Assembly: GCA_905331295.1 (NCBI GenBank) | Contig: CAJNYD010000407.1 | Location: forward strand, 372,001 to 417,398 | Length of the DNA: 45,398 nucleotides | Reading direction: 5' to 3' | From: Rotaria socialis | Taxonomy: Eukaryota | Part shown: positions 1 to 45,398 of the stretch, piece by piece | Position numbering within the stretch: the first letter of the stretch is position 1 | Layout: each line of letters begins with the position of its first letter | The notes under the pieces: generated by a model | Database searches by the model: none | What the model saw: the letters and a program-made list of their open reading frames with translations, nothing else | What the model was told of the DNA's origin: nothing | Made by a program: the position numbers and the translations under genes

Positions 1-935
1 GAGAATGGCGGTCTCATTATTTACTCAATATATTTTTTGCTTTTCATTGATTTGAGCTAACCCTTTTCCCAAAAGATTAAACATTCAATTCTCTACAAAC
101 TCATGTGTAAAAGATTTTTTTAAATCAAAAAACTGCGAACTACTAAAACGAAGAAAAAAGGTCCAAAAATCTTCAACTTTCAAGCACAGAATCCGTTTTT
201 TTTTTGAAAATTTGCTTTCCATGTGAGGATCTACAAAAAACTGAGTCTACCATGTTAAAGAGTATCAGATTCTGGACAAGATTCATGCCTTCAAAATTTG
301 TGTTCATCACAAAATGAGTAAAATATTCTGCATCAATTTTTTCGTTTTTCCTAAAAAACCCAACTGTTATTGCATGTTTTTGATGCTTTGCACAAAAACA
401 CTTGCCATTCACTAAAAACGCGTTACTTTTTGACGATTTTTTTTCTTTGAAAGCCAACATACTCGACTCTACCCCTGTACACTTGTTCGAATGATGTAAA
501 GTTTCGTTTGCAGTAGACTTTCTTGAAAACCGAAATTAAGGTGTTATGGACTAGTTTTCGGAAAATATCGATTTAATAGGCGAAGACCACTTTTAAAGAA
601 ATGTTTTTCAAAGATATCGAAAAGAGCGTACTTGAAAATACCAGAAAATGTTTCTTCCGTAATTTAAACCTGCGTGCAAACTGTCGAAACATACTCCAAA
701 TGGTAATGTATTTAGAGCTTGAAAGTTGAAGATTTTTGAACCTTTTTTCTTCGTTTTAGTACTTAGCCAGTTTTTAGTTTAAAAAATCTTTTACACACGA
801 GTTTGTAGAGAATTGAAATCTTAATCTTTTGGGAAACGGCTCAGTTCAAATCAATGAAGAGCAAAAAGAGATATTGACTAAATAATGACACTGCCATTCT
901 TTATGGGCCACACGTCACTTTTATGAAATCAGCTG
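1..935. mobile_element. Non-autonomous DNA transposon (MITE/foldback type) with long terminal inverted repeats; left end runs off the window
   Basis: 2-185 is the reverse complement of 717-900 with scattered mismatches (e.g. CAATTCTCTACAAACTC / GAGTTTGTAGAGAATTG; AAAAATCTTCAACTTTCAAGC / GCTTGAAAGTTGAAGATTTTT). The right side continues to ...GAAATCAGCTG followed by TA (936-937), a Tc1/mariner-like TA-CAG terminus. No transposase ORF recognised. Confidence 0.8.
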
Positions 936-2952
936 TATATTTTAGGATGGGCGAATCAAAATTTTGGGTGGGTCCCGCTCACCCTGCCCATACAGTAGAT
1001 AAATCACTGTATTAAGGTACATAACATTGGTAGACAATGTAGGAGAAGGAGTTTGTCTTTACTATTATTATTGTCTAGAAACATGAATGAAAACATTCCC
1101 ACTTTGAATCTGAGAACTCTCGTGTAAATTTTTCATTATATCACTCAGAGTTTTTTTGAACATGGACTTTAACTTATTCCTTCTAGTATTATTATGATGT
1201 ATCGATAGTTCAATTTATTTCATCATACATTATTATTGATTAAACATAGTAGCCACTATTGGGCCGGCTAGTTTCCGATTTATATACAGTAGTAATAGTT
1301 TGCGTAAATCAATAGAAAACATATTTGTATCAACATTTTACAAACGCATACATCTAGTTGCATATGAAAATTTATTTGATGATGTTCGAGAATTTCTATC
1401 GATACAGTGGTTCGTTTCATTTAAATGCCATTTATTTCTCTTTTACAGTACATATCCATCTCGTATTTTCAAATATAGGAGATAGTAAGCTATTCGGAGT
1501 TCATCATATTGAGTTAAATCAATTAGTTTCCTTTAATACTATGAATCATTATAATTTTAACATCGCGCTTTGACTATTTTTTTCGTGTTTTCCTGTAATA
1601 CGTACTTTCAAGTTAGATTCGATTTAGTTCGATGCTTTAAATCCAACTTCTGCAATTATGACATGATCGTAGGTCTATGAGTGTCACAGTTAACAATTCA
1701 ATATTATAGCAATATGGAACTATTTAGTAAATCATTCAAAGTCATTGTTAAATCTCTTCATCATATTCCATTTGTTTGACTTACATGAATCTTATTTTAA
1801 ATACATTTTTTAATAATCTATTAGCCCTTACATATATATAGAGAGAAAGACATAGTATTGAAGTAATAACAATCATAGCAGCTGTTTAACAGTACTTCTA
1901 ATCATATATAATTCACTCTCTTGAGTGGTTGGTGATAAGAAAATAACGATATGTTTATCTTTGCTCTTACTACTATTCATATAGAAAAAAATAGTAAAAT
2001 GTATACCCCTTTCTGTATAATCACCAAAATGAAAACTATTGTTATATTAAAATAGCCGATAAAACAATTAACTTCTGCAATACATAAAGAATATTTGAAA
2101 AAAACGCGTACAAAAAATAAACTTATATGAAGATCGATACACATGTTAGTAACCCAATGATCACTGAATAGTTTTGAACAGTAAAGACCTTTAATTAGAT
2201 TATCTTTTTGCAGTCAAACTTTTCTAAACTAACTTGTGTTTGCTTCTTCTAGCTATTGTTGATTGCCTACTAAATCATATAATTTAGATAAACATCTTTT
2301 CTTTAAACATACTGCTTTGAAGATAAATGCAACAAAATAGGATCAAATACTTGTACACCATACAAAACTTGTCTTATGACAGAAGTATCTGGGATGTGCA
2401 TAAGCTTATCATGATGTCTTCCTATCACATGAGACAACAATACTCATAAACGCAATATATAAAAGGAAAAAGAGAATTTTTCTTCATCAGGAAGATATTA
2501 AGTCTGTAATTTGACAGGAGTTTATCATTGAGTGCCTATCAAATCCTAAAATTTATTTTCTTGAATTAAAAAATTCCATACTCTCGGAGCTATCTTACAT
2601 TCAATTCGTTTCTTGTCTATATTTTCTAGTAATATATCACCGAATTGTAGGTTATCGTCACCAATGATAGAAACGTTGGTCACATGGTCATTAAATCTAA
2701 CCAAACGCTGACTATAGCAATGTGAAACTAGTGTATACATTTGAATGCGTCAAGAATTTTTGCAAAGTTTTCTCTTGGCAGCCAACAAGCTTTAGGTATT
2801 TTAAACGGTTAACAAAACCAAATACAAATCTATTGGTAATTGAAATTTATAAGTGAACCATTCGAAATGATATATAGCGCACGCCGCACATATTTCATTT
2901 TATTAGAATGTAATACTAATTGCAAACCAACATGAAGCAACCATTCATTTTA

Positions 2953-2978
2953 ACAAACAAAACAAAACAAAACAAAAA
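2953..2978. repeat. Short (AAAAC)n microsatellite
   Basis: aacaaacaaaacaaaacaaaacaaaa read directly. Confidence 0.7.
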
Positions 2979-3552
2979 ATGAAAATGAATCTTTACTAAA
3001 TATGATTCTGTATATTAATGCGCTCTAAGCCATAAGCAGCAATTTTTCTTCTTTGTCATCTTTAGTTAAAATCTTATCAATCGGTTGCATTTTTTTTAAG
3101 AAAAATCTTATGAACAAAATTAAACTTCGGATAATTCTATTTTGTTTGTGATATTTCATTTTTTTCCGTTTTAATCATTATAATCATCACAAACAGTTTT
3201 GTTTTCAAGTAAAAACAACAACGAAATAACAATAGTAAGGAACACGAAAGAGACATAGAAACAAAACATACAAATGGAAAGAAAAAAAAAGTAGATCTTC
3301 TCACCAACAACAAAACTATAAATATGCATACACATACTCACTTATTTCTATCATCTAGAATAAATCTAAATGCCTTTTTTTTCTTTCTCATTTCATGGTT
3401 CTCAAAAGCAAAGAAAATCTATGCTACTCCTGTTGTAATACTACAACAAGGCAACACACATGAAGTATAAATAGGCGATCAGTTTAAGAAGAACAAAACC
3501 AGAACGAATATGACAGTCCAAAAATCGAAGATGTAAGAAAGAAATTTAATTT

Positions 3553-5470
<1,918 letters not shown>

Positions 5471-7091
5471 TTCTATGATATTGCTCGTCGACTTCTGGTG
5501 ATTTTATGAATATGAGAATGAATTGATGATAGTGATAGGAAACTGCTATAAATCGTCACTGATCGTTGTTTCTAACCCACGTACACAAGCGCACCAATAT
5601 ACTTCATCCAATATATACCATGTTTAGGACAACGCAACGTTGCAATCTAAACGGGAAAGTGTAATGGCAGCAGTCAACGTCACAATGCATGGATGTGCTA
5701 TTGATGAAATATAATGCGTTCGACAAATAGATGTCGCACATTTATATAGAAAAAGTATACCACTAATATACGCAGCATTCTTATCGTTGTTCTTGTATAG
5801 CTACATCGTTAAGAAATCTTGACTAGTTAATATAGAAAAAAGAACGCCGATGATTTAACAAAGAATCTGATAATCTGTTATTCAACTTCAACAATAAAAA
5901 GGATATTCCTATGTTAAAACATTCCATTCAATCAAAAAATGTATGGTGAAGATCTCTCCAGTAAAGAAAGTACTTACATCAAACAAAAAATTCTAACATA
6001 GAAACAATTAATAACTGATTTTAATAGAATCCTTCTGAAAAAAAATCTGTTTTGACCAGTTATAAAATTTTCCATTCCAACGAAATTAGAAAAAAATATA
6101 TAGCTAAGAAAATATGATGTTAAATATCAAATAAGAACATACGAATTAATTTTTTTAATGTAAAAGATAAAATAAGAGAAACAACATTATATGAAATTTC
6201 AGTCATTTTATATATTACGAAAAACAAAACAAGAATTATTTCTTTTATTGAACATTAAATACTTCTAGAGATCTCAATTTTTATTATTTTCTAATCTATT
6301 CTAGCTAATGAGTATCAATTGCATAACTCGTTTTTTTAAATATTCACGTTTGTTAGGTAGTGATCAATTGTTGTTTTCCTCATCTACAAATACTCCATTC
6401 AATGGATATCTATTTATTTTTATACTTATAATTTTTATGGTATTTTTCAATATCATAAATATGAAATCTCTATTGTACATAGCACTAAATCTCATGAAAT
6501 AAAAACTTCCTAATAGTATACAATTTATACATTTATATTTTTTGTTTCACGAAAAAAAATCATTCACAAACCAATATTCATCGTGGTATTTTTTATTATT
6601 TAATTCAAAGGGGATTTCCCTGTATACACATACATTTGTAATTTAGAATTGTAAGATAAATCAGCTAATTTCACTTTGTAAGACACTATTATAAAGATCT
6701 TTTTGAATCCGAAAAAAAAAGAAACAATGTTTTATTTGAGACCACATCTACAGAAATTCTATGTTAGCATATGAGATCATTCTGTTTTCACCTCAAGGTC
6801 TACGTTTCTTTTCTGCTAATTTGATTACGTACTTCTCCCATCAGTACACAAAATGATCATCTAAATTGAAACTCATTGCATAATCTTTTACGCGACAATA
6901 TTGGCATCTAATTTGGCTTATTCTCACCTTGATATACAATATTCGAATGGAAAGAAACATCATCACGGATCAACTTGATTAGTGTGTTCAATAAATTGCT
7001 TACCGAACAACAATCGCCTTCCCGGAGAGCAAGAAAAAAAATTCTTAATAATTTTTCCCTTATGTATTTTATCGAAAGAAAAAAAACGACG

Positions 7092-7099
7092 TATAAATA
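7092..7099 (+). promoter_or_regulatory. TATA box of the homeobox gene
   Basis: TATAAATA about 90 bp upstream of ATG 7185; AT-rich background lowers specificity. Confidence 0.5.
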
Positions 7100-7184
7100 G
7101 GCTCGATTAAAACAATTTTCCATTACAGAAGCAGTTAGATCGTTTGTCTATCTTCAAGACAATTCTAAATTGTTACTGTTAACC

Positions 7185-8054
7185 ATGAATGTTTCACCTT
7201 TACAATTGGATACCAATTGTTTCAATAATACATCTCATTATCATCCCTCTTATTATGGTAACAATATGTCTTCAACTTGGTCGTCATCATCATCTCTACT
7301 TTGTCCATCGGCAACCATGACTTATCAAACATCATCTTTACCATCTGCTCTCCAACCTATCGAAAATTATTGTTCAATTGACACCTATTATCCATCAAGT
7401 TCAGAACCAATAGCATCATCATCCGAAATGTCTGTTTATTCTTCGTCATCACAATTTTCATCGGCACCTATTCTTCCTCCACCTCATCTCTATTCATCAA
7501 ATGATTTTATCGTTCAATCGTCATCTTCATCAACAATGATGTTACCACAAAATCGCGCCAATTATACACGCCACCAACTTGTTATGCTGAATGAAATTTT
7601 TAAAAAACATAAATATCCAAATAGTTTACAGAAAACACTTATCGCGAAATATATTGGTGTATCACGTGATCAAATACGTATATGGTTTCAAAATAAACGT
7701 CGAAAAGTACAATTAATCAATAAAGGCCAAGCAAAGCAAACAAAAAATGATGTCGAATGTGAGTATGGAGAATATCGACGGCACTTACCAAAAAATTTTC
7801 TTGGTGATCTTTTTCAAGAATTATATAAAGCTCGTGGAGCACCTGCACGTCTACCAGTTAAACGTGATAATAATTCTAAAATCGACAATACTGAACATGA
7901 ACAACAAAATCTTTATTATTATCCAACAACAATGAATTCAAATTATTATTACGAGCCAAATCATTTAATTGAGCAAGATGATTCATCACACGAAGAAAAT
8001 CACGGTCAATACTTACCGAATTATGCTCATCATGTCTACTCAGATCGTTTATAG
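7185..8054 (+). CDS. Intronless divergent homeodomain transcription factor (Q50) with Ser-rich N-terminus
   Basis: Long ORF with NRANYTRHQLVMLNEIFKKHKYPNSLQKTLIAKYIGVSRDQIRIWFQNKRRK (R5, F20, YP, WFQN.R). First ATG at 7185; AATAAA near 8115. Confidence 0.9.
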   Translation: MNVSPLQLDTNCFNNTSHYHPSYYGNNMSSTWSSSSSLLCPSATMTYQTSSLPSALQPIENYCSIDTYYPSSSEPIASSSEMSVYSSSSQFSSAPILPPPHLYSSNDFIVQSSSSSTMMLPQNRANYTRHQLVMLNEIFKKHKYPNSLQKTLIAKYIGVSRDQIRIWFQNKRRKVQLINKGQAKQTKNDVECEYGEYRRHLPKNFLGDLFQELYKARGAPARLPVKRDNNSKIDNTEHEQQNLYYYPTTMNSNYYYEPNHLIEQDDSSHEENHGQYLPNYAHHVYSDRL

Positions 8055-9349
8055 AGTACTTCTATTTGTTTTTTTTTGTCGACTTGGTCTTTTGTTTTCT
8101 ATTCTATTCTATAAATAAATAATTGAAAAACTTTCTTGTCTTGTTCTCCATATATGAATTTATTATTTTGTCATATTTTTTTAATCTAACACCTTCAAAT
8201 TTGTCATCACTAGAAGAACTTTTCATTCCGAATATGTATGTCATTTAGAAGAAGTAAAAATTGCCTAATCGAACATTAATTATTGAACTCTATCGAGTTA
8301 AATATCGCCCTATTATCATTGTTTTTACTCATTGTCATTTTGTATTAAATACTTTTGCATCATTCCGATTATTCTGTTCAACTACAAAATGCACTTTCAT
8401 ATCCTGTCGACACTAGTTTTTATCGTCTACTCTTGAGCTCATATTATAAAAGCATCGTCGTGTTTTTTTTTTTTTCGTAAATAGGATAGAACGTTTACCA
8501 TAAGTGTAGGAAGACACAGTACCGATTCAATATAAAAAGGTTGTGTAAATATGTTTTGTGATGCATTAGATTTTAACATACAAAATCCGGAATCTCTACT
8601 TGTTCTCTGATTTTCCCCTCAAAAGTTATCGGTAACGTAATCGATGCAGTTTTTAGTCGAGTTCCAGACAGACTACATTGTTTTTCACATTTTCGAATAG
8701 TTATATCTAAATGGAAGAGATTGTTATAAGAAACGCACGCAATTCTCATTTTTATTAAAAATTCTATGTAGTTTTTAGATACATAAATATTACCATTATT
8801 GATTTGTTTGAGAAAGCACGTTCGTTTAGACTATCTATGAAATATCGATATAAAATGCACATGATAGAGGATTTGATTGATCATTTACATTACTATATGG
8901 ATTTTAGTGCAATATTCTATGTCATAGAAAAGAACAGAGTATTCTTATATTTTGCATTGGAACTTAAAATTACAAAAGCGTATCTACAATTAGCATACCA
9001 ACAAAATGTCTTTATTTGATAGAAAAAATTTTCAAAATGAAAAAAATCCTGATAGTCATAATCCATGGAATAGCTCTCGATCGATATCAACAAAAATATC
9101 TCGATATTTATTATGAAATTTTCATATTTAATGTAAACATTTTAATCACAATCAACTTATTTCTTTATCATTTTTTTTTTCATAAACTGATATTTATGTA
9201 TATATCACTCTATCAAAATATTCAATACAATAAACATTTTTTTAATCTCCTCTTGACAAAACAACAAAAAATTAGTAGATACAAGAAATAGAATAAGATA
9301 TCTATATAACATATATGTGTTTGTATATTTATATTTCAATTATATAACA

Positions 9350-12300
9350 TCATGTTGAAGTTGAAACAGATGGAGATGACGCCAGAATAGTTTTTAAACG
9401 AATAATACATTTTGCTAGGTCTGTTTTTTTAATTAAATTATATAATTGAAGTGTAGCCAAATGTAAATAAAAGTTTTTGATAAGACTTTTTTCTCGTAAA
9501 TCTTTTGCATATCTTTCAACGAAAAGTTCACAAGCAAATGGCATTTGACTATCAGCAATGAAACTTGTAAAAAAGAGAAAGACAACGATAATTCCATTTA
9601 GATCTAAATACTTATTTAAATATATTTACTTATGTTTCATAACATGATGATTCCACATAATCATCATTTCTTTTTCACCTTCATTCACATCTTGAAAATC
9701 TTCCATCATACGACGTGATAATTGTTGTGTCCATTCAGGATAAATTTCATCATCGCTATCATTTTGCATATGTTCTGGTTCAATGGGTTGCGCACCTGTT
9801 GTATGACGATAAACTCGAGTTAATGCTGCCCGTCGGCAAACAAATGGTGCATCGTCCATAGCCAAACGACGATAGCGTGGTGGCCTAGCAAAGATAATGA
9901 ATCATAAAATTGTACGCCTATTAAAAAGAAATGCATTTTTCGCTTTTTACCGCCAAAGAATTAATTCACTAGTAATACGTTTTTTACGTGGATAATATTC
10001 AGAAAACATATCAAATGTATCAAGTGACCCATCATAGAATGCATTAATACGTATTTCAATATTAGGTCGATCACTGTTTTTCTAAAAGTAGAAATGAAAT
10101 CAAGGTGTAATCTCTATGAGTAATGAGGTTCGAAAATATGTCAATAAGTGTCATCGGTAAATGAGAGTTTTTTTTTATCTGTGGGACGTAGTCTTTTCCC
10201 ACCATACCATTGATTTCTGGTTAGAGAAAAGATCTTAGACTGATTTTGATGAAAACTATTGTCCACATGTGTATAAATTATAAATTTATAATTTCGTACT
10301 GAGGTTTCAGTTCAATATCTAGTTTTCTCGGTTACAATCAAAGATTTTTTTAATTTGATTCAATCATGCTGAAATTTTACCTTTAATGAAGCAGCGAAAC
10401 GTGGATGACAATAAGATAAATGTTTAATTAATACTTCTACATCATTATTGATAGCTGTAAATTGACAAAAACAGCAATGACCTTTCGATGACATATAACT
10501 AGTGGCTAAACATTGCTTATTTTCCGCTACAAAACTATAGAATAGTGGTAAATGTGTTGATGAACTATGATCATTATTGGATTGATTATCACGCCATAAT
10601 GATAGATTAGTACTATTATTTGAATTTTTATCTAACAATAGAAAATTTAATCATGAAATTTTGATCATCAATATGATTATATACTAGGCTTTTGTGTTGT
10701 TTTCATTCGTTTAGCATTAGGATCTTGATATTGCTGCTCTTGATGATGAGATGCTGGAATTTTACTTGGTGATATTGGTTGTCTTTTTCTTGTTGATGTT
10801 CCACTTCTTAACATTTCAACAGCTTCTCTAGTAAGATCGAAAAATATTGGAAATGTTGTTGGAAATTGAGACAATATTGTTTTTGACTAAAATGAATTTT
10901 TTTCTCAATAGATGAATAAATCAAAGCGAGTCGAATAATTTTTACTATTTCTTGTCCATTATTTAAAACGGGTGTCAGTTGAATTTCAAATGATTGTTTT
11001 GTTGACATAGGTTGTCGAGGATCAAATAGTGAATTTAGTTGAACACGCTTTCCATATGATATTGAAACTTTATTTCCATCACCTGAGCAAACAAGAATCA
11101 AAACAAAATTATTCAATCTTTAGTCAAAAAACAAGACTAGAAATCTTATACCACGACTAGCTGTAATTGTACTTGAAAATGTTAATGTATATGTATATTT
11201 CGTTGAAACATGAAATGAAATTGTTGATGATTCATCGTCATCGTCATCTTTCATTGACGATGACATACCACGAGGTGATGCTGAATCAATTCGACCCAGT
11301 TTCATTGTTCGAGATACATTTGATGTATTAAGTGAATTATTTTCTACACACGAAGCAGATAAATCAAATGAAATATTATGTTTAGTTCCACGTCGATCTG
11401 TTAAACAGCCTGTTGAAAAATAAAACTGTTAAGAAAATGAAATAAAGAGAGAAAAAATAAATAAGTTACTTGGATCATATGACCAGCCACGTAAATGTAA
11501 ATTAAAAGCATCGCCACGTAATAATGACGATGCAGTTTTATTCAGACTTTCGCCTAATCGTGATTTAAATATTTCTTCTATGGACAGATGTTGATTTGAA
11601 ACACTAGAAAAATTTACAAATTTTTATTTTATTTTTTATTTAAATAGACAAATTTTACCGATTAGAATGAATGGGCGTTCGAGCAATATGAACATATTTT
11701 AAGTTTCGATGTAGAAAACTTGGCTGAACAAAAAGAAGACATGAGTTTAATGATTAGTGTATCCTTTTCGTAAGATAAATTTTAAAAAATAGTTAATTTT
11801 TTCGAAAATGTCCTTTCCAAGATGTTTTTCTGAGTTTTAAGACATTAAAAGAAAAGTCTAAACTAGAGAAGTTGACGCATCGTTCAATGTCTCAATCGTC
11901 GAATAGAATAGCATAGAATGAAATTGAGACTGAGAAAGACAGTTTTGTTATCCATTAAAATATTTCCGTTACTTTTATTGTAATTCAGTTAGATGTAACT
12001 TCTGATACTATGTCCAATGTTCATATAAAGATTACTTCCAATCTCTTCATGAAAAAACACATATATCGCCTAACTACAGATATTATGTGTTTATTGATCA
12101 GTTCCAATAGGTGAAACTGATGTCAGTCAATAGTTTGCATGGAGAAAAGCTGTAAAATAAACTCTATGAACATCATTAGGAGAGATATGTTAAATGATTC
12201 TAATACAAGAAATGAACAACTTTATTCGTCGATACACTCCTGACACTCGATTATTTAGTCACATTTTATTAACAATTGTTACAAACTATATATATATATA

Positions 12301-12621
12301 TATTGGATTTTTTCACTTGGAAAAACTACAGGAAAGGCGCAATATTCTGATTCTCAAGAAAAAAAGCTTTTCTACATAATATATAAAGTCAATTATTTCA
12401 TTTATAAATATCAGTTCAATATTTATTTCTAGGTTTGACAGAAGACTTTATTTTGAAAATTTTCTAAACTTACATTGGTTTGCCAACGAAGAGCTAATGT
12501 TTTATATATCTGAATATGTTCTAAAATTCATTAAAAAACATTGTCTTGATGAGAAACAAATACTAAGTATATGCATCTTACTAGCAAATGTTTCGATATT
12601 ATCATTCCAATTTTTAGACAT
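9350..12621 (-). CDS. SUZ12: Polycomb PRC2 subunit SUZ12 homologue, multi-exon
   Basis: Spliced N-terminus MSKNWNDNIETFAKHIQIYKTLALRWQTNPSFLHRNLKYV resembles the SUZ12 QIYRFLRTR..PIFLHRTLTYM block; zinc finger CCFC...LIKHLSYCHPRF; IEIRINAFYDGS; VEFS box DSDDEIYPEW...MMEDFQDVNEGEKEMMIMWNHHVMKH.FIADSQMPFACELFV. Introns checked are GT-AG and in frame. Confidence 0.92.
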
Positions 12622-12687
12622 ATTTATCTAAAACATAAAAAAAATCGATCGATACATAATGTTTTCTATCAAAAAAAAACTAAGGAA

Positions 12688-14014
12688 TTAAATTGATTTT
12701 TTTATTCGACCAGAGCTAGCTCGAAATAAATTGGTATCACTCAATTTTTCTTGTTCCATTGCATCAAGAATATCTTGATCAAGTGTTATGTGACCTAGAA
12801 TAAAAATATAATATGCAAAAAATGAAAGATGCTAAACCAAACACAAAAAAGAATACTTACCAAATGTACCTTTATTGAATTCATTAATGAAATGTAACGC
12901 TGCACCTGTCAAATCATAGCCTCGTTTATTTCCATATACTTGTGTACATTTTTTTAGCTTTGCTATTGCAGTTAGAACAGTTAATATGTCATCAGTTGGT
13001 CTATCAAGTTCACAATATTTCATGTATAAACGTTGTTGTTCATATTTATTTAATAGAAATAAGCCATAGTCAGCAATTATATCAGATAGTTCACGTTGTT
13101 GAATTGGTATACAATTAGTTAAAAGTAATCGAAAACTTTCATTAGCTGATTTTAAACGTGGCTCAAGTATGCCAGGCGTGTCACGTACAAATACTTTTGG
13201 TCGATTTGATATTTTAACTTTTTCACTCATGCTTCGTGTGACACCAGGACTTGCGCCAACACGTTCACAACTGGCTTTATTTGCAAATAAATTACGAAGT
13301 TTATTAACTAGAAAGAATCATGAATTTTGTTTTCTGATATCGAAATTTCAAAAAACAAAAACGAAGATGAACATACTAAACGTTGATTTGCCAACATTAG
13401 GTATTCCACACACAACAATATTATATTCAATTGATGAACGTCTTGTATAACGTGGTGATTCAACTATTTGTTGAAGAAGACGACCGAATAGATTTGTTAA
13501 TTCTTTCATATCAATTGACATTAAACTTGTATGAACAACTTGTGTATTTGGTTGTTCAATTTGAATGTATTCCATTGATTTATTTACATAATGTGGATCG
13601 GCTAAGTCTGACTTATTAAGTATAAGTAAGTGTGGCTTATGGCCACCAACCAATCGCTTATATAGCTCTGAATTACGACCAGAATGTGGAACACGCGCAT
13701 CATGAACTTCAATAATACCATCAGTACGTAATAGTGATTCTTCGAGATCTTTCATACCTTTGTGCATATGACCGGGAAACCATCTAAATAAATGTATTTT
13801 TCAAAAGCATGGAATGACTTTCGCCTTCGAAATAAAAGAAAAGTACGCTCGACCCTTCGCGATGATTTTATGACAATATAATATTTTTCGAAAATTATCA
13901 AAACAAATTCTCAGTTCTAAAAACTAATTACTAAACAGGAACAAACCGAATCATGTCTTTCCATCGTAGAGATTGAAAATCGAATTGATTTCGAAATATT
14001 GCCAGCGGTTTCAT
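12688..14014 (-). CDS. MTG1: Mitochondrial ribosome-associated GTPase 1 (RbgA/YlqF family, circularly permuted); 4 exons
   Basis: Exon 1 MKPLAIFRNQFDFQSLRWKDMIR joins WFPGHM; IEVHDARVP, G4 NKSD before G1 GIPNVGKST, G3 DTPGI; terminal exon GHITLDQD...KKSI-TAA (stop 12690-12688). Confidence 0.93.
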
Positions 14015-14297
14015 GTTCAATTCGATATAACACAGAAGACCTATTCTTCTTGTCTTCGACACCAACAAATACCTTATTCTAATTGATGAACGGAGTCGAC
14101 CAATGGCAAAAATTTTTTAAATAAATTCATCGAATGTGGCGCTCAAGATTTCTTTCGATTCGTCAAACCAATGAACAATATTCACAATACAACACAATGT
14201 GAAATCAAATTCACAGAAAAACGGAAAACTCATTAAGGAATTACCTAAACGAAAAGAACCTTTTTTAATTTTCATTCTATTTTCATATGAATTGATT

Positions 14298-16369
14298 ATG
14301 CGTGATGAATCTCAACTAATGGCTACAACGTTAAATGCAACAACATCTCCTTCAAATTCAACATCTAATAATAATGTTGAAGGACTTAAATTAACCGAAG
14401 CTGTTGTTAAAACATTTCGTAATGCTCGTGTTTTTCATGAAAATACAGATAGAATAAATGCATTGGATTTTTCTGCTAATGGTGAAACATTAATTACAAG
14501 TAGTGATGATGACTCTATTGTTATATATGATTGTCAAGCTGGATCGTACGTATTCATGAGTTTTCTAACTTTCTCTTATGTATTCGTTAAATAATAAAAC
14601 AATTTACTATTGTTATTTGTTCAAGAGCTAAGAAGACCCTTAATAGCAAAAAATATGGTGTCGATCTAATTCGTTTTACACATGCAACAAATACAGTTAT
14701 ACATAGTTCAACAAAAATTGATGGTAATTTAAGAAATCTTTCTTAATGAATTTAACTGATAGTTATTTATTTTTTTAGATACGATTCGATTTTTATCATT
14801 ACATGATAACAAATATATTCGATATTTTCCTGGTCATGTTCGAAAGTAAAATCGAATATTTGAGTTTGTATTTGTAATTGATCATTTAATCTTTTTTTTC
14901 AATTAGAGTTATTGCATTATCAATGTCACCGGTCGATGATATATTCTTGTCTGGTTCTCTTGATAATACGATTCGATTATGGGATTTAAAATCAGCTAAC
15001 TGTGCAGTTAGTGTTCCGTGTTTTTAACAGTTTATTTACAATGATTGATAATGCATTTTTGTTATTTGACAGGGTCTGATGCATTTGAATGGTCGACCAG
15101 TTGCAAATTTTGATCCAGAGGTAAGATATTTTTTTAATATATTTAAAATCAATGATTAAATCTTATATACGTAGGGTCTTATTTTCGGTGCTGGCATTAC
15201 GTCTGAAATGATTAAATTGTATGATTTACGTTCATTCGATAAGGTTATTTTATTGGATTTGAATTTGCAAAAGAAAAATATTTCTATATTTTATAATAGG
15301 GTCCTTTTTCAACATTTCAATTACCAAAAGAGAAAGATTGTGAATGGACAAGTTTGAAATTTAGCGCCGATGGTAAAACCATTATGCTTACCACGAATGG
15401 TAATATTATTCGTTTAATTGATGCATTTACTGGACAACTTAAGCATACTTTATCGGTTTGTTGAAATACAATTAAATTCATAAATTAATTTACACTCATT
15501 ATCGTTTTGCTTGTATTACAGGGCTTTTCAAATACAAAAAATGTGCCCATCGAAGCTTCATTCAGTCCGGACGCTCAATTTGTCTTTTGTGGTGTGTAAA
15601 ATAGAATGAAAATATACGATAGTATTTTTGTTTTAACATGATCTAAAGGGAATAGTGAAAGAAAATATGAGAGATATGGTATTCTCCTCAAACTATGACA
15701 GATTCTCTAACTCGAGATATTGTACATTAATGATGTCTCGTTATAATATGTAGATAAGTTTTGTATTACTTTGAAATGCCAATAATCAATTGAAGAATGA
15801 CGTCTATAATTAGGATTGGGAAATTTCTTGACCTCACTTTGATTTTCATTGAGAGTTTTATCTGAATTTTTAAATATTTTTCTTAGTTCAAGGATTTATG
15901 AATTTTTGTAACTTTAACTTCTAAACTGATTTATACTGTTCATTAATATACTGAAATATCTAATAATTGACCTTCGACCTGATAAAAAAAAGAATGGTTA
16001 TTTCATAATTCTCAATTTAACAATCGGATTTGAAATAAATGAAAAAGAATATCTTTCTCGGATTAACTAGAACAATTATATTGTGTTTCAAACTTTTATC
16101 CTGTAGATATTGTATGAATAGTTATCAATCTATATTTAGGTGCCAGTGATGGTCGTATTCACTGTTGGAATGCTGAAACAGGTAATCGTGTATGTACACT
16201 TGTTTCTGATTCAATGTCTGGTCAAACAATCGTTTCTATGAATCCAAAATTTATGCTACTTGTTAGTGCATCGAATCAACTGGTATGCTTTTTTTTCCAT
16301 GGCTGTTTAAACTATTATTATTATTATCTTGTTTAGATTTTTTGGTTGCCACATCTTGATGATTTGTAA
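14298..16369 (+). CDS. WDR82: WD repeat protein 82 (Swd2; SET1/COMPASS and PNUTS-PP1 subunit), multi-exon
   Basis: [25 protein letters not shown]...[55 protein letters not shown]-terminal FWLP. Start could be ATG 14298 or 14319. Confidence 0.95.
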
Positions 16370-16576
16370 ACTAGACTAGGACATTTACAACTGTTGTTAT
16401 CGATGTTGTTTTTGTTTTTCTTTCTTGTTGTGTATATTGTTTCATGCTTGGTCATACTTTTTGTTTCTTTCTGTGTTTTTTTTCCTGCAAATTTGAAGAT
16501 TAAATAAGAAAAATAACGTGTTCTTAAAAAAGTCTAAGTGAAAATTTAGCGTCAAATTTATTTTAAAATGATAGTT

Positions 16577-17991
16577 TTATTTTGGTGCTGGTTCAGAAAA
16601 TAATTTGGCCATATCAAGTCTTATATGAGCTCGTTTGTATGCTTCCAATGGCCCTTGTGGGTCATCGGGTGCGCTGTATGCGACATAAGCAGCATTTTCA
16701 CCATAGTCAAGAACGAAATTAATTGCATTACCGGTTTCTGCAACACTCGTAATATTTTGAATGATAATTTCTGGACTCAATTGGCCATAACCTTTGACAA
16801 GCAAACTACCTAAACATGGATCATCTGATGGTTGAACATGTTTATCCCAATAGACAACATTTTTCAATCGTGGATGATGTGGTGTATCAAACATATCTTC
16901 CCAATTGTAGATATTCAATTCATTTGCACTATATTCAATACCACGAAATCCAATATTTTCATCATTCATAGCTGATACATTGCGTTCATATGAACCAAGT
17001 CCAAGATGAATTGAGCACGTTCGATGAGCATTAGTAAACATTGTTAAAGCTGAATCAATCGAATGTGAAAATTGAAGAACGTCACGAAGAACATAAGTCC
17101 ATGGATTTCCAAAACGTGTTGTTATATCTTGTTCTTTTGTAATCCATACTTTTTCGCCTAAACCAATTGAAGCTTCACTATAGCCACCGATCGATCCAAT
17201 CATACCCAGATAACCAATATTAGCAAATGCGTGTGATTTATAATTTTCTTGTTTATAAAACTCATGAAAATGATCCGCATAACCCTCGTAGGATGCATTT
17301 GGATGATAGATAGTTACTATGGCATAGTTAGCAAGAGGAGCTTGATCGTCCCAATCAAGTGATCGTACATGAAGTAATGCTGATGTTAACGTTGATTCGC
17401 CCCATGCACCGAGAACAGTACACGCAGCTTTGATTAGTTCTGGAATTAAATTCAACCGACGAATATTTTGATAAGATACACCACTACCAGCAGCAATACC
17501 TCGAATTTCTTCATCAAACCAAGGAGGTGTATAGATACGCGTTATTTCATAATTCAAATCAAGAGCACCTGGTATACCTAGTTCTGCAATCCATTTTGCA
17601 ACAAACTGGGCAAAGAAAAAATATTATTTTGAGGAAAACAAAATTGAATTTTAAAAAATTTTACTGGTGGTAGTTTTTTCAATTCATCTTCAATTGTTTT
17701 ATCCAAATAACCAAAATATTCAGGAATAAGTATATTCAATTCTTTACTCATCAATGAACCTAATGCATAACCCATATCGTATGGTGTACCGCCATAGACA
17801 TGAACAATATTAATTTTAGTGTAATCTGTTCCAACAACAAACCGTTTTCCATTTGGTACAGAACTTACAAAAGTGGGCTCATCTCGTATTATTGGATTTG
17901 TATTATAATTACCCGTACAACTTGGATCAAGTAAATGAACCGGATATATAACAGCAAAAAGACAAAATAATGAGAGATGTATGCTACTCAT
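16577..17991 (-). CDS. Secreted/lysosomal Ntn-hydrolase of the acid ceramidase/NAAA/peptidase C45 group (Dictyostelium dcd1-like); 2 exons (17991-17665, 17605-16577)
   Basis: Signal peptide MSSIHLSLFCLFAVIYPVHL; HVYGGTPYDMGYALG; EEIRGIA; autocleavage nucleophile motif ELIKAACTVLGAWG followed by HVRSLDW; 59-nt GT-AG intron keeps frame. Confidence 0.8.
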
Positions 17992-18537
17992 ATCTACGAG
18001 GTCTAAGCGAATACTGTTTGCTATTAGAAATAGTTTGAAGAAAGCTGACAGAAGGTTTATTCTCACAATCACATTGATTTATGAAGAAATACACATATGT
18101 TGCATGTGCATTTGTTTTTACTTATTTGATGCGTTATCAGGATAATATTTAAAGTACTTCAGCATGAAAAAGTATTCCTTTTTTTTTTATAAATCTTAGT
18201 ACATGAAATATAGCTTACTGTTTTATGACTATTAATATATTTATTTTTAATTTTCTCTCGATAATATAGTCATAAAATTCAATAGATTCACAACAGGCCA
18301 ATATATAATTGAAAACATTTTCCCATTCATTTGAATATTTGTTTATTTTCGTTTGAAAGTCAACATATTATTCAAGTAAAAAGAAGTCTTATATACATTT
18401 GGTCGATAGATTTCAATGGTTCTTGCCGATCATCCTGTACATTGTATGCGAAAGAAATAACATTTTTACTAGAAGCAAAAATTTAATTGAGCATATTTTC
18501 TATTTCTAGTAAAGTAAATAGATTTCAAAATGTACTT

Positions 18538-18920
18538 TAAAGAATGTCACCCTCAGTGTTTTTGAAATATCTTGCTCAAATTGTGGCGTAGATACTTCAG
18601 TTTTTTTCTAAAAGGTAGCCCGTGCAATTCTCTAGAAAACCTAGTGAAAAGAGCTGCTCGAACGATTAGCTATGAAAGTATATCCAGTCAACATTGCAAT
18701 GTCCCAAAATGGCTCACTTTCAAATGCGCATTTTTAGAAAATTAATTATTTCATTTCTTCTAGAAAATCGGATACGAAACCCAATTCTAATGCAAGTTTT
18801 CTGTGTTTTCGAGTGTACTCTTTCTAACAAAGCTTCAAAGAAGTATTTAGATACTTAAAATCTTGATGAAACTTAATAATCGATGATTCTCATAACGTAA
18901 ACAGAAGGTGACATTCTTTA
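18538..18920. mobile_element. MITE of about 380 bp with terminal inverted repeats and probable TA target duplication
   Basis: TAAAGAATGTCACC (18538-18551) and GGTGACATTCTTTA (18907-18920) are a perfect 14-bp inverted pair, with imperfect extension inward; non-coding interior. Confidence 0.7.
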
Positions 18921-19667
18921 TGATCCATTCGTTATATAAATGTAGATGATTGAATATAAAGAATTAAGAGAGGACGTGCAGTATAGAATGATTTCGTGTA
19001 TAATACGTAGGATTGTTATATTCAATTGCAACAAGAATGCACGTTTTTCTTTCGCTAAAACTCCATAATGATTAAAATAATAGTTACTCTTAAGAGAAAC
19101 CGTCAAAATAAATAGATAATAGATATTATCGTGTTGTTGTTTTTTAGTCTATCAAGAAAAATCTATTAACAGATATATATATATGTAGTAAATATAATCT
19201 TAATTTTTATTTGAAATTCCTTTAGTAACGGACAAATAAAAAAAAATACGAATAAGAAGGAAACTATTTCATATCAAGCTTTTATATATTTCGCGAAAAA
19301 AACTAGAAAAATCTATTTCACACCTATAAATACAACCGGTCTATCTATAGCCGTCTATAAGAAACCGAAAAAAAACTGTTGTGCAATCGGAAGAAGCGAA
19401 CATTCGAGAAATAATAAAGAATAACCTATTTAAATCTGCACAAAACAAACAAAATGAAAATGCATACTGAAAAAAAAATTCTCTATCGATTTCACACAAA
19501 AAACAAAAGCATAGGATAAGTAAACGAAAGGATGCGCATACATTCATCAATAAGTTCAAGATAAGAAACAAATTAATTGCACAATTATACAATGAAATGA
19601 AAAAAAACTAACGTGCAAAATTCGTCTCGAATCTTGTTGAAAGTCAATAACGAAAAGCTTTCTATTT

Positions 19668-22600
19668 TCAATGTGTTGATGATTTTGAATTTGATGTTAA
19701 TTGATCGATTACATTAGGAGCAAACACTTTACGTGCTGCATTTAATACTGCTTCTCTTGTAACAAGAGTTGGTTGTGAACTCCAATGATTAGTTTTTGTT
19801 AGTATCGGTTGATAACCATTGGCTGTTTGATACATCGCTGATGAATTTGTATTATTACCAAGTGTTGACATCATCGTATTCGACCATCTTCCTGAATCGG
19901 TTAATACTTGATTAGGCATTGTTTCATAAGATTCATACATTCTTGGCGCATTACGATTAATTGTACGAATATTTCTTACAACTGGAGCAACATCAGCAAC
20001 CGATAGTTTTGTTAAATCAACTGTTGCTGTTTTTGCATATTGCTTTTGTTTATCATCTATGTTTGATATCGGAAGAAGAGACATATAGTCACGTTGAGTT
20101 TGTCGTAGTTCTTTTAATGTTTGTTCCATTTCTACAACATCACTATCTGTGTCACTTAATCGTTCAGCATCATCATTGTCATGAAAACCATTTGCATTTT
20201 TGCTAGTCAGTTTTTTTGGATCAAAATTTTCATCATCCTCATCATCGTCGTCGTCATCGTCGTTGTTTTCAGTGGCATTCGTGAGAGATCTGTGAGCATT
20301 TGATAAATTTATTTGCCGATGACTTTCATCAATAGCTTTCAATTGTATTTCAGCATCTTGTAATTTTCTTTCAACTGCTCCTTTATCATTACGTAGTTGA
20401 TCTAAGGCTTTCTGTAATGTTGAACAATGATTATCTTTCTATAAAAGACAAATACAATTACATCATCATATTTGTTAGATTTCCAACTTATGAAAAGAGA
20501 TCTCTTTATGGTGCACTTCAATTCAATTCAGACATCCTTTATTTTACATATCTCTACTACTTTCTTAAGTTCTTGCATTTCTTTTTCTTATTATTGCTTC
20601 ATTTGTAATCAGAAATTCGTCAAGACAGAGTCTTGTTCGTTGATTTTTTTAACTCTGAAATTTTGATTTATTATGCAAAATAAATCAGATTGAGAAAATA
20701 ATAATAATGACCAGACATGGGTCACATTGAAAAAGAGACTGTTGTGTAAAAATTTATAAATGTGAATGATTTCGGCGAAGACATTAAACTGAGTAACTAT
20801 GCAAATAGAACTCGTCGTCAATAATTTAGTCAGTGTTTCTCAATAATATCATGATCAAAATTACTTCCAGCATTTTACATTTATACATAATCTGTTAGGG
20901 TTCTAACGGGTGAATGACTTATTTTCCTAGGTTTTGTCATCGATGGTCTAATATTTGTCAGCATACTGGATATTTCACAATTGATAAACATATTTGGAGA
21001 CAATGAAATGCCGACTGCTACTATTTTTTTAAGATTAGAAATGTTTGACTAAGTTAATCATGCGATTTATGCAAAATTAGCTCAGTTCTTGAATGTAGTA
21101 TTCATCGGGTGCAGATGTCTAGTATTGCTCCATTGTGAAACGTAAAGTTGAGTAAGTGTTAGAAAGATCTTCTCCGTGCGTCAGACTAAAGGATACACAA
21201 AAATATATCTATCATGTACGTCCTTCTGTTCTCAGGTACTGATTTTAGTATTTCCCCAATCGGATAGTATCAAGAGAGACTGAAATAGAAACTTCTTACG
21301 TCTCAATGAGAAATAGACAGAGGTTTTTAGAGAATAAGGCAAAGGTAAGAAAATAATTTATCATGTATCTCTCTAATAAATAGTTAATATATCATTGTTA
21401 GTGATCTCAATAAAAGTCAAGTGTTAACGCAAGCTTTTATCGGTTTAAAACTTTGATAATTTTTAGATTTTATGATTGGAAAAAGCAACTTCGGTAATAA
21501 GTAGATTTAAGCATACCTCTTTCAAATGCTGTTCTAATTTTTCTCTATCAGCTTTGATTTGTTCATGACGTCGATTTAAATCGTCAATTTCATTTTTATG
21601 CCGATTTTCTATTAGACGTAATCTCTATCAAAAACAAAAGAAATAAAAATTCCTACGCATGCATAAGATGATACATCTATAAAAAACAAATAGAACCTCT
21701 TCAAATTCGCTTTTTTCTCGATTGAGTTTATCTTGTAAAGAACGAATTTGTGTATTTGCATTATTGTGTTGATCAAGCGAATTTTTATATACATTCAGAT
21801 CTGATTGCATACTTTCTCTACAATTAAAGACCATTTTCGATTTATTTCTAAATCATTCTATTCTACTTTTCCATTACCGTAACTTTTTTTGATAGTCTTC
21901 CTTTTCTCTTTCAATGTTTTGTTTGATATTATTTAATTCTTCTTGTTTTCGATTTTCCAATCTATCTTTTTCACGTGCAATATTTTCATGGATATATTTT
22001 TCGATTGAACTAAATGTTATAAAACAATTAAATGAAGTTTATTGTTCTATGAAATTGATCCTACGCTAAATCTGCTTTCATTTTATCACGTAACATTTGT
22101 TCTTCTTTTTCTTTTGCCAACTTTAATTCTTTGTTCAATCTTTCAATATAAATTCGATTATCTTCAAGTATCTGTAATTTTTCTTCATTAGCTGATCTTT
22201 ATAATGAAATAAAATTCAAATTTTTAAATGAAATAAAAAATAAATCTACTTACTGTTCAAGTCGTGATCGTAATTGAGTTAGATCATATTCTTCACGTGG
22301 TGTAACTAATGTATCGTCCTAAAGAAATTTTAATTAAAAGTCATAGATCATAATGTATATTTACGTTAGTTAAATTAGTTACATGTTTATTCACATTAGT
22401 AGTTGATGGATGACGTAGAGCACCTTCCGCTGCTATTTCAGCACGATTTTTTCGAACATTTTCTTCATTATTATGATTCGGAGAATCTTTTCTATTATCA
22501 ACTTTTCTGTCTATAATATATATATTATACATATATGTATGCATATATTTAATATATATTTGTAAGGATATTTAAAGATAGTATACCTGTATGTTCGAAT

Positions 22601-24746
22601 GAATTCATTGTACGAGATGCAGACATTGTTGATGTTGTAATGGCTTCTTTTTCTTTTCGTTCGATACGTGCCGAAAGTAAAGGGTCAATACCTAATTTTT
22701 ATAGAAATAGAAAAATTATCTATCCTAATTTTCTAGAATATATCATTATTTACCGAAATCAATTCTTCTTCTGAAATCATCGCTACTTTGTTCTTCATCA
22801 TCATTGTCGCTGTTCATCAATTCTTCAATTTCATCATTATCACTATTTACATATTGAGCATCTAGTCAAAAATAATTTTCACAATTTGAAGATCGATTTT
22901 CCCTTTTTGTTGTTGTTGTTTATTACCTAATCTATTAGCTTGTGCTTCAGTTCTCGTCACAACCGGTGTGTTAACATGAGTTCCCATTTGAAATGATTTT
23001 TTGCCACCTGATAAATAATCACTTACGGTCGATGTACTTCTGCCAGTTTGAGTGAGAGTGTCTGAACATGAAAATAATTTTTTATAGAATTCTAGTATGA
23101 AATGTTATTCTCGTTTAATCGGTAGACGTGATGAACGGTTTTAGTAATAATAATAATACTTAGTAGTTTCATAAGTCTCTTATTATCAAAACATTTATGA
23201 CATCGGATCAATAGTAAATTTTTCTGTTATATTAATAAAAAATTTTTAATTCTTTTATATAAAATGTAATTATAATAAAAGATATTTGATTAATGAATAG
23301 AATCGTATTCATTGTATTAGAAAACTCTTAGTAAGTATGTAAAAAGAATATATATATATATATAGAATTTTTCTACAGAATTTCAAGGTGACACCTCATC
23401 GTTACTAATAGTTTCAAATCGATTAATATATTTTTAAGAAAGAAGAAAATATTTGAAGAGTGCATATCAATTTACTTGTTGACATTTCAAAACTCATAGA
23501 CATTAGTATTAAACTTATACGATAATTTATCAAGAATGAAGCATATTTAACTTATACCATTATAATTTAGACTTTGTACTTCTATGATATCAAGGCAATC
23601 GATTAATCATCACTATTTAAATATCAACTAAGTCACAACATATTTGATTACTCATAATCGCAGTCATGAATACAAATTGGAATGATTGAGAATTTATTGT
23701 AGAAATCTAATGACATTTGAATATATATTATATCTGTGCGTACTTGTGTGCATAGGTTAGGCACAAGTCAAATAATAGTAGTTGGATCGGCAGGAATGAT
23801 ATGCTCGTGTGAAATCTTCTCTGGAGTAATTTGAAGCTAGAGTACGTCAGGGGCACATAAGAGCAAAATTATGGAATACGTTTATGCTTATCGAAACTTC
23901 TTTGAAATCTTTTATTTTCATTGAACCGTGAAAACAGGCAGATTCAAAAAGAAACCCAACATCGCTTCATTTTTATTGCTGACGTCGTACTCATGTGATG
24001 TTATTACTTAGAATAATGGAAGAAACTATTATTATAAAATTATGTTTGATAAACACTTCATCTAGGTAATACGATAGAATGTAGTTTATTCAAAATCGAG
24101 GTTCGCTCATTCGAGTTTCAAGCAGCTAAAGAAAGGTTTAGAAAAAAGAAACCAGAAAGACACACAGATGAATCTCATAAAAAGCAAAAGTTTATATTGA
24201 TAAGGATCTAGATTATTTTCAAAAGCTTAATGGAATATAATTTTAGAAAATAATCAAAATAATGGGATCTACCTCTTGGATTCGTATTGAGTAATGTGTT
24301 TGATCCAGATAATTTTCGTCTTGAAAAATAAAAAACAAAGATTTGATAGTGACGAAGAACATGAAAATATGATAAAACATACCGTTCTTCAGTAACTCGT
24401 GTTTTATAAATTTCATCACATGGATGATCCCATGATGCTTTGCCAGTATCAAAATTAAAATAATATAATTCTCCTTTCTCTTCTTGACATGGTTTCCAAC
24501 CAGGTGGTAAAGGTTTCATAATACCTTCTTTAGCTAACCACAGAAGATGACGTTCCTATTGAAAAGAAATTTTCAGTAGGATGATGTTTGAGATTTCGTT
24601 TTTTGCTACTAATTTACTTTATCTGGATTGATTCCAATGTAAATTGCATATTCGCGGATTTCGTCGTCAGTAGGTTCATAATTCTCATCAAATTGTTCTT
24701 GTAAAATCGTTTGATTATTGATTTTATACTCTGGATATGTAATCAT
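19668..24746 (-). CDS. CEP164: Centrosomal distal-appendage protein CEP164-like (N-terminal WW domain, coiled coil), multi-exon
   Basis: Spliced N-terminus ILQEQFDENYEPTDDEIREYAIYIGINPDKERHLLWLAKEGIMKPLPPGWKPCQEEKGELYYFNFDTGKASWDHPCDEIYK matches the CEP164 TTBK2-binding region; E/K/Q-rich coiled-coil exons follow; terminal exon is ORF 19668-20342. Some internal boundaries approximate. Confidence 0.88.
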
Positions 24747-24947
24747 TGTGTAATACGAGATGACTTTGTCTTTTCTTACTCACAATGACAAAAAACAAAG
24801 TTATATATAGATTTAAAATTATGATAGTTGGTTTTTTTCTCTTCAAATATCTTGTTGAATCATCAAATTGAAGGTCTTCTTGTTTTTATTTTTATACTTC
24901 ACTTCTTTTTTTCCCTTCTTTTCTCGTCTTATTTCATAGCACCGATT

Positions 24948-24962
24948 GTTGTCACAGGAAAC
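24948..24962. promoter_or_regulatory. Candidate RFX X-box upstream of CEP164
   Basis: GTTGTC-ACA-GGAAAC fits the imperfect palindromic X-box consensus and sits about 200 bp upstream of a ciliary gene start. Confidence 0.55.
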
Positions 24963-25180
24963 AGGCCTGACACTTTCTTTTTCCATTAGATGTCAGTGAT
25001 GAACATGAATTCAATGAATACCATATTTCTTTTTTTTTGTTCATATCTTATTTAATGTTTGACTTATTTTAGTAACTCGAATCGCATAATTTATTATTTT
25101 TTTTAAAGAGTCTTTTTAATTAATTACAACGACATGCGTATAATGAATAAAATGAAAAGTTTTTTTTGTCTGTATGATGT

Positions 25181-25680
25181 TTAACCGTGAACGAAACGTT
25201 TGCCATGAACAAATCGTTTTTCGAGGAGATCGTCTTCGTCATTTTGTTGTTCAACGTTATCGTTTACTGATCGACCATGAACGAAGCGTTTTAAATAGGA
25301 TCTAAAACTAATTTTTTATTAAAGCACTAACAATTCAGCAAAGCAAATTTTTCTTACCGTTTAGCCAAGAATTGATCATTCATACAAAGCTGTTGACAAA
25401 ACTTGTTGATATCATCTTCGGATTCACTGAATACCGATCGAACAACACGTTTATTGGATCTAAAGGAATTTTAATATAAAGAAAAGAAAATATATATTAC
25501 TGAATTATTATTTACGCTGCTTTTGAATCAGCTGACTAGAATAGAAAAATTCACAAGTTACAGTAAGTAAAATAATATAATTATTTGAAAACTTACACTA
25601 GATTCGGAAAGAACAGTAGTGAAAAGTAGGAAGACAAGGCACATGGCCATAGTTAATCGGACAATAGTATTAGATTGCAT
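25181..25680 (-). CDS. Neuropeptide precursor, 108 aa, 3x KR-FVHG; 4 exons (25680-25597, 25535-25516, 25459-25358, 25301-25181)
   Basis: Manual splicing gives MQSNTIVRLTMAMCLVFLLFTTVLSESSSADSKAASNKRVVRSVFSESEDDINKFCQQLCMNDQFLAKRSYLKRFVHGRSVNDNVEQQNDEDDLLEKRFVHGKRFVHG-stop: signal peptide, dibasic sites, Gly donors, acidic spacer; three GT-AG introns keep frame. Confidence 0.85.
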
Positions 25681-27456
25681 GATGATGAAGATGATGAGGT
25701 AGTGTTCACTCGAAATAAAATATTAGAATAAATGTTTTCTGAATTATTACTTTCCACTTATACTGCAACTCAGAAAAAAACCAGATGAGAAAATAATATC
25801 ATCGTACGTGGGATGTATTTCTCTCGATGGAATCCTAAAAAAATTATTTTTTCCCCACATCATCGTTAATGAACAACAACCATTCGTTTCATTATCAGTT
25901 TAAACCCATCTTTCCACATAAACCGATGGCATCGAACTAATTTAATTGCAGTTTCCAATTCGAATATTTTGACAATTATATACCTCATTACGAGTCTATT
26001 AAAGACTCTCGAGTATCTAAACGATAAATATGAATGATGAGTCTAATTTACGAACTAAATTAGTTGATATATTTATCGTTTCGATCTTAGCATCTATAGC
26101 ACTAATAAAGCCCAATAACGACCAGTAAAAATATATCAATAACTTATAAATTATACAGAGAAAATGCAATTTTATTTTTCTATTAAAAATCAACAGAAAT
26201 TTTTAACATCTTCGAAAGTCCTTTTTGTAGTTGAAAAATATCCATTTTTCTGTCAGAAGTTACTATGAATAAATATTAGAATTGATTTTGACTCCTGCAA
26301 TAATTTTGCTATATTGATTGAAACACATTCCATCAGCAAGTCTGATGCAACACTGTTTCATGAAATGTATACAACCACCTGGTCTTCGGAAATATTATTG
26401 CAATAAAAGAGATGAACAGATAATTGAATGGTTCATAAAATAATATCAACAAAATATTTATCTAATTTTTATTTTATTAAATTAAAAATTTCTAAATATT
26501 CAAAAACGCATGTTTGCCTATTTCGTGAAGTTCTACTGATATTATTTTCAAGTTCTTTCATCTTCGCGACGTGAAGTCAAAAAATCTCTCCTTGATGTAT
26601 CCATCACTAGCTACGTGTAACATTTCGATTGGAGTTGAAAATATTTTGCATAGAGTGAACATTCTGTCAATGTTAGGATCCGAGAATGTGAATGAAATAT
26701 ACACATAGTGCATATAGATTTTTTCTTTTGAAAATAATACAAAATGCAATGGGCTAAATTGAAAAACATATTACTTGAAAACAATGAGAATTAAATTTAT
26801 CAGTAATCATGAACGATCAACTTAAATAATTGCTTTTGCGAATTCATAGAAATGTTTTCTCTATAGATGCCAAAGTATCTCAATATTCTACTGCGACAAT
26901 ACTGAAAGAAATTCATAGATTTCTATCAGTAAACTGAAAATCGTGTACCTAAGTAAAGTTAAGTTAGAATCATCTAAACATTGCAGAAACCTAGGTTTAT
27001 AAATATCATCGAATTCACCAATAGGGTTTATTCTATTATTTAATTTACTAAATTCTAAGAGATCCATTAAGTAAATTCATTTTACTTTGTATTATCACTG
27101 ATCCAATGGAGTTCAACTACTTATTGAAATATCTTGAAATAGTTCGATTATTTGACAAGAAAATTTGGATAAGATAGATTATTTTACATGATGAATACAT
27201 AATACGGAGCAATTTTTCAATATTTTCTTTTTTATGTTCATGACTTGGCTGTGCCATATATACTTGATTTTGTTGCTTTTACATTAAACCTGAAGTATTA
27301 AATTTGTATTACCACAAAAACAAACCAAACGAATAAAATAAAATGAGATGTGTTTATTAATAAGATTTTGAAAGGAAAAAATGCAAGCATTCTCTAAATA
27401 GCTGAGAAGAAATTGAAATGAAGTCTTGAATAAGATTGATTCAGGTTTGTTTTCTT

Positions 27457-27874
27457 TTAATCTTCCAATGCATTCGCTTTTCTTAATTTTTTTTCAAGTT
27501 CACCTTTCCTCTCTAATCTTTCTGTATCATCACCACCACCAATACATTCTCCACCAATAAATACACGTGGAACAGTATCTTCACCTGTCATTCTTCCAAG
27601 TACATCCATGTATTCATCGTCATCTTTTATTTTGTCAAGTTCAATCACTTTATAATCTTTTAGTTTGTATTTGCCAAGAATTTTTTTTGCTTTGACACAG
27701 TATGGACCTGCAATAAGCAAAACAAAAAAAAGAATTAGCAATTTTTTTATTTTTAGAAAAAGTAGATTTTTACGTACAATGAATTTTAGAAAAGACCATA
27801 ACTTTATTCTCTTTAATTAATTTTTTGATTTCATCTTCTACGCTAGCTTTGTCGCCTGAACCACTCGATGACAT
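27457..27874 (-). CDS. GLRX: Dithiol glutaredoxin (CPYC); 2 exons (27874-27778, 27707-27457)
   Basis: KVMVFSKIHC|PYCVKAKKIL (first Cys codon split by the intron), TVPRVFIGGECIGGGDD. Confidence 0.93.
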
Positions 27875-28448
27875 GATCAATAGATGATCTTAAAACAAAA
27901 AACGTTGAAATGTGCTGTTGTATTTAACAAAAAATATGAAGAATAATCTAGAAACAAATATATGAGTCAATATTTTTTTAAGAATAAAACAAGCCGTTTA
28001 GAAAGGCGACGAGAAGGAAGAAAAATTAGTAATCGCGTTTCTAACTTTATCGATATGCAGAGTAACATATTGAGATCTGTTGTGAATAGAATGAATGCCT
28101 TTAAAACAAAGAAAAGCTAATCTATTCCTTAGATCTATGTGCAGAATAATAATAATGTCTAATTGTGAACAGTAAAATATCAAAAAAAGAATAACTAGCG
28201 GATGGTAACAATGCAAAAAAAAAGAATTTTTCTATTCAATATGCATTTTACTTCAGCATTCTGCATTAGTATGAAGAAAACAAAAGACACATATTGCGTT
28301 GAGTTTTTTTAAACCCAAAGAAAAACTCTCACAAAAAAAATTTAATTCGATTTCAAACAATATAATAACAAAACTATCATAATTCTATGCCATAAAATGT
28401 CTTAATCAATCTAAATAAAGCGCCAGTCAATGCTTTGCTTATCTTTCT

Positions 28449-30488
28449 ATGCAAGAAAGTTCGACAGAATCTAATAATATTAATGAACTAGATTTCGATC
28501 CTAATAATAATTCTTTCAGACCTTGTGTTTATTTTCTTAGCTCATGGTTAGATAAATATAAAAAAAGTAAACTAGAATTCTATTCTGTTACATTCGGTAT
28601 ATCGGGCATTAGTTTAATTGCTCTTGGTCTATGTGTTTTTATTATAATCTATACAGCATATGATTATTATGGAATAAATAAAATTAATTGTTCCATTGTA
28701 AATATAACACATACGCATGTGAAATTATGTGAAGCACGTCGGTGTCAAATTTTTAATTACTGTATTCCTTACATATGTACAAGTAAGTAAAATTGGTTTT
28801 GTTTCAAAGAAAAACAGAAAAAAAACTTATTTTTAACTAGTTGTGTTTGTACACTATGATTACAATAATCTTTCATATGAATCAAAACTTTTCCCATTTA
28901 ATCCGAATATAAATTCATCATGTTCTTATGAACCATCATCATGTACATCTCGTTTGCGTATTCAACTCGAGCAAATAACATTTCTAAAAAAGCTCGATTT
29001 TAATCGTTCAAAAATAGATCAATGTTGCCTTCATTCATTAACTCAACAGCCTATAATATGCAAGAATCATCTTAATTCTACGCAATATTCTATTAGTATT
29101 CTATCTATTATTATTTGTTTTTTAATAGGCTTAATTTTTATTTCTATTGGAATAATAACACAATTACATCTTAATGATTATTTGAAATCTTCTCATAAGC
29201 ATGACGAAGACTTTCTTGATACAATACTAAATTTTCATTTTAGTAATGGTACATTAGGATCAGGTATTGAAAGAGCAACACCCGTTAATTATGATATATT
29301 AACACAAGGACTAAGTCATCAAAATACACCATCCACAACAAAGATTCATCAAAATGATGATTTACTTTTATTTGATATTGATGAAGAAAATGAAATATTT
29401 CAAAAAGAATGTTTACATATTAATCATCAAGAGAAGCTACAGAATGAAATTATTCGGTTAGTTCAAAATGACGTCCGCGTTAGAATATCGTATAGAAAGT
29501 TGCAGAAGATTTTCTTTATTTATACACTGAAAAACGAAAAGAGTCTTCCTCAATTTTCTAATACTTGATCATTCTCGAGTAGATTTTGTGATATAGGGAT
29601 TACAACGAAATTAGTGCTGTTTAACAAAAAAAAACAAACGTACAATTCAGTTCACTAATATTCTAAAGTAAAAGTATCAGCTTTATTCATGAATGTGTGA
29701 TGCGATTATCATACTTCTGTGTTAAGATTGGAACAGCAGCAAGACCTGATATATTCAGGAAAAACTATTTTTGACAAAGCTTGTATCTATGTCAAGTTAC
29801 AAATCGAAATTAGAAAGTGTATTTTTCAGGTAGCACTGAAAATGATCATAGGATTCATTATTGACACTAACAAAAAAATACAGATTATTCACGGTAATAG
29901 ACGGGCGACAAAAGTTCGTACCAGACTATGTACAGTTTATTTGAGTTTAGTTAATTCACAGATTCAACTCGTAAGTAATGCATTAGTTGTGATGTTTCTA
30001 GATACTTACTACAATTGCTGTTAATCGAAGAGACATTCACAATAATTTCATAGAATAAAAGAGATGAACAGGTTGATTCCGAATATTACTCTAGCGTCAA
30101 TTAAAGTAAAATGAAATACTATTATAAAGGCTAGTAAAGCAAAAAAAGGAAACATTCTAGAAGTTATCTAAATATCGATATTATTACTTTTCCTATACTG
30201 AATTTTGTTTTTACCTTCTTTAGACAATATGAATTAGGCAATGAAGAAATAAAAGCTACATTGAAGACAATTGAAAATGAATTTCAACAACAAAAAAATG
30301 GAAATTTACCAGAAAATTCCATTGAACGAATTCGAGATCTACTAGAAAAAGTCGATCATCTTGATCTTTATTTTCCAACAATACATCAACAAATATCAAT
30401 GGATGAAATATCCAATTCTATAAGTCTCGACCATCAACCCTCACCTATTTCTGTTTTACATCCACATGTTCATTTTCGCATGAAATAA
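28449..30488 (+). CDS. Two-transmembrane protein with Cys-rich extracellular loop, BK channel beta (KCNMB)/TipE-like; 3 exons (28449-28782, 28841-29456, 30224-30488)
   Basis: TM1 (VTFGISGISLIALGLCVFIIIY), Cys-rich loop with N-glycosylation sequons and motifs YICTIVFVHY and NSSCSYEPSSC, TM2 (ISILSIIICFLIGLIFISIGII). Donor CG|GTTAGT at 29457 splices in frame to the acceptor at 30223, explaining ORF 30261-30488; AATAAA at 30484 and 30513. Gene is well supported, family is tentative. Confidence 0.7.
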
Positions 30489-30603
30489 AATGGTTTCTTT
30501 TTCCTTTTCTTTAATAAAACAACAATTTCAAAATGTTGTACTTCTTCTTATGAATAACTATTAAAAACAAACAAAACAGCTTACAGAAGAACTTATTATT
30601 TCT

Positions 30604-32134
30604 TTAATGACTTAAACTCTGGTTGTGCTCTAGAGCTAATTGATCAAATGATGATTCAATAGCATGAATTTTAAGATAATCAATTTCGAGTGGATGCAAT
30701 TGACCAGCAATAACAAGTGAATGTAACGGACGACCTAAATCAACTTCATCAGCCATTCTACGTAAAGTTGTTGTTATAAATTTTTCATCTGACCAACCAA
30801 TACGTGCTGCACCTACACATAGTGTTTTATCGTTGATGACTAGAATAGAAAGTAATTTACATAAATATTAATCAGACTTTACCAAAACAAAAATGATTTT
30901 ATGTGTCTTCTAAAAAAATCGTATCTTATTAGAAGATTCTATTTTCAAAGATTATATCATAGCTGCTCGTACTATCTTACTTTGATAAAAAAAAAAGAAC
31001 GATAGTAATTTTCTCTACGGACAGTAGGAGTGGTGGTACGCAATCATCAGTAGCATAGACTATAATTTGATTGTTCTCGGATTAAAATTCATACGAGAAG
31101 TCATCTGCAAATAGTATGATATATCGCATTTTATTCAGTGATGCTTAGATTGTTTCAAAGGTTGACCTCTAACGTCATGATTATTTGTTAAATGAATATT
31201 TGTCTTCATTCATCGCAAGTAACTATTTGAATGTCAAAAAAATTAAAAAAAACTTACTGTCTTCAACTTGTAACTCTTTAGCTGATTCAAGAATTTGTGA
31301 AGCTGCTTGTGATGTTGTCATAAAACGAGGTGGTAAATATGTTTTAGTTTTCCTTTAAAAACTTTTAATTAAAATTTCAATACAACAACCAAAAGTCAAC
31401 AACAAACTTCATATAACTAGTTTCATCTTGTTCTTTTATTTTGATATCTAAAATTTTCAATTTGATAAAAATCTATCGATTGAAAAACAAAAATGTAAGA
31501 ATCTAACCTAATAAACAAAGTGTATGCAGACCACGTCGTCGATTAGCAACAATTTTTTCACAAAAACTTGTTGGTCGCCATGTATCTGTCCAAAATACAA
31601 TGGAAACTGTTTCACCAAAATGATATAACTTCGCATAAAAATACACATTATATGTATACTTTTTATTTATCTAACAAAATAATCTTCTACCTGCAATCCA
31701 GAACTACCAATAGCATTCATTATTGAAGCATTATGAATTACTTTATATGGAATATTAAGTTCAACAGCACGTAAAATTAAATCAGTATGAGTTGTTGCTG
31801 AAAGTGGATCACCACCGACAAGAAATGCAATATCGTAATCTCGAGCATTAGCTAATATTTTATCTTTACATGCCCAAAACAAAAAAAAACACAAAGATTT
31901 AATGATTCATGTTTATTTTAGACATGTTGTTTTCTCACCTGCCGAAAGTTCAACAAGTTCTCTATCAGCTGCTATTATCGAAATTCCTAAATATTCTTCT
32001 AATGTCTTTTGATCGACTTGTAAAATAGTTGTATAGGTTTCCAAATAAACTTCTTTACAATTTTTAATGATACGTAAACCTTTAACAGTTATATCATCTA
32101 CATCAGCTAAACCGAGTCCAATAAAATAGAGCAT
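30604..32134 (-). CDS. DPH5: Diphthine methyl ester synthase, multi-exon
   Basis: [96 protein letters not shown]. Confidence 0.96.
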
Positions 32135-32201
32135 ATCTAAAAACAAAGAGTATGAATTATATCCTTTCTTGTATTTTATTCATAAGAAAACAAAAAGCTA
32201 A

Positions 32202-32691
32202 TTATGTTAACATAGCGTCTGATGTATTTAAAGTAATTTTCTTTTTTTGTTTTTTTCCTGGTGTTTTCGATTTTTTGTTTTTTGCAATTCGTTTTACTAC
32301 GGCTTGTTTAGCTTGTAAACGTTTTCGTTGACGACCACTTAACCATGATGGAAATTGACCATCTTTATTTTTTAATGTACGAACATTGTATTCCGTTGTT
32401 GTATTTGTACTAATTTGCATCTCTTCTAGATAAAATCATATTTTTAATTCTTTGTATATATTTTTTTCTTAAAACTTACTATCATCATCTAATGAGTCAT
32501 TCTTTGCCGCTAATAAGAAGAAAAAAATTGAAACATAATTATTTTACAACAGAAAAAAAAAAGATTTCTTTACGTATGAATGTATCCTTCTTCATTGATG
32601 CCAATCGTTTTGCTTCATCCTTCTTCGATAGTTTGTCTCGAAGAAGTTTACGCATTGCACGCATATGTTTACTTCGTTTACTTTTAGCCAT
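32202..32691 (-). CDS. LLPH: Protein LLP homologue (LAPS18 family); 3 exons
   Basis: MAKSKRSKHMRAMRK N-terminus and RTLKNKDGQFPSWLSGRQRKRL motif, basic C-terminus. Confidence 0.88.
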
Positions 32692-32896
32692 CTAAAAATT
32701 CAAATGAAAGAAAAATACAGATTATATTTGTTAAGCTTTTCTTTATGAACATTCTATCTCGTGCTAAAAACAAAACATCTGTGGTTTCATCGAAATCGAA
32801 ATTCCAAACTACATTAATGAAATAAACAGATCTGTCATATTTGTTTTTGTTTTAAAAATATTGTTGTCTATACAATTAAGAGTATATTGTAATTAA

Positions 32897-35492
32897 TCAC
32901 AAAATTTGTGTTGAAGCGCTTTGACTTTGATAAATAATGGCACCAACAAAATTGACACCACTTGCTAAAATAAATACTGGAAACCAGCGACCATGACTGG
33001 CAACAACTAATTCAGCGGTAACAGGACCGGCTAATATTCCAGGTATTGTTGCAAGAGTATTCGATATAGCGAATGTTATACCAGCATGATTAGGTGCAAT
33101 ATCGGCATGATTTGATAGATGACCAGCGGAATTGCATGCACTTAAACCCATGCTTATTGATATAAAACTAAAATATAACATTAAAATCTTAGATTTTAGA
33201 TAAAAAAAATAAAGCTAAAATAGACATTACACAACAGCAAGTAGAAGATTATCAACTGAAATAAATAGCAACATGAATAGAGCAGGTCCAAGTAAGCCAA
33301 TAGCAGTCATTAATCGACGAACAGATAAAACTGTCCATCGATTTTGAATAAGTGAATCAGCGAAGTGGCCGGCAGCTAATACAAATAGAAACAATAATAA
33401 GTAAGAGTATCTGTAACGTAAACAAATACTACGAATAAAAATGTATTTTCATAGCGAATAACGACTTTTCTATCATTGTTTACTCATGTAAAACTTGTCA
33501 ACGAATTTATGTAACCTTGGGCAAGTTTGAGTACTACAATCACTGTTGTGTCTGGATCAAAAAACTATTTGTATGAAGTCAATCGGAAGCTATTGTTTAA
33601 TGATAAACAAGTTCAAATAAATATCACTATAAACTAACTAAACTTATAAGACAGCAAGACTATTTACTTACAAATTATATTCCGATATAATGCGAGTTCA
33701 CTGCTGAAACTAATACACATACACATATATACGAATGAGAATGTCTCATTGAAGCGTCTAGACTGAGAGCATACTAGCACATCCAAATTTAGTATTTTAA
33801 GTAATGCATTTATTATCAGACTAAGTATTTTTATTTAATCATAATAATGATATATTATGATTAAATTTTACTTTCATGAACTATCTCAGTAGATTTAAGA
33901 TAGGTCTAGGTCACCCTAAAAGCACATATTAATCTATATCTTTTGATTATGACATGAAGATTCATGTAATATGAAAAATATGAAGTATCAGTCTTTCGTC
34001 ACTATCTTTTTAAAAATAATATTAATCATATTCAAAATGAAGACATACACAAAAACATGGAGATACAACGAATGTTTTTATCTTCAAATATTTTCTCAAT
34101 AGAAAAAAACTATTTTAGACTACGTCATCTTTGTTCATTTAATAATATCTTGTCAAACGCATGATACAATGTTCTGATGTGACAGTATATTAGATAAACA
34201 GACTTTTTCATTACTCACTCTACAATATTCTTTCGCGAAAAATCTATGAACTGCTTCAGACAGGTTAGCAGTTCACTCTGCAATGTTTCCTATCATTGTC
34301 AATCGAGCGAATGACAAAATCACCTTATCGAAGAAACACCAATAGCAAACCTATCATTGTTTCTGTCTGTCTGTTTTAAGTTAAAGAAAAAAATCGAATT
34401 AATTTTTTATTGAAATAATGACTTCATCCTAAGATATATTTTCTGATTTAACTTACCGACACCTAATAAACAATTCATGACATATGGAAATGCTGTAAAC
34501 GATAAATTCGTCGGATCTGCATCGAATGTTTTGGTTAAATACGATGGTAACCATACCATAACAATATAAGATGACCAATTCATTGAAAAATGTGCAATAT
34601 AAATTGCCCATAGTGGCCAATGTGAGATAAATTCAATCCATCTATAACTTTTATTTCCTAACTAAGAAAAACAAGATATATTATATATGATGAATATCTA
34701 TTGTGAATTGATAATTACTTTTGATGATGGATGAAGAAAGGCTTCATCAGCGCCAACATTTCCAATATTAAGATTCAAATCGCGATAACTTACAATCCAT
34801 AAAAATGTCCACAAAAAACCAATAAAACCAAAGAAAAAGAAAACAGTACGCCATGCTATATGAGGACATATCTAAGACAAAAAAAATCAAATTAAGTGTG
34901 ACACAAAAATCAACATTGTCTTTGTCATACCAATGCTGCAAAAGTTTGTCCCACTGAGCCTAATGCTATAAGATAACTAAACGACCTAGATCGTTCTTCC
35001 ATCGGTACATAGTTACTGAAGACATGAAATATCGTTGGTAAAGCTTTAAATAAAATAAAAATTTAGTTGTTATTCTATTTTATGTTTCTGCATTTACCTA
35101 AACCTTCACCAAATCCTAGAGCAATTCTTGAAAAAATAAGTAAAAAAGGTAACGGTGCCAAAAACGGTGTCGCAAATGTTACTAATGACCATGTGAAAAC
35201 TGCTAAAGCAAGAACGGCCTTTGTGCCAAAACGTCGTACAAATATATGAGCAAATAATTGGCTAGTTAAATAACCGATTGGAAACGATGATAAAATATAA
35301 CCTTGCAAAGGTAAATTCCAATTTAATTCTTTTGCCATAGGAATAATTGCAACTAAAATAAGTAGAATTTTTATTCATTGAAAATCTTCTGCAGAAATAC
35401 GCGACTTTACTTGGCATAATCGCTCGATCTGCAGCATTTATGAAATTTGCAAGCGAGCAAAGTGTTACGGTGCGAGATTTTCCGAACGACAT
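32897..35492 (-). CDS. MFS anion:cation symporter family (SLC17; SLC17A9/sialin-like) transporter, multi-exon
   Basis: NFINAADRAIMP, GYILSSFPIGYLTSQ, SRIALGFGEGL, WPLWAIYIAHFSMNWSSYIVMVWLPSYL, NHADIAPNHAGITFAISNTLATIPG. Confidence 0.88.
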
Positions 35493-35919
35493 TTATTTAA
35501 AAAAACAAAAAGGCGAATTTCGTTTATCCATCAATATATGTGTATTCATCAAAAATTATTCTATTGGTTAGTCCTAGCCAGAAAAAAAAGTCACCTTCAT
35601 ATCGTTAGATGTCGTGTTAAAAATAAATTGATTCGAATATGTTGATTTTTCACTAATTACTTTCTATAGTTACAAAATAATTTTTTATTTTCAAATTAAA
35701 TAATATTAATAGAAAAGAAGAACGGACCCTTTCCATTCAACTGTCCTCCTTAATTGCATTCAACGAGATGCGTCGGATTGGTAAACTAACGATAAACATG
35801 GAGTCTAAATCACATACAACGACAAACATTATATTGTTGTGTTTTGCTCTTAGAATTTTTATAGAATTTCTTCGTTTCTTTTAAGATCAGTTTTATAGTA
35901 CCTTTTACAAAAAAAAAAC

Positions 35920-36607
35920 ATGGGTATCAGCCGTGACCATTGGCATAAACGACGAAAGACTGGTGGCAAACGACCACAACCACACAAGAAACGAAAATTC
36001 GAATTAGGTCGGCCAGCGGCTCTTACCAAATTGGGTACAAAGCGTATTCATACTGTACGAACAAGAGGTGGCAATAAAAAATATCGTGCACTTCGTCTTG
36101 ATATTGGTAATTTTTCATGGGGTTCAGAAGGTATTGCAAAAAAAACTCGTGTCATCGATGTTATGTACCATCCATCGAACAATGTTTGTATTTTTTCAAT
36201 TACTTGATTTTTTAAAAATTCTAATTGTTTTTCTTTCTTATTAGGAGTTAGTGCGTACAAAAACATTAACAAAATCAACCATCGTACAAATCGATGCTGT
36301 GCCATTCCGTCAATGGTATGAATCCTATTATGCAGTACCACTTGGCCGTAAGAAAGGTGTTAAATTAACTGAAGCTGAAGAAGCTGTACTCAATCGTAAA
36401 CGTTCAGCTAAATCAGCAAAGAAAATAGCCGTAAAACAACGTCGCGCTAAAGTCGAACAAGGACTTGAAGAGCAATTTCAAGCTGGACGTGTCCTCGCCT
36501 GTATTGCATCTCGACCGGGTCAAAACGGCCGATGTGATGGATATGTGCTTGAAGGCAAAGAACTCGATTTTTACATGAAGAAGATCAAACAAAAAAAATC
36601 CAAATAG
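35920..36607 (+). CDS. RPS8: 40S ribosomal protein S8 (eS8); intron 36184-36244
   Basis: [18 protein letters not shown]...[10 protein letters not shown]...[22 protein letters not shown]. Confidence 0.99.
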
Positions 36608-36801
36608 AATATGCATGTTTAAATGAAAAAAAATTGTTTCTTTTTGTGTCTTGTATCATCATCGTTTTGTTATTCTAAACAAAAAAAAACAATAACAACA
36701 AAGGCTTACAAGAAGAAATGTTTTGGAAAAAATAAAGAAAACAGCATAAAAATAAAAATATCTGATTTATGTTTTTGTTTTCTAGATAGAAAATAAAAAT
36801 C

Positions 36802-39800
36802 ATGACCAGTTCAGATTCAGTTGAACAAAATAAACAACAAGAAGGAAATAAGGATGATGCAAAAAAACCAATTGAAGTTAAAGAAGAAGATTTAGTATGT
36901 CGCATAGGATTATTTGAGATTAGACTTTGATATTATTTATTTAGTCGGAAGAAGATAAACAATTAAAAGAAGAACTTGAATTATGTGTTGAGCGTTTAAA
37001 AGTAAGTTCGCAAATATAACAATAACGCTTTAATATAAAGTTTTTTTTTCTCTTTTTACAGGAGAATGATACGAATTTATATCGAGCCGCACTTGAAACG
37101 CTTCGACAAAAAATTCGTGAGTCAACTAGTTCAATGACAAGTGTACCAAAACCTTTGAAATTTATGAGACCATTTTATAATGATATGATTGCAATTTATG
37201 AAAAAATTCTTGATGTTCATAATAAAGTATTTATTTTATTGTTACTTTTCAATAGGCTTATGTCTACATATAAATTATGTTTTTTTTCTTTAGGCTCTAT
37301 GTGCTGATATTGTTTCAGTCCTTGCTATGACAGCAATTGACACCAAAGAAGTACTCAAATATCGTTTATTAGGTTCAAATCAAGATATCGGCACGTGGGG
37401 CCATGAATACATTAGGTGAGCAATTCTATTCAACTAATTGCATGATTTTATTGAATCCATAACATATAATTTATAAATCAGAAACTCATTTAGAGCAGAA
37501 AATATTTAAAAAGTGAATTTTTTTGTAAATATATTTGAATATTTAGAGTAAAATATAAATTGAAGAGTTTTCGTCATTCTTCGAATCCTTTTGAAAAATT
37601 TTTAATGTTGACGGTGGCTTCAAGGCCAACGGAAAAAAGTTTCACAATGTTCTTTGAAGAATAATAAAAAATGGTTAAAAGAAAACGATCCAGCACACAC
37701 ATCAAAGTCTAAATAAAACTAATTTCTGCAATAGACCTTAATATAGGCTAAAACTATCATAATGAATCATGAAGACAAAAAAAAAGGTTGCAGCGGTAAC
37801 ATATACACAAATGAGTAACCCAAATAAAATATTCAAGAAGAATTAAACTAGACGAATAAATTTAATTTGAGTTTACTTGATGTTCAACTGAGTTTTATCG
37901 ATAGAAATTTTTTTTTATTGTAAGTAATTATTACACTTTAATTATTTGAATATCGCACTGATCGCATTTTGGGTTATTCCACGAAAACTTAATAGATCGG
38001 ACATAATGAATCAAATCAAATGCAAATGCAAATTTTCTTTTCATACCAAATATTCATATTTGAAAAGATAGATAAATTTCGCCTTTGATCGGGCCGATCT
38101 ATATTCAAGTTTTCTCTTGCCGGAGATTTGTAAATACAGTCCTGATGATTTTTGAAACAAAGATTTTTCCAAGTAGTACTTCAGTTCGAACAGTCCTATA
38201 TAGACACGCAAAAAAAATGCAGCATTTGACTTTCTATCAGATGTAGTGGCTAATGGAATATGTTGTGCTGTAGTTTAATTGAAAAAAGTTAATATAATTA
38301 CAAGGGCTTTTTCATTGTTCTAAAAGGCGAGCAAATTCGCCAGTGGCGACCCCATCCATTATTTGCTACTTTCGTTTCAAATGTCGCACAAGGAATATAT
38401 GTATCGTTCTCTGTGGTATTGAAAATTTACATTTGGCATGATCATTGATTTTTTTTTCACATTATACAAGATTCCATTGTTTAATAGAATAGGCTAAAAT
38501 CAATATCAAAATAAACCTATTCTTTTTTTTTTGTCTAGACATTTATCAGCAGACATTGCTTCTGAATGGGAATCAACAGGAATCAATCCTGAACTTCGCC
38601 AACGTCTCCTTTCATTAACAAATGAAATAGTACCATTTTTAATGCGTCATAATGCTGAAGCTGATGCATGTGATCTTTTAATGGAAATAGAACAATTAGA
38701 TTTAATTGAAACATTTGTTGATAAAGACACTTTTTCACGTGTTTGTCTTTATTTAACTAGGTAAAACAAATGCATTATTTATCATATATTTAAAAAACTA
38801 ATAATTATTGTATTTTTAGTTGTGTACCTTACGTACCTGAACCAGATGATACAAAACTATTACGTACAGCATGTAAACTTTACCGACATTATGATCAATA
38901 TCCATTAGCATTACGTTGTGCTGTACAATTAAATGATATGGATCTTATAAAAGATCTAGTTAATACATGCCCATCAAGGTAATTAGAATTGTTCAATTAT
39001 TTTCGCGAGTTTCTCTCGTTCTATGGTATCGAACTATTTTTTCTCCTGAGTATATGACTACGGTAATAAACACTGATTGAAAATATTTATTCTCTTTCAT
39101 CCATTCAAATTTACTTAAATTATGGTTCATACATTTTTTTGCAAGAAAAAATTGTCCAACGAAAGTGTGCACCAGGAAACTTATTTCAGAATTTAGTCAC
39201 TCTCTCAGCTGCGACTATTTTTTTTAATGCTAAGAGTGGCTCCATATGTCTGCTTCATAATGATAAAAGTTCACAACACCTAATCTACACCTTAGACATA
39301 GGAATATTATGAAATATGATAATAGCGACGTAACGCTAATTCTATTTCATTCAGTGTTACGATTCTAAAAGATGACTGAGTACAATGGTATTTTTCTGCT
39401 AATGAAAGCTTTTCATATAAAAATAGAAAACTCATTGCAAAAAGATTCGCTGTATTGAAAAAATCATGGTTATTTGCTGTTGAACAGGCACTCTTGATGA
39501 TCAACTAATATCTTGATTATATGAAAACTACTGTTAAAAAAAGTCATGCATCAAATAATAACCATATTTATCTACTCCAATGAGAAGTTGAACGAAAATA
39601 TTGATATCTAAAACATAATTTCAAGTGCTTGTTTGCCGTTCAAGGTTAATTATTCTAAGCATATCAGCTCAATATCTTAAAATTTAGGAGCGATGTGCTG
39701 TGTGGCATTTACCAGTGTTTCGAACTGTTTATTTAATATATTGCCTTTCTATTTTAGTTTAGTCAAGAAACAACTTTCATTTATGTTAGGACGACAACAA

Positions 39801-42800
39801 ATTATTTGGAATGTCACAGAAGCCAATGGTGAAGATCCAGATGAATTAACAAATTTGATGTCTAATTCACATTTAACATCCAATTTTTTGGCATTAGCTC
39901 GTGAACTTGATATAATGGAAGCTAAGTTACCCGAAGATATTTATAAAACATACTTAGATAATACAAATCGATCGAATTATAATCAACCTGATTCAAGCAA
40001 ACAAAATTTAGCATCAGCCTTTGTTAATGGATTTGTTAATGCTGGTTTTGGCCAAGATAAAATTGTAACACAAGATACAAAATGGTTAACAAAATATAAA
40101 GACAATGGTTTATTAAGTGCAACAGCTTCACTTGGTCTTATTGTTCTTTGGGACGTTGATGGTGGTCTTAGTTTAATTGATAAATATCTTTATAGTTCCG
40201 ATGACAATATGAAGGTTCGTTTAACATAAGTATTATTTCCTAAAACAAAAATTTTTTTTTCTTCTAATTAAAATGGTAAATTTGGGGGAAAAAGACGATT
40301 GTTTTTTGAGACAATAAGGAATTTGAAAACTACGAAGTTTTTCGTAGAAATGATGAGCTAATATTTGTGGACTGCTAAGAACAATGATGAAGTATATTGA
40401 ATCACTAAAAGAAAATTTTTCTTTTTTTTTCGAGTTCATGTACTTATAAGACGAATCATTCAAAATATGGCAGCATATGCTTCCTTTGTTACCTGCTTAT
40501 AGATTGGAATTTCAAATTTTTATCACATATTTTCTACTCTCTTTTTTTTGCACTTAATACTCTAATTATAATACCAGTGAAGAAAATGTTTTTTTTTTAA
40601 ATTTAAAATTCTTTCAAAACCACTATTTGAATAGAACAATGAACTATTCTACCTTCTTTTCCTAGAAACTTGCAGTAATTGAACTGAAGATTTTTTTTTT
40701 GTGAAAACTAGAACCGCAGTGGGCGTATATTTATGCACTGTTTTCTTAACAATCCTTTCCGGCCTGATGTTACCATATGGCAATATTTTCTCTTTTTACC
40801 GGTGCAGTGCTTTTCGAATAGCCGGCCTTATGGCGTTAAAATAATGTTCGAATGATTGAGGGATGGCCTCAGAAAAATTTTCTCTGAACAAAACATAATG
40901 TATCCAGTCACGACATTTCAGTGTTTTGCTTTTTGTAAGCGAAAAAATATAAGTTTTTAAAGAAAAAGAACATAATATACACCTTTATTTTATGCAAATC
41001 ATAAATATCAACTCTGGTGATTCGTAAGAACGTAGCACTTGAGTTCATTTTTTCAATACTATGTTCTCATAGTATCATATATATATATATATATATTTTT
41101 TTTTTTCATTGGAATGTCGATTGAAAACATCCCTTACATATGAAATCGATTAAAAGAAAAGATTTCGACTTGTGCACTATTGTAAGGAAAATTTTCATTC
41201 ATCAAGTCTCAACGCAAACGATTAGGAAGTTTATCAGAAAAAAAATTCTTATGATTTCTACTTCATACAAACATTTTTTTTATTAGGCTGGCGCTCTTCT
41301 CGCTTGTGGTATTGTCAATTGTGGTGTTCAAAACGATTGTGATCCAGCATTAGCTCTTCTGGGTGATTATGTTTCTCATAATGATACACCATTCCGTGTT
41401 GGTTCCATTGTTGGGTATGATGCAAACAGTTATTCATTAGCTTATTCAATATTATTTTCTATTATTTTTAGTTTGGGTCTCGCTTATGCAGGAACAAATC
41501 GTGAAGATGTTATTGAGCTTATTAGTAACGCATTACGGGAAGGAAATCCGTCCATGGAAGTAAGGCCTCTTTTTGTTGATAATTGAGTTTTTTTTCTCAT
41601 ATATTAATTTATTTTAGGTTATCTCTCTAGCATGTCTTTCAATTGGAATAATTGCAGTTGGCTCATGCAATGCTGAAGTATCAACAACACTATTGAGTAT
41701 TTTACTTGAACGAAGTGAACTTGAACTCAAAGATCATTTTGCTAAATTCATTGCACTTGCTATTGGTCTCTTGTTTCTTAGTATGGAATATAAATTTTCA
41801 AGTCTAATATATCAAGAAAATTTTTTTCTTTAGGCAAAGGTGAAGCTGTTGAAGCTATGCTTGAATCTCTTAAAGTTATCAATGAACCATTACGCTCATT
41901 TGCAACTGTTCTTGTTGAATGTTGTGCATATGCTGGTACAGGAAATGTTTTGAAAATTCAACGTATGCTACATATATGTAGTGAACATTTCGACACTAAA
42001 GAGGAGAAAAAAGTAATGTTTCCTTTCCTTTCTGGATAGATTAAAAAGAATGTAAAATTTTATATTTAAAGGAAGGTGAAAAAGAATCATCAAAAGATAA
42101 AGAGAAGGATAAAGATAAAAAGAAAGAAGATGAAAATGCTACACAAAATTCCGCTCATCAAGGTATAATAGAATATTATTTTTATTGATTGAATGCATTT
42201 TGTTTTTAAATTTTAGCTGCCGCTGTACTCGGTATTGCAATGATTGCTATGGGAGAAGAGATTGGTGCCGAAATGGCATTACGTTCATTTGGGCATTTGG
42301 TAATATAAATATATTCAAAAATTAAAATGAATTATTTTATATAAAACAGAGTTTAAAATAACGTTGAATTCTAAAAGCAAGAAAATCGATCCGTATGAGA
42401 CATGTTAGTTAATGATTCATTGCAGAAATTTTAGAAATAGTTTTTCATGATAGATGTTGTTAGCATGTATTGCAGACTGTAGATATATCGTGCTTGATTT
42501 TTATACATGAACAAGACCCTGATTGTAGTTTTCTATCGACGTGTTAGTAAAACAAATTTGAAGAAATATAGATTAAAATAGAGAGAATCTTGAATGAACT
42601 GAAAAACAACAACTACTACTTTGTATTTGAAATTTTAATCCAGCAGAGATTTTAGAACTAGATATTTCTAATTTTGCTCTTTTTATAGCTACGCTATGGC
42701 GAACCAGTTATCAAGCGAGCTGTACCTCTTGCACTTGCTTTATTATCTGTATCAAATCCAAAATTAAGTATAATTGATACATTAAGTAAATTTTCTCATG

Positions 42801-43567
42801 ATGCAGATCATGAAGTCTCATATAATTCAATTTTCGCAATGGGCATCGTCGGTGCTGGTATGTTTTATTCGAAGAAAATGATTCAGAAATATAATATTCC
42901 TTTGTTTTCCTAAAGGTACAAACAATGCTCGATTAGCTGCAATGCTTCGACAATTAGCTGTCTATCATGGAAAAGATATGAATAATCTATTTATGGTTCG
43001 TCTTGCTCAGGGTCTTACACATCTTGGTAAAGGTACAATGACGCTGAACCCATATCATAGCGATCGAATGCTTCTTTGTCGTGTGGCATTGGCTGGTTTA
43101 CTTACTGTACTTGTTTCATTATTTGATGTTAAACAAAGTAAACACTCAAAAATCAATTGTTTATCTATTATTTCATTTTATCGTTATTTTTCCCTCTTCT
43201 TTAGCTGTTATTGGTAAATATCATTATTTACTTTATTTTCTTGCATTGGCTATTCAACCACGTATGCTTGTTACATTCGATGAATCACTTCGACCATTAC
43301 CAGTACCTGTTCGTGTTGGACAAGTAAGCTATTATTTAAAATAAATTTAAAGAACAATTTTATAAGTTATTTTCTTTTTTTTAGGCAGTCGATGTTGTTG
43401 GTCAAGCAGGTAAACCAAAAACTATAACTGGTTTTCAAACGCATACAACACCTGTCTTATTGGCTTATGGTGAACGTGCGGAATTAGCAACTGAAGAATA
43501 TGTAACATTAACACCTGTATTGGAAGGTTTCGTTATTTTACAAAAAAATCCGAATTATGTACCATGA
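36802..43567 (+). CDS. PSMD2: 26S proteasome non-ATPase regulatory subunit 2 (Rpn1), multi-exon
   Basis: [134 protein letters not shown]. Confidence 0.97.
41068..41105. repeat. (AT)n microsatellite followed by a poly-T run, intronic
   Basis: Read directly inside a PSMD2 intron; shorter (AT)n runs also at about 12288 and 23349. Confidence 0.7.
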
Positions 43568-45398
43568 TTTTTGTCTTTTCTTTTGTCTTTTTCTTCTCAC
43601 AAAATTTTCGTCTTACTATATAATCGAGAGACCTTTGTTTAATAAAAAAAAAACGGTCTTTCTGATTGTTGTCGTCTGTTCTCTATTTTACTGTTTTCCT
43701 TTTCTTTTTCTTTTGGTTTTTTTATAGTTGAAAATATATGATCAAATCATGCGATCGACCAGAGTCATAGTATATGTTAATGTCGTTGTATAACTAAATA
43801 ATAAGGTGTTTATTTCAAGACATGAAGTAAATTACAAAATATTTCGACAGAAGTGTTTTCAAAAGTGAATTAATAGTTTTTTCTTTTTTTTGGATGATCA
43901 TAATTATAAAGAAATAAAAACTTGATCAAATTGATGTTCTGATGTCTTCTATGAATCTCTTTTTATTGTTCATGGAAAAATATTAAGCACGATTGGTTCA
44001 TTTTATTAATGCATAACACATTCATAAAAATAATTTCAAAGTTAGATCGCAAAATTGTGCATGTGGCGGATTTCAATATAAATCATTGATGCCAATGTGT
44101 TTCAACCACACAGTAAATTATCGGTAAACTCAAGCTGTACATTTTTATTCAAAAGTCATGGAACTTCTTTGCTATTCAAGTATGGCTGACGATGCAAGGT
44201 TGATTAATAGTTTTGCATAGACAAAAAAGGAACATGTATTTGGTTATTTGCATAAAATGTTTAGTATACAATTCTCCTTCCTCTAATATGGATGCCATAC
44301 ATTCATGTCACTTCTTCTCATAGTCTCAGAAGCAATTTTGCGCCAGATGCTTATCAATTAACTGGAAATTTGACGATATATTAGACTTGGACGAAGAGCG
44401 TATGATATAGTTTTCAGTTATTTATCATAAAATTTGAGAAAAACATACTCATCAATTTGTCAATTCGAAATCTTCCGCTTAACTCACTTGTATCTATTCA
44501 TTTCTTTTACGGCTTGATACAATATACAGGACATGCCACAGCTTTGTTTTTGGTAAACTTTTTAATTTTTGTGAGAAGAAAACAGATAAGAATAACAATG
44601 TTCTTAAAAGGTCTTGAGAAATGACTTTCTTATCATAAAAGTACTGTTTACATAATATTAATCAAAGTGCGTTCAAGAAAACTACTGTCTTAGACTTTGT
44701 AGCTTAAAATAGCTTTCCAAGTCAATAAGAAAACTTGAATATATATCCATTAAGAATGAAAGCCTAGGCAAAACTCAGGGGCATCTGCTCTGCAAACAAA
44801 GAGTTAGAAAGGAAAAAATGTTTCTTGTTTTTGTCAAAAAAATATTACTATCCGAGCAAAAATAAACAGACATTATATATATTCCCTCTACTGAAAGGAG
44901 GGTATTACGAAAAACGAGTTAAATGCGTTCGTTCGCTCGTCCAATAGGAAAGAAGGTGCAAAGACTTAACTAACCTCAAACAATATCCTGCAGGGATAGG
45001 TTTGACCGAAGGTAACTGGGGTCGGGGAACTGTAATCTAGCGTGAGACTTTTAGAGTTTATGATCCTCAACTTTTTTAGTGAAAAAAAAAAGTTTTTCGA
45101 GAAAATAGTTCTCCTTATAAAGTTTGATCCGATTCTGTCGGGCTCGAGGGAGTCGAATCGGAGATCAGATTTTTGAAGTTTTGCTTTCTACCTTTTTTAC
45201 GGAGAGAAAAAGAGTCTTTTAGGAAAAAAATGACTTCGTTTAAAGTTTGACCGAAAGTTTTTGACGCGGAGTCACTCGAGTTTAAGTGTAGTTTTTCAAA
45301 AACATTTTGTCATCGTTTCGATAAACAAAGAGGGTTGCACAGAATGAACACATGAGCTTTGTGAAAAAGTAAAACTAAGTGACCAGCAACTGACGAGT

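Follow-up and report, generated by a model that had tools for sequence, protein, structure and literature searches.

In a stretch of Rotaria socialis DNA of 45,398 nucleotides (hereafter the window), which is intron-rich and has a GC content of 25-35%, the gene for the Polycomb subunit SUZ12 lies directly behind the gene for the mitoribosome GTPase MTG1 on the minus strand. This arrangement raises the question whether SUZ12 is transcribed from a promoter of its own or as the downstream gene of an operon. A sequence-only reading of the locus had proposed that SUZ12 has no promoter of its own and is co-transcribed with MTG1. The analysis described here leads to the view, held with a probability of roughly 0.75, that MTG1 and SUZ12 form a two-gene operon without intercistronic DNA.

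Gene models and identities

The MTG1 coding region (12688..14014, minus strand) is composed of four exons (14014-13947, 13783-13377, 13307-12861 and 12794-12688) that encode 342 amino acids, which is also the length of the Rotaria protein P0001. Exon 3 is 100% identical to P0001 and 56-91% identical to other bdelloid proteins (16 hits), and the best PDB match of P0001 is the mitochondrial ribosome-associated GTPase 1 (E 3.5e-58). Within the RbgA/YlqF family, where 12 sequences were matched, 200 bits were obtained to MTG1 chains versus 105 bits to RbgA; similarity places the upstream gene closest to MTG1, ahead of bacterial RbgA and the nuclear GTPases. The SUZ12 coding region (9350..12621, minus strand) comprises 11 exons encoding 577 amino acids in the best of four near-identical model fits. 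Its exons match the VEFS-Box of Pfam above the curated cut-off (E 3.4e-20 and 1.3e-11), and a match to Zn_SUZ12 falls under it. The N-terminus is conserved in bdelloids and equals the annotated start in seven of the eight aligned bdelloid SUZ12 proteins, so the ATG at 12621 is taken to be right; it contains an FLHRNL-type motif, which we take to be a mark of SUZ12. With the MTG1 stop codon TAA at 12690-12688 and the SUZ12 ATG at 12621, 66 nt separate the two genes, as the sequence-only reading had it, and the acceptor that it had placed 6 nt before the ATG is found there as a T-rich acceptor ending at G12628.

RNA at the MTG1/SUZ12 boundary

RNA was compared in the contigs of four presumed RNA runs (X1, X2, X3 and X6), out of seven matching the region, over positions 12400-13330. 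The contigs of X1, X2 and X3 represent spliced RNA because they skip GT-AG introns, and the last intron of MTG1 is an RNA joint in two of the four runs, SUZ12 intron 1 in three. A 31-nt piece from X1 (four differences, 12672-12702) and a piece from X6 (12803-12837) were treated as noise.

The SUZ12 contig of X1 (record 1, 2080 nt, spliced) carries 16 untemplated bases joined at the acceptor AG (12628..12629, minus strand). These bases were recognised by a full-text literature search in which they served as the query: together with the AG they equal the last 18 nucleotides of the 23-nt spliced leader "Rotifera 1" (PMC3795323 Table 1), and their best match anywhere in the window covers 12 of 16 positions. 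As the leader joins at the AG at 12629-12628, the first base of the SUZ12 exon is 12627, the very position at which a spliced-leader site had been predicted, and the SUZ12 5' UTR behind the leader amounts to 6 nt (12622..12627, minus strand). The leader is present on the SUZ12 contig in one of the four runs; the X2 contig begins at G12628 and lacks a loose end, that of X3 begins at 12605, and X6 covers exon 2 only. A cis-spliced upstream exon of SUZ12, which would have spoken against the sequence-only reading, appeared in none of the four runs compared.

The MTG1 contig of X1 (record 2, 1130 nt, spliced) agrees with the window without a single difference and contains the joint of the last intron, the stop codon and the entire 3' stretch to A12629, where it ends in 14 untemplated A; poly(A) is seen in one of the four runs, and its junction lies at A12629 or T12630. 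The MTG1 3' UTR spans 12629..12687 (minus strand, 59 nt) and also holds the polypyrimidine tract of SUZ12 and presumably its branch point. The loose ends of both X1 contigs meet at 12629, with 0-2 nt between poly(A) site and acceptor, a boundary defined by one contig per gene from a single run. The MTG1 contig of X3, a run with another organism code that differs from the window by 13 listed substitutions and a 2-nt insertion, ends with eight unaligned letters that were read as the homologue of 12636-12629, and it has no tail.

By these contigs, the MTG1 and SUZ12 mRNAs abut without intercistronic DNA. The 66 bp, at first seen as a spacer of normal length between the cistrons, belong to the two mRNAs, 59 nt to that of MTG1 and 6 nt to that of SUZ12, so that the distance from stop to ATG is set by UTR length. 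Both mRNAs require transcription of the bases 12687-12629. The acceptor ahead of SUZ12 exceeds what chance would give: an acceptor-like site within 10 nt before the ATG is found for only 6 of the 1013 ATG triplets on the minus strand of the window, acceptor-like meaning a YAG preceded by 16 nt that include 11 T or more, a threshold that was chosen after seeing the site (12 T).

Conservation across bdelloid rotifers

Synteny across species had been named as a check of co-transcription, and the order MTG1>SUZ12 proved to be kept across the three bdelloid genera Rotaria, Adineta and Didymodactylos. In Adineta vaga the two genes have consecutive accessions and locus tags (UJR33882.1/UJR33883.1). 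Among the matches listed, 41 of 49 MTG1 CAF accessions are at most 22 numbers away from a SUZ12 accession and eight have no SUZ12 accession near them; accession adjacency, which covers five Rotaria, two Adineta and one Didymodactylos taxa, is an indirect measure of linkage. A second SUZ12 copy of Didymodactylos (P0028) has no MTG1 accession nearby among the matches listed.

A scan of metagenomes yielded 13 loci, 11 of them with SUZ12 directly behind MTG1; the other two are a locus cut inside MTG1 and a spliced MTG1 contig (L011). Seven of the 11 informative loci have one common spacer, which leaves five distinct relatives. The distance from stop to ATG is 63-76 nt in all 11 loci covering both genes, and each of the five distinct spacers ends in YTAG, followed by ATAAA and by the ATG 6-7 nt on. 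The spacer shows an identity to the window of 0.58, versus 0.30-0.42 for the MTG1 introns and 0.55 for SUZ12 intron 1. Order, short distance and acceptor are shown by these comparisons to be conserved across bdelloids.

The wider block at window positions 7101-17623, containing a homeobox gene, SUZ12, MTG1, a WD40 gene and a 348-codon ORF (16580-17623), is syntenic in the loci L003, L005, L010 and L012. The gene to which this ORF belongs (16580-18078, minus strand) has the 348 codons in a single exon and is unusually intron-poor for the window. Pfam gave no match for it at E 0.01; by its appearance it may be an acid ceramidase/NAAA-type hydrolase.

The region upstream of MTG1

A putative divergent promoter region (14015..14297) lies between MTG1 on the minus strand and the WD40 gene on the plus strand (ATG at 14298 or 14319), a head-to-head arrangement that 10 of the 13 loci share with the window. 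The WD40 gene is presumably WDR82-like and would then encode a COMPASS subunit, so that, if we name it correctly, a Polycomb subunit and a COMPASS subunit flank MTG1. This compact region contains GACGAATCG, conserved in all five aligned relatives, as well as GCGCCACA (core 14142-14136) and ATTGG (14104-14100), both present in the window and in the same five relatives; the motifs resemble E2F and CCAAT-box elements. GCGCCACA and ATTGG are conserved promoter-like motifs and would be expected to function as such.

Conserved motifs of this kind occur only upstream of MTG1, and in no relative is the GCGCCA motif found a second time within MTG1. Along MTG1, third-codon identity stays level (0.66-0.80) and does not rise towards SUZ12, which constitutes a weak test for an internal promoter. 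A CCAAT in MTG1 exon 3, formed by Pro-Ile codons, is present in all six aligned sequences. The spliced MTG1 contig L011 begins with 56 nt of 5' UTR that resemble genomic sequence and carries no leader, which fits MTG1 as the first gene. For X1 the 5' end of the MTG1 contig was placed by length arithmetic at about 14042, on an AG; the reading of this AG as an acceptor was dropped, as it is not kept in relatives.

Proposed co-transcription of MTG1 and SUZ12

Co-transcription is the best reading of the locus, from which we infer a single precursor and the absence of a SUZ12 promoter. The use of the spliced-leader acceptor and the conserved gene order speak for the co-transcription that had been proposed from sequence; against it, no contig bridges the MTG1/SUZ12 site in any of the four runs over 12400-13330. 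The leader alone is no proof of an operon, because more than half of bdelloid transcripts were reported to be trans-spliced (PMC1925144).

In the proposed mechanism a single transcript would start in the divergent promoter region, common with the WD40 gene, and run through MTG1 and SUZ12. Splicing of the leader to the AG at 12629-12628, the junction of which is present in RNA, would yield the capped SUZ12 mRNA, and the MTG1 mRNA, with the end seen in X1, would arise by polyadenylation either of the upstream fragment set free in this step or of a molecule cut very close to that site. The trans-splicing cut itself likely makes the MTG1 3' end, with debranching, trimming by 1-2 nt and addition of poly(A) without a canonical AAUAAA to follow, as proposed for Ciona. 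A molecule in which MTG1 is cleaved first would lose the acceptor and could not yield SUZ12. Given the operon, we put the chance that trans-splicing makes the MTG1 3' end at about even.

The principal alternative, again given the operon, is that a weak signal competes with trans-splicing and directs ordinary cleavage and polyadenylation of MTG1, the signal being AAAACA in the window and AATACA or ATTAAA in relatives; this is a serious possibility that falls short of an even chance. Competition between a cleavage signal and trans-splicing is a feature of the SL1-type operons of C. elegans. The AATAAA at 12701..12706 (minus strand), correctly located in the last MTG1 codons by the sequence-only reading, is probably not the poly(A) signal of MTG1: its end lies 72 nt away from the poly(A) junction seen in X1, and it is kept in one of the five distinct relative spacers and is likely a by-product of the Arg-Ile-Lys codons in which it lies. 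Neither AATAAA nor ATTAAA occurs within 70 nt of the MTG1 end in the window. In four of the five distinct relative spacers, as in the window, the 40 nt leading up to the poly(A) site contain no canonical AAT(U)AAA, whereas the fifth has ATTAAA 14 nt before the AG end. AAAACA (12660..12665, minus strand), about 30 nt from the end, aligns with an AATACA that is located 34-41 nt before the AG end in three of the five distinct relative spacers, and is a candidate for a weak poly(A) signal or another element. The motif AATACAGTG is conserved in the 3' UTRs of several relatives (L001:1691-1724, L002, L008 and L011), where it precedes the acceptor end by 34-41 nt, and is degenerate in the window.

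Ordinary cleavage would account for the end of L011, which lies 16 nt past AATACA, lacks the AG and is short of the expected acceptor, and for the tail of X1, which follows without the G. It fits less well with the presence in the window of AAAACA only and with the L003 UTR, which is without an AATACA- or ATTAAA-type hexamer; moreover, independent cleavage need not fall on the acceptor.

A different possibility, considered improbable, is that the two genes are independent and overlap, with a SUZ12 promoter inside MTG1 and an outron that extends over the last exon and the 3' UTR of MTG1. The frequency of trans-splicing in bdelloids, the lack of a bridging contig in the compared runs, the codon-borne CCAAT in MTG1 exon 3 and the SUZ12 copy P0028, which among the matches listed apparently exists without an MTG1 neighbour, would all agree with separate transcription, yet this leaves unexplained why the MTG1 3' end sits on the acceptor, and it is opposed by the tight linkage across three genera and, as a weak test, by the lack of excess synonymous conservation in the 3' half of MTG1.

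Slightly more doubtful is the view that the poly(A) junction is an artefact, created when oligo(dT) primed at an A-rich stretch inside a longer RNA, and that the true MTG1 end lies elsewhere. The 20 bases after 12630 include 11 A, a richness matched by about 3% of positions, and the tail begins 1-2 nt before the G expected from the trans-splicing cut. However, the stretch fails the usual mispriming filter (a run of 6 A, or 8 A among 10 bases), and the artefact requires RNA that extends from spliced MTG1 across the acceptor, which is itself read-through. Furthermore, a 2-nt shift of this kind was attributed by Satou et al. to mispriming on a true AG-poly(A) end (PMC1488885).

Use of the acceptor for cis-splicing into an MTG1-SUZ12 fusion protein, as suggested by the 915-aa models that make up three of the 14 members of one A. 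steineri cluster, was rejected as extremely improbable, since a splice from the GT at 12710 leads out of frame to an immediate stop in the window, the AG-to-ATG distances of 6 or 7 nt in relatives are both out of frame for that donor, and RNA gives two separate mRNAs. The Adineta steineri models are public (P0055, P0062 and P0065); the two that were examined join MTG1 to SUZ12 at the leader acceptor, and the fusions are likely gene-prediction artefacts. The operon layout explains such fused gene models in bdelloid annotations, which could be mined to list bdelloid operons.

Further candidate operons in the window

A candidate three-gene operon was noted at window positions 32897-32134 (minus strand), with an MFS transporter gene followed by LLPH and a DPH5-like methylase gene. 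The MFS gene and LLPH are separated by 205 nt, and an acceptor AG stands immediately in front of the ATG (32691). Between the LLPH stop and the DPH5 ATG there are 67 nt, in agreement with the length given by the sequence-only reading, with an acceptor G at 32137 and an AATAAA 44 nt before the acceptor end, and because of this AATAAA the boundary may keep a short intercistronic stretch. Another candidate operon is located at 36607-36802 (plus strand), where the RPS8 stop is 194 nt from the ATG of the next gene, presumably PSMD2-like, and a T-rich acceptor is found 16 nt before this ATG.

Significance and comparison with known spliced-leader operons

It is nothing unusual for a spliced-leader operon to place a Polycomb subunit behind a housekeeping gene to which it is unrelated. 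Genes in nematode operons were described as rarely related by function, so the pairing of a Polycomb with a mitoribosome gene needs no special explanation and is probably incidental. A possible consequence of the operon is that perturbation of MTG1 could alter PRC2.

The literature searched, which did not extend to supplements or to the 2005 paper on the bdelloid leader, yielded no description of rotifer operon boundaries. In the accessible portions of the bdelloid spliced-leader literature the leader is reported on many mRNAs and neither operons nor boundaries are mentioned (PMC1925144, PMC3795323). A chaetognath paper, in the portion available, mentions rotifers in a loosely worded sentence about "trans-splicing and operonic transcription", with no data alongside. 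The MTG1/SUZ12 boundary agrees with bdelloid trans-splicing as described, the leader being identical over the 18 nt that are visible (PMC3795323).

The gap-free type of spliced-leader operon is already known from Ciona and C. elegans. The SL1-type operons of C. elegans resemble the rotifer case in the U-rich 3' UTR of the upstream gene, and one of them, mes-6/cks-1, has a PRC2 subunit in the upstream position. They share with it the absence of intercistronic DNA and the use of a general leader (PMC1488885, PMC12582326). In contrast to the rotifer site, the three characterised nematode cases have a canonical AATAAA near the end (PMC1488885). The SL2-type operons of C. elegans differ in having about 100 nt of intercistronic DNA and a dedicated second leader, compared with 0-2 nt and a general leader in the rotifer. 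Intercistronic DNA was also reported for operons of Oikopleura (23-30 nt), Schistosoma (median 99 bp) and chaetognaths; operons with such DNA have in common with the rotifer locus that housekeeping genes lie close together in the same orientation and that the downstream gene is trans-spliced.

In the operons of Ciona intestinalis without intercistronic DNA the poly(A) site of the upstream gene likewise abuts the downstream acceptor; poly(A) is added either to the acceptor G itself or 2-6 nt before it, and an AAT(U)AAA within 40 nt is lacking in 16 of the 18 operons (PMC1488885). The lack of a canonical AAUAAA within 40 nt, the single general leader, the joining of unrelated genes and a shift of the tail by 2 nt upstream are features that the rotifer operon has in common with those described there (PMC1488885). 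The two differ in phylum and in leader, and further in that the Ciona tails follow the G in 41 of 55 cDNAs, whereas the single rotifer contig is without it, and in that dicistronic cDNAs were found in Ciona (PMC1488885), whereas none of the rotifer contigs of the four runs is bridging. As far as its accessible text goes, a flatworm paper from 2025 names only the C. elegans SL1-type operons and Ciona as gap-free cases (PMC12582326). Two questions were left open by Satou et al., namely whether Ciona and C. elegans came to their gap-free operons by convergence and how an upstream mRNA can persist when its own 3' UTR contains the branch point (PMC1488885). Both become testable with a conserved gap-free case from a third phylum, in animals that can be cultured and for which many genomes exist.

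Follow-up and report, generated by a model that had tools for sequence, protein, structure and literature searches.

Spliced-leader (SL) trans-splicing was reportedly described in bdelloid rotifers by Pouchkina-Stantcheva and Tunnacliffe in 2005. According to PMC1925144, which cites that paper, over half of all bdelloid transcripts reportedly bear the leader, and an EST survey of the monogonont Brachionus found no leader in the account available. Operons resolved by such leaders take several forms in the available extracts of the literature. In Ciona intestinalis, intercistron-less operons place the upstream poly(A) site directly against the downstream SL acceptor (Satou et al. 2006, PMC1488885). 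Caenorhabditis has SL2-type operons, in which roughly 100 nt of RNA separate the cistrons and a dedicated SL2 leader is used (PMC1488885), and a minority class of SL1-type operons with little or no intercistronic DNA (PMC1488885, PMC12582326, bioRxiv 10.1101/2021.09.24.461604), while chaetognath operons were defined genome-wide by gaps under 250 bp together with SL reads and include 18% of genes (PMC12460157). For rotifers, operons are entered as "not determined" in Table 4 of Marletaz et al. 2008 (PMC2481426), and the 2025 chaetognath paper names rotifers in connection with the patchy spread of trans-splicing and operons, with no rotifer data in the portion available (PMC12460157). Our literature search found no rotifer operon, though subscription papers and the supplements of bdelloid genome papers may mention them, and such an operon is apparently undescribed so far.

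We analysed a 45,398-nt stretch of Rotaria socialis DNA (the window; contig CAJNYD010000407.1, 372,001 to 417,398, with positions below counted within the window), in which a preliminary description had proposed that the neighbouring genes LLPH and DPH5 form an operon. The junction between them is most likely an SL-resolved operon. The upstream cistron, LLPH (32202..32691, minus strand; 490 bp, 123 aa), has exons at 32691-32574, 32509-32480 and 32425-32202 and introns of 64 and 54 nt, which were placed by protein match, not RNA; the spliced gene equals the public Rotaria socialis protein P0077 (123 aa) with 0 mismatches and carries the Pfam LLPH domain (PF10169). The downstream cistron, DPH5 (30494..32136, minus strand; 286 aa, 5 introns), extends from an ATG at 32134 to a stop at 30606-30604 and, when spliced, equals R. 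socialis P0064 (286 aa), also with 0 mismatches, with a match to Pfam TP_methylase (PF00590). Its five GT..AG joints and its tail are present in RNA contigs, which place the DPH5 poly(A) site at 30494, after ATTAAA at 30515.

The two genes are co-oriented on the minus strand, with 67 nt between the LLPH stop and the DPH5 ATG in the window sequence. Coordinates given in the preliminary description proved exact: the stop TAA lies at 32204-32202, the spacer at 32201-32135, an AATAAA poly(A) signal at 32180-32175, and the AG of an acceptor at 32138-32137, two letters before the DPH5 ATG. This AG lies 65 nt after the LLPH stop and follows a pyrimidine tract, forming an unpaired 3' splice acceptor (32137..32150, minus strand), and no donor-like GT was found in the spacer (best score -4.5, splice-site matrix). 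In the same matrix, the DPH5 acceptor was outscored by all 13 training acceptors and fell at the 87th percentile among all AG, though a matrix of 13 introns (rows used: DPH5, LLPH and SLC17) is too small to decide. The AATAAA-acceptor-ATG motif alone is not rare (1 match in the window vs. 1.41 expected from 100 dinucleotide shuffles), and a signal with an end-positioned acceptor occurred in 0.095% of 20,000 letter shuffles of the spacer. The junction stands above chance because it is seen in RNA and recurs in all eight related loci that hold it.

Transcript evidence came from RNA contigs, not raw reads, of four runs (X1-X4) among the eight that cover part of the region, aligned over 30350-32215. 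The contigs, whose label as RNA is a guess of the software, represent transcripts, since the five DPH5 introns are skipped and X1 bears poly(A) tails. Contigs of three runs (X1, X2 and X4, not X3) reached the DPH5 5' end. The X1 contig, which agrees fully with the window over the pieces listed, matches the genome as far as 32138 and then carries 17 foreign letters; the X4 contig, from a second study and slightly different in sequence, also ends its match at 32138 and continues with 11 foreign letters. With the shared AG, read on the minus strand, these letters are exactly the final 19 (X1) and 13 (X4) of the 23-nt SL exon that Table 1 of PMC3795323 gives for rotifers. The 19 visible letters equal the only rotifer SL in that table, the one leader compared, and the X2 contig begins at the same base, 32138, with 2 extra unassigned letters. 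No 12-mer of the SL was found in the window, where the SL motif with 3 mismatches was also unmatched, and the motif had no match in the 10 related loci. Since the contigs end in SL letters at 32138 and the leader is not in the window, the DPH5 mRNA is trans-spliced at 32137/32136.

These results bear out two points of the preliminary description, which had taken SL trans-splicing as established in bdelloids and had named 32136 as the base to which a leader would be joined: the 23-nt leader found here is the one known from bdelloids (PMC3795323 Table 1, PMC1925144, PMC2481426 Table 4, as far as available), and the join was detected in two runs from two studies. The opposite outcome it had considered, a genomically encoded DPH5 5' exon without SL, was not seen, as all three runs reaching the 5' end stop matching at 32138. 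A related reading, in which the 5' exon of DPH5 is normally encoded in the genome and cis-spliced, or DPH5 is translated from an unprocessed bicistronic mRNA, and the SL contigs represent an uncommon form or arose in assembly, draws on the use of assembled contigs in place of raw reads; we regard it as extremely unlikely, given that the leader is on the main DPH5 contig of both X1 and X4, that the three runs stop at one and the same base and that the spacer offers no donor-like site. A leader alone does not prove an operon, however, because so large a share of bdelloid transcripts reportedly carries one.

We also located the 3' ends of LLPH transcripts. The spacer (32135..32201, minus strand) is almost wholly LLPH 3' UTR, covered by LLPH 3' contigs of X1 and X4 to 32140-32138, with the DPH5 acceptor sitting where the LLPH mRNA ends. 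Poly(A) tails are known from contigs, not reads, of one run (X1), in which six tailed LLPH contigs end at 32157 (2), 32153 (1), 32140 plus one other letter (2) and 32138 (1). The three proximal ends (32153..32157, minus strand), marked by non-templated T runs, fall 18 and 22 nt after AATAAA (32175..32180, minus strand) and 16-20 nt before the SL junction, while the three distal ends (32138..32140, minus strand) fall 35-37 nt after the signal, at the acceptor and one base short of the junction. The latter distance is farther than is usual between AATAAA and a poly(A) site. X4 contigs of LLPH stop at 32140 (with one extra letter) and 32157, with no visible tails. Internal priming was ruled out as the source of the tails, as the DNA beyond each site is not A-rich. 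The extra letter at the 32140 ends fits an allele with CAG for TAG, a form seen in relatives, and the missing final G in the acceptor-end contigs may reflect either ordinary cleavage or a 2-nt oligo(dT) shift, which can hide the AG in Ciona (section 14 of PMC1488885, as available). The 67-bp separation in the preliminary description therefore holds from stop to ATG and not for the mature mRNAs, whose gap is about 0-20 nt, the spacer being mostly LLPH 3' UTR.

LLPH and DPH5 are likely transcribed as one pre-mRNA that is cut into two messages by trans-splicing and 3'-end formation. We infer a precursor crossing the junction because LLPH RNA can end at the acceptor only if transcription has run past it, and because the DPH5 precursor needs upstream RNA with a branch point; the same argument for a shared precursor is made in section 16 of PMC1488885, in the text available. 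Polymerase would start upstream of LLPH, either in the SLC17-LLPH spacer or in the head-to-head region between SLC17 and RPS8 (both described below), and run through the junction, with the LLPH 3' UTR doubling as the DPH5 outron. Trans-splicing would then free a capped DPH5 mRNA and leave the upstream RNA ending at the AG. The LLPH 3' end could form in two ways: cleavage directed by AATAAA, 18-22 nt beyond it, or release when trans-splicing cuts at the AG, with debranching and tailing to follow; RNA freed at the AG might be tailed after debranching or trimmed by cleavage after AATAAA. If cleavage occurred first, the 16-20-nt stub remaining before the acceptor would probably be a poor substrate, with too little room for a branch point, so that the balance between two competing reactions would determine how much DPH5 is made.

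A promoter of its own inside LLPH could instead drive a monocistronic, trans-spliced DPH5, whose outron would overlap the LLPH 3' end, the two genes being merely tightly packed. The SL is common on bdelloid mRNAs (PMC1925144), and internal promoters feeding trans-splicing have been described in flatworms and tunicates (PMC12582326), in the portions of these papers available. No contig spanning LLPH into DPH5 exon 1 was found among the 28 of 64 pieces listed, as this reading would have it, though such a negative is weak since contigs drop rare forms; and in X1 and X4 the LLPH 3' end has a much greater summed contig depth than DPH5, though such depth cannot rank genes. However, LLPH is only 490 bp long with two minimal introns, its transcripts have to cross the acceptor, and the tight gap is kept in four lineages. 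Comparison across lineages gave the LLPH introns no more similarity than shuffled sequence (z -0.6 to 1.1; three of five loci parsed), unlike the head-to-head region, so that there is no sign of a promoter inside LLPH, although a promoter within the LLPH exons may be compatible with unconserved introns. Taken with these observations, an internal promoter appears improbable, and we retain the single precursor.

Two regions upstream of LLPH were considered as the start of that precursor. The first is the 205-nt spacer between LLPH and the next gene (32692..32896, minus strand), which is conserved in non-coding blocks (z 12.6-25.3 against three loci) and ends in an AG that adjoins the LLPH ATG; the AG is at this place in the window and, as TAG, in all eight loci holding the site. 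The preliminary description mentioned neither this acceptor nor the LLPH mRNAs ending at the DPH5 acceptor; its reading is otherwise supported, with the shared pre-mRNA as a probable last step. Rfam gave no match in the window at gathering level, nor in five loci at E 0.1, so a known ncRNA does not explain the conservation of this spacer. Its blocks may be 3'-end signals or a 3' UTR element, the LLPH promoter, or an RNA of another kind. Beyond it lies an MFS transporter gene and possible first cistron (32897..35492, minus strand; 0 mismatches over the first 391 aa of P0078), which we presume to be SLC17-like, the profile search giving only MFS_1. The second region is the 427 nt between the head-to-head genes SLC17 and RPS8 (35493..35919, no strand assigned), which has non-coding conservation with locus L008 (z 20.9) and is likely a bidirectional promoter.

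The precursor may accordingly have either of two layouts, with two genes transcribed from the SLC17-LLPH spacer or three from the head-to-head region, between which the odds appear even. The longer unit, SLC17-LLPH-DPH5, would extend the single-precursor explanation and is not exclusive of it, with the head-to-head region shared with a second operon, RPS8-PSMD2. The invariant AG before the LLPH ATG argues for it, as do the position of SLC17 close upstream of LLPH (119-247 nt in the loci measured) and the lack of any AG within 30 nt before the SLC17 ATG. Against this, the SLC17-LLPH spacer is as conserved as the putative promoter and contains, at 32809, a weak donor-like GT (score 3.4), so that an LLPH promoter and short 5' exon may lie within it. 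Weighing these points, we hold the three-cistron form to be about as probable as its shorter counterpart. Its proposed partner is suggested by a PSMD2 start 16 nt after an acceptor-like AG and 194 nt after the RPS8 stop. The RPS8-PSMD2 junction (36608-36801, plus strand) has AATAAA at 36751 and the acceptor-like AG at 36784-36785, with gene order and acceptor kept in L008 (about 5030-4745, minus strand), and is a candidate second operon across the head-to-head region.

Conservation was assessed with a metagenome scan, which yielded 10 LLPH loci; two weak bacterial matches from GTDB genomes (L011 and L012) were dropped as chance, and viral contigs gave no match. DPH5 lies directly downstream of LLPH in eight of the ten, while L005 ends inside LLPH and L002 is without DPH5. 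The eight loci represent three lineages besides the window, with 82-91% nucleotide identity in DPH5 exon 1, so the adjacency that the preliminary description had suggested looking for in related genomes is conserved. Spacers between LLPH and DPH5 in these lineages measure 59, 61 and 101-103 nt, and all three contain AATAAA and the pyrimidine tract-AG-AT-ATG ending. The remaining locus, L002, has a second arrangement, SLC17-LLPH-glutaredoxin, in which the LLPH 3' UTR keeps the U-rich tract and AATAAA and the acceptor is absent at that place (one locus). Presumably the bdelloid genome duplication underlies this pattern, the two arrangements being its two copies with differential loss.

Several features were noted around the second arrangement. 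Between LLPH and glutaredoxin, where DPH5 is missing, L002 has a 402-nt stretch of 47% GC (about 1160-1560), which may be what remains of a mobile element. An intron-rich gene lies within about 100-140 nt downstream of glutaredoxin in L002 (2130-2226) and L009 (about 6460-6600); its four exons match Pfam Pyrid_ox_like (PF16242) weakly and in order, exon 1 had no plasmid match, and the gene had no significant match in the window. In L002 this glutaredoxin junction has an acceptor-like AG some 10 nt beyond the end of AATAAA, making it a candidate junction. In the window, a gene without Pfam match (28419-29568, plus strand) lies antisense between DPH5 and glutaredoxin and is conserved in L006, L007 and L009. 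A small secreted-looking precursor at about 25680-25180 (minus strand), also found in L009, has three RFVHG repeats, each after K, and resembles an amidated neuropeptide precursor.

Public gene models join the same neighbours. SLC17 is fused with LLPH in P0078 and P0087, and LLPH with glutaredoxin in P0088-P0090 and P0099, while P0069 (Rotaria sp. Silwood2) fuses SLC17, an LLPH-like piece of 24 residues and DPH5, with a score reached by 0 of 2,000 shuffles. Fused neighbour models in Rotaria and Adineta annotations are expected where a gene starts at an unpaired acceptor. In A. vaga, a named DPH5 model and an LLPH-glutaredoxin model are on contigs of different size, and protein searches named no stand-alone Adineta LLPH. 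The junction explains fused models in bdelloid annotations, and such models in Rotaria and Adineta may be a quick route to bdelloid operon candidates.

An operon at this locus is expected in a group with widespread trans-splicing, and the junction provides both RNA-level support and a template (AATAAA, acceptor and ATG, spanning about 50 nt at most) with which such junctions could be counted genome-wide in data that already exist. It is also relevant to the number of times operons arose in Gnathifera, where chaetognaths have them and Brachionus showed no leader in its EST survey. The occurrence of AATAAA-proximal and acceptor-abutting ends at one junction also allows a direct test of a question raised by Ciona, whether trans-splicing can make an upstream 3' end. 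More tentatively, and with some doubt, near-zero-gap operons might be numerous in bdelloid genomes, with the trans-splicing cut itself producing some of the upstream 3' ends and its rivalry with AATAAA cleavage deciding how strongly the following gene is expressed. Cistrons would be gained and lost behind existing promoters, as in the absence of DPH5 behind the second LLPH copy. If this were true, a splice acceptor would be all that incoming foreign genes need for expression.

We compared the junction with the described systems as far as the available text of the sources allows. Like Ciona operons, it appears to use the ordinary SL, has upstream 3' ends that vary by a few nt (PMC1488885), and brings a poly(A) site against the acceptor, seen in three of six tailed contigs of one run and 1 nt short of the junction. 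Unlike Ciona, where 16 of 18 cases are without AATAAA and poly(A) usually joins the G of the AG (PMC1488885), the signal here is conserved, the acceptor-side LLPH ends are without the G, and half of the tailed LLPH contigs end 16-20 nt upstream of the junction. Chaetognath operons resemble it in belonging to a gnathiferan relative, in comprising housekeeping genes and, apparently, in having no operon-specific leader, though they were defined across a genome (PMC12460157). The gap of about 0-20 nt and what appears to be the standard leader differ from the C. elegans SL2 type (PMC1488885). Caenorhabditis SL1-type operons share the near absence of intercistronic DNA, a canonical AATAAA in the upstream cistron and, as it appears, a general leader (PMC1488885, PMC12582326, bioRxiv 10.1101/2021.09.24.461604), although these belong to another phylum with another leader and to a minority class beside SL2 operons. 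By this comparison, the LLPH-DPH5 junction, with its AATAAA, appears most like the SL1-type operons of C. elegans.
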